64,000 nucleotides of DNA, from contig JAVZNE010000001.1 of NCBI GenBank assembly GCA_038882975.1, forward strand, positions 321,997 to 385,996, read 5' to 3'. The stretch's first letter is position 1. Every line of letters starts with the position of its first letter. A program made the position numbers and the translations under genes. Below the pieces are notes generated by a model. That model had not been told where the DNA came from. It saw only the letters and a program-made list of their open reading frames with translations, and did no database searches. Origin of the DNA: Candidatus Bathyarchaeia archaeon. GTDB taxonomy: Archaea > Thermoproteota > Bathyarchaeia > Bathyarchaeales > Bathycorpusculaceae. Of this stretch, positions 1-64,000 are shown piece by piece.

Positions 1-1
1 T

Positions 2-688
2 ATGGGTTTGCTTGACGATTGGATGGACTTACGATGGCGTTACAAGGCTTTCTTTCCACTGGTGGCAGCTGTTCCATTGATGGCTTTGGCTTACAGGATG
101 GGTATTGCCCGAACGGCTATTACGCTTCCATGGTTAGGAACCGTCAATTTTGGCGCATATTATTTCTTTATTTTGATTCCGCTGATTGTAACGGTGGTCA
201 CCAACACTGTTAACCAGTTAGGTGGGCTGAACGGTTTGGAAACCGTTTGCCCCGCCATTGTTTTGATTGGACTTATGACTGCTTCTGGAAAAAACGCTGT
301 TTTGTTAACGCTTCCTTTGGCTGTTTGGCTTGTGCTTGCCTTTTTCAATTTTCGAGGGAAAATTTTTGTTGGTAATACTGGCTCGTTTGCTATTGGAATT
401 ACTTTAGCTGCTTTTGCAATAATTTCAGATGTCAAATGGTGCTTACTGATTTCGCTTATACCCTACATAATCAATTCTTCCATGATTTTATTGAACTACT
501 TCTTTTTCCGAACTAAAGCGAATGTCTCTTTCGATGGAAAGAGGCTCCACTCAGACCATAGGAGAAGCCTAATAACGCTCATTACTTATAAGCGGCCTAT
601 GACTGAGCGGCAAGTAGTTGCCGTTATAGCCTTTTTAGTTGCAGTTTCAACTTTTGCAGCTGTTGTTGCTCAACTCCTTTTGTTTTAG
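2..688 (+). CDS. Polyprenyl-phosphate GlcNAc-1-phosphate transferase (GPT/MraY family), 5' truncated by window edge
   Basis: Multi-TM; GLLDD, NTVNQLGGLNGLE and KIFVGNTGS motifs of the MraY/GPT family. Confidence 0.8.
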   Translation: MGLLDDWMDLRWRYKAFFPLVAAVPLMALAYRMGIARTAITLPWLGTVNFGAYYFFILIPLIVTVVTNTVNQLGGLNGLETVCPAIVLIGLMTASGKNAVLLTLPLAVWLVLAFFNFRGKIFVGNTGSFAIGITLAAFAIISDVKWCLLISLIPYIINSSMILLNYFFFRTKANVSFDGKRLHSDHRRSLITLITYKRPMTERQVVAVIAFLVAVSTFAAVVAQLLLF

Positions 689-848
689 GGCTGTATGTAA
701 CAAAACACTACACACAAAAGGCAAAAATTGGTTGAAGGCGAGGCTTAATCACGGAGGTTGTTAAGGAAAAGCCGAATTCGGCGTATAGGCTTAATGTGAG
801 GAATCAGCTATTTGCCCCACACTTCATGTTCCAAATGTTTCGGTTAAA

Positions 849-1292
849 GTGGATGTTACGAGTATTGTAGGGGTTAAGCTGGACATTAAAGGTGGGGCTG
901 GGACAGTTAATTTTGATGTTAAGGCAAGGCTTGAAGAGAGGGAAAGGCGAAGTCAAATGGTTGTTGTTGGCTTTAACCTCCAACTGACAACGAAACCTAG
1001 CATTGTTAAATTTGAGGTTGAAGGAACTGCAACGCTTACAGGGAAGGATACGGAGATAAACAAGATGCTGGAGGTTGACCCTGAAACAAAGGTGCCCTAT
1101 GTTTTTCAGAAGGTTTATCAACACACTTTTACAACCATGTATTTGCTCTCAACTATTCTGAATACGCCTCCGCCACCAATAGACCTCCTCCTTTTCAGAG
1201 GGGAAGAAGCGTCAGCTGGGGGAGTTGCCATTGAGCCTGAAGCAGCCGTAAAAGTTGAGGGAGAGGCTGAAGAAGCGGAAAAAGAGGGCTGA
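849..1292 (+). CDS. Hypothetical protein, possible SecB-like fold, acidic C-terminal tail
   Basis: Alternating beta-strand pattern, then helix and PPPP motif; true start may lie near 810-812. Confidence 0.55.
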   Translation: MDVTSIVGVKLDIKGGAGTVNFDVKARLEERERRSQMVVVGFNLQLTTKPSIVKFEVEGTATLTGKDTEINKMLEVDPETKVPYVFQKVYQHTFTTMYLLSTILNTPPPPIDLLLFRGEEASAGGVAIEPEAAVKVEGEAEEAEKEG

Positions 1293-1303
1293 CAAAATAA
1301 CAC

Positions 1304-1399
1304 TTTTATAGTTGCTTTGTTGTTATGCTGTTTGTTGGCGGGTGAGTGGGACCTCCCACCCGTTCCGCCATATAAACCCCGGTGTAGGGAGGTGAAAAA
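1304..1399 (+). promoter_or_regulatory. TATA box plus structured 5' leader (candidate riboswitch) of the QueT-family gene
   Basis: TTTTATA 1304-1310; GGCGG 1337-1341 / CCGCC 1365-1369 stem; ACCTCCC 1351-1357 complementary to SD GGGAGGT 1387-1393. Confidence 0.55.
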
Positions 1400-1903
1400 T
1401 TGAAATTTGATAGTAAAGATTTGGCTTTGACGGTGGTTTTTGCGGCTTTGTATGCTGCTGGAGTGATTTTTCTGGCGCCCATAAGCTTTGGGATATATCA
1501 GGTGAGGGTTGCTGATGCGCTTTTGCCCTTGTCGGTGGTTTTCGGTATGCCAGTTGCCCTCGGAACAGGGGTAGGATGTTTGGTTGCCAACGTTTACGGT
1601 GGACTGGGCATAATTGATGTTGTTGGCGGCAGTGTTGCAAATTTTGTTGCATGCGTTTTGGCTTGGCTTATCGGTGGAGAGAGTATTGTACGTAGACTCG
1701 TGGCGTGTTTCGTGGAGACCGTCACAATAACGATTATTGTTGGAGGATACTTGGCGCTTATATTCAATGTTCCAGTGGAGGTTGGATTGTTTGGCATTTT
1801 CATAGGCTCTATTGTAGCGATTAATATCCTCGGATTTGCGATTCTAGAGGCTTTAAATCGGAGCCGCATAGGCAAAAGATATGCGAGAAGCGGTGGAAAC
1901 TAA
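1400..1903 (+). CDS. queT: QueT-family ECF transporter S component (queuosine/archaeosine precursor or vitamin uptake)
   Basis: Hydrophobic 167 aa; APISFGIYQVRVADAL motif; strong SD before TTG. Confidence 0.8.
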   Translation: MKFDSKDLALTVVFAALYAAGVIFLAPISFGIYQVRVADALLPLSVVFGMPVALGTGVGCLVANVYGGLGIIDVVGGSVANFVACVLAWLIGGESIVRRLVACFVETVTITIIVGGYLALIFNVPVEVGLFGIFIGSIVAINILGFAILEALNRSRIGKRYARSGGN

Positions 1904-1908
1904 AAAAT

Positions 1909-4593
1909 TCACATGAAACGTTCCAGCTTTGTCAACCCTATTATTTCGTCGAAGTCTAAGCCTAATGCGTCTAAAACTTGGTCGAAGGTTGAGTGCAGAT
2001 AAGCCACATATTTGTCCACATCTATCTCATTTTTCGTTGCTAGTTCCACTGGTTTTACGTGAGGCTCGTTCACCACCTTTACAAAGCTTATTAGGTCTCC
2101 GGCTTTGAGTTCCATTCCACTTTCTTTTAGGATTCTTGCGGCTTTCACGTGTTGTGGCGTTGTCTTTGTGTAGCGTTCTGGTTCTTCGCCTAAAACCACG
2201 TTGAAGGCTAGTTCGTTTAGGCTTTCCCATTCACGTCTTTTTAGGCGTATGTAACAGTCGCGGATTGTTTGGATAATATCTTTTTTGGCTGCTTCGAAGT
2301 CTGCTGGCGTTTTCACTGTGGCTAGGCGTTCTTTCATTTTGTCAAAAGCTTTCTTGATGAATATGGGGATGTGGCGTTTCTTGCCCGTCAAACCCTTAAC
2401 GTCTACACTTCCGTCTTCCAGTACACCCAGATAGTTCTTTTTGCGGGAGCTGAAGACTGCGTAGCGGTAAACCTTGTCCACGTCTAAGCCCATTTTAAGC
2501 TCGCGTTCAGTCCATTCTTCTAGTTCGTGTATTTGCTCTTTTGATGGGTTTTTTAGGAAGACGCTGTCTGTGTCGCCGTAAAGCACTTGTATGCCCAGCT
2601 CATCAGCCCTCTTAATTATTTGGGTTATGGCGTGCCTCCCTATGGCTGCTGTGGCTTCAGCCACTGGGGGGCAGTAGAGGTCGAAGGTTTCCGCTCCAAA
2701 AACGCCGTAGCTGGCGTTTAAAATAACTTTTAATGCGCCTTGAATAATATTGTACCAGCTTCTAACTTCTGGTGGCAGAGCCTTATCCTTAGATTTTGGC
2801 TTGTACCATTGGACCCGCAAGTCCCTAAGGGAGCCTATTAGGAGGCTTTCTAGGGTGCGTTTTTTGCGGCAGACCCAGTGGGGCGTGTCCGGCACAAGGT
2901 TTGTTTGGCACTCTGGATGCCCACACAAGATGGACTGGTAGCCCAGGTTCCAAACTTTTATTATTGATGGGTATAGGCTTGGGAAGTCCATTACTGCGAC
3001 GTTGAAGTGGACGCCTGGCACTGGTTCGACTACTATGGCGCCCTTGTATTTTTTACCCTTTATTATGGCTTTTGTGGCTGTCTTGCCCTTTAGGGCTAGT
3101 ATGTCTTCAGCGTTTGGGATGAGCATTTTTTTTCTGCGGTGTTCGCGGTGCATGAAATTTCTTATCCAGCGGGATACGCCTTGTCGGCTTACATCCTCCA
3201 TTGGCATGCTGCTTATCCTAGCCAAAACGAGAATCAACTTTAAGACCAGCTCGTCTTCGAAGCTTGTGAGTTTGTAGGTGATTTCGGCGTCTCTGAAGCA
3301 GTATTTTGCAAGTTCCGTGTATGTTAGTTCGCCTATTCCCTTTTCAAGCGTTATCTTGTCCAAGCCCACAAGTGCCCTTCCAACGTCGCCTAAAGTTACG
3401 TCTCGGTAGCGGTTGTTGAAGGCGTAAATTTGTATGGAGCGGTTGAAGAAGAACTTGTAAAGGTCTATGTGAACACCATACTTTAGGAGGCAAACCCGTT
3501 TGCCAATCTCTATTGGGATTTCATCCCTCTTAAAGCCGTGGTTTTCTGCTCTATGCGCTAAATATCGTAGGTCGAAGTCGTCGCCATTGAAGGTTATCAC
3601 AAATGGGTAGTTCCACAAAACCTCAAAAACAGCCCTTATCAGCTTCTCTTCAGAATCGAAATATTCTATTTGAACGTCTGCTGGTAAACGTTCCGAGCCC
3701 TCGCGAACCCCTTCCCTTTTTAGGAGGAGAACCCGCTTTTGCCCATCTGAACTGTATAGGGAGACACAGACTATCGGGTAGGCTGCCTCGCGGGGGTCTG
3801 GCATCCGGGTTGGTATGGGCGAGTAAACCTCAATGTCCATGGCGACATAACGGAACTTTGGAGCCGGATACTCCAGAAGCCTAGCCCACTGCTCGATGTA
3901 TTGACGTTCTTCAGCGGCAGCCCCCTTAAAAGTGCTAACTATTTGCTGAATCGTTTTCTCCGCCTCTTCTAGGCGTTTTGACACAAGATTGCCATTCTTA
4001 ACCTCGTAAACCATACCGGGCAAAAGTCCACGATCATAAATGTAGGATTGGTAGTACTTTATCTTGGACTCCCAAACTTTGATGGATTCTACAGAAACTG
4101 GAACATCTGCAACCTTTGGAAAGTCCTCTGGAATAATATCCCTTATGCAGCCTTTTGGGCGTCCCCCAATAGCCAGCGGGTCCTTAGCCACAATCTTTGT
4201 CACTTTGACCGGCTTATCCAAAAGGGGGTCAAACTTCTCCTCGATTTCAAAGTGATCGAAGCCCGGATGCTTCATTAATCGGTCGATTTTTTCAAGCTCG
4301 AATGGCGAAAGGTTTGTGTAGCAGTAGGGCTTATGACCAGTGTTATCATACCAGAAGTAGATTCGCCCAGAAACCGGCTCGTAAAGCTTTAGGAGGGCTT
4401 TTCCAGCTTTGCCATCATAAGTGGCTGAAACAAAATATGAGGGGGGAAGGTTTTCAGGCGCTGTTGGCGGAAAACCCCTCTGTTTTCGCTCTTTTTCTAT
4501 GGATTCTGTGAAGGGTAGGGCTTCCGCTTTTGGTTCTTGGGGCTTAGCCACCGGTATTGAAAACTCGTCTAATCGCCTTTGAGCCATAACCAC
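1909..4593 (-). CDS. polB1: Family B DNA polymerase, PolB1 type
   Basis: DIEVY and FNGDDFD exonuclease motifs, DFPSLYPS, KVILNASYG, YGDTDS; no intein. Confidence 0.93.
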   Translation of the reverse strand: MVMAQRRLDEFSIPVAKPQEPKAEALPFTESIEKERKQRGFPPTAPENLPPSYFVSATYDGKAGKALLKLYEPVSGRIYFWYDNTGHKPYCYTNLSPFELEKIDRLMKHPGFDHFEIEEKFDPLLDKPVKVTKIVAKDPLAIGGRPKGCIRDIIPEDFPKVADVPVSVESIKVWESKIKYYQSYIYDRGLLPGMVYEVKNGNLVSKRLEEAEKTIQQIVSTFKGAAAEERQYIEQWARLLEYPAPKFRYVAMDIEVYSPIPTRMPDPREAAYPIVCVSLYSSDGQKRVLLLKREGVREGSERLPADVQIEYFDSEEKLIRAVFEVLWNYPFVITFNGDDFDLRYLAHRAENHGFKRDEIPIEIGKRVCLLKYGVHIDLYKFFFNRSIQIYAFNNRYRDVTLGDVGRALVGLDKITLEKGIGELTYTELAKYCFRDAEITYKLTSFEDELVLKLILVLARISSMPMEDVSRQGVSRWIRNFMHREHRRKKMLIPNAEDILALKGKTATKAIIKGKKYKGAIVVEPVPGVHFNVAVMDFPSLYPSIIKVWNLGYQSILCGHPECQTNLVPDTPHWVCRKKRTLESLLIGSLRDLRVQWYKPKSKDKALPPEVRSWYNIIQGALKVILNASYGVFGAETFDLYCPPVAEATAAIGRHAITQIIKRADELGIQVLYGDTDSVFLKNPSKEQIHELEEWTERELKMGLDVDKVYRYAVFSSRKKNYLGVLEDGSVDVKGLTGKKRHIPIFIKKAFDKMKERLATVKTPADFEAAKKDIIQTIRDCYIRLKRREWESLNELAFNVVLGEEPERYTKTTPQHVKAARILKESGMELKAGDLISFVKVVNEPHVKPVELATKNEIDVDKYVAYLHSTFDQVLDALGLDFDEIIGLTKLERFM

Positions 4594-4647
4594 TCTTAAC
4601 CTAACCTAAATATCACCGGCAACAGACTAAAAACCTTACTAGCCCCT

Positions 4648-5889
4648 TCAGCAGTGTATATTGCGCTCTTCGCTTTCGATTTTTGTAATGAATTGCTTCA
4701 ACGTCATCATACCTATGTGCCCAAAACCATGTCTTCTGACAGAAACCTTTTTGGCTTTTAATTCACGTTTACCGAGGATTATCATGTAAGGGATTTTCTG
4801 AACTTCAGCTTCCCTAATCTTATAATTGATTGTTGACTGACTTTCTTCAATTTCCGACCTAACTCCATTTGACTCAAGTTTTTCATGGATTTTCTTAGCG
4901 TATGACAAGTATTTGTCTCCCATGGGTAATATTCGCACTTGCACTGGTGAAAGCCAAAGCGGAAGATTGCCCTTAAAATGTTCGAGAAGTAGGGCGAAGA
5001 ATCTTTCTATTGTCCCGAGGAGGGCTCTATGAATCATGATTGCCCCGTGTTTCTTTCCATCTGGACCCACATATGTTACATTGAAGCGTTTTGGAAGGTT
5101 AAAGTCAAACTGAATTGTTGAGCATTGCCACTTTCTTCCAGAGGCATCCTCTATGTAAAGGTCGATTTTCGGACCGTAGAAAACGGCTTCTCCGGGCATC
5201 TCTCTGTACCTCAGTCCTTTCCTTTTTAGGGCTTTTGCTAATGCTTTTTGAGCTTGGCTCCAGTCTTCATCAGAACCCATGTATTTTTCAGGCTGGCTTT
5301 CATCTCTGGTTGATAGAACCACCTCGTATTTGTGGAAGCCGAAACGTTTGAGGATGTGCTCTGTAAAGTCTAAGAGTTTTAGGATTTCATCTTCCATTTG
5401 TTCTGGTGTGCAGAAAATGTGGGCGTCGTCCTGTGTTAACCCTCTAACCCGCAATAGCCCATGCAGTGTGCCGGATCGTTCATATCTATAGACGGTACCC
5501 CATTCCGCGTATTTTATTGGCAGTTCTTTGTAGCTTCTGGGTTTTGCCTTATATATTTGTATGGGGAAGGGGCAATTCATGGGTTTTACAACATAGAGTT
5601 CGCCTTCCTTCTCGAAGGTATACATGTTTTCCATGTAGTAATCCAGGTGCCCAGAAATTTTCCAAAGCTCTCCTCTTGCAATATGAGGGGTACAGACAAG
5701 CTCATAGCCGCCTTTAATGTGTTCTTCTTCCCAAAAATTTCTGATTATCCTTCGAACGGTTGTGCCTTTTGGGTGCCAAAGCACTAGTCCTACGCCAACA
5801 TCTTCATTTATGGAGAACATATCCAAACGTTGACCAAGAACTCTGTGGTCTGTGTCCGACAGGTCCTTTATTTGCACCTTGTCTTTCAA
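4648..5889 (-). CDS. thrS: Threonyl-tRNA synthetase, bacterial-type catalytic plus anticodon domains, no editing domain
   Basis: KPMNCP, YRYERSG, QDDAHIF, FYGPKID, IHRALLG motifs; 413 aa. Confidence 0.9.
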   Translation of the reverse strand: MKDKVQIKDLSDTDHRVLGQRLDMFSINEDVGVGLVLWHPKGTTVRRIIRNFWEEEHIKGGYELVCTPHIARGELWKISGHLDYYMENMYTFEKEGELYVVKPMNCPFPIQIYKAKPRSYKELPIKYAEWGTVYRYERSGTLHGLLRVRGLTQDDAHIFCTPEQMEDEILKLLDFTEHILKRFGFHKYEVVLSTRDESQPEKYMGSDEDWSQAQKALAKALKRKGLRYREMPGEAVFYGPKIDLYIEDASGRKWQCSTIQFDFNLPKRFNVTYVGPDGKKHGAIMIHRALLGTIERFFALLLEHFKGNLPLWLSPVQVRILPMGDKYLSYAKKIHEKLESNGVRSEIEESQSTINYKIREAEVQKIPYMIILGKRELKAKKVSVRRHGFGHIGMMTLKQFITKIESEERNIHC

Positions 5890-6096
5890 AATTTCAGCGG
5901 GGTTTTTAGGGGCTAGATTTTCGCTTACAAGACGTTTAGACTTGTGTTTCTAAATACCCCATTTCAACCACAAAGTCAACAAGTGCCGCGGTTCTATTTA
6001 TTCTTTGTTCTGTTGGAAAATGTGCGCATCGCCTATTATGGAAACTTTTAATCCTTAAAGCGCTTTTCTATTGCTGTTTAGCCGAGTGAAAATGGC

Positions 6097-7449
6097 ATGC
6101 TAAGAGAGGCTTGGTCTCTAGCCATTGAGGCTTTAAGCTGGATGGAGAAAGCGCAAATAAGCGAGCGTCTAGCCATAGCCAGAACAGCCAAACAGCTGGA
6201 AATAAGCGACATTGACGCTTTACGCTTTGCTCACAGTCTTGTCTGTGAAACCGTCCGGCGCCGCAACCTCATAGACCGCTTCATAAACGAGGTTTTGAAG
6301 CCAAAATCCATAAGCGAACTCACCTTGGGCGTCCAGTCCTTTTTGAGGCTTTATGTTTACCAAACGAGGGTTGCCAAAGACTGGGGAAAAATTGACTTTG
6401 AAGAAGCAAAAAACATCGTGCGACTTGCCCGCTCAATCTTAGGATGGAGAACCCTCCAAAATGTTGAGCCCTTTCTGGGCTTGCTTTTAACAGAAAGCCC
6501 CAACACCATTCTAAAAGCCGTGGGCGACGAGGAAAGAGTGGGACTTTTAACCTTTCATCCAACATGGTTTGTGCGGTACTGCTTCAAACTTTTCGGCAGA
6601 AAAGAAGCCATAACCATGCTTGAGGCAAACCTGAAAGCCCCGCCAACCTACATTAGGCTTAACACACTAATGGGAAGTGAAAATGAAATTTTGACAAGGC
6701 TAGCCGAAGAAAAGATAAGGGTTGAAAAGGTTGATGGGTTACGCTATGCCTACAAAGTTTTAGGCACAAAAACCCCGCTGACAAGAACCAAAAGCTTCAG
6801 CGAAGGCTTGTTCTACATTCAAGACAAGGCTAGTTGTTATGCAGCCGAAGTGGCAAACCCGCAGCCGGGAACAGTGCTTTTGGACGTGTGTGCGGCTCCG
6901 GGTGCCAAAACCACCTATTTAGCTCAGCTTATGCAGAACCGAGGCGCAATCTATTCAATAGACTTTTCGAGGCGTAGGATGGACGTTTGGAAAAGCGAAA
7001 TTGCAAGAATGGGTGTGGAAATTGCCGAGCCAATAATTGCTGACGCATGCAACCCGTTGCCATTCTCCATAGAGGCTGACGTGGTAGTTTTAGACCCGCC
7101 ATGCACAAGCACTGGAGCCTTCGCAAAGATTCCATCAGCCAAATGGAGGCTTACACAACGCTCTGTTGAAAAAATGGCCGAAATCCAGTGGCAGATGCTG
7201 GAAAACTGCGCAGAAAAAGTCAAGCCGGATGGCACATTAATCTACTCCACTTGCAGCATAACAGTTGAAGAAAATGAAATGCTTATTGAACGATTTTTGA
7301 AGTGGCATCCCGAGTTCTCGCTGGCTGAAATAACACCAAAAATTGGGCTTCCTGGATTGAGGGGGATGCAAAAATGTCAGAGGCTTTACCCCCACATCCA
7401 CGAGTGCAACGGCTACTTCATAGCAAAGCTGTTAAGGAACAAAACATAA
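6097..7449 (+). CDS. RsmB/NOL1/NOP2/Sun RNA m5C methyltransferase with NusB-like N-terminus
   Basis: QDKAS, DVCAAPGAKT, DPPCTSTG, YSTCS motifs. Confidence 0.9.
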   Translation: MLREAWSLAIEALSWMEKAQISERLAIARTAKQLEISDIDALRFAHSLVCETVRRRNLIDRFINEVLKPKSISELTLGVQSFLRLYVYQTRVAKDWGKIDFEEAKNIVRLARSILGWRTLQNVEPFLGLLLTESPNTILKAVGDEERVGLLTFHPTWFVRYCFKLFGRKEAITMLEANLKAPPTYIRLNTLMGSENEILTRLAEEKIRVEKVDGLRYAYKVLGTKTPLTRTKSFSEGLFYIQDKASCYAAEVANPQPGTVLLDVCAAPGAKTTYLAQLMQNRGAIYSIDFSRRRMDVWKSEIARMGVEIAEPIIADACNPLPFSIEADVVVLDPPCTSTGAFAKIPSAKWRLTQRSVEKMAEIQWQMLENCAEKVKPDGTLIYSTCSITVEENEMLIERFLKWHPEFSLAEITPKIGLPGLRGMQKCQRLYPHIHECNGYFIAKLLRNKT

Positions 7450-7474
7450 CAAGACTGTAAGGAGGCAGAATAAT

Positions 7475-7758
7475 TTGAAAGGTTGTAAATTAATTGGGAA
7501 GATTGTAAAAGTTGAAGGCGAATGCTCAGCGGGACACCACGTCGGAGAGAATTCGACTTAACACTTTACTCTGAAGAAGAAAACAAAAGCCTTAGAGCCC
7601 CAAACATCTGCGGTTTTTTCTATAACGCCATTTTTCCGTACCTAGTGGCTTTGCAATTCGGCAGAGCCTTCCCACGGGAAGAAGACAAAGACACTTTCAC
7701 TTCTGGCTGCCCAGACCGCCAAAAAGTTGTAATTGAAATTAAGAGAGTTAAAAAATGA
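7475..7758 (+). pseudogene. TIGR04076-like small Cys-containing protein split by a -1 frameshift (or sequence error)
   Basis: SD GGAGG 7461-7465, TTG 7475 gives MKGCKLIGKIVKVEGECSAGHHVGE; continuation EFDL...CGFFYNAIFPY...GCPD is in another frame from 7549. Confidence 0.6.
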
Positions 7759-7762
7759 AGAT

Positions 7763-8662
7763 CTAACCCCTTCTCGCTTTTTCTACGCCACATAATATTT
7801 CAAAGATCACTTTTGCAGCTTGTATAGCCGTCACTCCGCTATCATAGTTTGGCGCAACTTCAACCACATCAAAACCAACAACACGCTTGTCGCAAATACC
7901 GCATAGAATTTCCAGTAAAGTGTAACTTTCAAGACCCTCTGGTTCGGGATTTTGCACTGCTGGAGCATAGGCTGGGTCCAGAACATCCATATCCACGGAA
8001 ATATAAACGTTTTTAACATCGGAGAGCTTCCGCTTCAAAATTTTCAGCGTCTGCTCTACGCCTTCCTCTCTAATTTGTTGGGCTGTTACAAATTTGATTC
8101 CGACTTTCTCCGCATAGGCGAGCTCTTCTCTGCAGACAGCCCTTGTGCCAATCTCCAATATCTTGGCTGGCTTCAACTGCTCATTTAGCCTTCGCATAAA
8201 GGTTGTGTGGGAAAACCTCAAACCCATGAACTCGTTCCGCAAATCAAGATGTGCATCAAAACTTAAAATGGCCGTCTTGGAAACTTTATTGCCAAAACCC
8301 TTCAAAACGCCCAATGTGACCGTGTGCTCCCCACCAATAGTAATGGGTGTTTTCCCAGCCTCCAAGGTTTCACCAACAACCTTTGCAAGCCTTTCAAGGG
8401 TTTGCGCCGTGTCCATTGACACATGCAAGTCGCCCAAATCGTGAATTCGCAGTTCTTCAACATCTCCGCCGCTGCGAAAACTGTAGGTTTCAATGTTTAG
8501 GGAAGCCTTCCTTATGGCGTTGGGTCCAAACCTTGCTCCAGTCCGGTAAGTGCTTGTAGCGTCAAATGGCACGCCTAAAACCACGTAGTCAGCTTCTTCA
8601 AAAGTCTTTTGAAAGCCGCTGAAGACTGTTGAGTGCGAAACGTATAAGTCGCGATAACTCAT
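7763..8662 (-). CDS. speB: Agmatinase
   Basis: GGEHTVT, DAHLD, SVDMDVLDP ureohydrolase motifs; GARFGP. Confidence 0.92.
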   Translation of the reverse strand: MSYRDLYVSHSTVFSGFQKTFEEADYVVLGVPFDATSTYRTGARFGPNAIRKASLNIETYSFRSGGDVEELRIHDLGDLHVSMDTAQTLERLAKVVGETLEAGKTPITIGGEHTVTLGVLKGFGNKVSKTAILSFDAHLDLRNEFMGLRFSHTTFMRRLNEQLKPAKILEIGTRAVCREELAYAEKVGIKFVTAQQIREEGVEQTLKILKRKLSDVKNVYISVDMDVLDPAYAPAVQNPEPEGLESYTLLEILCGICDKRVVGFDVVEVAPNYDSGVTAIQAAKVIFEILCGVEKARRG

Positions 8663-8777
8663 TCTCTGCACCCCTTTGGAGCTGAACGGCTAAACAGTTT
8701 AGCCTATGAAGTTCTAAACTCTTTCGCTTTATATGTGAGAATTAGAGGCTTCTTAACGCTGGATGAATTGTTGATGG

Positions 8778-10490
8778 TTAAAGGCTTGTTATGGCGAAAT
8801 AGTTGGTGGCGGCGCCGCTGCGCTTCCTTTTCCTAACGTAATAGGCTGTTGAGGCTAAAATAGCCAATATGGCTAAGATTATCAGTATTAGCCAGTATAA
8901 CGGGAACCCTTCGATGCTAGGGGTAGTACCGCCCTCGCCCGGCGCTGCCTTGACAATGTAATAGCCTTCCATTGTTTTCGCGGCGTTTCCAGCTTTATCA
9001 AAATATTCCACATAAAACGTTATTATGGCATCTTTTGGGTACTCTGGAATTGTGCCAGTCCAGTTTCCATTCTCCAAATTCATTGATAGTTTTTGCCATT
9101 CGCCGCCCAAAAGCCTAAACCATAAGGTCACATTTTTGATTCCGCTTCCGTCGTCAACGATTTTGGCTGAGACTTTGACAGACTCGTTTTCTTTTGGTTC
9201 TGTGGGCGTCCATGAGAAGCTAACTACCGTTGGGGCTGTATTGTCAACAGTTGCGGTTATGGTGGTTTCAGCCTTGTTTCCAGCCTTGTCAAACACCGTT
9301 AAAGTGATGTTGTAGACGCCGTCGCTGTAACCGCTTGTATCCCACGCATATGTCTGGTCTTTCATCTCCCAAGTTTGGATTTCTTCGCCTATTTTCAGCT
9401 CCATCCTGTCAAAGTTTGCATCTTCGGCATGAAGCCTAACAAGCACTACGCCACGCAGAAAACTTCCATTGGTAGGCGACCAGATTTCGGCCCTTGGCAA
9501 TGTATTGTCAACAGTTACGGCAATCTTGTGCTTGGCTATGTTCCCCGCCGTGTCAACGGCTTCCAGCGTCAAAACATGAAGTCCATCATCCAATGTCGCA
9601 TTGTCCAACGAGCAAGCATATTTTCCTGTTATGTTCCACTCGGCTAAAAGTATTTCATCAACCACAAGCTTGGCACCTAAAAGATTGTCGTCTTGCACAT
9701 GAACTGTGATGTTTATGCTTCCGGTGATGTAGTTTCCATCATTTGGTGTTAAAATGGTGGCTATTGGCGGAAAGCGGTCAACAACAGAGTACGAGTAAAT
9801 GTCTAGGGTTGCAGTATTTCCAGCGTTATCAACCGCCGAAACGCGGTAATTTATCGCCGTTCCATATGGGTATGTCGGTATCTCCGCAACATATAATGTA
9901 CCGTTGAAATTCATTCTTGTAACATTCCAGCCTGTTCCGTTACTATGGGACAGAAACAGCTCTTTTACGCCACTGGCAAGGAGCGGCTCCGTCGCATTTG
10001 CAATTATTAGGACTGTTTCGTTGTAGTTTGGTTGGGCTGGGACTCGCTCGATATATGTTATTGTTGGTGGATGAAAATCGCTAACAATGTACGTGTACTC
10101 TTTTGAGCATGCTTTGTTTCCAGCCCTGTCATAAGCGCAGACCACATAGGTGACTGTGGAGTTGTAACGTTTTGGCGGAATCTCTGCGAAATATAAGTTG
10201 CCACTCCTATTCATTTTCAGCCTAACGGCTTCTTGGTTGTCAACCCTGCAGTATAGGGTTGCGTTGGCTACCCCGCTTCTGGAGTCTGTTATGTACGCTA
10301 AAACAAGAACACTGTCTTCATATTCAGGCTCTGTGGGGTGCTGGTAAACATAATGAATCTTCGGGGGCCTTTGGTCTTTACGGTGGCATCCACCCGCTGC
10401 AAAAATTTCGACAATGCTCGGCGTTAGAACTAAAAAAGTTAGGATTAGGAGTATGGCAGCTTTTCTTTCTCGCATCCCCTTTCTCCACAA
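8778..10490 (-). CDS. Membrane-anchored surface protein with about five Ig-like repeats
   Basis: Signal-like N-terminus, repeated DxxPP...DxAGN units, C-terminal TM followed by RKRKR. Confidence 0.75.
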   Translation of the reverse strand: MWRKGMRERKAAILLILTFLVLTPSIVEIFAAGGCHRKDQRPPKIHYVYQHPTEPEYEDSVLVLAYITDSRSGVANATLYCRVDNQEAVRLKMNRSGNLYFAEIPPKRYNSTVTYVVCAYDRAGNKACSKEYTYIVSDFHPPTITYIERVPAQPNYNETVLIIANATEPLLASGVKELFLSHSNGTGWNVTRMNFNGTLYVAEIPTYPYGTAINYRVSAVDNAGNTATLDIYSYSVVDRFPPIATILTPNDGNYITGSINITVHVQDDNLLGAKLVVDEILLAEWNITGKYACSLDNATLDDGLHVLTLEAVDTAGNIAKHKIAVTVDNTLPRAEIWSPTNGSFLRGVVLVRLHAEDANFDRMELKIGEEIQTWEMKDQTYAWDTSGYSDGVYNITLTVFDKAGNKAETTITATVDNTAPTVVSFSWTPTEPKENESVKVSAKIVDDGSGIKNVTLWFRLLGGEWQKLSMNLENGNWTGTIPEYPKDAIITFYVEYFDKAGNAAKTMEGYYIVKAAPGEGGTTPSIEGFPLYWLILIILAILAILASTAYYVRKRKRSGAATNYFAITSL

Positions 10491-10641
10491 AAAGCATCAT
10501 TATTTTCCTATAAAAAGGGTGTTTCAAAAACGGAAATATCCATTAATGGAAGGGGACGCTTAGGAAAAATGCTGTTTAAAGCATATAATTTATTAACATA
10601 TGTGTTTCAATTTAATGCATTAATTTCAGAAGGCAACCGCT

Positions 10642-11001
10642 ATGGGACTCAAATCAAAGCTTAAAACCGAAAACATAGGCTTGCTTCTAGCCTCAATATT
10701 TTATGCTGCCTCTGGTGTAGCTTGTTTCACCGCAATAGCCACAATGGATTATGAACTGGTTCACGTTGGCTTGATTGGCATAATAAGCCTAATCACAGCC
10801 TACGGCTTAATTAGGCGGAGGCGCTGGTCCCTTTGGAGCGTTTTCGTCCTCTTCTTCACAAATACAACCTTTGCCATTTCCATGCTCTATTATACAATGG
10901 GCAGCGACATTCTCATCGACACGACCATGATTTTATACTTAATTCTGACTTGGATTGCAACAATTTATTTGGCTGCCAAGCGAAAAAAGCTCGAACTTTA
11001 A
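10642..11001 (+). CDS. Small 4-TM membrane protein
   Basis: Four hydrophobic segments; AT-rich promoter-like region upstream. Confidence 0.65.
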   Translation: MGLKSKLKTENIGLLLASIFYAASGVACFTAIATMDYELVHVGLIGIISLITAYGLIRRRRWSLWSVFVLFFTNTTFAISMLYYTMGSDILIDTTMILYLILTWIATIYLAAKRKKLEL

Positions 11002-12251
11002 ACGCCAATATCCTCTAAGCTTTTGAAAAGGTGAACCGTTACCTCCTCATCCACATCTACAAACTGTTGGTTTTCGGGAATTTCTATGAAGCCGTCAGCC
11101 TTGAGAAGGGTTGTTATTGCCCCTGAAAGCCCAGCTGGAACAGGTTCCGCTATTAGCCTCTTTGACTTGTCTCCTTTAAGCTTGACCATGACGAATGTGC
11201 GTCTCCCCCTCGCTGGAAATATTCGTGTTGATGCAAAAGCCCTCACAGTGGCAGCCTCCATGGTTTTTCTTCCAGCCATACGCTCAATTATCGGACGCAC
11301 CAGCAAGTGGAAGATTAGCAGTGCTGAGGTTGGATGTCCGGGTAGGGCGAAAATGGGCTTGCCATCTATTATAGCGACTGTTGTTGGTTTTCCCGGTTTT
11401 GTGGCTACTCCACAAACAATCACGCCGGGCTTTCCAAGAAAACTGAGCATTTTTGGAATGACATCCTTTGGTCCAACTGAAACTCCGCCTGAGGTCACGA
11501 CGACATCTGCTGACGACAAAGCCTTTTTCAACGCTTTTTCAATTTCATTTTGGTCGTCTGGAAAAACTCCGAGGTAAACTGGTTTTCCGCCACTTTCCAC
11601 GACAGCTGCGCTTAAGCTGTAAGCGTTAATATCATAAATTTTTCCGGGAGCCAGTGGCTTGCCTGGTTCAGTTATTTCTGCGCCTGTGGATAAAACTGCT
11701 ACGCTTGGAATTTTGTAAACTTTGACTTTTGAAAGCCCCACTGCTGCTATGGCGCCGATTTCTCTCGAGCCTAAAAGCTGCCCTTGTTTGGCAACTGTTT
11801 CACCCTTTTTTATGTCTGCTCCAGCTTCCATAACGTTTTCACCTTTTGCCACTGCGGCATAAACGTAAATGTCGCGGTTTTTTCTTTCAGCGTTTTCAGC
11901 CATGACAACGGCATCTGCGCCTTCAGGAATTGGGGCGCCAGTCATTATTTCTGCTGCTGTTCCATGCTCTACCCTTATTTTTGGCGTTTCTCCGACATTT
12001 ACCGTTCCGCAAAGCCTCAACTTCACTGGTTTATTTTCGTCTGCGCCGAAGGTGTCTTCAGCTTTAACGGCGTAACCATCCACCGTTGAACGGTTAAAGG
12101 GTGGAATTTTAATGGGGGCTGTTACATCTTCTGCCAGAACGCGGTTGCACGCCTCCAGAAGTGGGACTTCTTCAACGCCTAACGGTTTAGCCTCAAAATG
12201 CTTTTGAATGGTTTGTTTTGCCTCCTCAAGAGTTAAGAGTTTCCTAAACAT
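10998..12251 (-). CDS. moeA: Molybdopterin molybdo/tungstotransferase MoeA (copy 1)
   Basis: PPFNRSTVDGYAV, IMTGAP, SGGVSVG, KPGKP, LPGHP; start set at ATG overlapping upstream stop. Confidence 0.92.
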   Translation of the reverse strand: MFRKLLTLEEAKQTIQKHFEAKPLGVEEVPLLEACNRVLAEDVTAPIKIPPFNRSTVDGYAVKAEDTFGADENKPVKLRLCGTVNVGETPKIRVEHGTAAEIMTGAPIPEGADAVVMAENAERKNRDIYVYAAVAKGENVMEAGADIKKGETVAKQGQLLGSREIGAIAAVGLSKVKVYKIPSVAVLSTGAEITEPGKPLAPGKIYDINAYSLSAAVVESGGKPVYLGVFPDDQNEIEKALKKALSSADVVVTSGGVSVGPKDVIPKMLSFLGKPGVIVCGVATKPGKPTTVAIIDGKPIFALPGHPTSALLIFHLLVRPIIERMAGRKTMEAATVRAFASTRIFPARGRRTFVMVKLKGDKSKRLIAEPVPAGLSGAITTLLKADGFIEIPENQQFVDVDEEVTVHLFKSLEDIGV

Positions 12252-13503
12252 TCTCGCCGAAAACCTCCAACGTGTCAAAGAGGTGAACTTGAAACACCTC
12301 GCCTTCTTCAAGTCCCTCGCGGTTTTCAGGCACAACAACGTATCCATTAGCCCTAGTTAACGTTGAAATTATGCCGGAGCCTCTAGCGCTTATGGGTTCA
12401 GCGTAAAATTCCCCGTTCCTTTGGAAGACGCGAACGCGGACGAAAGTTTTTCTTCCAAGGGCTGTCGAGGTTCGCCTCGTAAGCCTTGCCGCAACAACTG
12501 GTCTAGGCTCATTTTCGATGCCCAACATTTTGAGGATTAGGGGTCTGGCGAAAACCTCAAAGCCGAAGAAGGCTGCAACTGGATTGCCTGAAAGCACTAT
12601 TATGGGCTTATCATCTATAATGGCTAGGGCTGTTGGCATGGCTGGGCGCATGGCAACTCCGTGGACGAGAACACCTGGCTTGCCAAGCCTGTTAATAGCT
12701 GTTGGGACTAGGTCTGATGCCCCAACACTTGTGCCGCCAGTGGTTATTACAACGTCCGCCTTCTCAAGCCCTTGTTTTAGAATTTCTGAAATTTCCTCAA
12801 CATCATCTTTGACTATTCCCAAGTCTAAAGGCTCGGCGCCCAGCTCATGGCATAAAGATGCAAGCATAACCCTATTAGTCTCATAAATTTGGTCTTCCCT
12901 CGGTTTTTGTCCAACTTCGACAAGCTCGTTTCCAGTAGCCAAAATCGCCACCTTTGGCTTTACAAAAACCAGCACTTCATTTTTGCCAAGCGCCGATATT
13001 AAGGCTAAATGGTGGGGTTTGAGGCGCGTTCCAGCTTTGACAGCAGCCTCGCCTTTTGCAATGTCTTCCCCCCGCTTCGAAACATTTTCGCCCGGCGTAA
13101 CAGCTGCCCAAACCTCTATTTGGCTGTTGACAAGCCTAACATTTTCCAGCATTAAAACAGCGTCTGCCCCTTTTGGAAGAGGGTTTCCAGTCCAAACCTG
13201 TTTTGCTTCGCCACTTTTCACTTCACTTGCACTTGTCAGTTTTAGGATTTTGGGCTTAAACTGGGAAGCCCCAAAAGTGTCTTCAGCCTTTACAGCATAG
13301 CCGTCGACAGCTGAACGGTTAAATTTCGGCAAGTCTTCCTCCGCGATAAGGTCTTCTGCCAAAACACGGTTAAGTGCCTCCCAGACCAGGACAATCTCGG
13401 TTCTATGCTGCCTAAATTTTAGATCGTCAAAAAACAGTTTTTTCGCTTCCTCAATTGTCGCAAGCTTTTGGAATCCCCTTAGCCTAACCAAAACCGGAAG
13501 CAC
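12244..13503 (-). CDS. moeA: Molybdopterin molybdo/tungstotransferase MoeA (copy 2)
   Basis: FNRSAVDGYAV, TGGTSVG, LSGNP; start may be TTG at 13491. Confidence 0.92.
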   Translation of the reverse strand: MLPVLVRLRGFQKLATIEEAKKLFFDDLKFRQHRTEIVLVWEALNRVLAEDLIAEEDLPKFNRSAVDGYAVKAEDTFGASQFKPKILKLTSASEVKSGEAKQVWTGNPLPKGADAVLMLENVRLVNSQIEVWAAVTPGENVSKRGEDIAKGEAAVKAGTRLKPHHLALISALGKNEVLVFVKPKVAILATGNELVEVGQKPREDQIYETNRVMLASLCHELGAEPLDLGIVKDDVEEISEILKQGLEKADVVITTGGTSVGASDLVPTAINRLGKPGVLVHGVAMRPAMPTALAIIDDKPIIVLSGNPVAAFFGFEVFARPLILKMLGIENEPRPVVAARLTRRTSTALGRKTFVRVRVFQRNGEFYAEPISARGSGIISTLTRANGYVVVPENREGLEEGEVFQVHLFDTLEVFGENV

Positions 13504-13563
13504 CTATAAACAGCACACAAACTTTATAGAAAAAGATATCGCACCAAGCCCGTTGTAGCCAGC

Positions 13564-14427
13564 TTATGTTTTCAGCACTTTTCTGAGAATATCCCGCATT
13601 TTCACAGCGTCAACATCCAACACTGGGCTCTCACTAATTATGACGGGGTTAAGCCTAAAATCGGCTATAACCCTTGCAAGCATCTCAAAATCTGGTCCGT
13701 AGCCAGCCTCATCCATGGTATGGTGACACCTTTCCCCTTTATCCGTGAACTCAACTTTTGTGAAGTGGCAATGCATGTTTTTAACGGCTTCGGTCCCCAA
13801 ACGCCTCTCAATTTCTTCCACAACTGCACGGAAGTCATCGACGCTTTTAAAGCGTCCACGGTCCCTCGCATGCAAGTGCGCCCAGTCTATCACGGGCTGG
13901 GTTTGCTCAACCTTTTCGCACAGAGCCAAAACCTCTTCTAAACTGCCAAACTGGGTTGGCTTCCCCATGGTTTCAGGACCAAGCTGCACATCCCTTATGC
14001 CAACAGCCCTTAGCCTCTCAACAACATCTTTCAGGGCCTCTAGACATGCATTAAAAACTTCTTTTGGAGATTTTCTTCCATAAAATCCGGGATGGAAGAC
14101 AACAATTTTGGAGCCCATCCACCGTGATGCTGTGGCACATGCTATTAGTCGGTCTTTGCTGGCTTCAACAGTTTCTCTCTCGCCGCACAGGTTTATGAAG
14201 TAGGAGCCGTGAAGGCTTAAAAGAACATCGTTCTCCTTAGCTTTCAATCCCAGCTTTTCAGCATCCTCCCTTCGAATTTGGGGCTTTCCACCCCAGCGCA
14301 CAGCTTGATACTCAAAAGCATCTAACCCCTCCTCCCCCAAGAGCCTCGGAACGTCCGTTAAGGAGGCTTTCATAGCCCTAAAACTTGGCGGAACCCCTGC
14401 TGGACCGAACCTTGGACGGTCAGCCAT
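13564..14427 (-). CDS. nfo: Endonuclease IV-like TIM-barrel protein
   Basis: HGSYFINL, FHPGFY, ETMGK, IDWAHLHAR, HCHF metal-binding motifs. Confidence 0.82.
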   Translation of the reverse strand: MADRPRFGPAGVPPSFRAMKASLTDVPRLLGEEGLDAFEYQAVRWGGKPQIRREDAEKLGLKAKENDVLLSLHGSYFINLCGERETVEASKDRLIACATASRWMGSKIVVFHPGFYGRKSPKEVFNACLEALKDVVERLRAVGIRDVQLGPETMGKPTQFGSLEEVLALCEKVEQTQPVIDWAHLHARDRGRFKSVDDFRAVVEEIERRLGTEAVKNMHCHFTKVEFTDKGERCHHTMDEAGYGPDFEMLARVIADFRLNPVIISESPVLDVDAVKMRDILRKVLKT

Positions 14428-14438
14428 TCGCCAGAACC

Positions 14439-15323
14439 TCACTTTTTCTTTGTCTTCCTAAGGCGATAACCTTTTCGCGTTAAAAACCCATAAGAAAAAG
14501 CTGCTAAAGCTGAAACCCAAGCCGCCACATTTTGGAAAACAATATATTTACCAAACGGAGGCAAATCCACAAGGGGTTTCACTAAACCTCCGAGAGCGGA
14601 AAGGAAACCCCTCAAGGCTGGCGCTGCAGATATTATGGCATCATTTATTGATGAGCAAAGCCAACCGATGGGACCAAGAGCCTCAACAAATCCTTTCAAA
14701 GCGTTGTTCACAGATTTTACGAACCCAAGAAGCGAGGGGTTCCCTCGATACATATTTGAAAAAGCCGTATAGATTAGCCCAGGATAGGCAATCACTGAAA
14801 TTAGCAGAATTAGGGCTGAAAAAACTAGAACTGTCATTATTGCGCTTTTTATTGTTGCCCTTGCAAAGCTAACCTTCCCCCAAACGTAGGAGACCCCTTT
14901 AATCCGTAAAAGCCCAGACTTTATTCTGCCAAAAAAGTTCTTTATGGCGCTCACTATACTAGACTTGAGTTTTCTCTCTGTTTTCTGGATTTGCTCCTTC
15001 TTTTGTGGCTTAGTTTTGGGTTTTCCTTCAAGCGGCTTTTGAGGTTGCATAGCCGCATATTTTGTCATGCAAATCCAACTGAAAACAAGTGCAATAATAA
15101 CTGATAATGGGACAAAGTGGAAAAGCGGACTTACAACAATCTTTATTGTCCAATTTGTGCCTGGAAACTGAAAACTTCCTTGCAAGGGGTTTTCTTCTTT
15201 AACCCCGAGGGAGATGGCGTAAACGACAACGGCATACTCCATTAAGGCGGCTACAATGAAGAATAGGATTATTGCCGTTAAACCCTTAAGAGAGGCCCAT
15301 CGAAGTATCAAACGCCTAGACAA
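14439..15323 (-). CDS. Hypothetical membrane protein
   Basis: Several TM segments with a basic loop. Confidence 0.65.
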   Translation of the reverse strand: MSRRLILRWASLKGLTAIILFFIVAALMEYAVVVYAISLGVKEENPLQGSFQFPGTNWTIKIVVSPLFHFVPLSVIIALVFSWICMTKYAAMQPQKPLEGKPKTKPQKKEQIQKTERKLKSSIVSAIKNFFGRIKSGLLRIKGVSYVWGKVSFARATIKSAIMTVLVFSALILLISVIAYPGLIYTAFSNMYRGNPSLLGFVKSVNNALKGFVEALGPIGWLCSSINDAIISAAPALRGFLSALGGLVKPLVDLPPFGKYIVFQNVAAWVSALAAFSYGFLTRKGYRLRKTKKK

Positions 15324-15424
15324 TCAACCACCACTGACGCATTGCCTTCGTAAATTTTGCTTTAGGGAATATGGAAAATCCGGTTAAAAAACGTGACTGT
15401 TAAACTTTGCTCCGCAACGCGGTT

Positions 15425-15589
15425 TTAAGGCTCCTGTAATGGAAATTCATGCCCACATTTGGGGCATTTTGCATAGCCGCACTGCACTGTTGAAGGACAC
15501 CCTGAACACGCAAAGGCTCTCCCATAAGATATGTCAAATGTGAAGCCGCATTTAGGACAGCGCACAAGCTTTTTTGTTTGGGGATTCAT
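15425..15589 (-). CDS. Small Cys-rich zinc-finger protein (54 aa)
   Basis: CPKC, CSGC, C, CPKC; SD-like AGGTG before ATG 15589. Confidence 0.7.
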   Translation of the reverse strand: MNPQTKKLVRCPKCGFTFDISYGRAFACSGCPSTVQCGYAKCPKCGHEFPLQEP

Positions 15590-15627
15590 TTCCGGTGCAC
15601 CTTTCAAAACGACAAGCACAGCAATCC

Positions 15628-15674
15628 TTTAAAACTTTTCGAGGGAAACTAAAATTTTTGTGGAAAGTTTTAAA
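15628..15674. promoter_or_regulatory. 11-bp inverted repeat, probably back-to-back BRE/TATA elements of a divergent promoter
   Basis: TTTAAAACTTT 15628-15638 and AAAGTTTTAAA 15664-15674 between divergent genes. Confidence 0.5.
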
Positions 15675-15747
15675 CAGTAACAAATTTTATATAATACGGT
15701 CTGAAGCCTCTAGATACCAGTTTAACGGTCGCCGGCATGGGAAATTG

Positions 15748-16728
15748 ATGCAGAGTGGAAAACTTGAGAGGATAAAGCTGTATAAGGATCCGAATGTTCA
15801 GGTTTTCTTAGGTAAATTTTTAAGCGGCGAAATAAGCGAGCTAAAGCCCAGCTTCGACCCGAAGTTGGGCTACAGATATGCTGAAGTTGAGGCAATCTTG
15901 GGGGATTCCTCAAAAGTTGAAAACTTCTTAAATGGACTTTTTGAGGCAAAGGTGATTGAAAGGAAGCTTTACGACAAAATACTGTACTGCCCCAGTTGCG
16001 GTTCGCAAAACGTTTCAACCCATTATTGTTGTCCCTACTGTAAGTCCTTCAATATACAGAAGGGTTCTCTGGTTGAGCATGTTAAATGCGGTTACATGGA
16101 TGTTGAAGAAAACTTCAGAAAGGGCGGGAAGCTGGTCTGTCCAAAATGCCGCGAGGAGTTGAAGAAGCCGGAGGTGGACCATAGGAAGGCTGGGATATGG
16201 TGCACGTGCAAGGACTGCGGTAAAAGTTTTGACATACCAGTTACGAGGCATTTTTGCAGAGAGTGCCAAGCAGACTTCACTTTTGAGGATGTGGAAATTC
16301 GCGACGTCTATGCTTACACGCTTAACGAGGAAGTTAAAGGCGAAATAACAGCGGGATGGATTTTTGTCGCGCCGATAAAGGAGTTTCTCATTGAAAATGG
16401 GTTTGAGGTGGAGGCTCCAGCCTTTCTGAAGGGGAAGTCAGGCGCAAACCACATGTTTGACATAGTTGCTTACAAGAAGGAAATCACCAAAAAAGTGGCA
16501 GTCATGGACGTGGCAACCGCGACTGAAGACGTGGTTTCGGAACAGCCAGTGATAGCCCTATTCGCAAAAATATATGATGTGGCGCCGGACAGCGCCTTTC
16601 TAATAGCTATTCCAAAGTTAAATGACAATGCAAAGAAAATGGCTGAACTATACAACATTAAAGTTATTGAGGCTAGAGATTCAAAGGAGGTTATGAAGGC
16701 GCTTAAGGATAAACTGGGCAAGAAATAG
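15748..16728 (+). CDS. TackOD1-like multi-zinc-ribbon protein with C-terminal restriction-endonuclease-like domain
   Basis: Repeated CxxC/HxxC pairs; GKSGANHMFDIVA motif. Confidence 0.7.
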   Translation: MQSGKLERIKLYKDPNVQVFLGKFLSGEISELKPSFDPKLGYRYAEVEAILGDSSKVENFLNGLFEAKVIERKLYDKILYCPSCGSQNVSTHYCCPYCKSFNIQKGSLVEHVKCGYMDVEENFRKGGKLVCPKCREELKKPEVDHRKAGIWCTCKDCGKSFDIPVTRHFCRECQADFTFEDVEIRDVYAYTLNEEVKGEITAGWIFVAPIKEFLIENGFEVEAPAFLKGKSGANHMFDIVAYKKEITKKVAVMDVATATEDVVSEQPVIALFAKIYDVAPDSAFLIAIPKLNDNAKKMAELYNIKVIEARDSKEVMKALKDKLGKK

Positions 16729-16734
16729 GTTAGC

Positions 16735-19188
16735 CTAAAAAGTGTCTATGTTACCCCTCTCGGTGACGATTTTAACTGTGAAGTTGCCGGCTGGTGGGGG
16801 TATGTCCACCCTTATATAAGTTGCGCTTTCTCCAGAGTTTATGAAGAAGTTCACGTCGTAACGGATGTGGTGGGTTGCATTGATAACCCATAAGGAGACT
16901 ATGTGGGCTGTTGTGGCGCCGCTGTTTTTTATTTCCACATGTATGCCATTGAGGATGACGCGGACTCCTACAAAATCGATGCAAACAAACGTTTGATTTT
17001 CGCCCGTGCCCTCGTCACAGAACATTATTTGGATGGCGCCGTCACCCCACAGGTAGCGTGTCCAATTTTTATTTATGCTTATGGTGTAATCATTCCATTC
17101 GTTAGGCGTAGGCTGGTCTCCCTCTGTAAAGTTAAAGCCCGCGTCACTGAAGATTTCAGAAGCCCAATCATACGCCCTTATAAACCAGCGTTCAGCAGCT
17201 TCCGAAACGTTGTATCTTACCATTATTTCAATGCCGTAAACGTGGTCTAATGGATACGTCGACAAGTCTATTGTGAACAGATTAGAGATTTCAAGCCGGT
17301 AAATGTTCGATGAAGTAGCCTTAAGCTCTATCAAGTCGATTTTAAGGTTAAATGGTGTTGCCCCCTTTCCAGCTATTCTTATTTTCCAGCTTCCGTCGGC
17401 GTCTCTGAAGCGTGTTGGGTTGGCTGTTATTGTTTGGTTTACAGTTATGTCTATTGTCCCAATTATGGCGGTTATGTACCCGTCTCCGCTTGTGGAATAT
17501 TCATCTGCTTCATAGTCGTAGAGCTGAAATGTGACGTTAACCGAGCTTATGACGGATGAACAGTCAACTGTCCAAACAAGTTCCGACCAGCTTTGAGTGT
17601 TTGAAGTCCCCATGAGCTCGACTTGAACGTAGCTGTCGTCCCACGTATGCAATAAGACGCAATCTATTTGCCAGCTACTCTGCGTTCCATCATTTGATAT
17701 CTCTGCGTCTTTAAACCTTATGGTGAAAATGTTTGATGTTAAATGGTTAGAGACTGAAACGTTGTTCCAGCTGTTTGCGGTCAATGCTTCAATTACTGTT
17801 ATCCAGTTTGACCCGTTCCACACGTCAACTTTCAAGCTTTCAGAATCTAGCGCTCCCGTCTTAATGCACAATTCCTTGTATGTTCTGTTGTAGCTTGCAT
17901 TGGTCCACTGAACTTCCAAATCAAGCTGGTAATTAAATTGAGGCTGAGGCTTTAAAGCAATTGTTGCCAAAAGTTTAGTTTGAACAGTTGCAGAGGCATA
18001 TGTTAGATTTGTTGGTCCTGTTGCGCCGGCGGTTGCTTTGCCGCCATAAGCCACAAAGATTCCGCCGCCACTACCAGCCGTTGTCCCAGAGTCAACTGCC
18101 TCAGTAATTGGAGGGTTGGCTAAATTTGGGTTTGACCAACCTGAGGCGTGTGCCCCAGCGTTGTCTCTGGAATGCGCCCCAACTACAACAATAAGCGTAT
18201 TAGGAACTGTGGTGGTTACCCCGTTAGCTGAAAGGGTGGTCACGGTGTTGTCTATCTGGTTTATTCCAGTGGCTATGGCATCCCAAGGTTCGCCGCTTTG
18301 AATGCAGCCTCTAAAGGCTAGTATGATTGCCCATTTATGGTTGCTACCGCCTGTAACTGTTGGGTTAGACTCCGAATTTGTGGCTCTTTTCCAGAAGACG
18401 CTTAAGCTTGTTGGGGCGGTTGAGCCTCCACTTATCGGAAAACCACTTACAGCACTCCATCCGCTTGGCGCATTAACGGGAGAGTTGCTTTCCACAAACA
18501 ATAGGAAAATATCGTTTAGCTGCCATCCAGCAGGAAGAGTTGGAACGACGTTACCTATTCCACCAGCACCAGTTCCAGCACCTACATAAACTGGGATAGA
18601 TGTCCCGACCGTATTAGCCTCTGTCAAATTGTCATATACACCATCTGGTCCAGCCTGCATTGCTGTAAAATTGCTATGTGCTCCAATGTCAGCTGAGCCG
18701 TCAATATCGCTCTGTTGGTCGACGAAGTCCTCGTCATTGACAGCGTAGCTTCCGAAAGTCATGTAGGCGCCATTATTACTTTGCAAGTCTGATAGTGAGC
18801 CAGAAACATGGCTTGTGCCGCCAAGTAAAGTGAATGATGATGGATAAGAGTAATTGTGAGTTATTTGGGGCTCTTTTTTAAAAGATTCATAAAAGCTGTC
18901 TATGGCTCTTGTATCTGTATAGGTACCGCTTACTTTGCTTCCCCGTATTATTGAGAATTCGTTTTGGGCTGTGAACCATTTTGAGTGTGTTAAGCGGCTA
19001 GCGTTTGTTATGTTTATTGATTCACGCATCCTTTCAATGTCCAGCTGGTTCATTTGGTAGTTCCATAGCACCACGTTTGCAACTATAACTGTTATTAGGA
19101 TTAGGCTTAGCATTACAACTAGGACGTTGCTTACGCCGTGCCTGTCATTTTTTAGCCTTTTAAGGCGCTTTATAATAGCCTCCAACAC
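16735..19188 (-). CDS. Giant type IV pilin-like adhesin (817 aa)
   Basis: Class III signal peptide DRHG|VSNVLVVMLSLILI; C-terminal IKNSG...KIVTERGN pilin-head segment; last gene of pilus operon. Confidence 0.8.
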   Translation of the reverse strand: MLEAIIKRLKRLKNDRHGVSNVLVVMLSLILITVIVANVVLWNYQMNQLDIERMRESINITNASRLTHSKWFTAQNEFSIIRGSKVSGTYTDTRAIDSFYESFKKEPQITHNYSYPSSFTLLGGTSHVSGSLSDLQSNNGAYMTFGSYAVNDEDFVDQQSDIDGSADIGAHSNFTAMQAGPDGVYDNLTEANTVGTSIPVYVGAGTGAGGIGNVVPTLPAGWQLNDIFLLFVESNSPVNAPSGWSAVSGFPISGGSTAPTSLSVFWKRATNSESNPTVTGGSNHKWAIILAFRGCIQSGEPWDAIATGINQIDNTVTTLSANGVTTTVPNTLIVVVGAHSRDNAGAHASGWSNPNLANPPITEAVDSGTTAGSGGGIFVAYGGKATAGATGPTNLTYASATVQTKLLATIALKPQPQFNYQLDLEVQWTNASYNRTYKELCIKTGALDSESLKVDVWNGSNWITVIEALTANSWNNVSVSNHLTSNIFTIRFKDAEISNDGTQSSWQIDCVLLHTWDDSYVQVELMGTSNTQSWSELVWTVDCSSVISSVNVTFQLYDYEADEYSTSGDGYITAIIGTIDITVNQTITANPTRFRDADGSWKIRIAGKGATPFNLKIDLIELKATSSNIYRLEISNLFTIDLSTYPLDHVYGIEIMVRYNVSEAAERWFIRAYDWASEIFSDAGFNFTEGDQPTPNEWNDYTISINKNWTRYLWGDGAIQIMFCDEGTGENQTFVCIDFVGVRVILNGIHVEIKNSGATTAHIVSLWVINATHHIRYDVNFFINSGESATYIRVDIPPPAGNFTVKIVTERGNIDTF

Positions 19189-19585
19189 GGTTCCCCCTAG
19201 TTGTCACAACATCTAGATAGTATAGGCTGTTCGACGCCCAACTGTATGTGATATTAAGCCAATTGTGGTCGCCCAATCCCAACTCTAGAGTTGGCGCTGA
19301 CCAGCGAGTGTGGTTTATGTACACAGCTGATATGCGGATTGGCACTTTCCCAACGTTGCGAAGGTAAACACTTATTTGGCTTGTACCACCAACGCTGTTG
19401 AACCAGATGTCCTCTATGATTAAGCGTTCTCCCATGGTTTCGCGAAGGTTTGTTGTTATGACGTATGTGGTGGCGGCAGCTATTGACATGGCGGCAACAG
19501 CAACAACCATGAGCAATAAGTTGCTCAACACGGGAGTTATAGCCCGCTTATCCGCAAAAAGCCTTAAAAGCCGCCGCCTGTTCAT
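19160..19585 (-). CDS. Archaeal type IV pilin
   Basis: Class III signal DKRA|ITPVLSNLLLMVVAVAA; YLRNVG, VVTTRGN. Confidence 0.85.
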   Translation of the reverse strand: MNRRRLLRLFADKRAITPVLSNLLLMVVAVAAMSIAAATTYVITTNLRETMGERLIIEDIWFNSVGGTSQISVYLRNVGKVPIRISAVYINHTRWSAPTLELGLGDHNWLNITYSWASNSLYYLDVVTTRGNRVGGYYKAP

Positions 19586-19596
19586 GTTTAACCACC

Positions 19597-20424
19597 TTAT
19601 AGGAAGATTTTGAGGGCTAAATAGCCACACACCATCATCACTAGACTATGCTTGAGCCCAGCGCTTACTGCGCCCTCGCCCATCTTTCCAGCCACCAAAC
19701 CGCCGAAAAAGCCTTGAATCGCAGTCATATGCAAGAACAAGCGCTTTATTTCCGCTGGCGCCATAACGGCTGTTCCAAGCATCGGCAAGCCTTGTATTTC
19801 CACAAAGAAGGACTTGAAAAGCAGCACTATTGTGAATAGGAAGACGAAGAAAGCCACATAAATTATGGCGATGTATGGTCTTGTCCTGTTTCGCCGCTCC
19901 CTATGAAGCATAAGTGTTGACTGGACAAACTTGCCCATAGGATCAAAGACCTTCTCCACATGCCCGCCAGAGCGGTTAGCCTCAATTATGAGCGGTATGG
20001 TTCTCTGCACAAGAACAGTGTTAACACGCCTAGCAAACGCTATTAGGGCTTCTTCCAAAGTCATGCCCCAAGAAATTTGGGCATTCATTTTCTGCAACTC
20101 AGCTGTTAACGGTCCGAAATCTCTTTTCGCCGCTTCTTCCAAAGCTCTGGGCAGCGTCATACCCGTTTCCTGTGCCTGCACAATGCTTCTGAAAAGGTCC
20201 GGCAAGTGCTCGTCTATGGCTCTCTTCCACTTGTAATCAATGTAGTTTATGATTGTTGGCGGTGTGAAGGCCGCAATAACCGCGAAAAACACAAACTCGT
20301 CAAATAACATTGTACCCCAAGCCGTGAAAAACCCGAAAACTATTATGGACACTGCTAGGATAGCCGACGAAACCCAAACGATTTGCTTGACCGATTTCCC
20401 CACTTTGGGCATATGCTCTACCAC
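19597..20424 (-). CDS. T2SSF/TadC-like pilus platform membrane protein
   Basis: IDEHLPDLFR, GMTLPRAL, GLVAGKMGEG. Confidence 0.88.
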   Translation of the reverse strand: MVEHMPKVGKSVKQIVWVSSAILAVSIIVFGFFTAWGTMLFDEFVFFAVIAAFTPPTIINYIDYKWKRAIDEHLPDLFRSIVQAQETGMTLPRALEEAAKRDFGPLTAELQKMNAQISWGMTLEEALIAFARRVNTVLVQRTIPLIIEANRSGGHVEKVFDPMGKFVQSTLMLHRERRNRTRPYIAIIYVAFFVFLFTIVLLFKSFFVEIQGLPMLGTAVMAPAEIKRLFLHMTAIQGFFGGLVAGKMGEGAVSAGLKHSLVMMVCGYLALKIFL

Positions 20425-21413
20425 TTTGGCGAAACCGCGTCCAATATTAGGAGAAACATTATTGAGCCCACGGGAATTCCAATGTAAGTTAAGATGTTGA
20501 GCAAAAGGTCTGGACTTAAAAGTCCGAGACCGCCGCCACCCATCATGGCCATAACAGCCAGCATAATTATGAGAAGCAAGGGTCCAGTAACAAGTATTGC
20601 CACGTAAAACTCTGAAAGCATGGACAAAGTGTCAGAGAATTTGCGGAGGCTCATCCTCTTCAATTTCATGTGTTGCTTTGACTTTTCCCTCAAATAAGCA
20701 GCTAGGTTGCTTCCGGAATGAATTGTTGATATGAAGCCTTCAATCATTTCCCGAAACCTTTCAGACGGCGTGCGCTTCGAAGCTTGTTCTAAAGCTGAAA
20801 TTACGTCTAAGCCGAAGAGGTTCACATCCCTAATGATGTTCCTTGCCTCTGCAGAGACCGCCAATGGAATGGGAAGGTTTGAAAGCGAATAGAATATTTT
20901 CTCTGGTGGAACGCCAGCACTAGCCAAAATTGACATGTAGCCAGTCGTGAAAGCCAACTCGTCTTCGAGTTCCCTCTTAAACTTGTCAGCCCGATAAACG
21001 GGATACATGTAAAACCCAAGAATCGAAAAGGCGACAGCGAAGAGGCTTCCGCCTAAACCAAAAAGGAAGGCTGGAAAGATGGGCACATCAAACAGAAAGA
21101 CCAGCAAGCATGGAACTACCACAAAAGTGGCAAGCGCAATCATAAGTGTAGAAAAAAATGTTAGGCTTATGTAAACCCTAAAACCAGTCTTAAGCCCAGC
21201 CCTCTGCAAGTGCAAACTCAAATCTTCAAAAAGAGGTAAAACCCAGCTGATTTTACCGCCCACCAGTCTATAGGCAACGGATTGGAGGCTTCCAGCCCTA
21301 ACTTTCTCCTTTTCGTTCTCACTTGAGGCTTTCGAAGAGCGGATTTTCAATGTAAACTTGTTTAGCTTCGATAGAACCTTTTTAAAGGCTTCAGCGAGTT
21401 TTTGGTTTTTCAT
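20418..21413 (-). CDS. T2SSF/TadB-C-like pilus platform membrane protein
   Basis: MSILASAGVPP, SKRTPS, LSEFYV; TM segments. Confidence 0.88.
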   Translation of the reverse strand: MKNQKLAEAFKKVLSKLNKFTLKIRSSKASSENEKEKVRAGSLQSVAYRLVGGKISWVLPLFEDLSLHLQRAGLKTGFRVYISLTFFSTLMIALATFVVVPCLLVFLFDVPIFPAFLFGLGGSLFAVAFSILGFYMYPVYRADKFKRELEDELAFTTGYMSILASAGVPPEKIFYSLSNLPIPLAVSAEARNIIRDVNLFGLDVISALEQASKRTPSERFREMIEGFISTIHSGSNLAAYLREKSKQHMKLKRMSLRKFSDTLSMLSEFYVAILVTGPLLLIIMLAVMAMMGGGGLGLLSPDLLLNILTYIGIPVGSIMFLLILDAVSPKW

Positions 21414-22960
21414 TTCAGTCCCATCCTTGCTCTCTGATAAACACGTGATGGGTTAGCGTAGTATTCTCGGATTACGTTGGCAACTTCGGTGTGTCTGCGG
21501 ATGCCCCTCTTAACCATCCATTCCAAAACAGTTTTTCTTTGCTGCAATTCTCGCCTAACATCTTCCTCGTTTATATCCCTCTTCTTCATGTGCTCTTCAA
21601 GTAAAGAGCTGCGCCCCAAAAATTCAAATTTGTCCTCGCTGGCTTTCCACCTAAAAATCTCCTCCGTCATCAAATCCTTTGTTTTAGCGTCTAAGCCAAC
21701 AACCTCCGTGGCGGTAAGCGTCCGCCTCACTGGTTTCCCCCCAATTTCAGTTCTTGCCATAACCAGTACCACGTCAATCATGGCTATGAGGGACCTCGGA
21801 ATATTCATGGGCTCTGATTCAAGGCGGTTTATTACAGCTTCAACCGATTCAGCATGGATTGTGCACATGCCCAAGTGTCCCGTCGCCATAGCCTGGAAAA
21901 GCGTGTAGGCTTCTTCCCCTCGTATTTCGCCTACGATTATGTAGTCTGGTCTTTGGCGTACAGCAGCCTTCAAAAGATCAAATAGTGTTATGCTTCCACT
22001 TCCCCTGTCTTCATGCCCAAAACCAAGCCGAACAACCGAGGGAATCCAGTTTTCATGGGGTAAATTAAGCTCCTGTGTATCTTCAACGCTTACTATCTTC
22101 ATTTCAGGCTTTATAAACATGGATAGGCAGTTCAGCATTGTCGTTTTTCCCGCCGCTATACCGCCAGCGACGAGCACAGAAGCCCTGTTCTCTATAATGT
22201 ACCATAGGTATGCCGCCATATCTGACGAAAGGGTGTTGAAGGCAATTAGGTCAGAGATGGTTAAGGGGTCAACACGGAAGCGGCGAATGGTGAACGTTGA
22301 ACCTCTGCGGGTGACTTCATTCCCATAAGTTAGTTGTATGCGGCTCCCGTCTGGAAGCGAGGCATCCAAAATTGGGGAAGCAATTGAAATGTTTTTTCCA
22401 GCCAAATATGCTAGGCGAATTATGAAGGAGTTTAGTTCAGCCTCATCTTTGAAAATTATGTTTGTCGGTAAAGACTCATACACGCGGTGCCAAACATAAA
22501 TGGGTATGTTTACCCCGTCAGCCGATATATCCTCAATAAAGTGGTCCTTCATCAAAGGGTCTATCTTTCCATATCCAATAAAATCCCTTGTAATGTAGTA
22601 GAGGAGCTTGTCGATGGATTCCGGCGGGATTTTGATGTGGTATTTTTTGATTATTTGGGCTGCTTTTTCCTTTAGGTATTTTTCTGCTTTTTCTTTAGTT
22701 TCTATTTCTTTTAGGTTTACGTCTATTTCCTCCATTAGGAGGCTTTTAATCTCTTTTAGAAGGTTTTCGTCTTCTTTTTGCAAGGTTGGTTCTATCACTT
22801 CGTATTGGGTTTTCTGGGTTTCTGGATCTTTAACTATGGCAGCGTAGACGTAGGGTTCTTGTATTGGGTAGACTTCCCTGAAGACGGCTGGTTTTCTGGC
22901 TTTTCCTTCGATGATTATGCCTAGCTCTGTTTTTTCTTCGGCTTTTTGGGTTTCAGGCAT
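21410..22960 (-). CDS. Type II/IV secretion (pilus assembly) ATPase
   Basis: Walker A GGIAAGKTT, RQRPDYIIVGEIRG, ATGH...TIHA. Confidence 0.92.
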   Translation of the reverse strand: MPETQKAEEKTELGIIIEGKARKPAVFREVYPIQEPYVYAAIVKDPETQKTQYEVIEPTLQKEDENLLKEIKSLLMEEIDVNLKEIETKEKAEKYLKEKAAQIIKKYHIKIPPESIDKLLYYITRDFIGYGKIDPLMKDHFIEDISADGVNIPIYVWHRVYESLPTNIIFKDEAELNSFIIRLAYLAGKNISIASPILDASLPDGSRIQLTYGNEVTRRGSTFTIRRFRVDPLTISDLIAFNTLSSDMAAYLWYIIENRASVLVAGGIAAGKTTMLNCLSMFIKPEMKIVSVEDTQELNLPHENWIPSVVRLGFGHEDRGSGSITLFDLLKAAVRQRPDYIIVGEIRGEEAYTLFQAMATGHLGMCTIHAESVEAVINRLESEPMNIPRSLIAMIDVVLVMARTEIGGKPVRRTLTATEVVGLDAKTKDLMTEEIFRWKASEDKFEFLGRSSLLEEHMKKRDINEEDVRRELQQRKTVLEWMVKRGIRRHTEVANVIREYYANPSRVYQRARMGLK

Positions 22961-23094
22961 CTGCTTCCCTTTTTTAGCGTTTAGGGTGGTGGCTGTTTTT
23001 CCGCAACTAATATAATATCGCAAGTCTTAATAAGCTATATGCACGCCTAATCCTTACCAAACTTAACAACACAAAATCGTTACAAAAACCGCAA

Positions 23095-23172
23095 CTACTT
23101 GTATCGAGCTCTCCGCTTCTGCCTCTTCTTCTTCTGCCGCCTCATCCTCTTCTTTTTCCACTTAGCCCGGAT
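23095..23172 (-). CDS. rpl41e: Ribosomal protein eL41 (eS32), probable ATC start
   Basis: Translates (M/I)RAKWKKKRMRRQKKKRQKRRARYK, 25 aa, closely matching eukaryotic eL41; SD-like GGGGAG 8 nt upstream of ATC. Confidence 0.88.
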   Translation of the reverse strand: MRAKWKKKRMRRQKKKRQKRRARYK

Positions 23173-23209
23173 TTCCAGCACTCCCCATAAACGCATAAAC
23201 GCGTAAAGC

Positions 23210-23809
23210 CTACTCTATTGTGGCGTGCCTACGCCTTAAATCCTCTTCAGTTCTACCCATACGATGCATAAGCTCCACAATCAAACCATCCAAGAAAACC
23301 ATGCAGTTATTCTCAAATATGCTTCCAAGCGGGGTTAGGGGCTCTCTTTCGCCCATAAGCTGCCTAGCCAAATAATCCTCCTCCCTGGGCCAACCAGCTT
23401 TAGTTCTGCCCTTAATCGTCACAACCAAGTCGGCTATTTGTCCCAAGGGAGATTCTGGGAAAGACGTTATTGCAACAACAGTCGCCCCGATTTCTTTCGC
23501 CGCTGAACTCGCTGTCAAAACCATTTTTGTTGCGCCTGTTCCTGAAATGGCTATTAGGAGATCTCCTTTTTCGGCGGCTGGTGTTATTGTTTCTCCTAGG
23601 AAGTAGACGTTGAAGCCTAAGTTCATTAAGCGAAGGGCGAAGGCTCTTCCAACGAAGCCGCTTCTCCCCATGCCGACAACAAATATTTTCTTGTTTTTTG
23701 CCCCCAACAGCAGCTGAATGAAGCGTTCAACCTCTTTTGGGTTAAGCTCTTCAATGGAGCTTTTAATCCCTGAAATGATTTCTTCTGCCGCAGCCTTTAA
23801 CCATTCCAA
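23210..23809 (-). CDS. hxlB: 6-phospho-3-hexuloisomerase (SIS domain)
   Basis: GMGRSG, FALRLMNLG, GETITP, ISGTG, PLGSIFE, RHATIE. Confidence 0.9.
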   Translation of the reverse strand: MEWLKAAAEEIISGIKSSIEELNPKEVERFIQLLLGAKNKKIFVVGMGRSGFVGRAFALRLMNLGFNVYFLGETITPAAEKGDLLIAISGTGATKMVLTASSAAKEIGATVVAITSFPESPLGQIADLVVTIKGRTKAGWPREEDYLARQLMGEREPLTPLGSIFENNCMVFLDGLIVELMHRMGRTEEDLRRRHATIE

Positions 23810-23864
23810 GTTTTCAAGCTCCGAGAAACCCTTTACACGGAAGTCTGTGTTAAAAGTCTTGCGG

Positions 23865-24659
23865 TTAAACAACACCCATTAAGATTTCCTCTAAACGCGG
23901 AATCCTAAGATAAATGCGGATTAAAACCGCCGCGGCTAAAATGCCAATAGTCAGAAGCATGAAAACATAGTCTCCTCTGCGAAGTTTCAAAACGTATAGG
24001 TTTGTGCGCTTTTTAGTGGCTCCCCATGCTCGTGACTCCATGGCTTCAGCCAATTCTAGGCTTCGGCGAATTGCACTTACAATAAGCGGAATAAGAATTG
24101 GAATGTAGTTTCTAACCCTTTTTAAGAAGTTGCCCTTCTCAAGTTCCAAGCCCCTTGCCTTTTGGGCGTCCATGATGGTTTGGGCTTCCTCGGCTAGGAC
24201 TGGGACGAAGCGCACGGCTGTTGTGAAGGCGAAACAAAACTCGTAGGGTACACGAGACTGTTCCAAGGCTAAGCCAAGATGGTCCGGCGACGTAGTTAAG
24301 AAAAATATGGAGAAGGATTCAACAAGGACCACAAAACGCAGTGTCATGGCTAAGGCATGTTCCAAAGCTGACAATGTAACCACGTAGCCAGAGCTTGTGA
24401 AGGAGAAAATGAAGTTGACAAAGAATATTACAGATGCTAGAAAGGCTGCACCTCTCATGGAGCGAGCCCACTCCCGCTTGACGCGGGCGACGACAACAAA
24501 GGGAATCTGTATCAAGAAAAGAACGATGAGCGGCAGCAGCTCCCAAAAAAGTATGGCGACAACAAAAATTACACATGCGTAAACAAACTTTATTCTTGGG
24601 TCAAGATTGTGGATGGGGGAGCTAACCCTTCTGAAGCGAAGTCCATCAAAAAAGCTCAC
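23865..24659 (-). CDS. ecfT: ECF transporter T component
   Basis: LDPRIK, AQKARG, AMESRA motifs. Confidence 0.9.
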   Translation of the reverse strand: MSFFDGLRFRRVSSPIHNLDPRIKFVYACVIFVVAILFWELLPLIVLFLIQIPFVVVARVKREWARSMRGAAFLASVIFFVNFIFSFTSSGYVVTLSALEHALAMTLRFVVLVESFSIFFLTTSPDHLGLALEQSRVPYEFCFAFTTAVRFVPVLAEEAQTIMDAQKARGLELEKGNFLKRVRNYIPILIPLIVSAIRRSLELAEAMESRAWGATKKRTNLYVLKLRRGDYVFMLLTIGILAAAVLIRIYLRIPRLEEILMGVV

Positions 24660-25483
24660 GCCTTATGCCTCCCTTGGAAGGCTTTCAGCAGAATTTCTCT
24701 AGCTTCGTAAACGTCTATGACGTCTTTTGGGAAGCCTAAGTCTGATAGGTTTATGAAGATTTGGGCTATTTGTGGTGGCACTATGGAGGCTTGTTCCAGT
24801 ATTTCTGGGTCTGTAAGGATTTTTCTGGCTTCTCCGTCTGCAACTATTTTCCCGCCGCGCATAAGAACAACTCTTGGGCTGCATTCAGCCACAAACTCCA
24901 CGTCATGGGTCACGATAACAACGGTTTTTCCTTGAGCCTTCATCTGTAAAATGAATTGGCGGAGCCTCTCCTTCTGCTGGTAGTCCTGCCCAATTGTGGG
25001 CTCATCTAAAATCAGAATTTTTGGGTCCCATGCAAGCACTGAAGCCAAAGCCACCCGTTTTCTTTCGCCTCCACTGAGCATGAAGGGCGAAGTCTTCCGG
25101 TACTGTGTCAAGCCCAGAAGGTTAAGCGCCCACTCCACCCGCTTTTCTATTATGTCTTGGCTGAAGCCGAAGTTTTTTAGGGCAAAGGCTATTTCCTCCT
25201 CAACGGTTTCGCTGAAAAGCTGGTGGTCTGGGTTTTGGAAAACGAAGCCAACACTTCTTGCCAGCGTTGCCACACTCACTTTGGTTGTTTCCACGCCGTC
25301 CACAAGCACTTTTCCCTTGGTGGGCTTTAACAATCCATTAAAATGTTTTACAAGGGTTGTTTTTCCAGCTCCATTTTCACCCATTATAGCTACAAATTCT
25401 CCGTCTTGGATTGTTAGGGAAACCCCTTTTAATGCTTCCACGCCGCTTGGATACTTGAAGTAAACGTCTTGAACCTCAATCAT
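24656..25483 (-). CDS. ecfA2: ECF transporter ATPase A'
   Basis: GENGAGKTT, FQNPDHQ, LSGGE, DEPT. Confidence 0.9.
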   Translation of the reverse strand: MIEVQDVYFKYPSGVEALKGVSLTIQDGEFVAIMGENGAGKTTLVKHFNGLLKPTKGKVLVDGVETTKVSVATLARSVGFVFQNPDHQLFSETVEEEIAFALKNFGFSQDIIEKRVEWALNLLGLTQYRKTSPFMLSGGERKRVALASVLAWDPKILILDEPTIGQDYQQKERLRQFILQMKAQGKTVVIVTHDVEFVAECSPRVVLMRGGKIVADGEARKILTDPEILEQASIVPPQIAQIFINLSDLGFPKDVIDVYEAREILLKAFQGRHKA

Positions 25484-26331
25484 AAGTGTTTAAGCGCCTC
25501 CTTCAACTTTTCAGCCATCTCCTCAGAAGATAACGGAACTTTTCCGCCCAGCTTTATCCCGTCGCTCTTTAGTATTTGGTAGAGACGTGTCGCCTTTGGA
25601 ATCCCAACACCGATCAGACGGGCTTCCTCAGAGTTCAAGATTTCATGGGGCTCTCCGTCCAAAACAACTTTGCCTTCATCCATTATTATAATGTGGTCTG
25701 CGTATTTGGCTGTCAAATCTAGCCTATGCTCAACGAGTACTATAGTGATTCCGAGCTTTCTATTAAGCTCATAAATAACCTCAAAAATTTTCTTGGCGCC
25801 CAACGGGTCAAGGAAAGACGTTGGTTCATCGAGAACTAGAACTTCTGGTTGCATGGCTAAAACCGAAGCTATGGCAACCCGTTGCTGTTGCCCGCCGGAA
25901 AGCTCTGTTGGTGTGCGCTCCCTTAACTCGTAAATTCCGGTAAGCTTGAGCGCCCAGTCCACTCTTTTGCGGATTTCCTCTCTTGGGATTCCAAGGTTTT
26001 CAAGTCCGAAGGCTACGTCTTTCTCCACTGACAAGGCGAAAAGCTGGTTTTCGGGATTTTGAAAAACTAAGCCAACGTGGGTTGCAAGCTCGTATATTTG
26101 GTGTTCTGGAACCCTTAAACCAGCAACGGTTATCTCGCCTTTCAATTCACCTTGATAAAAGTGGGGGATCAGCCCATTAAAACATCTGCACAAGGTTGTT
26201 TTTCCACATCCGCTTGGACCAGTTATTAATGCGAATTCGCCCTTCTCAATTTTTATGGAAACATCCCTAATTGATGGCTTTGCCGCGCCTGGATAAGTGT
26301 ATGTTAGGTTTTTTGTTTCAATCACTGCCAT
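25480..26331 (-). CDS. ecfA1: ECF transporter ATPase A
   Basis: GPSGCGKTT, FQNPENQ, LSGGQ, DEPT. Confidence 0.9.
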   Translation of the reverse strand: MAVIETKNLTYTYPGAAKPSIRDVSIKIEKGEFALITGPSGCGKTTLCRCFNGLIPHFYQGELKGEITVAGLRVPEHQIYELATHVGLVFQNPENQLFALSVEKDVAFGLENLGIPREEIRKRVDWALKLTGIYELRERTPTELSGGQQQRVAIASVLAMQPEVLVLDEPTSFLDPLGAKKIFEVIYELNRKLGITIVLVEHRLDLTAKYADHIIIMDEGKVVLDGEPHEILNSEEARLIGVGIPKATRLYQILKSDGIKLGGKVPLSSEEMAEKLKEALKHL

Positions 26332-26386
26332 GCTTGGTTTTTCCACCACATTTAAAGCCAAAATTTTGTCATTTAAGAGTAACTAC

Positions 26387-27400
26387 TTAACTTTGAGTCT
26401 TCGTCTGTTGCGTTGCCACTATTTTTTCCTTCAAAAGCTTCAAACATCGCTTAAGCCCAGCCTCAAGCTCCCCAAAACCGTTCACACCTGCAGCTGTTGC
26501 GTGTCCCCCGCCCATCCCGTTAAGATACTCGCCTAAAGGTTTGGCTATGTCCCTTCCAAGGTGGATACCTGTCTTCTCATGAAAATCCTTCGTACAGCGG
26601 AGGCTAATCTCCAAACTTTCATTTTTCTGTCCAGCCACAACAGCCACGTGCGCTCCAAGGTCTATTATGGCACGGGCTGCCGAAGCCTGATAGGCACTTA
26701 CATGCGACAAGGCGATTATCCATTCGCCTATTTTGAAGAGTTTAGCCCTCTTACAAGCTTTAAGCCTTGCAACTCTTTCTGAAAAATCCATGGGCAAGGA
26801 TAATACTGCCAATGCTTCTTGCACGTTCACTCCAGCATCTATCAGATCAGCTACCGTTTTAAGCGTTGAGGAGTTAGCCAAAACAAAGTGTCGGGTGTCA
26901 AAGGCTATGCCCAAGAAAAGCGCCTTCGCCTCATTTTCCTCGATCTTCACGCCCGACTGCTTGTAAAAGTTGTAGATTATTTCGCATGTTGAGGAGACGC
27001 CTTCATCCGTAATGCAAAGCCTCGCCATCTTTTCGGTTTCTGGATGGGCAGCATGATGATCAATAACGACTAATGGTGCTTTTGAAGCTTTCACCTTTTC
27101 TGCAAGGTTGTTCAACTGCTGAATAGTGTTTGTGTCTAAAAGCATTATCACATTTGCTTCTTCCACCTTGGGCTGGGCTTCCACGTTTATTGGCAAATAT
27201 TTTAGGATGTGCTTTGAAAGGCGACTTATTCCCTGCGCTGCCCCAATCTCAACGCTGACTTGCGGTCTACGCTTTTTAATTAGGCTTGCCAAAGCATAAG
27301 CCGAGCATATGGCGTCTGGGTCTGCATTATGATGGCACAATAAGACTATGTGCTGGGCATTTGCCTCATCCATTATTCGAGCTATTTCTGCAAACGACAC
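26387..27400 (-). CDS. DHH/DHHA1 family phosphoesterase
   Basis: HHNADPDA, IDHH, GGGHATAAG. Confidence 0.9.
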   Translation of the reverse strand: MSFAEIARIMDEANAQHIVLLCHHNADPDAICSAYALASLIKKRRPQVSVEIGAAQGISRLSKHILKYLPINVEAQPKVEEANVIMLLDTNTIQQLNNLAEKVKASKAPLVVIDHHAAHPETEKMARLCITDEGVSSTCEIIYNFYKQSGVKIEENEAKALFLGIAFDTRHFVLANSSTLKTVADLIDAGVNVQEALAVLSLPMDFSERVARLKACKRAKLFKIGEWIIALSHVSAYQASAARAIIDLGAHVAVVAGQKNESLEISLRCTKDFHEKTGIHLGRDIAKPLGEYLNGMGGGHATAAGVNGFGELEAGLKRCLKLLKEKIVATQQTKTQS

Positions 27401-27684
27401 TTAATCTCCCTCAAATACTTCTCAGCTGACTTAAACGCCTCTTTAACAGCCTCATCCGCAAGCTTCTGAACGTCATATTCCTGCATCAGCGGTGACAGAA
27501 CTATTTCAACATCAACGGTCAATGTTAAGGGTTTCTCACCGTCTGTTTCAACGCTTATGTTTAATGTCTCAACTTGTTTAGGCGGAACCTTTGACAGTAC
27601 GTATTCTCTTGCAGCCTCCTCAGCTATCGAGCATAACTCTTCAATCTGTTCTGGAGTTAACTCTGGCAAGCCTATATCTTCCAA
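27382..27684 (-). CDS. DUF3194-like conserved archaeal protein
   Basis: IGLPELT N-terminus; position between pfdB and DHH gene. Confidence 0.7.
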   Translation of the reverse strand: MEDIGLPELTPEQIEELCSIAEEAAREYVLSKVPPKQVETLNISVETDGEKPLTLTVDVEIVLSPLMQEYDVQKLADEAVKEAFKSAEKYLREIKCRLQK

Positions 27685-27715
27685 GCTTCCACCAAGCCTC
27701 GTTAGTGCCCTTTGC

Positions 27716-28087
27716 CTATGGCTGTGTTCCCGAAACTGGAGCCAAATCCTGCTGAAGCTTCGTCTGAAGCTCCTTCATTTGGCTACGGAGGCGCTCTTCC
27801 TGCTTGCCCAAAACAGAAGCTCGCATGTTAAGAAGCTCTTTACGCTCGTTTAGGTCTGCTGTCACCTTCGCCTTGTCGGTCTTAACCAAAAGCGAGCCTA
27901 TCGCTCTATAAATAACCGCATCATCCGCAACCTTTTGCAGCTCACTCAAAGCCTGCTCAATCTCTGTTAGCTCCAACTCCACCTGTTGTTTCTGAGCCAA
28001 AACAGATTGCAACGTCTGCTGTAACTGTTGTAACCTTAAGAGCCGCTCCTGAACCTGTGGAGGAAGTTTAGCTAACTCTTCACTCAA
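27716..28087 (-). CDS. pfdB: Prefoldin beta subunit
   Basis: LPPQVQ, coiled coil, IYRAIGSLLVK hairpin. Confidence 0.93.
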   Translation of the reverse strand: MSEELAKLPPQVQERLLRLQQLQQTLQSVLAQKQQVELELTEIEQALSELQKVADDAVIYRAIGSLLVKTDKAKVTADLNERKELLNMRASVLGKQEERLRSQMKELQTKLQQDLAPVSGTQP

Positions 28088-28172
28088 ATTTATCCTTCCA
28101 TCTGCACAGCTTTACACCAAACCAATTAATTAAACATTTTCTAAAGGCAGTAATAAACGAAGAGCTTTAACA

Positions 28173-28286
28173 TGCAAAATCTAGAGGGGGATAGTCAATT
28201 TTGGCTTTTCCAAAACCAAAAGTTGTTGCAAAACCTAGAGGGGTAGTGTATTTGCGCTTTCTGCCAGCTCACAAATATGACTTCCC
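28173..28286 (+). repeat. Dispersed intergenic repeat, two tandem units (period 54)
   Basis: TGCAAAA(T/C)CTAGAGGGG at 28173 and 28227; GGGGTAGTGTATTTG...CAGCT...TATGAC shared with 57372-57448. Confidence 0.65.
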
Positions 28287-28357
28287 ACAATGATTAAACA
28301 GTTAATTTTAAAGGCTTAAAAATAGAAGATTAACAACTACATGCGAGGTGGAATGTC

Positions 28358-28777
28358 GTGGTTAAGGTTGACGGATACGAGGTTCCAGAAGGACTATACT
28401 ACTCGAAGGATTTTGAATGGCTCAAAATTGAAGGCGACAAGGTTCGTGTTGGCATAACAGACTACGCCCAAAAACAGCTAAGGGAAGTTGTTTACGCAGA
28501 GTTGCCAAGCCCAGGAACCACCACAAAACAGAACGAGCCATATGGCACCGTCGAGTCGGTGAAAGCCGTTTCAGACCTTGTGGCACCAGTGAGCGGTACA
28601 ATAGAAGAGGTGAACACCGAAGTTCAGTCAAAACCAGAGCTCTTAAACGAAGACCCATACGGGAAGGGCTGGCTCCTCATTATAAAACCCTCAAACTTGC
28701 AAGCCGAACTAAAAAATCTGATGGACTTCAATGCAGCTGTCGAATGGCACAAAAGCCTAATTAAAGAAGGGAAGTAG
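28358..28777 (+). CDS. gcvH: Glycine cleavage H-like lipoyl carrier protein
   Basis: VGITDYAQ, VESVKAVSD (lipoyl Lys), NEDPYGKGW. Confidence 0.93.
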   Translation: MVKVDGYEVPEGLYYSKDFEWLKIEGDKVRVGITDYAQKQLREVVYAELPSPGTTTKQNEPYGTVESVKAVSDLVAPVSGTIEEVNTEVQSKPELLNEDPYGKGWLLIIKPSNLQAELKNLMDFNAAVEWHKSLIKEGK

Positions 28778-28780
28778 CCC

Positions 28781-30127
28781 TTGCCAAAACGCATAGTAAT
28801 AATTGGGGCGCACGCTGCCGGTGTAGATGCAGCCTCAGCCGCTAGAAAAACAGATCGCACAGCCGAAATCACCCTAATAACTGATGAGAAGTATGCAGGA
28901 TACTCCCGTTGCGGTTTACCCTTCGTCATAGGCGGACACATACCAAGCTTCAGCAACCTCATAGTTTTCCCGCCAAGCTATTTCCAAATGATGAAACTAA
29001 ACCTAAAAACAGAAACCAAAGTGACAAAAATAGACAAGGACAAAAAGACCGTTCTAACAGTGGACAAGGCTGGAAACACCGAGGAAATCTCCTACGACAG
29101 CCTAATAATAGCCGCAGGGGCTAGCGCCTTCACACCACCAATAAAAGGAAGAGAAAAGCAAGGAATAATACCCTTAAGAACAATAGAGGATGGGCAGAGA
29201 ATAGACCAGGCGGTCCGCGAAGGCGCAAAAACAGCCGTCGTAATGGGCGCTGGACTCATAGGCTTAGAAACTGCTGTAGCCCTGCAAGAACGAGGCTTAA
29301 AAGTGACTGTTGTGGAAATGTTGCCCCAAGTTTTGCCAGCCATGCTTGACGCAGACATAGCGAAAATGGTTCAGGAAATGCTAGAGCAAAAAGGCATACG
29401 AATTCTAACCAGCAAACCAGTTGAAGAGTTCCTCGGAACGGATAAGGTGACGGGCATAGTGGCTGGAGGAGAACAAATAAGCGCAGACCTCTTCGTAAGC
29501 GCTTTTGGTGTCAGGGCAAACACCCAGCTCGCCGTGGACGCTGGAATAGCCCTAGGCGAAACAAGAGCCATCAAAACAAACGCCAGAATGGAGACAAACG
29601 TTAAGGACGTTTATGCTGTGGGTGACTGTGCAGAATCCACCCACATTGTCACGCAGAAGCCGGCACTGCAACAGCTTGGAACAGTGGCTGTAAGACAGGG
29701 AAAAGTGGCAGGGATAAACGCTGCTGGCGGCTATGCACTATTTACTGGTGTTTTGGGCTCGGCTGTAACCCAGCTTTATGACACACAGGTTGGCGTGACA
29801 GGCTTAACGGAGGCGGCAGCCCAAAGGGCAAGAATAGAAACCGTTACTGGAACAATCTCTTCCAAGACAAAAGCAGACTATTATCCGGGCGCCTTACCAA
29901 TAAAGGTTAAGCTTGTCGTTGAAAAGGAGTCGCAACGCATTATTGGAGCTCAAATAATAGGCGGAGAAGAGGTGACCCAACGTATAAATGCTGTTTCATT
30001 CGCCATACAAAAGCAGATGACTGTGCGAGAATTGGCAAAAGCGGATACGGCTTATGCACCGCCCCTATGCGAAACATGGGAGCCTCTGGTTTTAGCTGCC
30101 GAAATGGTTCTGATGAAAATCCGCTAA
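28781..30127 (+). CDS. NADH oxidase / CoA-disulfide reductase family flavoprotein
   Basis: YSRCGLP single redox Cys, GAGLIGLE, YAVGD, AYAPP. Confidence 0.85.
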   Translation: MPKRIVIIGAHAAGVDAASAARKTDRTAEITLITDEKYAGYSRCGLPFVIGGHIPSFSNLIVFPPSYFQMMKLNLKTETKVTKIDKDKKTVLTVDKAGNTEEISYDSLIIAAGASAFTPPIKGREKQGIIPLRTIEDGQRIDQAVREGAKTAVVMGAGLIGLETAVALQERGLKVTVVEMLPQVLPAMLDADIAKMVQEMLEQKGIRILTSKPVEEFLGTDKVTGIVAGGEQISADLFVSAFGVRANTQLAVDAGIALGETRAIKTNARMETNVKDVYAVGDCAESTHIVTQKPALQQLGTVAVRQGKVAGINAAGGYALFTGVLGSAVTQLYDTQVGVTGLTEAAAQRARIETVTGTISSKTKADYYPGALPIKVKLVVEKESQRIIGAQIIGGEEVTQRINAVSFAIQKQMTVRELAKADTAYAPPLCETWEPLVLAAEMVLMKIR

Positions 30128-30218
30128 AAACCCATTCCTTTCTTTTTATCTCCGTCGGAAAATTAATTAAGAGAACCAATTCCAATAATATCCGAAATTT
30201 GCGCGAATGGTGATTTAA

Positions 30219-31232
<1,014 letters not shown>

Positions 31233-31303
31233 CAAAGCCAATATAAAACTTAAAAGCGAATAGCCCCCTCTATTTTTCTGTTCTAAAACGAAGGGGGACA
31301 TAT

Positions 31304-32533
31304 ATGGCTAAATATTTAACCCTAGACGACGTTGACGTGAAAAACAAAGTTGTTCTCGTAAGAGTCGATTTCAACTCTCCGGTAGATCCGGAAACAAAGA
31401 AGGTTCTTGATGACACAAGGATTAGAGCGCACGGCGAAACCACAATAAAGGAGTTAGCCCAAAAAGGCGCAAAGGTCGTGGTACTAGCCCACCAAGGGAG
31501 AAAAGGCGACCCAGACTTCATACCGCTGAAAGAGCATGCTGAAATTCTAGGCAAAGTCCTAGGAAAACCAGTAAAGTTTGTGGAAGACGTCTTCGGAGAA
31601 AAAGCCCAAAAAGCAATTAAAGAGCTGAAAAGTGGCGAAATCCTAGTCCTAGACAATGTTAGAAACTTTGCCGGAGAAACAAAGGAGGGCACACCAGAAG
31701 ACCACGCCAAAACAGAACTTGTCAAGACGCTGGCACCATTGGCAAACATATTCGTTAATGACGCCTTTGCAGCAGCCCACAGAGCCCACGTCTCAATGGT
31801 TGGTTTTACAGCTGTTCTACCAAGCGTCGCCGGAAGAATAATGGAGAGGGAACTAAAATCCCTAAGCAGAGTGCTGGAAAACCCAGAAAAACCATGCGTA
31901 TACGTGCTTGGCGGTGCTAAGGCAGACGACTCCCTTGAAATCTCAAAATACGTATTAGACAACAAAATAGCAGACTACGTTTTAACTGGCGGTGTTGTTG
32001 GTCACGTATTCATGGTTGCAAAAGGATACGACCTAGGCAAGCCCAACATGAAATTCCTAGAAGAGAAAAAACTAATGGGACTTGTCCCTGAAATAAAAGA
32101 GCTAATGCAAAAATACCCTGAAAAAATTAAGGTTCCAGCAGACGTGGCAGTAGAAGCGGAGAAAAAGCGAAAGGAAATTCCAGTAGAAAAACTCCCCACA
32201 GATTACCCGATATTTGACATTGGAGCAAAAACCGTTGAAAACTATGCAAAGATAATACGTAACGCCAAATCAATAGTGGTAAGCGGACCGATGGGAGTTT
32301 TCGAAAACAGCGAATTCATCTACGGAACAAGAAAAATCTTCGAGGAAATCGCAAACTCGAAGGCCTTCTCCCTAGCTGGTGGAGGCCACACGATAGCAGC
32401 TCTACAAGAGTTGGGCCTATCCAACAAAATATCTTATGTAAGCACTGCCGGCGGAGCCCTAATAGAGTTTCTAATGGGCAAGAAGCTCCCAGGAGTAGTA
32501 GCTCTAGAAAAAGCTGCGGCTCGCAAGCCTTAG
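31304..32533 (+). CDS. pgk: Phosphoglycerate kinase (archaeal type)
   Basis: RVDFNSP, HQGR, NDAFAAAHR, LGGAK, STAGGA. Confidence 0.95.
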   Translation: MAKYLTLDDVDVKNKVVLVRVDFNSPVDPETKKVLDDTRIRAHGETTIKELAQKGAKVVVLAHQGRKGDPDFIPLKEHAEILGKVLGKPVKFVEDVFGEKAQKAIKELKSGEILVLDNVRNFAGETKEGTPEDHAKTELVKTLAPLANIFVNDAFAAAHRAHVSMVGFTAVLPSVAGRIMERELKSLSRVLENPEKPCVYVLGGAKADDSLEISKYVLDNKIADYVLTGGVVGHVFMVAKGYDLGKPNMKFLEEKKLMGLVPEIKELMQKYPEKIKVPADVAVEAEKKRKEIPVEKLPTDYPIFDIGAKTVENYAKIIRNAKSIVVSGPMGVFENSEFIYGTRKIFEEIANSKAFSLAGGGHTIAALQELGLSNKISYVSTAGGALIEFLMGKKLPGVVALEKAAARKP

Positions 32534-32554
32534 CTTTAGCCTTAACCTTCCATT

Positions 32555-33853
32555 TTATTTTTGAGTTAGCTTCTCCAGCAAGTCGACAACTCTTGCTTCT
32601 TCGTGTTCTGGCTTATGTTGGAGCATTTCATAAATCTGCAAGGTTTGTTCAGCAGCCTTCCTCCATGTAAAGTATTGCAACACCCGTTTTCTGCCGTTTT
32701 CTCCCCACCTCTTGGCTCTTTCAGGGTCGCATAAAACCTCTTTTATACCCCATGCAATGTCAGCTGGGTTTCCACCGTTAACGTGTATGCCATTCTGATC
32801 TGGTCCAAAGGGCACAACTTGTTCTCTGAAGCCGACAACACCTTGGGCGCCAACAACTATCGGCTTTTCCATAGCCATTGCCTCTAGGCTTACAATGCCG
32901 AAGGGTTCATAGGTGGATGGGAAAACACAGACGTCTGCCGCCGCATAATGCAGTATGCGCTCTTTTTCCGGCACGAAGTCAAATCTGCAAATAAGCTTGT
33001 CACTCATTCCAAGCCTAACGGCAGCCTCAACAATGTCGTTTTGCTGTTCTCCCTTACCCAAAATAACAAGCTTAGTGCTTGGATATTCTGCCAAAACCAT
33101 CGGCATGGCTTGAACAAGGTTTATCACACCCTTAACCCAAGTCAACCTTCCAAGGAAAAGAATCATCTTTTCATCAGGTTTAATGCCATATCGGCTTCGA
33201 ATAGCCTCAACTTCTTCCGGCTTACACTTTTTGGGATTATAACGCTCCGGATCAACACCGTTCCAAACAACGCTAATTTTCGCCTTAGGCCATCCGTGGC
33301 GGACCAAGTCTTCTTGCATGGCGTGGCTAACAGTTATTATTCTGTCAGCCCTCTGCGCCATAGCCGACTCAAGATAGGAGACGACCTCTGAGCCTTGCCC
33401 CCCGCTTCTTCCCCACTCAGTGCTGTGAACATGGAAGACAACAGGAACTTTTGTCTCATTTTTTATTATGATTCCAGCTATGCTGCTAAGCCAGTCGTGA
33501 ACACAGACAACATCGTAGAGGCATCCTTCTTTCTTCAACATACTATTAACGAATTTGGTGGCGCTTAAAACATTGTAGATGAAAATGTCGTTGAAAAGGC
33601 GTATGTTTGTACCCCACTTTTTCAAGTCATCAGTAACAAACATAGGAAAAACGTTGCTAGCGTCAGCAATCAGCGGTCTATGAACCTCAACGCCCTTTAC
33701 AATTTCCCTAGTTTTAAGATTTCCAGGATTAAGTGTAAAAACTGTCACGTCGTTGCCCATGGCTACAAATTCACGGGTAATATATTCGGCGTATGTGCCC
33801 AAACCACCCACAAGGGCTGGCGGATACTCCCAGACAAAAAAGCCTATCCTCAA
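32555..33853 (-). CDS. GT4 glycosyltransferase (glycogen-synthase-like)
   Basis: WEYPP..VGGLG, HDW, HSTE, EPFGIVSLEAM. Confidence 0.88.
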   Translation of the reverse strand: MRIGFFVWEYPPALVGGLGTYAEYITREFVAMGNDVTVFTLNPGNLKTREIVKGVEVHRPLIADASNVFPMFVTDDLKKWGTNIRLFNDIFIYNVLSATKFVNSMLKKEGCLYDVVCVHDWLSSIAGIIIKNETKVPVVFHVHSTEWGRSGGQGSEVVSYLESAMAQRADRIITVSHAMQEDLVRHGWPKAKISVVWNGVDPERYNPKKCKPEEVEAIRSRYGIKPDEKMILFLGRLTWVKGVINLVQAMPMVLAEYPSTKLVILGKGEQQNDIVEAAVRLGMSDKLICRFDFVPEKERILHYAAADVCVFPSTYEPFGIVSLEAMAMEKPIVVGAQGVVGFREQVVPFGPDQNGIHVNGGNPADIAWGIKEVLCDPERAKRWGENGRKRVLQYFTWRKAAEQTLQIYEMLQHKPEHEEARVVDLLEKLTQK

Positions 33854-33903
33854 CTAAAACCATCCAACAGCATTTAACCTAAACTGCAAAGAATAGTGGT
33901 GCT

Positions 33904-34659
33904 TTAAAAGAGCTTCAGTTTCCTTTTAGGCGGTTCTTCCTCTCCAGGCTTTTCCGGCAACTTTGGAGGCGGAGGCGGTGGTGGCATCTCCTTTACAGGC
34001 TCGGGTTTTGGAGGAGGTACAGGTTTAGGTTCAGGTTTTGGCTCTTCTTTCGGCTTTTCTGGCGCTGGTGGCTGCAGCGGTAATGGCTGCTCTTTTTCCG
34101 TCTCCTTCTTCTTAACTGGTTTTGGTTCACGTTTCTTTTCTGGAAGTTTTTCCTCTTTCGGCTTTTCGACGGGTTTCCATGTAAAAATGGGTTGGAGGCG
34201 GAGACCTTTATGATCTCCGAGTTTTAGGTACTCCCACTCGTATAGGTCTATGTGTATACCCTTCATGCTTTCAACAGCCCGTCTAACAGCGTCTGAAAAG
34301 CTTGGCGCAATTAGTATGAGCCTCGGCTTTTCCTTATCATCAATTTTGTGCTTGTTGTATGTAGCCTTCAAGAAGGACTTGAATTTGTCGACATAGTCAA
34401 AGCTTTGAAGCCCTTGAAGGAGCATGGCATCGTCCTCTTCAACGTTTAACTGAAGAATAACAAGCTGACCGTTGCTGTCATGACATAAGACGTCTAAAGT
34501 GGTTTTGTCATTTATTGGAACGTTGCTGCAAATCACAGTTAAACCTTTTTCAACCATGTTTATTTCATTGACTATCATCTGCTCCAATTCTTGGCGACTC
34601 TCAATGCTAATTTTTTCAATCGACACACGTTTCACCTTTGTTTTAGAAAAAGAAAACAT
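33904..34659 (-). CDS. NucS/EndoMS-like PD-(D/E)xK-fold protein with degenerate active site and Pro/Glu/Lys-rich tail
   Basis: LDVLCHDSNGQLVILQLN and PRLILIAPSFS; low-complexity tail. Confidence 0.6.
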   Translation of the reverse strand: MFSFSKTKVKRVSIEKISIESRQELEQMIVNEINMVEKGLTVICSNVPINDKTTLDVLCHDSNGQLVILQLNVEEDDAMLLQGLQSFDYVDKFKSFLKATYNKHKIDDKEKPRLILIAPSFSDAVRRAVESMKGIHIDLYEWEYLKLGDHKGLRLQPIFTWKPVEKPKEEKLPEKKREPKPVKKKETEKEQPLPLQPPAPEKPKEEPKPEPKPVPPPKPEPVKEMPPPPPPPKLPEKPGEEEPPKRKLKLF

Positions 34660-34766
34660 GTAAAGATAAATAAGTTATGAATTCAAAATCCGAATCTAAT
34701 CTAAACTTGGTAAACAGAAATAAAGGCATAAGCAGAACAATACAAACAGGAAAAGAGGCTAAAAGG

Positions 34767-36311
34767 TTGACGGACATAGTTTTCGTCTTCGAAGTGCACC
34801 AGCCCCACAGATTAAGAAAGAACTATTTCTGGGAGAACAAACTCTTCAAACGCTTGGAAAAAGTGGAACTTTTCAACTACTATTTCAACCATGAACTTGA
34901 CAGAGAAATCTTTGAACGAGCATGCAAAAAATGCTATTTCCCGTCAAACCAGATACTATTAGACCTAATAGACGAGCATAAGCGGGAGAAAAAACAGGTA
35001 AAAGTTTCATTTAGCGTCTCTGGAACTTTTCTTGAACAGTGTGAAATGTTTAACAAAGACCTTCTGGAATCCTTTAAACAACTTGCAGAAACGGGTTGCG
35101 TGGAATTTCTGAACCAAACATACTACCATTCGCTGGCAAGTCTCTACCCGAAAAAAGAATTTATTGAGCAGATAAAAATGCACAGACAAGCAGTAAGAGA
35201 TTTATTGGGCTGCACACCGCGAGTCTTCGAGAACACGGAACTAATTTATAATAACGCCATAGCAAAAACAGCCGAAGAACTGGGATTTTCCGGAATATTT
35301 ACAGAAGGCACAGAAAAAATACTCCATGACAAGTCGCCCAACTACCTTTACAAGCCAAAGGGATGCAGAAAAATCAAGGTGCTCCTCAGAAACTACAAGC
35401 TAACAGACGATATAGGCTTTAGGTTCTCCGCAAGATGGTGGAGCGAGTGGCCCCTAACAGCCGACAAATACGCAAGCTGGCTGGCAGCCACACCCGGAAA
35501 CTGCATAAACATATTCCCAGACTATGAAACCTTCGGCGAACACCAATGGCCAGAAACGGGCATCCATGAGTTTTTGAGGCATCTGCCAAGGGAGATTTTG
35601 AAGTGGGGGCATCTCCGCATGGCGACACCCTCAGAAGTCGTTGAAAAATATGAGACTGTTGGAGAAATAGATGTGCCAGAGCTTGGAGGAACGGTTTCAT
35701 GGGCTGATTTGGAAAGGGATGCAAGCTGCTGGTTGGGAAACACCCTACAATGGGCCTACTACACATCTGTCAGAAGACTTGAACCCATAGTCAAGGAGTC
35801 AGAGGACAAAGATTTTCTAAGGATATGGCGTTACTTCCAAACAAGCGACCACCTATACTACATGTTCACAGCCGGCGGAGCCCCAGGCGAGGTTCACTCC
35901 TACTTTAGCCCCTTCAGCACTCCGGCAGACGCCTATGTAACGGCTCAAGCAGCAATCCTCGACTTTGAGAACCGCCTCCGTCTGGCGACAATAACAGCCA
36001 ACGAGCCATTCCTCTTCTATAAAGGCGTTGGTGAGGAAAATTATACTGGTGTGATAGCTTGGAGCCTTAGAGGACTAATAAAAGCCCTACAGAAGGTGGA
36101 AGTAAAGTCCTTAGAATTCCATAACAGCCGCGGCGACTTTGAAAGGTGGGCTAGGCATTCGCTTCACGACAAGGTTTTGGCTGAAAAACTTGAGGATATT
36201 AGACTTTCAAAACTTAAAGGGCAAGCCTTGCGAAAAGCCTTAGTTACAGCTGCAAAGGAGAGGTTTAACGAGTTGTCACGGCAGATAAAGGCTTTGACGG
36301 AATACTTTTAA
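34767..36311 (+). CDS. GH57 alpha-amylase-like glycoside hydrolase with C-terminal DUF5752-like domain
   Basis: FEVHQP, NTELIY, DYETFGEH, QTSDH; SLEFH..RGDFERW C-terminal domain. Confidence 0.88.
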   Translation: MTDIVFVFEVHQPHRLRKNYFWENKLFKRLEKVELFNYYFNHELDREIFERACKKCYFPSNQILLDLIDEHKREKKQVKVSFSVSGTFLEQCEMFNKDLLESFKQLAETGCVEFLNQTYYHSLASLYPKKEFIEQIKMHRQAVRDLLGCTPRVFENTELIYNNAIAKTAEELGFSGIFTEGTEKILHDKSPNYLYKPKGCRKIKVLLRNYKLTDDIGFRFSARWWSEWPLTADKYASWLAATPGNCINIFPDYETFGEHQWPETGIHEFLRHLPREILKWGHLRMATPSEVVEKYETVGEIDVPELGGTVSWADLERDASCWLGNTLQWAYYTSVRRLEPIVKESEDKDFLRIWRYFQTSDHLYYMFTAGGAPGEVHSYFSPFSTPADAYVTAQAAILDFENRLRLATITANEPFLFYKGVGEENYTGVIAWSLRGLIKALQKVEVKSLEFHNSRGDFERWARHSLHDKVLAEKLEDIRLSKLKGQALRKALVTAAKERFNELSRQIKALTEYF

Positions 36312-36361
36312 GCATACACAAGCCTTAATAGAAAACGCGCAGGCATGTTTTAGGCTTAAAG

Positions 36362-36622
36362 GTGAAAAATTTGAGGGAGGAGCTTCCAATCTCTGAAAAA
36401 ATTCTGCAAACACTTCACAATCTATGTGCGACAGCTCCAGACTTGGCTAGAAAAAGCGAGGAACTTGCCCAAGTCTTACAGTTAGACGTGGCGGAAGTTG
36501 AAAGAATTCTTAACGGCTATGGGTGTGAGGGTTACGTGGAAAGCTTCGCCGATGACCAAGGGAAAAAATGGTACTATCTCACTGGAAGGGGGATAATCAA
36601 GGTCTGTGCGCTTTTCACTTAG
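36362..36622 (+). CDS. Small winged-helix protein
   Basis: HTH pattern with GYV...YYLTGRG wing. Confidence 0.65.
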   Translation: MKNLREELPISEKILQTLHNLCATAPDLARKSEELAQVLQLDVAEVERILNGYGCEGYVESFADDQGKKWYYLTGRGIIKVCALFT

Positions 36623-36635
36623 CCGGCGGTAGCAA

Positions 36636-37250
36636 ATGCGAGTAGTAATCCTTTCATGGGAGTACCCGCCAAGGGTTGTTGGAAAACTTGCAGATTATGT
36701 GAAAGAGTTGGCTGTGCGACTCGCCAAAAATAGAATCGAAACATACGTGGTCACCTATCATGATTATACGACTGGGGAATCTGAAGAAAACGGAGTCAAA
36801 ACTTACAGAGTGGCAAACCCCGTTAAAACTCACATAAGCGTTCTCACATGGGTTTTAACCCTAAACCAAGAAGTGGAACGTGCTGCCGCCAACATATACT
36901 ATAGGGCAAATGGACACGTAGACGTTATAGATGTGCAAGACTGGCATTTCATCCCAGCAGCAGTCACTTTAAAAAAGGCGTTCAACATTCCCTTTGTATA
37001 TTCTGTTGAGAGTTTAGAGGACCACCGCTCCCATGGCGCTAATTCCCCGTTTAATATGGCTATTAAGAGCATTGAGTGGCTTGGCATGTACGAAGCGGGC
37101 AAGGTTCTTGTAAAATCTGAATGGATGGCAAGCGAAGCTGTCAGGGTCTACAAGGTTCCGGAGGTAAAAATAAAAGTTGTCAAGCCTGAGTCTGAACGTT
37201 GGCTTAGGACAATTTTAGAAGTCTACAAAAGCCTTAAGGGTGGTTCGTAG
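36636..37250 (+). CDS. GT4 N-terminal-domain-only protein
   Basis: WEYPPRVVG start; ends at 204 aa without the EPFG..LEA domain. Confidence 0.75.
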   Translation: MRVVILSWEYPPRVVGKLADYVKELAVRLAKNRIETYVVTYHDYTTGESEENGVKTYRVANPVKTHISVLTWVLTLNQEVERAAANIYYRANGHVDVIDVQDWHFIPAAVTLKKAFNIPFVYSVESLEDHRSHGANSPFNMAIKSIEWLGMYEAGKVLVKSEWMASEAVRVYKVPEVKIKVVKPESERWLRTILEVYKSLKGGS

Positions 37251-37252
37251 AA

Positions 37253-38455
37253 ATGCCCGGCGAGTTAAGGGTTATGATGCTTACATGGGAGTTTCCGCCA
37301 AGAATTATCGGCGGAATTTCACCTCACGTTTATTACTTGTCAAGAAATCTTGCAAAAAACGGCGTGAAAGTCTACATTGTCACATGCGATTTTCCCGGCG
37401 CTCCCTCGCATGAAACATTGGACGGGGTTGAGGTTTACAGAGTTGACTCCTACAAGAACCCTTCGCCGGATTTTGCAAGCTGGGTTTATTTGATGAACAT
37501 GAACATGCAGAAGGAGGCAGCCTCCATTGTTAGGGAGTTGGGCGGAGTTGACATTTTCCACGCCCACGACTGGCTTGTAGCAAACGCTGGTATAGGCTTA
37601 AAACACGTTTTTAGGAGACCTCTTCTGGCTACGATTCACTCTACAGAGTATGGAAGACGAAACGGCATCCACACAGACTACGAGAGAATGATTCATGAAA
37701 CAGAGGCTTGGCTCACCTATGAGGCTTGGAGGGTTATATGCTGCAGCAACTATATGGTTTCCCATGTAAGATGGGTTTTTGGACTCCCACAAGACAAACT
37801 CATAATGATTCCAAACGGCGTAGACGCAAAGGAATACGAAAAAAGCGATACCGACTTAAGCCATTTTAGACGACAATTCGCCCTACCAGAAGAGAAAGTC
37901 GTGCTGTTTGTAGGACGGCTTGTTTACGAAAAAGGCATACACGTCCTAATTAACGCAGTGCCAAAAGTCTTGGAAAAAGTTAACGCAAAATTTGTCATAG
38001 TTGGAAACGGATATATGCACCAATCCCTATCAGAACACATCAAAAACATAGGGCTAGCGCACAAAGTCATGTTTACAGGCTTTGTGGATGATAGAACGCT
38101 GCGGAATTTACAAAAATGCGCTGATGTTTCAGTCGTCCCATCCCTTTTTGAGCCTTTTGGAATTGTTGCGCTTGAGGCGATGGCGGCTAAAAGCCCAGTT
38201 GTGGTTTCCGATACTGGCGGCTTATCGGAAGTAATTGAACACGAGGTGACTGGTGTTAAGGTTTATCCAAATAATCCGGACTCCTTGGCGTGGGGAATCA
38301 CAAGAGTTTTGCTGGATGAAAATTTAGCGATTAAATTGAGGGAAAATGCCTACCGAAAGGTTATTGAAAATTATAACTGGGAAAAGATAAGCCAACAAAC
38401 AAAGAAGGTTTATGAAAACGTTTTAAGCGAATACTCAAAGACTTTTTGGGCTTAG
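37253..38455 (+). CDS. GT4 glycosyltransferase
   Basis: WEFPPRIIGG, HAHDW, HSTE, EPFGIVALEAM. Confidence 0.9.
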   Translation: MPGELRVMMLTWEFPPRIIGGISPHVYYLSRNLAKNGVKVYIVTCDFPGAPSHETLDGVEVYRVDSYKNPSPDFASWVYLMNMNMQKEAASIVRELGGVDIFHAHDWLVANAGIGLKHVFRRPLLATIHSTEYGRRNGIHTDYERMIHETEAWLTYEAWRVICCSNYMVSHVRWVFGLPQDKLIMIPNGVDAKEYEKSDTDLSHFRRQFALPEEKVVLFVGRLVYEKGIHVLINAVPKVLEKVNAKFVIVGNGYMHQSLSEHIKNIGLAHKVMFTGFVDDRTLRNLQKCADVSVVPSLFEPFGIVALEAMAAKSPVVVSDTGGLSEVIEHEVTGVKVYPNNPDSLAWGITRVLLDENLAIKLRENAYRKVIENYNWEKISQQTKKVYENVLSEYSKTFWA

Positions 38456-38460
38456 CAGTG

Positions 38461-39399
38461 TTATGGGTACTTAAGCCGGATCGCTTTGTGCGGGCATAAG
38501 TCAGAACACTTTAAGCAATAAATGCATTCTGGGTGGCTGAACTTCTCCCATGGAAGTTCCAAAATTGGAACCATCATGGGACAAGCCTTGACGCACTCTC
38601 TACATTCACCTTTAACGCATTTCACAGGATCCCTTCGCAAACCAAGAAAGCTAAACTTGTTTAGAAAAGCCATTATCGCGCCGTGAGGGCACAAGTACCT
38701 GCACCATCCTCGCGGAACATAAGCCGCCAAAACAATAACACCAATAAGAATGAACAATTGAACCCAGAAAAGGGGAGGCAAATCCAAAACCCTTGATAGA
38801 ACATCTGAAGCAGACTTCTCCATAATCTCAATTGAAAAACTTTGAATGCCTCTTGGCATCGTGGAAAACAAGGTTTCAGCTGGACTTATGGCAGTGAATG
38901 GAGCATAGGCAAATATGCCAAATGCCCTTTCATAGTCCCTATGAGCACCAATAAGTTTAGCTGCCGAAAAGGTTAGGCTAATTAAAAGCACAATGCCCAA
39001 TACAAAGTACTTAATTAACGTCATGCTCTTATGAGTTTTAGGCGAAACCTCTGTTTTCTTCACTTTGACAAAGCCTATCAGGTCTTGAATAAAACCGAAA
39101 GGACAAACCCAACCGCAGAGTGATTTACCAATCAAAATGCCTACCAATAAAAAGGATGCCACTACCAGCCATGGGAAAACAACTGGTGACCGCCAACCGC
39201 TGAGCATTAACTGCAGTGCTGTGAAGGCATCTCCAACAGTATTTGGCTGGAAACCCCAAGTCCATAAAACTGGAAGCAGTAGAGGTAGTGAACCTAAATT
39301 AAAGACCATTGCACTGAAAAATATGAAGGACAGAAACTGAACCGTTCTGCGGAGTGTATTAAATTTAAGTAGACGCCGCTGAATATTCGCCTTCAACAT
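38461..39399 (-). CDS. NapH/MauN-type membrane 4Fe-4S protein
   Basis: CGWVCPFG, CRYLCPHG, two ferredoxin Cys clusters. Confidence 0.85.
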   Translation of the reverse strand: MLKANIQRRLLKFNTLRRTVQFLSFIFFSAMVFNLGSLPLLLPVLWTWGFQPNTVGDAFTALQLMLSGWRSPVVFPWLVVASFLLVGILIGKSLCGWVCPFGFIQDLIGFVKVKKTEVSPKTHKSMTLIKYFVLGIVLLISLTFSAAKLIGAHRDYERAFGIFAYAPFTAISPAETLFSTMPRGIQSFSIEIMEKSASDVLSRVLDLPPLFWVQLFILIGVIVLAAYVPRGWCRYLCPHGAIMAFLNKFSFLGLRRDPVKCVKGECRECVKACPMMVPILELPWEKFSHPECIYCLKCSDLCPHKAIRLKYP

Positions 39400-39443
39400 T
39401 TCAGCCCCGTTTTGAATGGAATAATTTTAGGGTTTAGGTTATT

Positions 39444-40802
39444 TTACTTTCCGATAACTTTAACGTTTTCCACAAGAACCCAAGGCGCAACAAGTGAACC
39501 GATTTTCCTCTCATTGTTTGCCAAATCCGCAATGTTTTTCAAGGCATCAAAAACGTTGCCAGCCAACATGACGCCCCTAACCGGATGGACAATTCTACCT
39601 CTCTCAATTTTCCATGCTGGAGTTGCCACAACAGAGAATTCTCCGCTTGCTGGGTTGCTGCTGTGCGCCCCTTGCAATGAGTAGACAAGAAGTCCCTCGT
39701 CAACCTCGCCTATAAGTTCCTCTGGAGATTTTTCACCAGCTTCAAAGTGGAAATTTGTTGCTCCAACATTGGGCGTTGACAAATAGCCAGCCCTAAAAGC
39801 GTTTCCAGTGCTCTCCCTCCCCTCAGTTTTGGCAGTATAGTTATCGTAGATAAAGCCATGCAACACACCCCTTTTTATTATTGGGGTTTTCTGTTGCGGG
39901 ACGCCCTCACCGTCAAACCTCCATGTACGAAGCCCGCCTTCAAGCAAGCCATCATCATATATCGTCACAACTTCAGAGGCGACTTTTTCGCCAATCTTAC
40001 CTTTAAGAACCGACCGGTTTCGCTGCACATAATCCGCCTTAACAGCATCCATCAAAGTGTAATAAAGAAGTTGCTGCAAGGCAAAATGGGCAAAAATAAC
40101 CTCCATATTTCTAGTCTCCACCCGTTTAGCCTTTAATGCCAAGGCTGCAAGACGTGCAGCTTCCCTGCCCACCCACTCGGGGTCTATTTTGTAACTCCTC
40201 TCTGCGTTAAACTCAAAACATACAGGCGTTATTTCACCGCTCTCGTGGGCTACTGTTGCCAAGCTACATTCAATAATTGTTCCACAATCGAAACCAGCCA
40301 CACCATTTGAGTTCACAATAGCCCGTGAAAGGTAAGAGGCCCCAACACCGCCCTCTATTGGAAAGACACGCTCATCAGTTTTTTCGGCAGCGTCTAACAT
40401 TAGGGAAGAAAGCTTAACCAAATCCTCTGGAGATAACCCGCAAATGGCACTGTCAAATGTGCCCTTCACATCAGCATAAGGTTTTTTCCGTGGGAAGCCC
40501 TGCCAATTCCTGTCCGGCTTACTCGCCTTTGCAAACTTCAAAGATTTCAGGATCACTTCTTCGATTGCCACTTTATTTCCAACAATGTTTGTGTAAGAAA
40601 AACCAACCGCCCTATTAACAATGGTTCTAACTCCGAGCCCTTGGTCAATTATCCGTGAACTTTTCGCTATTTGCCCTCTTTCAATGGAAACTGCTGTCGT
40701 TAAACCTTGATATGCAAAGGCTTCGGCCTCATCAGCCCCTTGTTTAAGCGCAAAATTCACAGCAGCTTCAGCTAAATTAACAGTTTCTTCTTCCCTAAGC
40801 AT
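39444..40802 (-). CDS. pmbA: TldE/PmbA family protein
   Basis: FDGEG, STGNA, SGEFS; no HExxxH. Confidence 0.85.
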
Positions 40803-42180
40803 TGCCACCCACAAACACCTCTTTAACCCTTATATGGGGACCACCATGACAAACAAATGCTGTTTGACCCTTACCGCATCTTCCAGGCCAAAGTTCAAAG
40901 TCTTTTCCAACAGCATCTACCTTATATAACGTTTCAAGCGTGTTGCCGCTTATTGAGGCGTTTCGCACTGGTTCGCCGACCTCGCCCCTGACTATTTCAT
41001 AGCCTTCTTGAATCCCAACTTGAAAAGTACCGTCTAAGTTTGCTTGCCCTCCTCTGAAGCTTTTGAAATAGTATCCAAATTTTATGCCTTCAATAAGTTC
41101 TTCAAACGAATGGTCTTTTGGCGCCAGAAAAGTGTTACGCATCCGTATTATTGGTTCTACACGGAAATCCTCGGCTCTTGCATTGCCCGTGGGCTTAGCA
41201 TTAAATTTCTGTGCTGTTTCGCGGTTATGCATGAGACCAACAACAACGCCATCCTTGACCAAAGGTGTTTTTTGGGCTGGAACACCCTCATCATCATATT
41301 TGAAAGAACCGAAAGCTCCTTCAATGGTTCCATCATCATATATGGTGACAACCTCGGAAGCCGCTTTTTTACCAATTTTATCCATGAGAACAGAACCCGA
41401 CAAGGTTAAATCCGCCTCAGCTAAATGACCAAAAGCCTCGTGAACAAAAACACCGACAATATTTGGACCTAAAACTACCGGAAAAGTTCCGCCCTTTGGA
41501 GTTTTAGCCTTCAACTGTTCTATAGCCCTTTTTGCAGCTCTATCCCCAACAACCTCCGGAGCTTCTACATCAAAAACTTCATAACCACTTGTTGAACCAA
41601 TTTCTTCACGGCTAAATGTGAAAACTTCCCCCTCTTTTGCGGTAACTAGGACTCTTAACCAAACATAGAGTTTGTCCTGCTCAATATATACACCTTCATT
41701 ATTCATGAAAAAGCTCATCCCAACCGAATCCAAATAGTCCACCGTACAACTTTTAACACGTTTATCATATCCCAAGACCGTCTCAGAAATGGTTAAAGCT
41801 ATCCTTATCTTGTCTTCTATAGAAATTTTTGAAGGATCCTTTTTAGGCTTCGCTGAAACGCGGTCCTCAAAAGCTCTGCTTTCCACAAGCTTTATCGGAT
41901 TTTTAAGCTTCTGGCTCGCAGCTTTAGCCATCCTACAAGCTTCAGCGACAACATCCACCAAAGTTTCAGTGTCAAGCAGACATGTGGATGCAAAACCCCA
42001 TGCGCCATTGACAAGCACTCTTATAGCGGCACCATTTTCAATGCCTTCCTTGGCTGCTTCAACCCTCTCCTCTTTAATGGCAAGCATCGTCTTGAAAAGT
42101 TTCTGTACACGCATTTCAACATACTCGGCCCCGAACCTATCGACGGCAGCGTTAACAACTTTAGTTAAAGTGTCCCTCAA
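40795..42180 (-). CDS. tldD: TldD family metalloprotease
   Basis: [23 protein letters not shown]. Confidence 0.88.
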
Positions 42181-42271
42181 TATCCCCCTTCCTAAAGTAA
42201 AGCCTTTAGGGGGATGTAATCAAGAAAACGACATTAATAAGAATTACCAATTAAACAATAACGATGAAACT

Positions 42272-42610
42272 TTATGCTTTACGCATGAGAAGCTTCACTT
42301 GACTTGCAAAGTCGCTTTCCCGCAACCTCTCCAATTCGATTCTTCGAAGCAGCCCATAGCTTGAATATATGTCCTCCAAAATCTTCCACTCAATAACATA
42401 GGCTCCAGACCTCAAAAAATCCTCAAGCCCCTTCGCAAACAAGTCAATCTTATCAGCAATCTCATCCCGCTTAACAGAATAATTACTCTCCAAATACCGA
42501 TAAATTAGGCGAGTAGCCTCATCCCCAAAAACCTGCCTCATAACACGATCAATTATCCTCGAAATTTTCTCACTTTCCCTACGGGTTTGCTGGTTTATAG
42601 TGCTCATCAT
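42272..42610 (-). CDS. Small helical protein resembling DUF3227/NitrOD5-like output domains
   Basis: VFG..A...IY.YLE and F..GL...L.SGA.VIE pattern. Confidence 0.55.
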   Translation of the reverse strand: MMSTINQQTRRESEKISRIIDRVMRQVFGDEATRLIYRYLESNYSVKRDEIADKIDLFAKGLEDFLRSGAYVIEWKILEDIYSSYGLLRRIELERLRESDFASQVKLLMRKA

Positions 42611-42703
42611 TGGAGGTCAAAAGTATCGTGTGTATTGCGACTTAATAAGTTTTGTCGTGTACACGTCCAACACATATACGCAACAAAAACGTCAGAAAGG
42701 CAG

Positions 42704-43993
42704 TCACATGAAGTCGGTAAGATTCAACTGTTGAACTTTTTCCGAAACATCTTTCGCAGCTGAAGCCTCATCCTCAAAAATTATTGGGCGACCATAAACT
42801 CCATCGTATCCTGGCACAACCTTAATTCGGTCTTCCCTAACCCTTAATATGGCTTCAGCAATCTTTGCATCCACAACAGATTCTAAAGCCTCCATCGATG
42901 CGTCAATGAGTACGAAGTATTCATTCCCGAACTTTTCAACCAGCTTGTTGTAGATGCTCCAAACCTGCTGTGTTGATGGCGAATCAACTTTTAGAACCGT
43001 TGCAATGATTTCAGAAAGGGGAAGCATATGCAGAAATCCTATAGCTTTTTCTGGCTTAAATCCGGCTGGACGGTCTGCAAGTTCTTCAACCCTTTGCTCG
43101 ACGCCTTTAGTCAGTTTTTTCCGACAAACTGGACAAATGTTGCCAAGCTTAATGGCCTCCCTCGGTGAAAGTGAAACGTTGCAGTTTCTATGTCCAGTCC
43201 AATGATACTTTCCATAAGCGGGGTCTGTCTCCACTGTGAATTTAAACCTTGCCTTGTCCTTGTTTTTGATGGCTTCGACTATTTCCCAATAGCTTGGGCT
43301 TTCTAACTCAAAAACGTTGGCTTCCCTTCCCATACGCCATGGCCAGAAGCTATGGCTGTCGCTGTTGGAAACTAAAGTGAACCTGTCGAGTTTGCTTAGA
43401 CGCCAGTTCATAGGCGGGTCTGAAGACAAGCCAGTTTCTATGGCGTGAATATACTTTGTCATGTCTTGGTAGCACTCTTCAACACTGTCGAAGCCACTGA
43501 AAGCCCCAAATATGCTGAACCACGGCGTCCAAGCATGAGCTGGAAAAACCATGTTATCTTTTGAAACTTCCATAACCTCTTCTACGAGTTGTGGGGCAGA
43601 CATGTCGAGGGTTGGCCTCCCATCAACCGATAAATCGCCATACTTTGCAAGACGCTCATTTATTTGGACAGCTATTTCCATGCTTGGCGTTAGTATAACA
43701 TGATGAATCTTCTTTACATCATTTTCAAAGGCGAATATTGTGCTGACCTCGGTTGTCAGCATAAAATAAACAGGGAGCTCTAGATTCTTGGCAACTCTAT
43801 ACAGACCAGTTCCAGCTTCCTCCACCAATGCTTCTTGTAGTTCCTTAAGCCATCTAGGATGGGTGAAATCTCCAGTGCCAACGAGGTTTAAGCCCTTAAT
43901 TTTTGCAAAACGGGCGATTTCCTCGATGTTCATTTTTTGACTTGCGGCGCGGCTATATCGCCCGTGAATATGGAGGTCGGCTATAACCCTCAT
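42704..43993 (-). CDS. Endonuclease Q family (PHP domain) with C-terminal PIP box
   Basis: DLHIH, GTGDFTHP, PAHAWTPW, SNSDSHS, GKYH, CPVC, PGYDGVYG, QLNLTDFM. Confidence 0.9.
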   Translation of the reverse strand: MRVIADLHIHGRYSRAASQKMNIEEIARFAKIKGLNLVGTGDFTHPRWLKELQEALVEEAGTGLYRVAKNLELPVYFMLTTEVSTIFAFENDVKKIHHVILTPSMEIAVQINERLAKYGDLSVDGRPTLDMSAPQLVEEVMEVSKDNMVFPAHAWTPWFSIFGAFSGFDSVEECYQDMTKYIHAIETGLSSDPPMNWRLSKLDRFTLVSNSDSHSFWPWRMGREANVFELESPSYWEIVEAIKNKDKARFKFTVETDPAYGKYHWTGHRNCNVSLSPREAIKLGNICPVCRKKLTKGVEQRVEELADRPAGFKPEKAIGFLHMLPLSEIIATVLKVDSPSTQQVWSIYNKLVEKFGNEYFVLIDASMEALESVVDAKIAEAILRVREDRIKVVPGYDGVYGRPIIFEDEASAAKDVSEKVQQLNLTDFM

Positions 43994-44083
43994 TCTTCTC
44001 GTTTAAACATCATAGTGCTTAATGCTTAAGTTATTTGCGGAAAATGGTTTATAGGTTGCCGTGGAACTTTGTATCCGATAATT

Positions 44084-45205
44084 ATGAAGATGGGCTTTAT
44101 TGTTAATCCGATTGCTGGCATGGGTGGAAGGGTTGGGCTTAAGGGAACCGATGGCGTCCTAGAGGAGGCTATTGCAAGAGGAGCTAAACCGTTATCTCCG
44201 AAAAGGGCCGTGGAGTTCCTCCAAGAACTTAAGGAAAGCACAAATGGAAACTTCATTAAGATAATAACGTGTCCAGGTGTTATGGGTGAAGATGAAGCGA
44301 AAGAAGCAAGCGTCGGCGTTGAACTCTTGCCCATGAAAATTGGAGCGAAGACAACGGCGGAAGACACAAAAAGAGCTGTGGAGCTTTTGGCCGACGCAAA
44401 AGTAGACCTAATAGTTTTTGTTGGTGGAGATGGCACGGCGAAGGACATCCTAGACGCTATGGAAAAAAAGCGTGTTGAACTGCCAGTTTTGGGAATCCCT
44501 TCCGGAGTGAAGATGTATAGCGGTGTTTTTGCCGTCAACCCGTCAGACGCCGTTGAGGTTGTTTTAGCCTATGCAAGAGGCGAAGCGGAAACAACAGAGT
44601 TTGAGGTGATGGATGCCGATGAAACCGCCATAAGAAGCGACACTTTCGCGGTTAGGCTTTACGGCTTTTTGAAGGGACCCTTCCTACCTATGAGGATTCA
44701 GAGAAGCAAACAGGTCAGCCCAGAAACGGTTGATGAAAAAGAGAACCAGATGGCAATAGCCAAATCAATAGTTGAGGAGATGCAGCCCAACGCCACCTAC
44801 ATCCTTGGACCAGGAACAACTGTGAAATGCATAGCCGAGCTGCTCGACGTTCCCAAAACAGTCTTGGGTGTTGACATATACAAAAATGGTAAAATCGTAT
44901 TGGACGTGGACGAGAAGAAGATTTTAGAAAGCATTGAAGACTGGCAGAACACATGGATAATCTTGTCGCCAATAGGGCGACAGGGCATCCTTCTAGGTAG
45001 AGGAAACCAGCAGATAAGCCCAGAAATCATAAAGCGTGTTGGAAAAAATAAGATAATTGTTGCGGCAACAAAAAGTAAGCTTCGCGATATAGAAGGCGGA
45101 GTTTTGAGAGTTGACACCGGAGACACGGAAACAGACAATATGCTTAGAGGGTACATCAAGGTAATTACGGATTATCGAGAATGGCGTCTCATGCCAGTGC
45201 AGTGA
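44084..45205 (+). CDS. ATP-NAD kinase family protein
   Basis: VNPIAGMGG, GGDGT, PSGVKMYS, GRGNQQ. Confidence 0.85.
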   Translation: MKMGFIVNPIAGMGGRVGLKGTDGVLEEAIARGAKPLSPKRAVEFLQELKESTNGNFIKIITCPGVMGEDEAKEASVGVELLPMKIGAKTTAEDTKRAVELLADAKVDLIVFVGGDGTAKDILDAMEKKRVELPVLGIPSGVKMYSGVFAVNPSDAVEVVLAYARGEAETTEFEVMDADETAIRSDTFAVRLYGFLKGPFLPMRIQRSKQVSPETVDEKENQMAIAKSIVEEMQPNATYILGPGTTVKCIAELLDVPKTVLGVDIYKNGKIVLDVDEKKILESIEDWQNTWIILSPIGRQGILLGRGNQQISPEIIKRVGKNKIIVAATKSKLRDIEGGVLRVDTGDTETDNMLRGYIKVITDYREWRLMPVQ

Positions 45206-45206
45206 A

Positions 45207-46445
45207 CTAGGCACCAAACTTTTTAACCTTACCAATAAAATTCATCAAGATTGGCATCAAGTCTTTCCCTCTAAGTCTTCCCAAACCGCCTTTTGCACAT
45301 GTCCTCTCGCTAAATTCTTCAACATCATCGCTGCGCACATACGGACCCATTATGGCCACTGGAACCGGGTCGCCTTCATGACTGCCTGTCACACATGATG
45401 TCGTGTGGTCAGCCGTCAAAGCCACATAAGTTTCGCCCAAATCAACCTTGTTTAGTACGTAAGAAAGCATTCTGTCAATTTTCTCGATAACCTCAACCTT
45501 CTGCTTAACATTTCCGTCATGGCTGGCAACATCTGGAGCCTTCACGTGCAACAGCACCAAATCATTCTCTTCTAACGCTTGAACAGCGGCTTTCGCCTTG
45601 GCAATGTAGTCTGTCTGCGGTGTTCCTGTGGCACCCTCAACTATCAGTAGTTGCATACCAGCAGCCCTACACACACCGCGAATCAGCGAGGTTGCAGCAA
45701 CACATACGGCCTTAACACCATAAATCTCGCTAAGCCGCCTAATTTTTGGCAGAGTGCCAGCCCCCCTGACTAAAATTGCATTTGCCGGTGGCAGTCCACG
45801 TGCAACCCTATCCCTATTTACTGGGTGCTCTTTTAGGGTTTCATGAAATCTCCCCATAAGCTCATTGAGGATTTTGGCTGTATGCCTTGCCTCAATATTA
45901 TCGTCTAATGGTTTAACTTCCAAAACTTTTTCTCCAGCAACGCCAGGGTCGGAGTCACTAACTGCTCGTGAAAGTTTTGAACCGCGCAGAACGAGAACCG
46001 CACGATGTTGAACAGTGTTGGCGAACAGAAATTTAACAGAAGAATCCGAAAGCTTGACTTTTTTGAGGCTTTCTGCAAGTTTAGAAGCGTCGGAGTTGGC
46101 TATCCTACCAGCCCTTCTATCCAAAACAACAAAGTTCTCATCCACCGTTGCAAAATTGCACCTGAAACAGATGTCTCCTTCCATGACATCTATTCCAGCC
46201 CCCAAAGCTTCGAAGGCACCCCTACCCGAATAAACTTCAAAGGCGTCATAACCCAAAAGCGCAAGTGTGGCAGTGTCGCTTCCTGGCGGAATACCAGGCG
46301 CTATTACGTCCATTATTCCGCAGATCCCAACACTTGCCACATGGTTCATCGAGGGCTTTCGGGCAGCCTCCAGCGGAGTTTTCCAACCCAACTCTTTTAG
46401 TGGTCTGTCAGCCATTCCATCCCCAATTATGAGGAGAACTTTCAA
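45207..46445 (-). CDS. apgM: 2,3-bisphosphoglycerate-independent phosphoglycerate mutase
   Basis: DGMAD, PGSD, D.ASHDG, TADH, HEGDPVP. Confidence 0.92.
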   Translation of the reverse strand: MKVLLIIGDGMADRPLKELGWKTPLEAARKPSMNHVASVGICGIMDVIAPGIPPGSDTATLALLGYDAFEVYSGRGAFEALGAGIDVMEGDICFRCNFATVDENFVVLDRRAGRIANSDASKLAESLKKVKLSDSSVKFLFANTVQHRAVLVLRGSKLSRAVSDSDPGVAGEKVLEVKPLDDNIEARHTAKILNELMGRFHETLKEHPVNRDRVARGLPPANAILVRGAGTLPKIRRLSEIYGVKAVCVAATSLIRGVCRAAGMQLLIVEGATGTPQTDYIAKAKAAVQALEENDLVLLHVKAPDVASHDGNVKQKVEVIEKIDRMLSYVLNKVDLGETYVALTADHTTSCVTGSHEGDPVPVAIMGPYVRSDDVEEFSERTCAKGGLGRLRGKDLMPILMNFIGKVKKFGA

Positions 46446-46533
46446 TCCTAACCAGCCTTCAAGTGCCTTAGTCTTAATGTTGTTCTGTATGGTTAAAACG
46501 CTTATTGTTAGTTTTCCGTTCCACAGAAGAAAC

Positions 46534-46645
46534 TTTTATATAATTTGATTGCAATTTAGGATGCGAGTGGTTGAAAATGGGCGATTACGTTCCACCTTGC
46601 TAAACTTCTCCAAAGAGCGCCCAGCATAAAAACCAACTCCCGCAC
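46534..46645 (+). promoter_or_regulatory. TATA box and structured proS leader containing uORF MGDYVPPC (46577-46603)
   Basis: TTTTATAT at 46534; stems TGCG/CGCA, TGGTT/AACCA, TGGGCG/CGCCCA. Confidence 0.45.
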
Positions 46646-46689
46646 TAGAATTATATTCAACAAACAACAAAGGCAGAGGAGATGATGAA

Positions 46690-48132
46690 ATGTCAGATTT
46701 GGGAATAACTGTCAAAAAGTCTGAGGACTTTTCTGAATGGTACACCCAAGTCGTGCTGAAATCTGGTCTAGCAGATTATGCGCCAATAAAGGGGTGCATG
46801 ATTTTCAGAGAGCTCTCATACGCCATATGGGAGAAAATCCAAGAAATCTTCAACGAGAAAATAAAAAGGACTGGACATAGAAACGTGTATTTCCCACTAT
46901 TCATACCAGAAAGCTTTCTAAAGAAGGAAGCAGAACACTTTGCGGGTTTTGTACCAGAGGTGGCATGGGTCACCATAGGCGGCGACACGCCTTTAGAAGA
47001 GAGACTTGCCATAAGACCAACATCTGAAACCATAATTTATGCAACATACGCCAAGTGGATTAGAAGCTGGAGAGACCTACCGATTAAGCTAAACCAGTGG
47101 TGTAGCGTTGTAAGGTGGGAGACAAAGGCAACCAAACTTTTCCTCAGGACAAGGGAGTTCCTATGGCAGGAGGGACACACGGCTCACGCAACAAAGGAAG
47201 AAGCAGACAGGGAAGTTATGGAAATCCTCAATGAGTACAAGGACTTGATGGAGAATTATTTGGCTATCCCCGTGCTGGTCGGCAAAAAAACTGAAAGCGA
47301 GAAGTTCGCCGGAGCTCTATATACCACAACATTGGAAGCTATGATGCCCGACGGCAAAGCATTACAAATGGGAACATCTCACAATCTTGGGCAAAACTTC
47401 TCAAAGGTTTTCGACATCAAATTCATAGGTGAAGACGAGAAGGAGCATTATGCTTGGCAAACTTCTTGGGGCATATCAACACGGGTTATAGGCGCATTGG
47501 TCATGGTTCACGGTGACGACAAGGGTCTTGTTCTGCCGCCAAAAATAGCCCCAATACAAGCGGTGATAATCCCCATACCTTACAAGGAAGCTGATACAAG
47601 CACAATACTTGCTAAAGCAAGAGAAATCCATGAAAAACTGCAAAAGGCAGGAATTTCAGTAGTCCTAGATGATAGAAAAGAGTATACACCGGGATGGAAG
47701 TTTAATGACTGGGAATTAAAAGGCGTGCCACTGCGAATTGAAATAGGACCGAGAGACGTGAAACAAGGACAAGTAACAATTGCCAGAAGAGACACCTTTG
47801 AAAAACAAGCCGTAAAAGAGGACAGACTCATTGAAGCAGTGCAGCAGCTTCTGGATGCAATTCAAAGCAGCCTATTCAACAAAGCCAAAGAATTCTTGGA
47901 AGAAATGATAACTCCAGTAAAAACTTACAACGAGTTCAAACGAGTCTTAAAGGAAAAGGGCGGATTCATAAAGGCTTCATGGTGCGGCAGCCAGGAATGC
48001 GAAGAAAAAATAAAGGAGGAGACGAGCGCAACTATTAGGCTTATTCCATTCGAAAGGGAAGAACCATTCTCCAACTGCGTATATTGTGGCAAAGAAGCGA
48101 AAGAGGTCGTTTACTTTGCCAAATCATATTAG
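46690..48132 (+). CDS. proS: Prolyl-tRNA synthetase (archaeal/eukaryotic type)
   Basis: RPTSET, FLRTREFLWQEGH, QTSWG.STR, C-terminal AKSY. Confidence 0.96.
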   Translation: MSDLGITVKKSEDFSEWYTQVVLKSGLADYAPIKGCMIFRELSYAIWEKIQEIFNEKIKRTGHRNVYFPLFIPESFLKKEAEHFAGFVPEVAWVTIGGDTPLEERLAIRPTSETIIYATYAKWIRSWRDLPIKLNQWCSVVRWETKATKLFLRTREFLWQEGHTAHATKEEADREVMEILNEYKDLMENYLAIPVLVGKKTESEKFAGALYTTTLEAMMPDGKALQMGTSHNLGQNFSKVFDIKFIGEDEKEHYAWQTSWGISTRVIGALVMVHGDDKGLVLPPKIAPIQAVIIPIPYKEADTSTILAKAREIHEKLQKAGISVVLDDRKEYTPGWKFNDWELKGVPLRIEIGPRDVKQGQVTIARRDTFEKQAVKEDRLIEAVQQLLDAIQSSLFNKAKEFLEEMITPVKTYNEFKRVLKEKGGFIKASWCGSQECEEKIKEETSATIRLIPFEREEPFSNCVYCGKEAKEVVYFAKSY

Positions 48133-48158
48133 CGTTAAGTCGCCACTTGCCGCTTTCT

Positions 48159-49991
48159 TTACTCCCATAATTTAACACGTTTCTTTAGTTGTTTGGCAAC
48201 ATCCTTTAAGCCAAGCCTCTCAAGAGTAGCTTTTGTAGGGACTCCCCGCTCATCCCATCCCCTTTTTCGGTAATACATATTAAGCATAACCTCGTACTTT
48301 GCCCTGTCAAGCTTTGCACCCTTCAGATTCCCCTTTGTAAGCGGTTCTTCAAACCATCTCGCCGGTGGAAAGTCCATTTCTCGGCTCCAGTTCTTGCCAT
48401 ACTCCCGCACCCAAAACGCTCGAATTAGAGTATGAACTCTATCTGCTATGAGGTTTAACTCATCCCAGCTTATCTCAAGACCTGTAGCTGCATGCAAAAA
48501 CCTTGGATACCACTCAAGTTCAAAGCCAAGCTCAACCCATGGAAGTCTACAAACAGTGGCGCATTCGAAAAAGCCTCCCCGAATGCGCTGTAATTCGATG
48601 ACTTTGTCGACTTTCTCTTCGCTATATCGGTCTCTTCCAATCTTAACTTCCCAAGAAATGACCCATGCATCTTTATGATGAGCTCCAATGGGGCTTGTGG
48701 CATAGGAAAGAGCCATTGCCGGTGCGGCATGACAGTCGTAAGCTGAAATCTCTAATCCTTTCACATGCATAGCCCAACGGCTCGAGTTTCCTCCAATTTT
48801 TTCAGCTGCAAAACGCACACCCTCCGCGAGAGTTGCGCCAATACCACGCTTATAGGTGATGTCCTCAATTAATGCCCTAGCAGCCTTATAATTTCCCCAC
48901 GGAATCTTTTCGCTAATCAGCTTGTTTTCAGAAGCCTCCATAGCGAAGCCAATAACATTGCCCAGCGAAATTGTGTCTAAGCCAAATTCATCCGCCAACC
49001 TATTTAGGGCTGCAACCTTCTTTAAATCACCCACACCAATGTTAGAGCCAAGCATGGCAACATTTTCATAGTCGAGCTCAGAATCCTTGCGGTCGGCATC
49101 CTTAACAGCGTTGCCACAAGTCATGTTACAGTTGGGACAACCCCTCTGGGAAAACTTAATCTTCTCCATAGAAAAGCCGCCTATAGCTTCTGCGTCTTCA
49201 AAAACCCCCTCGCTAAAATTGTATGTAGGTAAGACATTGTTTTCTTGGCTCCACTCAATGGTCATCATAGTGCCTTGGCGTTTCCAAAAAGCGTAATTCG
49301 GCTTTGTTAAAACCTCTCTGTAGGCTTCTGCACCAAGCTCCTTTAAATCCTTGGGATAGGCGGCTTGTAACTCGCCACTGCCAACTATGATAACGGCCTT
49401 AAGGTTTTTGGAGCCCATAACAGCGCCCATTCCAGGTCTTCCACCGCCCCGCCCCCTCTGAGAAACAATGTTGGCAAAGCGCACAAGGTTCTCGCCGCCT
49501 TGCCCAATGACGAGGATTCCAGCAGTTGTTCCATAAACATTCCTCAATTTATCTTCAGCTTCAAAGGCGCTTAAACCCCAAAGTTCCTTTGCGTCCAAAA
49601 ACTCTGTTATGCCATCTTCAATGAGCAGAACGGTGGATCTTTCAGCCTTCCCTTCAATGATAACCGCGTCATAACCTGCCTTGCGCATTTGAACAGCAGC
49701 ATAAGTCCCAATGTTTCCGTCACCATAACCGCCCGTTAATGGACTTTTTGCCGCAACAACCATTTTCCCACTGCTCGGTAAGGCAAAACCAGTTAAGGGA
49801 CCTGTTGCAAATATCAGCCTATTCTCGGGCGAAAAAGGGTCCACGCCTGGTTTCAGCTCATCCCACAAAATTTTGGCGGCAAATCCTCTACCCCCAAGAA
49901 AGTTCCTCGCCAATGTAGCGTCATACTCTTTAACAACAGCCTTCTGTTTGGTTAAGTTCACCCATAAGAATTTGCCATTCCAGCCATACAT
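48159..49991 (-). CDS. aor: Tungsten-containing aldehyde:ferredoxin oxidoreductase family protein
   Basis: KSPLTG, GAVMGSKNLKA, CPNCNMTC, DTIS.G, RGWDERG. Confidence 0.9.
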   Translation of the reverse strand: MYGWNGKFLWVNLTKQKAVVKEYDATLARNFLGGRGFAAKILWDELKPGVDPFSPENRLIFATGPLTGFALPSSGKMVVAAKSPLTGGYGDGNIGTYAAVQMRKAGYDAVIIEGKAERSTVLLIEDGITEFLDAKELWGLSAFEAEDKLRNVYGTTAGILVIGQGGENLVRFANIVSQRGRGGGRPGMGAVMGSKNLKAVIIVGSGELQAAYPKDLKELGAEAYREVLTKPNYAFWKRQGTMMTIEWSQENNVLPTYNFSEGVFEDAEAIGGFSMEKIKFSQRGCPNCNMTCGNAVKDADRKDSELDYENVAMLGSNIGVGDLKKVAALNRLADEFGLDTISLGNVIGFAMEASENKLISEKIPWGNYKAARALIEDITYKRGIGATLAEGVRFAAEKIGGNSSRWAMHVKGLEISAYDCHAAPAMALSYATSPIGAHHKDAWVISWEVKIGRDRYSEEKVDKVIELQRIRGGFFECATVCRLPWVELGFELEWYPRFLHAATGLEISWDELNLIADRVHTLIRAFWVREYGKNWSREMDFPPARWFEEPLTKGNLKGAKLDRAKYEVMLNMYYRKRGWDERGVPTKATLERLGLKDVAKQLKKRVKLWE

Positions 49992-50063
49992 AACGCATCA
50001 TCTTCAACGCGGACAGCATACCTATCGTACTTCAATGTTAATAAAATTCACTGTTTTGAACCA

Positions 50064-51350
50064 CTAGATTTGAAGTTTCTCAGGCTCAACGCGCCTTTCT
50101 TTTATGCTTAAATCGCTAACCTTAAACTTTCTACCACCATAAAGAAGTGCGTATTCCTCGCCATTGTAGAGGGCTGCAGCTATCCTGCCTATAGCATCTG
50201 CCTTCATTATGCCACTTCCACTTGCGCCGCCAACAACAATCAAATCCCTCTCCTCAAAAGCCACTGGATGCCCATCCAAAGTGTTAATCTCATAAAGCCC
50301 AGCAAAAGCGGAATACGGTCGGCAATCCCTAAACTGGGGAAAATACTTCACAAGAACTTGATATATCCCATACTGGTAGAAGTTTTTCTCGGGTTGCGGG
50401 TCATCCTCCAGTTTAAAGGCTCTCGGAAAATCATCAGCATACATAAGCCAAAAAACGCCTTCTATTGGAAACGGTCTAATTAAAACCCGTGGTTTAGGTA
50501 AAATTGTGAAAGGTACACAGCCCACAGGATTAAATCCTTTGGTATAAAGTAACTGCTTCAGATGTGGATTTTTAGCTTCCACAGCGAAAACCTGCCTCTT
50601 CTTTGGTTTAATGAAACATTCAATCCCCAAAGCGTCAAGAAGTTGTGGAATCCATGCACCAGCAGCCAAAATCGTCTTCTTCGCTTTAATAACACCAGCA
50701 TTCGTCTTCACTCCTGAAACCCTTGATTCTTGCCAAAAATAAGGCTCCCCAGCTATCCCAAGGGGGTTGCAAGCCTCAACAACTATTTCCTCAACTTTAA
50801 CGCCGTAACGGATTTCGCCGCCAAGTCTTAGAAACTCCTCTTCATAGAATTTTACAATACAGTCGGCGTCGACAATTCCGGCTTTTGGGATAAAAATTCC
50901 CTTATAAACATCTTTCAACCCCATAAGCTCAGCTTCTTCATCGCCTCTTTGACAAGCATTTAACCCAAGCGTCTTGGTTAGCTCTTCAGCCTCATACTCT
51001 TTATACTTAAGATTTTTAGAGGCCAAATCTTTCAATATGGGGGCCAAATCCGTGTACTCGTCCTCGCTTAAAAGCCAGAGATAGCCCGCAAATAACAACT
51101 TTAAATCAACGCCGAGCTCCTTCTGTACATGCCCATAAAAGTCAACGGAGGAGTCGGATAGGATATAATTTATTGGGGAAGAGAACAAGCATCGAAAGGC
51201 AGATATGCTCTTCGCCGTGCTCCCTTGTCCTGCAGCGTTAAACTTGTCGACAACTAAAACCCTCAAATCTGGGTTCTGCCTTTTAATGTGATAAGCTGTT
51301 GATAAGCCGATAACACCAGCTCCAACTATTACCGCATCATATTCAATCAA
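50064..51350 (-). CDS. FAD-dependent oxidoreductase (DAO/sarcosine-oxidase-like)
   Basis: GAGVIG, SGSGIMKAD. Confidence 0.82.
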   Translation of the reverse strand: MIEYDAVIVGAGVIGLSTAYHIKRQNPDLRVLVVDKFNAAGQGSTAKSISAFRCLFSSPINYILSDSSVDFYGHVQKELGVDLKLLFAGYLWLLSEDEYTDLAPILKDLASKNLKYKEYEAEELTKTLGLNACQRGDEEAELMGLKDVYKGIFIPKAGIVDADCIVKFYEEEFLRLGGEIRYGVKVEEIVVEACNPLGIAGEPYFWQESRVSGVKTNAGVIKAKKTILAAGAWIPQLLDALGIECFIKPKKRQVFAVEAKNPHLKQLLYTKGFNPVGCVPFTILPKPRVLIRPFPIEGVFWLMYADDFPRAFKLEDDPQPEKNFYQYGIYQVLVKYFPQFRDCRPYSAFAGLYEINTLDGHPVAFEERDLIVVGGASGSGIMKADAIGRIAAALYNGEEYALLYGGRKFKVSDLSIKERRVEPEKLQI

Positions 51351-51477
51351 GGGCTTCCCTCGACTTAACAGAGTTTTAAGAAAACCGCGGCACGTATTTA
51401 TAAATTTGTTCTCTCAAAAATAATTAAAGGAATATTTATCTATTTCAAAGGAATATGAGTCTAGAAACGCTTGGAAC

Positions 51478-53205
51478 GTGAAGATTATGAACGTGCAAAC
51501 AAACATAAAAGCAATTTCGACCCTTTTAATCATAATTCTCATGATAATTTCGGCGATAATTGGCGGAATAATTTCCTACGCCTTCACCATCGCCTACTAC
51601 ACCAATAAACCGCAGGGAACCACCCTCATAATAACCAATGTTTACATAGACAAGGAAAACGTCAACGAGTTCACCATCAGCGTATTAAACCCTTCATACT
51701 CACCAACAGATGCAACAATCTCCAGAATAGCAATAAGCCTCGAAGGAGAAACACAACTCTACTACGTTGTTGAAACACAACCACCCCTTGGAAATGGGAT
51801 AGTGGTTCCCATAGGCGAGTCCAAAAACATAACTTGCGTAAAAATTAAGAAGGATAACACAAACGCTACGCTTGGAGAACTCATTGGCAGATTTGGTTTT
51901 GCTGGCAAAAACATAATTGTGCACATTTTTTCTCCCGACTCCACAGCCGCGAATATAAGAACACAACTTCCCTTTGTTCAGCTGAATATAAGTTCAAACT
52001 TTAACCCAACAATATCCATTAGGAAATGCAATATTACATTAACAAACGCCCCACAATCCGAGGTTAACGTAACAATAACGAAAATAGAAATTCAAAGTGT
52101 AGTCGCCGAAGTAAACCCAAATGTTGAAGAACAGCCCATCACAATTCCAAAAAACGGATCACAAAACTTTAGGGTCAACATCAACTGGTCAGAAGTTGCA
52201 GCGACAATTCCGCTTATAGTCAAGACGGAGCAGGGATATGTTTTTAGAAAGGAGTTGGAACTGAAAGGGTTTAGCGTTTCCATTAAAAGTGTAGATTTTA
52301 GCAAAGAGAACACAAGGCACTTTAACATAACGATTTTTAACTCTGATGTATCTGCAAGCTACGTGAACGTTACAAAAATAAGAGGTAGACTAGACAATGG
52401 AACCTATCTTGAACCATTGGAGTGCGGCTCAGCTGGGATTATGCCAAACACAACTAGAACTTTCATGTTTAATTGGGAATGGAAAGAATATAGGAACAGA
52501 ACAATTACGGTTGTAGCTTATTTCCTCCAAGAGTTTGAGACATCATTTAATGCAACCACGCCGCCTCCAATAATTGTCGAGGTTTTGAATAAAGCAGACA
52601 CTTTTAATCTAGAGGACAAAGGACACTTTAACATAACTATTCAGAATCATGTTTCATCGCTTGAAGCCATCAACGTGACAAAAATTGTTGCAAAAGGAGC
52701 GATATTGAACGGCACAAGAGTGAACCCATCGCTTCCATACGGGCCAATTACACCGGGCAATTACACAACATTTAGATGCGACTTTAATTGGGCAAGTTTT
52801 GTGGGTACTGCTGACAGAAACTTAACATTAACGGTACATGTTGAGACAAGCATATCGCGAAAGGAGTATACATTTGATTTTGCTTTCGTTCTTCCAGTGG
52901 CAGAACTTAATATTACATTTGTGGACTGCGTTGAAAGTGGCGGGGTGAGACATTTGAACGTGACTGTCAAAAATATGGAGTATTCTTTGTGGAATCTCAC
53001 GTTGTCAAGAATTATTATAACAGTCCAAGGGCTGACTGTTCCGCTGGAGCATTCATTTCCAAAAGGCCAGACGCTTATAAAAATTGGTAGCGAAGTTGTT
53101 TTGCTATGTCCATTCGATTGGCAAAAATACTCTGGCAAAGATATAACAGTGACAGTTGTCTCAGATGAACATGTGGAGGCTTCACGGGTTTATCACGTCC
53201 CATAA
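51478..53205 (+). CDS. Large pilin-like surface glycoprotein with tandem beta-rich repeats
   Basis: NIKA|ISTLLIIILMII class III-like signal; repeated FNIT..N...NVTKI; many N-x-S/T sequons. Confidence 0.65.
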   Translation: MKIMNVQTNIKAISTLLIIILMIISAIIGGIISYAFTIAYYTNKPQGTTLIITNVYIDKENVNEFTISVLNPSYSPTDATISRIAISLEGETQLYYVVETQPPLGNGIVVPIGESKNITCVKIKKDNTNATLGELIGRFGFAGKNIIVHIFSPDSTAANIRTQLPFVQLNISSNFNPTISIRKCNITLTNAPQSEVNVTITKIEIQSVVAEVNPNVEEQPITIPKNGSQNFRVNINWSEVAATIPLIVKTEQGYVFRKELELKGFSVSIKSVDFSKENTRHFNITIFNSDVSASYVNVTKIRGRLDNGTYLEPLECGSAGIMPNTTRTFMFNWEWKEYRNRTITVVAYFLQEFETSFNATTPPPIIVEVLNKADTFNLEDKGHFNITIQNHVSSLEAINVTKIVAKGAILNGTRVNPSLPYGPITPGNYTTFRCDFNWASFVGTADRNLTLTVHVETSISRKEYTFDFAFVLPVAELNITFVDCVESGGVRHLNVTVKNMEYSLWNLTLSRIIITVQGLTVPLEHSFPKGQTLIKIGSEVVLLCPFDWQKYSGKDITVTVVSDEHVEASRVYHVP

Positions 53206-53268
53206 AATGTCCATAAGCCTTTTATCTTTAAAAATTAAAGCCTTGCTTCTCTAAGGCGAGGGTAAGAA

Positions 53269-54474
53269 TTGGTCAATGTGAAGGTTACTGAAAGGGTTCG
53301 CACAATTGAATACGCCATCCGCGATGTGATTGTCCATGCCAAGGCGCTTGCGAAGGCTGGCAAGAAAATTTATTACCTGAATATTGGTGACCCTGTGGCT
53401 TTTGATTTTGACACGCCTGAACATATAAAGGAAGCTTTATTTGACGCTGTTAAGAGTGGAGTTAACGCATATTCTGCATCTGAGGGTTTGCTTGAGCTTA
53501 GGGAAGCCATTTGCGAGAAGGAAAAGCGCTTAAATGGTGTAGATATTTCAGCTGATGATGTTATTGTTACGTCTGGGATTTCGGAAGGCATTCAAATGAT
53601 TATGGCTGCCATTGTCGATGCTGGGGATGAAGTTCTTCTTCCCGGTCCGACCTATCCGCCCTACATTTCATATACAAAGTTTTTTGGCGGAAAGCCTGTC
53701 ACATATGAGACTGTTGAGGAGCGAGGCTGGCAGCCGAACATTGACGATTTAAGGAGAAAAATTTCTAATAAAACCCGCGCGATAGTTGTCATTAACCCTA
53801 ATAATCCATGTGGTGCCCTCTACGACGAGAAGACTTTAAGGCAGATTTTGGATTTAGCCGCTGAACATGGTGTTCCAGTTATATCTGATGAGATTTACGA
53901 CCAGCTTGTTTTCGAGAAGAAGTTTGTAAGTACCGCAAGCCTCGCCAAAGATGTCCCCGTTATTGGAATGAACGGCTTTTCAAAAGCCTATTTAATGACG
54001 GGTTGGAGGCTTGGCTACATATACTTCTACAGTCCAATGGGCGAGCTTAAAGATTTGAAGGAATGTGTCGAGAAGGAGGCTAGGATAAGGATTTGTGCCA
54101 ACACTCCGGTGCAGAAGGCTGGCGTAGCTGCTTTAAGGGGTCCGCAAGACCATATTCGCGAGACTGTTTCCAAGCTTAGAGCTAGGAGGGATTACGCATG
54201 GAAAAGGCTTAATGAAATCGAGGGGGTAAGTTGCACAAAGCCGGAGGCAGCCTTTTATGTTTTCCCAAAGATTCATGGTGTCGGCTCAAGATGGAAGACT
54301 GACTTTGAGTTTGTGTTGGAGCTTTTAAAAGAAACTGGTGTGCTGTTTGTGCACGGCTCTGGTTTCTGCCCAGTTTACGGCGCTAGTCATGTAAGGGGTG
54401 TTTTCTTGCCGCCCATTGAAACCCTTGAAGAGGCTTTTAATCTGCTGGAAGGCTTCATGAAAAAGAGTAGGTAA
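53269..54474 (+). CDS. Class I/II PLP aminotransferase (alanine aminotransferase-like)
   Basis: IEYAIRD, LNIGDP, NPNNP, DEIYD, SKAYLMTGWRLG. Confidence 0.9.
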   Translation: MVNVKVTERVRTIEYAIRDVIVHAKALAKAGKKIYYLNIGDPVAFDFDTPEHIKEALFDAVKSGVNAYSASEGLLELREAICEKEKRLNGVDISADDVIVTSGISEGIQMIMAAIVDAGDEVLLPGPTYPPYISYTKFFGGKPVTYETVEERGWQPNIDDLRRKISNKTRAIVVINPNNPCGALYDEKTLRQILDLAAEHGVPVISDEIYDQLVFEKKFVSTASLAKDVPVIGMNGFSKAYLMTGWRLGYIYFYSPMGELKDLKECVEKEARIRICANTPVQKAGVAALRGPQDHIRETVSKLRARRDYAWKRLNEIEGVSCTKPEAAFYVFPKIHGVGSRWKTDFEFVLELLKETGVLFVHGSGFCPVYGASHVRGVFLPPIETLEEAFNLLEGFMKKSR

Positions 54475-54517
54475 AAAGCAGAACTTGTTCGATGATGAGG
54501 GCGTTAAAGGATTTGTT

Positions 54518-55405
54518 TTAATAGATTGGTATTCCATATTTTGGATTTTGAACCAGCTTCGAGAACTCTTCCATGAGCATCTTTGTTACTGGGCCTGGTT
54601 TTCCGTCTCCTATTTGTCTTTTGTTTATCTCTCTAACCGGTATGATTTCTGCTGCTGTTCCGGTGAAGAATACCTCGTCTGCTGTGAAGAGTTCGTATGG
54701 GGTTATGTTCTTTTCTATAACTTCGTATCCGAGGTTTTTTGCTAGCTCTTTTACTACATCAGCTGTTATTCCGGGTAGGGCTCCAGTGTAGCTTGGCGGT
54801 GTGTATATTCGCCCATTTTTTATTATAAATATGTTTTCTGCTACGCCTTCGCATACAAAACCGTTTTTGTCTAGGCATATGGCTTCGTCTACGCCATTTA
54901 TGTTTGCCTCTATTTTGGCGAGTATGCTGTTCAAGTAGTTTAGTGATTTTATTTCGTGGCTTGTTGCGTCCACGGGGTCTCTCTTCACCCATGTTAGCAT
55001 TGCTGTTATGCCCTTTTCTTTAGCCTCGCTTTTATGAAGAGCAATCATGTCCGTTATCACGATAATTGTGGGTTTGGAGCATTTTCTAGGGTCTAATCCA
55101 AGGTCGCCTACACCTCTTGTCACTACTAGGCGGATATAGGCATCTTTTAGGTTGTTTTTGCGAAGAGTTTCCAAAACTATGTTTATCATCTGCTCCTTTG
55201 TTATTGGGATTTGCAGCATTATGGCGTGGGCTGAACGGTAAAGCCTATCAATATGTTCTTTCAGTTTGAAGACTACGCCATTGTAGGCGCGGATTCCTTC
55301 GAAAACTCCGTCGCCATATAAAAGTCCATGGTCATAGACGGATATTTTTGCTTGGGATTTTGGATAGTATTCACCATCTATATAGACAAGTAGCTCTTTA
55401 TCCAA
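54518..55405 (-). CDS. ilvE: Branched-chain amino acid aminotransferase
   Basis: [27 protein letters not shown]. Confidence 0.94.
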
Positions 55406-55490
55406 TCAGATTTCCCCTTCTCGGAGAACAGAAATTTTTCCCTTAGAGTTGATATGTGTTTTGGCAGTTCCAGTTGACTTTTATTGTTCC

Positions 55491-57356
55491 TTAGCCGTAG
55501 AATTGAGGTCTTTTTGAAACATATTTTGGCAGGGGCAGCGGTTTGAAAGGCTTATCACGCATGTGGCTTTTGATTTCGCTTATAAGTTCGTCAAGTTTCA
55601 TTTTGCGTATTTGTTTAGCCTTTCTGTCTCTTACCGGAAGCACTTCAGAATCTATTTCCTTTTGTCCTGCAACTATTATGTAGGGTATCCATTCCATTTC
55701 TGCTTCTCTGACGCGTTTTTGCAGTGTTAATGGTCTGTCGTCTATGTCGACGCGGATTTGGTTGGTTTCAAGTTTTTCCGCTAATTTTCCACAGTGTTCA
55801 ATGTATTTGTCTGACATGGGGATTATGCGCACTTGTGTTGGTGAAAGCCAAACTGGAAGCATGGGTGGTTCGCCTTTCTGTTGCTGTTTGTAGGCTTTTT
55901 CCAAAAGCGCGTATATGCAGCGTTCCACGGCACCGCTTGGAGAGCAGTGTAATATGAGTGGATGATGCCTTTCACCCTTTTCATCCACGTAGGTTATGTT
56001 GTATCTTTTGGCGTTTTCTACGTCTATCTGGTCTGTTGATAACGCGGCAGCCTTGTCTTGGTTGTCGACGAAGTTGAAGTCCCATTTTAGCCTGAAATAA
56101 AAGAAGGGTTCCTTCCACATTTCAACGAGAACAGGTTTGCCGAAGATTTTTGCTAGGTCCACGATGAAGTCTTTGTTTTGTTCGTAGAAGTCTTTTGTGA
56201 AGCGGATTGCCGCCTCGTAATCCTCTTTTGATAAGCCTATACCTTCTAACAATTGTATGCAAAGTTTGAACCGCGTAACAAACTCTTTTTTGGCTTGTTC
56301 TAGGTCTGTACAGAAGGCGTGGCAGTCGGGCATCGTAAAAGCCCTAAGCCTTCTTAAGCCTACGACCTCGCCGCTTTTTTCTCTTCTGAAACTGTAGCGA
56401 GTTAGCTCGTAAACTTTTAGTGGCATATGCTTATAAGAAAACTGGGCGTCATGAACCATCAAGAACTGCCCGAAACACGCGGCGAAGCGCAGGAAGAGTT
56501 CTTTATCCTCTGATTTTAGGAGGTACTGCCTCGCCGGAAAACGGTTTAAGTAATCGGCTAGACTTGGATGGCTGAAGTCGTACATAACGGGGGTTTCAAC
56601 TTCCATCGCTCCGTATTCTATAACTTTGGCTGTCACGTATTGTTCTATAAGCGATTTTATGAGCCTACCCTTTGGGTACCATCGGATGTTTCCAGGGTCG
56701 CTTCCAGCCTCGTAGTCGGCTATTTCAAGCCTCTTCATCAAAGGCACGTGGGGCGGCATTTGCTGGCTAGCCCTAACTTTTGAAATTTCATATTTGGCAA
56801 ACTTTTCAAGGTCTTCATGCCCACGGAAGTCAAACTCTTCCACTGGAACTATTTTGCCGTCAGGCTGGAGAATATACCAGAAGGACTCCAGCTTTTCTTC
56901 GGCTTTAAGCGCTTCTGAAACTTTTTCGGCTTCTCTCTCCCCTTTTGCTGGTAATATAACGCGAGACTGCTCTGCCAAAGGATGCCCCTTTATTGATATT
57001 GTGAATTGCTTGTTCCAGCCGAAAGGTGCACGGTATGTTTCTATGCCCTCGGCTTTTGCATAAGCCTCCATGGCCCTTACAATTTTTAGCGCCTCTGATG
57101 GTTTGGCGAGGTTGCTACTGAGATGCGCGTATGGATATATTAGAACGCGATTTACTTTCAGCTTTTCAAGGAAGGATTTAACCTCTTCAATGGCTTTTTT
57201 GGCTACTGTTTCGTCGTCGCCTTCTTCCACCGCCGTGAACAAAACGACGATTTCTTCTAAGCGTTTTATTTCCTTGTCTGTTTCTTCGGCTATGGCAATT
57301 TCTTTCTGGATGGGCTTATACTCGATGTAGTTGGAGTGCAGTTGCAGTATCCTCAT
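55491..57356 (-). CDS. thrS: Threonyl-tRNA synthetase, archaeal type with N-terminal editing domain
   Basis: MRILQLH, YPYAHLS, APFGW editing domain; RFAACFG, TMPDCH, LHCSPSG. Confidence 0.95.
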   Translation of the reverse strand: MRILQLHSNYIEYKPIQKEIAIAEETDKEIKRLEEIVVLFTAVEEGDDETVAKKAIEEVKSFLEKLKVNRVLIYPYAHLSSNLAKPSEALKIVRAMEAYAKAEGIETYRAPFGWNKQFTISIKGHPLAEQSRVILPAKGEREAEKVSEALKAEEKLESFWYILQPDGKIVPVEEFDFRGHEDLEKFAKYEISKVRASQQMPPHVPLMKRLEIADYEAGSDPGNIRWYPKGRLIKSLIEQYVTAKVIEYGAMEVETPVMYDFSHPSLADYLNRFPARQYLLKSEDKELFLRFAACFGQFLMVHDAQFSYKHMPLKVYELTRYSFRREKSGEVVGLRRLRAFTMPDCHAFCTDLEQAKKEFVTRFKLCIQLLEGIGLSKEDYEAAIRFTKDFYEQNKDFIVDLAKIFGKPVLVEMWKEPFFYFRLKWDFNFVDNQDKAAALSTDQIDVENAKRYNITYVDEKGERHHPLILHCSPSGAVERCIYALLEKAYKQQQKGEPPMLPVWLSPTQVRIIPMSDKYIEHCGKLAEKLETNQIRVDIDDRPLTLQKRVREAEMEWIPYIIVAGQKEIDSEVLPVRDRKAKQIRKMKLDELISEIKSHMRDKPFKPLPLPKYVSKRPQFYG

Positions 57357-57371
57357 TTTCGCCTCCCCCTT

Positions 57372-57448
57372 CCCTCTCTAGTTTTCTCGAAGAGGTCATA
57401 GTTGCAGCTGTTTCTGCTTAACAAATACACTACCCCCTCTCTAGTTTT
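57372..57448 (-). repeat. Dispersed intergenic repeat upstream of archaeal thrS (period 63)
   Basis: AAAACTAGAGAGGG twice on the minus strand (57435-57448, 57372-57385); core shared with 28227-28286. Confidence 0.65.
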
Positions 57449-57660
57449 TACACGCCCTTATACCGCCACTGCTCAATTTTTCTCTCCCTCTTCGTTCGCT
57501 TCTTAAATTCCTTGTAGTGATTTTCGCATAAATATGCGCGCCTTTCGCTGCTGCCTATGCTTAATCCAGCCATTCTAACTTTGGCTGCCGAGAGGGAGCG
57601 TTGAGCCTCTTTGCCACATCCTGAGACGCTACATTTGACGCCCTTCGCAACACGCCCCAA
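57448..57660 (-). CDS. Small basic zinc-binding protein
   Basis: CSVSGC...LCENH, Lys/Arg-rich. Confidence 0.7.
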   Translation of the reverse strand: MGRVAKGVKCSVSGCGKEAQRSLSAAKVRMAGLSIGSSERRAYLCENHYKEFKKRTKRERKIEQWRYKGV

Positions 57661-57717
57661 AGGCTAAACCTCACATTAACTTATGCCATTTTAGGCTTTA
57701 ACAGAATACAATGCACT

Positions 57718-58635
57718 TTAATGCTTAATTCCTTTTTCGTACAGCATGCTCGCCCTTCGGTAAATCTCATCTTTTTCGCCGAGGAAAGTTGGACCAACAC
57801 CTTCAACAACTGTTGAAGCTACAGCAGAACCGACACACGCGCACCATAAGGCTTCTTTGCCGCGGACATATTCTGCCAAGAAACCACCAATAAACGCATC
57901 TCCAGCACCGGTCGGATCGACAAGCTTGTTGGGCTTATATACTGGAATTTTATACGCTGCCCCACCCATAGATAGCACTGCTCCCTTCATGCCCATGGTT
58001 ACTATGACAATTTCCACGCCAAGGTCATGGACAGCCTTTATGGCTGAGTGTAAATCAGCCACGCCGGTGACGGCTTCAATCTCCTCTCTTGAAGACTTGT
58101 ACACGTCTATAAGCTCGAGTATACGCCTGTCCTTTAGCGGCTCACTCGCCACAAACCCATTTTCATCAAAGACCCGAATAAGCCCTTGAGGGTCTAGGGA
58201 CACCACTTCAGCGACTTTTGTCAGCTTTTCAGCAACTTCATATGAGATTTCGTTGGCTATTGGAGCAAGATGAACTGCTTTAGCTTGCAAAGAGTTAGGC
58301 AGGTCTCCAATCTGTATTGGGGGTGCTTTACCGGCAAGTCTCATGGTGCGGTTTGACATGCCATTGTTGTAATTTAGCTCAAATCGTGTGGTTTTCTCCT
58401 GAATAATTTTGGCTACTTTGGAGATGTCTATGCCTTCTTGGCTAAGCCACCATAAGTAGGCTTGTGGGAAGTCTCCGCCGACTTTTGAGATTATGGAAAC
58501 GTTTGCACCTAAACGTTTGGCTGAAAGTGAAACATAAGCCACTGAACCGCCTAAAATGGTGTAGGGCAGTTGTCTATTCGGCAAACTTATTAAGTCTATG
58601 CTAAAATGCCCAGCTGCAACGATATCAAAATCCAT
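57718..58635 (-). CDS. PfkB family carbohydrate/nucleoside kinase
   Basis: DPTGAGDAF; LGGS N-terminal motif. Confidence 0.9.
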   Translation of the reverse strand: MDFDIVAAGHFSIDLISLPNRQLPYTILGGSVAYVSLSAKRLGANVSIISKVGGDFPQAYLWWLSQEGIDISKVAKIIQEKTTRFELNYNNGMSNRTMRLAGKAPPIQIGDLPNSLQAKAVHLAPIANEISYEVAEKLTKVAEVVSLDPQGLIRVFDENGFVASEPLKDRRILELIDVYKSSREEIEAVTGVADLHSAIKAVHDLGVEIVIVTMGMKGAVLSMGGAAYKIPVYKPNKLVDPTGAGDAFIGGFLAEYVRGKEALWCACVGSAVASTVVEGVGPTFLGEKDEIYRRASMLYEKGIKH

Positions 58636-58658
58636 TAAATCTCATCCAAAGCGGTTAA

Positions 58659-59012
58659 TCATGGTTTAGACTGGAGCAAAAGGATGGCTTTTGCCAAGTC
58701 ACCATCGCATTCCTCTAAAGCCTTTCTTGCCTCTTCAAGGCTTTTTCCAGTTTGGTCAGCGACAAGCCTCACATCCTCTTCGGGTATAGCCAATTTTCGC
58801 TCAACAGCCTTTTCTTTTATTTTTCCACCCGCCACTTGGAACATTTTCTGCCCTTGAATGTCAACAACCGCCACTTCAGGATTCTCGATAACTATTTCTT
58901 TACTGATGGTTTTTATGATGACTTGTTCAACGTCTGGGATGGCGTCCATGCTTAAGCCCATGCGTTGCATCATCCGCTTGGCTTCTCGGGGGCTTATTCG
59001 CCTACGCATCAA
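58659..59012 (-). CDS. nac: Nascent polypeptide-associated complex protein
   Basis: RMMQRMG, NAC domain, UBA tail GDLAKAIL. Confidence 0.92.
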   Translation of the reverse strand: MMRRRISPREAKRMMQRMGLSMDAIPDVEQVIIKTISKEIVIENPEVAVVDIQGQKMFQVAGGKIKEKAVERKLAIPEEDVRLVADQTGKSLEEARKALEECDGDLAKAILLLQSKP

Positions 59013-59059
59013 TAGCCTTTAGCCTCCATTAACCACTAACCCAGTTAGGCTTCTTATAC

Positions 59060-59530
59060 TTAACCTTCCTCCAAAATTCCACGTCTAACCTTGACCGCCA
59101 CGCCAACTTTAAATGCCGTCATCTCCTCCCCAGATAACACAGCTTTGCCAACAGCTAAAACTTCGCCCCTTTCGTTAACCACGATGACCTCATCTTTTGG
59201 GCGGATTCCATCGTACGCCTTTAAAACGTGTGTGGCGAAAACATCGCCGCCTTCAGCAATAAACTTGGAAACGTCATTTTTAACGGTGACTATGCATTTT
59301 GCCGGAACACCACTCTCTAGGATTCTTTTTGCTCCTTCAATGCTTAGGGAGAAAAGCCCGTCTATTGGGCGCATGGTGGCAAGCCTCTTTCCATTTAGAA
59401 AGACATAACGTATTCTGCCAGTACGTTTTGAATAGGCTATTTCCACGTTTTGCGGAAAGAGCATTTCGCCAATACCTTTCCCAAATTGGTAATCTGCAAC
59501 ACTTCTAATTCGCTGCAGAGCATTTTCCAA
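59060..59530 (-). CDS. Stand-alone PUA-domain protein (C2-PUA part of archaeosine TGT)
   Basis: ADYQFG, SKRTGRIR, VFATHV...IRPKDEV, GVAVKVR. Confidence 0.8.
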   Translation of the reverse strand: MENALQRIRSVADYQFGKGIGEMLFPQNVEIAYSKRTGRIRYVFLNGKRLATMRPIDGLFSLSIEGAKRILESGVPAKCIVTVKNDVSKFIAEGGDVFATHVLKAYDGIRPKDEVIVVNERGEVLAVGKAVLSGEEMTAFKVGVAVKVRRGILEEG

Positions 59531-59624
59531 ACAAACCACCATTAACCGGCAATCAGCAATTCGACAACTATAAACATAACCAAGTGCCAAGTATTAAAGA
59601 GTTTAAAGAGGAGCGCTACAAGGA

Positions 59625-60161
59625 TTGCGCTGCGAAGTTTGTGGACGTAAAATTCACGGTAAACCCATAAGAGCCCTAATTGAAGGGGCAAAACTTACAG
59701 TGTGCGGTGAATGCTCAAAACATGGCATGATAATTTGGGAAGAAGAGATAAAGCAAGCCTCCACGCCAAAGCTTAAGCCAAAAGCGACGCCGCCCCTGAC
59801 GCCAAAAACTCAAACTGCTAGCAAAGTACAAGCAGCTTTTGAAAGCTCCCTCGAGCTTGTCGATGATTACGACGTCAAGGTAAGACAAGCAAGAGAAAAG
59901 TTAGGCTTAACCCATGAAGAATTGGGCAAAAAAATAAACGAAAAAGTTTCCGTTCTCAAAAAAGTCGAAACAAGAAAAATTAAGCCAGATGACAAGCTGG
60001 CAGCCAAACTGGAACATGCATTGCGGATTAGGCTTCTGGTACCAGCATCGCAAGAAAAAGTTCCAACAACAGTCGTTTCTAAAAAGCCAAGCCGCAGCTT
60101 AACTTTGGGAGACCTTGTACAACTCGAAAAGAACAAGGGAGAAACGGAGGAAAAGGCTTAA
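59625..60161 (+). CDS. mbf1: Multiprotein bridging factor aMBF1
   Basis: CEVCG...C..C zinc ribbon, HTH, LTLGD. Confidence 0.92.
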   Translation: MRCEVCGRKIHGKPIRALIEGAKLTVCGECSKHGMIIWEEEIKQASTPKLKPKATPPLTPKTQTASKVQAAFESSLELVDDYDVKVRQAREKLGLTHEELGKKINEKVSVLKKVETRKIKPDDKLAAKLEHALRIRLLVPASQEKVPTTVVSKKPSRSLTLGDLVQLEKNKGETEEKA

Positions 60162-60175
60162 CGAAAGCCATAATT

Positions 60176-61426
60176 GTGCAACGCCGAAGATCCTTTGAAC
60201 CATCTACCCTTGACGAGCTTAAAAGCCTAGCCGAGTCAGCTGGCTATACGGTTGTGGGTAAAATAGAACAGATAAGGGCTCCTGACCCCCGCTACCAAAT
60301 AGGCTATGGAAAAATTAAGGAGCTGGCCGAACTTGTGAAGGAGACTGGCGCACAGAAAATAATCTTTGACAACCCATTAAGACCCGTACAAGCATATAAC
60401 ATTGCCAAGGAAACTGGTGTAGAGGCAATAGACCGCTTCCAGCTTATACTTGAAATCTTTGCAAGAAGAGCCACCACAACAGAGGCGAAGCTGCAAATCC
60501 AGCTAGCCAAACTCAAGTACGAACTGACAAGGGCTAAGGAAAAAGTGCGACTGGCAAGGCTTGGAGAGCAGCCCGGATTTATGGGACTCGGAGCATACGA
60601 GGTTGACGTATATTATGAAACTGTTAAAAGGCAAATACAAACTATTATAGAAAAACTTAGAAAAATCCGAAGAAAACGTGTACTACACCGCGAAAGAAGA
60701 ACCGAGCTGGGCTTTCCATCAATTTCTCTAGCTGGATACACAAACGCTGGAAAAAGCTCATTATTCACAGCTCTCACGGAGGAGGAAGTCCCTATAGATA
60801 ATGCTCTTTTCACAACTCTTTCAACGACAACGCGGCTTGTAAAGTTTTCAAGAAAAAAGTTCCTCCTAATAGACACTGTAGGCTTCATAGACCGCTTACC
60901 GCTAACGCTAATAGAGGCTTTCCGCTCGACACTTGAAGAAACCATATATTCCGACCTAATACTGCTCGTTGTGGATATCAGCGAACCACTAGCCACCGTT
61001 GAAAAGAAGCTTTCTGTATGCCTAGAAACAATAGAACGCATAGGAGCCGCGGGCATACCAATAATAACAGCCCTAAACAAAATCGACCTATCAACTGAAA
61101 AGGAAATGCAGGAAAAATTTGAAGCCCTCAAAAATAAAGCGCCAAAACCGGTGCTGATATCAGCTCTTCACGGGATCAACTTAGACCAACTGAAAGAGGA
61201 AATAGCAAAAACTCTGCGAAACTACGTGCAAGCATCCTTTTCTCTACCGCTTTCAAACGAGGCAATGCCCTTTCTCTCATGGCTTTTCAGCCGTGCAGAT
61301 GTCAAAGAAATAAAATATGAGGACGACGTTGCCCATGTAGCCCTTGAGGCTGTGCCATGGTTTGCTGAAAAAGTAAAAAGCCGCGTTGAAGAACTCGGTG
61401 GGAAAATTGAAAGCTTCAAACACTAA
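60176..61426 (+). CDS. hflX: GTPase HflX (true start probably a few codons upstream)
   Basis: GYTNAGKS, FTTL, DTVGFI, NKID. Confidence 0.94.
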   Translation: MQRRRSFEPSTLDELKSLAESAGYTVVGKIEQIRAPDPRYQIGYGKIKELAELVKETGAQKIIFDNPLRPVQAYNIAKETGVEAIDRFQLILEIFARRATTTEAKLQIQLAKLKYELTRAKEKVRLARLGEQPGFMGLGAYEVDVYYETVKRQIQTIIEKLRKIRRKRVLHRERRTELGFPSISLAGYTNAGKSSLFTALTEEEVPIDNALFTTLSTTTRLVKFSRKKFLLIDTVGFIDRLPLTLIEAFRSTLEETIYSDLILLVVDISEPLATVEKKLSVCLETIERIGAAGIPIITALNKIDLSTEKEMQEKFEALKNKAPKPVLISALHGINLDQLKEEIAKTLRNYVQASFSLPLSNEAMPFLSWLFSRADVKEIKYEDDVAHVALEAVPWFAEKVKSRVEELGGKIESFKH

Positions 61427-62006
61427 AAATAAGCCAAAAATTTTTGTTTTAAGATGGGGACACCGACAAAAAAGAGACTTGCGCCTAACAACTCATGTGG
61501 CATTAACCGCCAGAGCCCTAGGAGCCTCGGGGTTTATACTTTCCGACATAGAAGACGAGAAGATAAAGACGACTGTGGAAAAAGTTGTGGAAAACTGGGG
61601 TGGACCATTCTATTTTGAGATGGGAACCCCTTGGAAAAAGGTTGTTAAAAAATGGAAAGCTAAAGGCGGAATCGTTGTTCACTTAACAGCCTACGGCGAA
61701 AACATTGAAACAAGTGACGTGCTACAAAGGATTAAAACGCTAAACAAGGATATACTGGTCATTGTCGGAAGCCAGAAAGTCCCCGGCGAATTTTTCTCAA
61801 AAAACGTTTCAGACTTTAACGTAGCTATTGGAAACCAGCCACACTCTGAGTGCGCAAGTCTCGCGGTCTTTTTAGACAGATTTTTTGATGGAAAGGAGCT
61901 CACCAAGACCTTTGAAAATGCCAAGCTAATAATTATCCCTCAAAAGAGAGGGAAAAAAGTGATTCGAAAAGTTAATTCGGAATCCGAAATCAGAAAAGAG
62001 ATTTAA
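61407..62006 (+). CDS. trm56: tRNA (cytidine-56 2'-O)-methyltransferase
   Basis: GHR..RD.R.TTHV.LTARA, VHLT.YG, NQPHSE. Confidence 0.92.
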   Translation: MKASNTKNKPKIFVLRWGHRQKRDLRLTTHVALTARALGASGFILSDIEDEKIKTTVEKVVENWGGPFYFEMGTPWKKVVKKWKAKGGIVVHLTAYGENIETSDVLQRIKTLNKDILVIVGSQKVPGEFFSKNVSDFNVAIGNQPHSECASLAVFLDRFFDGKELTKTFENAKLIIIPQKRGKKVIRKVNSESEIRKEI

Positions 62007-62070
62007 ATTAAAGCTTGCATATATAGGGTAGGATAAAAGGAATCGACGACCAATGCAGAAAAGGGTCATT

Positions 62071-62583
62071 ATGTTATCAACAATTGATGACGCCACTTTA
62101 ATGAAGGTTGCTGAGGCACTCGGCGAAGAAGAAGCCGTAAAGCTAATCGAGATGCTAAAAAACTCGGATGAAATAACAGACGATGAGCTGGCAAACAAGA
62201 CCGGCATAAGACTTAACAACGTACGCAAAATCCTTTACAAGCTCTACGACCATTCACTCGTGAGTTTGCGGCGGACAAGAGACCCAAAAACAGGATGGTT
62301 CATATTCCATTGGAAACTACAACCAGACCAGCTGGAAGGCTTCATATTAAGCCAAAAACGAAGAGTCTTCGAAAAACTAAATATTCGCTTGGAATACGAG
62401 AAACACCACGATTTCTACTATTGTTACACACCGGGATGCAAACGAGTACCCTTCGAAGAGGCCGTTGAACTAGTTTTTAAGTGTCCCACATGTGGCAAAC
62501 CACTTATGCATTACAACAACGAGAAAATAGTCAAAGTCTTAACCGAGAAGGTTGAACAGTTGAGGAAGGAGCTGGGTGAGTGA
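62071..62583 (+). CDS. tfe: Transcription factor E alpha
   Basis: TDDELA, VRKILYKL, TGWF, F.CP.CG. Confidence 0.93.
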   Translation: MLSTIDDATLMKVAEALGEEEAVKLIEMLKNSDEITDDELANKTGIRLNNVRKILYKLYDHSLVSLRRTRDPKTGWFIFHWKLQPDQLEGFILSQKRRVFEKLNIRLEYEKHHDFYYCYTPGCKRVPFEEAVELVFKCPTCGKPLMHYNNEKIVKVLTEKVEQLRKELGE

Positions 62584-63115
62584 AAAGCTCCCCACAAGAG
62601 AACAAGCCCTACAATTTTTGCGGGAAAGCGGTTGCTCAGAAAACGTCATAAGACACTGCAAAGCAGTAACGGAACTTGCAGTTGAAATCGCAAAAGCATG
62701 CAAAGAAAAAGGATTAAACGTCAACCTAGAACTTGTAGAAATAGGCGCCCTACTCCACGACATTGGACGCTCAAAAACCCACAGCGTCCACCACGCCGTG
62801 GCCGGAATGCAAATAGCCAAAAGTCTAGGACTGCCAGAACCCGTTATCTCGATAATCAAGAGGCATGTAGGCGGCGGCATAACTCAACGAGAGGCAAAAA
62901 ATCTAGGATGGCCTAAAGACATTTATGTCCCCCAAACTCTTGAGGAAAAGATAGTCGCCTACGCAGACAAACTTATCGAAGGCTCGAAAAGAGTCCCTAT
63001 CGAAAAAACTATAGAAAAACTTTCCAAGGAATTGCCTCCATCAGCAATCGAACGAGTAAGAAGACTGCATGAAGAAATGTTAACAATAATCGGAGACTGC
63101 AAATGCCTACCGTAA
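62576..63115 (+). CDS. HDIG-domain protein (TIGR00295-like)
   Basis: LLHDIGRS, RHVGGG, PQTLEEKIVAYAD. Confidence 0.85.
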   Translation: MSEKLPTREQALQFLRESGCSENVIRHCKAVTELAVEIAKACKEKGLNVNLELVEIGALLHDIGRSKTHSVHHAVAGMQIAKSLGLPEPVISIIKRHVGGGITQREAKNLGWPKDIYVPQTLEEKIVAYADKLIEGSKRVPIEKTIEKLSKELPPSAIERVRRLHEEMLTIIGDCKCLP

Positions 63116-63861
63116 CATTATCCGCTAAAATCTACAACGGCAACCAACTAAAACATGTCGAAGAGCATTTAAAATCTTCTTTGAGAGGTTTGAAGGTTAA
63201 AGCAGAAAGCGTCCAAGCTTCAACGCGAGGTTGGATTCAAGTAACCTTTTCAGGCGAGGATGAGAAGGCGGCGTTAAGTTATCTGGAAAACACTATTGGA
63301 TTATGCCCAACCAACGTAGGTAACCTAACAAAATTCTCACCGATAAAAGGATACATAACAAGTTTAGGTAAAAGCGGAGAACAACTCCGACTAGACATTG
63401 GACCAAACATAATAGACACCACAATTCCGCTGCAACACTTGCAAGCACAACTGGCAGATGGGAGAAAAATCGCCCTCAAAAAACTCGTTGAACTTTATGG
63501 ATTTTGCGAAAACATTCCCTTAACAGCAAAAATAACCCATATAAACGGAAATAGTTTAGAAGCCCTAATAGCCGAAGGTCAGCTGAAAAACTACAAAAGA
63601 TGGATAAAGTCACTTCTTGACCGGTTAATAGTTTTAGGGGCGTCTCAACAAGAAATAAGAATGGCACTGAAAAGCGCAAAGTGTCAAAACGATGTTGTGG
63701 GAATTGAACAATTAGGGCTTTTTGAACACGTAATCATATGCAAGCTTGGAACAGATGCTGTCGGACTAGTCCCAAAAGTCGGCAAAAAACTGCCAAATGT
63801 AACACTAAGCGTGTTCTCTCCGAAAAGGATTTTGGAACTATTACCAGACATCATTCACTAG
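63103..63861 (+). CDS. DUF2110-like conserved archaeal protein
   Basis: GEDE, LGLFEH, K.GTDA.G motifs; follows tfe. Confidence 0.72.
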   Translation: MPTVTLSAKIYNGNQLKHVEEHLKSSLRGLKVKAESVQASTRGWIQVTFSGEDEKAALSYLENTIGLCPTNVGNLTKFSPIKGYITSLGKSGEQLRLDIGPNIIDTTIPLQHLQAQLADGRKIALKKLVELYGFCENIPLTAKITHINGNSLEALIAEGQLKNYKRWIKSLLDRLIVLGASQQEIRMALKSAKCQNDVVGIEQLGLFEHVIICKLGTDAVGLVPKVGKKLPNVTLSVFSPKRILELLPDIIH

Positions 63862-63871
63862 GCGGAAATTT

Positions 63872-63886
63872 TGGTGGGCCGGGCCG
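63872..63886 (-). other. tRNA 3'-end fragment (possible att site)
   Basis: Minus strand CGGCCCGGCCCACCA = partial T-stem, acceptor strand, discriminator, CCA; no T-loop upstream. Confidence 0.5.
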
Positions 63887-64000
63887 TATGCAATTAAAAA
63901 ATTAAGTGAGTCCAAAAACGTTTCATTGATGGCGGAATTATCACTCATCCGAATTGCGGGCTCAAAATTCTTGTCTTTGAACAATGTAAATTAAAGTTAA

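Follow-up and report, generated by a model that had tools for sequence, protein, structure and literature searches.

A conserved leader RNA with a predicted pseudoknot upstream of archaeal queT genes: a candidate preQ0-responsive riboswitch

The queT gene of a Candidatus Bathyarchaeia archaeon (assembly GCA_038882975.1) is preceded by a leader, positions 1333-1404 of the window (the whole stretch of 64,000 nucleotides that was analysed), in which we find what is almost certainly a real, conserved and structured cis-regulatory RNA. The structured element is conserved, lies within the 5' leader in the sense orientation of the gene, and keeps a constant spacing to the start codon. We consider it probable, with appreciable doubt remaining, that the element is a preQ0-responsive translational riboswitch, for which ligand binding, the pocket, the transcript start and the direction of switching are all inferred.

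The queT leader and its promoter

The ORF at 1400-1903 passes the Pfam gathering score for QueT (PF06177; 92 bits against a cut-off of 33.7, E = 5.4e-26). Direct reading of the window sequence places TTTTATA at 1304-1310, ATATAAA at 1370-1376 and CCCC at 1377-1380. The initial annotation had drawn a candidate riboswitch here with an outer stem GGCGG (1337-1341)/CCGCC (1365-1369) and an inner stem GTGGG (1346-1350)/CCCAC (1355-1359) around a loop ACCT (1351-1354), and all of these letters lie where it put them. The Shine-Dalgarno (SD) sequence GGGAGGT at 1387-1393 is, as it had further claimed, the exact complement of ACCTCCC at 1351-1357. The features of the leader are listed below.

1304-1311, + strand: TATA-like promoter box TTTTATAG; predicted transcript start ~1333-1336, without start-site data
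1337-1342, + strand: 5' strand of stem P1, GGCGGG; partner 1364-1369; 99.1% of cells paired in alignment A2
1343-1345, + strand: junction UGA; possible P1b with CCG 1360-1362 (U.G, G-C, A opposite C)
1346-1350, + strand: 5' strand of stem P2, GUGGG; partner 1355-1359; covers part of the anti-SD
1351-1357, + strand: anti-SD ACCUCCC, in the P2 loop and P2 3' strand; complementary to 1387-1393
1355-1359, + strand: 3' strand of P2, CCCAC; 1355-1357 common to P2 and the pseudoknot
1360-1363, + strand: conserved CCG and bulged U, directly 5' of the P1 3' strand
1364-1369, + strand: 3' strand of P1, UCCGCC; partner 1337-1342
1370-1382, + strand: A-rich linker, then the invariant AAA-N-CCC-GG tract, AUAUAAACCCCGG; may form loop 3 and a strand of the ligand pocket, inferred
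1387-1394, + strand: Shine-Dalgarno GGGAGGUG, the 3' strand of the pseudoknot
1400-1903, + strand: queT, 167 aa, TTG start at 1400; the regulated gene, Pfam QueT

Folding of this single sequence gives -29.6 kcal/mol (z = -2.52), and 2 of 200 shuffled sequences fold equally well. The fold alone is thus only modestly above chance, so that one sequence could not decide the matter; conservation did.

None of the surrounding genes that were identified is tied to the queT pathway: a glycosyltransferase family 4 protein (2-688, + strand; Pfam) and, on the minus strand, family-B DNA polymerase-like (1909-4593) and threonyl-tRNA synthetase-like (4648-5889) genes, the latter two judged by eye from their translations. 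The ORF directly upstream (849-1292, 147 aa, with an acidic C-terminus) has no Pfam family; among members of the genus its 3' end is conserved on the left side of the leader.

Among the 145 copies whose upstream sequence is long enough, 125 place the end of their best TATA-like 8-mer 22-30 nt upstream of the first base of P1, and the box of the window ends at 1311, 25 nt before G1337. From the usual spacing between box and start in archaea, transcription is predicted to begin 1-5 nt 5' of P1; no start-site data are available. The initial annotation had named TATAAA at 1371, acting as the promoter, as an outcome that would refute its proposal. The fixed distance is kept by the upstream box and not by this hexamer, and in many copies the internal ATATAAA is replaced by the non-TATA-like UAGAAA, AACAAA or GACAUAAA. 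A strong SD is retained, 5-8 nt ahead of the start codon. A pairing of the U-rich stretch 5' of P1 with the A-rich tail, present in the minimum free energy fold, was set aside as it occurs in close relatives only; judging by the promoter spacing, the U-rich stretch is probably outside the transcript. Five contigs of a metatranscriptome (X12), from relatives, cover 1335-1398, and one of them reaches 214 letters further upstream. Since the run is stored as contigs and its library may contain DNA, it permits no conclusion on transcription or its start.

Conservation and structure of the element

QueT homologues were found in 51 of the 61 related genomes. The motif is present in 29 of the 30 queT loci returned from these relatives, directly 5' of the matched queT in 27 of the 30, and at the head of an operon in two loci (L016 and L017), the first in the order motif-QueT-QueC-QueT. 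The leader remains nearly letter-identical even where QueT proteins are only 33-45% identical. The sole locus of the 30 without the motif (L010) contains a shortened look-alike ~100-190 nt 5' of its queT, in which GGCGGG, a 5-nt loop, CUCCGCC and UUUACCCC are followed by a longer G-rich leader. The look-alike has no anti-SD loop and is not scored by the covariance model described next; it may represent either a variant or a copy in decay.

A covariance model, R1, was built from an alignment (A1) of 29 copies of the leader 1333-1404. The genome of the window gives one strong R1 match, at 1333-1404 itself (97.5 bits), and a 12-bit match with E = 0.8 that was taken as noise. Genomes sampled over the class Bathyarchaeia contain R1 matches in 94 of 151 cases, or 73 of 95 among those of high quality. 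Across the phylum, 28 of 151 sampled genomes have matches, some of them in lineages outside the class (families f44, 9/15; f56, 3/3; f60, 2/2), and so do 15 of 151 sampled Asgard genomes, the phylum of the record titled Promethearchaeota. A scan with an IUPAC pattern over one genome per species matched at least 120 stretches, of which 80 were listed, and R1 confirmed 69 of these 80. The other 11 coincide precisely with the 11 bacterial records, so that no bacterial pattern match (0/11) is confirmed by R1 among the matches listed; ~13 chance matches were estimated. The confirmed records listed are mostly from Bathyarchaeia or Bathyarchaeota and also from Methanomethylicota, Promethearchaeota, Hodarchaeota and 'Nitrososphaerota'. 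Among the carriers is the record titled Candidatus Bathyarchaeum tardum (L120). The element is archaeal within the searches made, and the conservation asked for in the initial annotation extends across classes and phyla (Bathyarchaeia, other Thermoproteota and Asgard archaea). We also note that in a hot-spring DNA run (X1) the summed contig depth reaches ~3770 over 1342-1373, compared with 150-640 in the flanks; many co-occurring relatives share this stretch nearly unchanged.

Pair counts were taken from alignments that had been fitted to the structures, and the sequences are related. In A2, an alignment of 92 rows of which five are reverse-strand or noise and three are doubtful, the closing pair of P1 is GC in 62 rows, AU in 16, GU in 7, UA in 2 and otherwise in 4; the fifth pair is G-C in 84 and C-G in 7, with none broken. 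Counted over 155 unique copies, 102 of the closing pairs are GC, 25 AU, 9 GU, 5 UA, 4 CG and 3 UG, and the position is unpaired in 7. In a further set, A3, the retrieval pattern fixed P1, hence the invariance of P1 is imposed there.

The inner stem P2 is 90.2% paired in A2, where 10 rows have G-C or C-G in place of U-A. Minimal forms (L226, L147 and L091) lack P2, as do two loci of genus g17 (L070 and L088); the loop of the minimal Asgard form L226 is just CCCAU, closed by UGG/CCG. The inner GTGGG/CCCAC hairpin of the initial annotation is therefore real yet accessory, since minimal Asgard forms do without it. The core described there was also incomplete, lacking the U bulge, the UGA/CCG junction and the invariant AAA-N-CCC tract. 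At the junction the first P1b pair is U.G in 86 rows and the second is GC in 73, GU in 6 and AU in 1, and at the third position no more than 30 of 91 rows have a standard pair. P1b is possible and not proven, as its bases are mostly invariant.

The conserved unpaired bases are U1343, C1360-G1362, U1363, the AAA-N-CCC tract at 1374-1380 and G1381-G1382. In the 155 unique copies 1360-1362 is CCG in 149 and CUG in 6, UU follows in 146, and the tract reads AAACCCC in 104, AAAACCC in 27 and AAAUCCC in 23; the CCG and UU counts are partly fixed by the retrieval pattern and the regular expression. No covarying partner of the C-tract was found in the aligned copies. Inspection by eye of GGG 1348-1350, G1340-1342, CCG 1360-1362 and the SD as partners found none that is consistent over all lineages; GGG is missing in L070 and L088, and a G-run is missing from the SD of L177. 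An alternative pairing of CGGGUG 1339-1344 with CACCCG 1357-1362 was rejected because it is broken by seven GGCGCG variants, in which a C-G swap preserves P1.

All copies compared can pair the hairpin loop with the SD segment, and this pairing amounts, at the level of sequence comparison, to an H-type pseudoknot. A second model for this loop:SD helix only (R2, 89 copies aligned) has 97.6% of cells paired, and all six pairs are changed on both sides (77 cells). Not one shuffle in 500 attains the observed level, and controls with a slid register pair at no more than 70.5%. Kinship among the sequences inflates the shuffle statistics, and much of the signal is a coordinated change of register between CCUCCC/GGGAGG and CCUCC/GGAGG. 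There are, in addition, independent matched pairs, namely CCUUCC/GGAAGG, CACCUC/GAGGUG, CCCUCU/AGAGGG and GCCCCC/GGGGGC, as well as UCCGA/UCGGA, ACAUCUC/GAGAUGU and CUCGCA/UGCGAG. Without any alignment, the duplex of each loop with its own tail has -13.08 kcal/mol compared with -11.72 +/- 0.15 for swapped partners (0/5000). For 12 cluster representatives the values are -11.53 and -8.54 +/- 0.66 (0/5000), and shuffled tails give -8.09 +/- 0.68. Both the outer stem and the anti-SD:SD pairing thus co-vary, as the covariation test proposed in the initial annotation would have it. An extension of the pseudoknot by ACC 1358-1360 with GGU 1381-1383 is possible, yet these positions do not co-vary and it was not adopted.

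P2 and the pseudoknot both need C1355-C1357 and are consequently mutually exclusive, as the two folds envisaged in that annotation would be. The predicted energies are -9.1 for P1 alone and -19.4 for P1 with P2, so that P2 contributes about -10 kcal/mol; the loop:tail duplex has about -15 kcal/mol before any pseudoknot penalty, a value comparable to P2. If pseudoknots are excluded, the nested fold already has the SD paired to ACCCC 1376-1380, at 97-99% for G1388 and G1389. With this pairing of the C-tract, an ON state with a free SD is not evident thermodynamically at 37 C.

Regulated genes and the inferred ligand

QueT was identified by Pfam in 131 of the 139 downstream ORFs of at least 100 aa. 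In a separate test all 10 of the Asgard ORFs examined were QueT as well. The other assignments among the 139 are Radical_SAM with Fer4_12 (n = 3), QueC (n = 1) and TFIIB (n = 1); the last case was not counted, as it follows a 20.6-bit R1 match without the motif core. QueE models score best on the three radical-SAM proteins (90-122 bits) and remain under their curated cut-offs, hence these proteins are termed QueE-like; the QueC protein passes TIGR00364 with 195 bits against 150. Stop-to-stop reading of 10 loci for ORFs with unusual starts yielded six more QueT proteins and one partial QueT. No family could be assigned to the downstream ORF at three loci (L143, L055 and L044), and a fourth (L156) is likewise unassigned and was not scanned. 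The element precedes only genes that make or import 7-deazaguanines, apart from these three or four ORFs without a family, and the tie to QueT, QueE and QueC genes alone agrees with the gene association on which the initial annotation relied.

Several loci show further variation in the gene itself. Two of the unassigned loci carry longer, membrane-protein-like ORFs after the motif (L143:5727-6572, 282 aa; L055:1555-2262, 236 aa) that match no Pfam or NCBIfam family; the ORF of L143 contains a QueT-like segment behind an N-terminal extension. Within the genus of the window, at the same locus and behind the same upstream gene, L023 has a leader that differs by about one base (as also in L022 and L025), and its queT (1501-2064, compared with 1400-1903 of the window) is a divergent homologue of 188 aa with 39% identity, whose first 12 residues are nearly identical. 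This pattern, known from the sequences alone, suggests gene replacement or recombination just 3' of the leader. In DNA run X1 a contig of depth 307 joins 1431 to 1911 and thereby omits 479 bases, most of queT (window 1432-1910), and 1410 is joined to 1911 in a second contig (depth 11). Such contigs may stem from a related population that has the leader and lacks the transporter gene.

The start codon lies a few nt 3' of the SD in nearly all copies. The regulated queT genes mostly start with TTG or GTG rather than ATG, and several apparently with other codons; such weak start codons would make translation lean more on access to the SD.

The genome of the window (94.7% complete) encodes an archaeosine-type tRNA-guanine transglycosylase (arcTGT; 282.7 bits, 555-aa frame, C3:34862-35830). 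The search of the same genome for biosynthetic enzymes gave no match for QueD, only N-terminal PP-loop fragments for QueC (24-29 bits), and only generic radical-SAM matches for QueE (at most 27 bits). The organism seems, as far as its gene content can tell, to depend on an imported precursor, salvaged preQ0, and such dependence would make QueT the point to regulate. Of the 151 class genomes, one has QueF above its cut-off, compared with 94 that have the motif. The presence of arcTGT and the near absence of QueF imply that these cells use preQ0 and not preQ1. Archaeosine is made from preQ0, and a route of preQ0 salvage in archaea has been proposed (PMC5372724). The same paper states that bacterial queT genes are sometimes located 3' of preQ1 riboswitches and that the substrates of QueT lack experimental verification. 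As the common end product of QueE, QueC and QueT here, preQ0 is the most likely ligand, an inference without binding data.

Mechanism, rival readings and relation to known riboswitches

In the proposed mechanism, 1333-1404 would be the 5' leader of the queT mRNA and a cis-acting metabolite-sensing RNA, whose transcription would start from the promoter box at 1304-1311 a few bases 5' of P1. The hairpin closed by P1 would present the anti-SD 1351-1357 in its loop for pairing with the SD at 1387-1393, forming the H-type pseudoknot. The linker 1370-1382 is envisaged to run along P1 and to build the binding pocket together with the U bulge and the UGA/CCG junction. When preQ0 is plentiful, its binding would lock the pseudoknot and bury the SD, and translation of the QueT importer would stop (OFF); QueE and QueC in other genomes would be shut off by preQ0 in the same way. 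When preQ0 is scarce, P2 (1346-1350/1355-1359) may capture the anti-SD and leave the SD free, so that P2 would serve as an optional anti-anti-SD that sets the threshold. The absence of P2 from several lineages speaks against this role. The direction of switching is inferred from the logic of the genes, because the nested fold already pairs the SD. The paradigm followed is the burial of the SD by bacterial preQ1 riboswitches, as described in PMC10018353.

Other readings of the same data have to be weighed. The RNA structure could be the same with a protein or other trans-acting factor as the sensor, for instance an RNA-binding regulator or arcTGT, which stabilises the pseudoknot. The conserved unpaired bases might just as well serve for contact with a protein, there are no binding data, and TGT is reported to be able to act on an mRNA in vitro (PMC1950534). 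The near invariance of the motif over Bathyarchaeia, other Thermoproteota and Asgard archaea is, however, typical of RNAs that bind an unchanging metabolite, and the loci looked at, unsystematically, have no conserved neighbouring regulator, their flanks varying by lineage; we hold a protein sensor to be unlikely, though still a live possibility. Quite unlikely, in our estimate, is a riboswitch for another ligand, such as preQ1, queuine, 7-carboxy-7-deazaguanine, guanine or another purine-like base. Bacterial QueT has been linked to preQ1, its substrates being unverified by experiment (PMC5372724), and the regulated QueE and QueC act upstream of preQ0. Against this stand the rarity of the preQ1-making QueF in the class (above cut-off in just one of the 151 genomes), the fact that QueE, QueC and QueT have preQ0 as their common end product in these cells, and the use of preQ0 by archaeal tRNA for archaeosine (PMC5372724).

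The SD is paired in every predicted fold, the DNA holding the element comes from hot-spring metagenomes, and an internal anti-SD resembles RNA thermometers in principle; a leader that needs no ligand and merely masks the SD, setting a fixed or temperature-dependent level of translation, would account for these points. Such a thermometer needs pairing alone, whereas the bulged U, the CCG and the AAA-N-CCC tract are kept across phyla, the element stands only before 7-deazaguanine genes, and the motif also occurs in records from bog, termite gut and marine sources (by title), which renders this explanation very unlikely. A reading at the DNA level, in which GGCGG...CCGCC is the operator palindrome of a transcription factor and TATAAA at 1371 the promoter of a leaderless mRNA, draws on the inverted repeat adjoining a TATA-like hexamer (1371-1376) that lies ~24 nt before TTG 1400. 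It is scarcely credible, given that the P1 closing pair is GU in 9 and UG in 3 of the 155 copies and that loop and SD segment change together, a covariation without meaning for DNA binding; pairs of the G.U type, like the pairing to the SD, belong to the RNA level. Moreover, the A-rich segment is often not TATA-like, the spacing of the upstream box is fixed in 125 of 145 copies, and the strong SD kept 5-8 nt from the start would not be needed by leaderless mRNAs. The preferred reading remains the preQ0-responsive riboswitch. The initial annotation had put forward a translational switch on a new motif that might respond to preQ0, and each computational check it asked for turned out favourable to it.

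Comparison with Rfam 15 returned no family match for window 1100-1600 at E <= 10 or for 8 divergent copies at E <= 5. Matches dismissed as chance, all far under the gathering scores, were Pseudomon-1 (17.8 bits) and GHRLOS (9.7 bits) in the window and sn2903 and the FdoG thermometer (15-19 bits) in the divergent copies. The initial annotation had called for a check against the known preQ1 classes, and none of the preQ1-I, -II and -III models matches.

At the level of architecture only, the element resembles preQ1-I (RF00522). It is predicted to fold into a small H-type pseudoknot whose P1 is short (5 bp), G/C-rich and followed by an A-rich segment; the SD-bearing 3' tail returns to pair with the hairpin loop, queT and other que genes lie downstream, and the inferred ligand of the element belongs to the same 7-deazaguanine family. 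Parts of the preQ1-I architecture compared here are described in PMC10018353 and PMC10043782. Unlike preQ1-I, the element is archaeal, in hosts that probably do not make preQ1, and its U bulge, CCG and C-tract are without counterpart, the conserved loop bases being different. The preQ1-I class is characterised by a loop of ~11 nt and a consensus of pocket nucleotides, in contrast to which the loop of the element spans 7-20 nt, mostly 14 or 16, with 5-7 nt of anti-SD and often an extra hairpin. The preQ1-II (RF01054) and preQ1-III (RF02680) classes are bacterial, differ from the element in size and helices, and gave no model match. They share with it the burial of the SD in a pseudoknot helix, that is, translational control, as described in PMC10018353. 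A loop that departs from the preQ1-I consensus and the absence of a matching Rfam model sustain the earlier suggestion of a new motif.

SAM-II, SAM-V and fluoride riboswitches are other H-type pseudoknots that sequester the SD. A ligand-stabilised pseudoknot with the SD in the second helix and loop 3 along stem 1 is proposed for the element as well; its sequence, ligand and gene set are unrelated to theirs, and no Rfam match connects them. TPP and fluoride riboswitches occur in archaea, both being shared with bacteria and found mainly there. The element would resemble them as a metabolite-sensing leader of an archaeal mRNA, and differs in that it was found in archaea only in the searches made. 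No archaeal preQ0 or preQ1 riboswitch and no description of this motif was encountered in the literature searched, a scope that leaves out most subscription journals and supplements; PMC9723716 names riboswitches in its reference list alone.

The element is apparently a new riboswitch class, seemingly restricted to archaea. We lean, at slightly better than even, toward the stronger statement that Archaea have in it their first exclusive riboswitch class. This class, 'preQ0-I', would sense preQ0, have no sequence relationship to the three preQ1 classes of bacteria, be distributed across Bathyarchaeia, other Thermoproteota and Asgard archaea, and control translation through an SD-burying pseudoknot. 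Riboswitches are plentiful in bacteria and few are known in archaea, and we know of no archaea-specific class. If the statement is true, it would represent a fourth independent RNA solution to the recognition of 7-deazaguanines, useful for studies of RNA-ligand interaction, and a compact, possibly thermostable, regulatory part for archaeal genetics. Metabolite-sensing mRNAs would have been independently invented, or retained, in the archaeal lineage nearest to eukaryotes, and a widespread archaeal class would offer a first approach to the small-molecule control of genes in uncultured Bathyarchaeia and Asgard archaea. It would likewise be evidence, on genetic grounds, for preQ0 as the substrate that archaeal QueT imports and for salvage, in place of synthesis, of the archaeosine precursor in many of these organisms.
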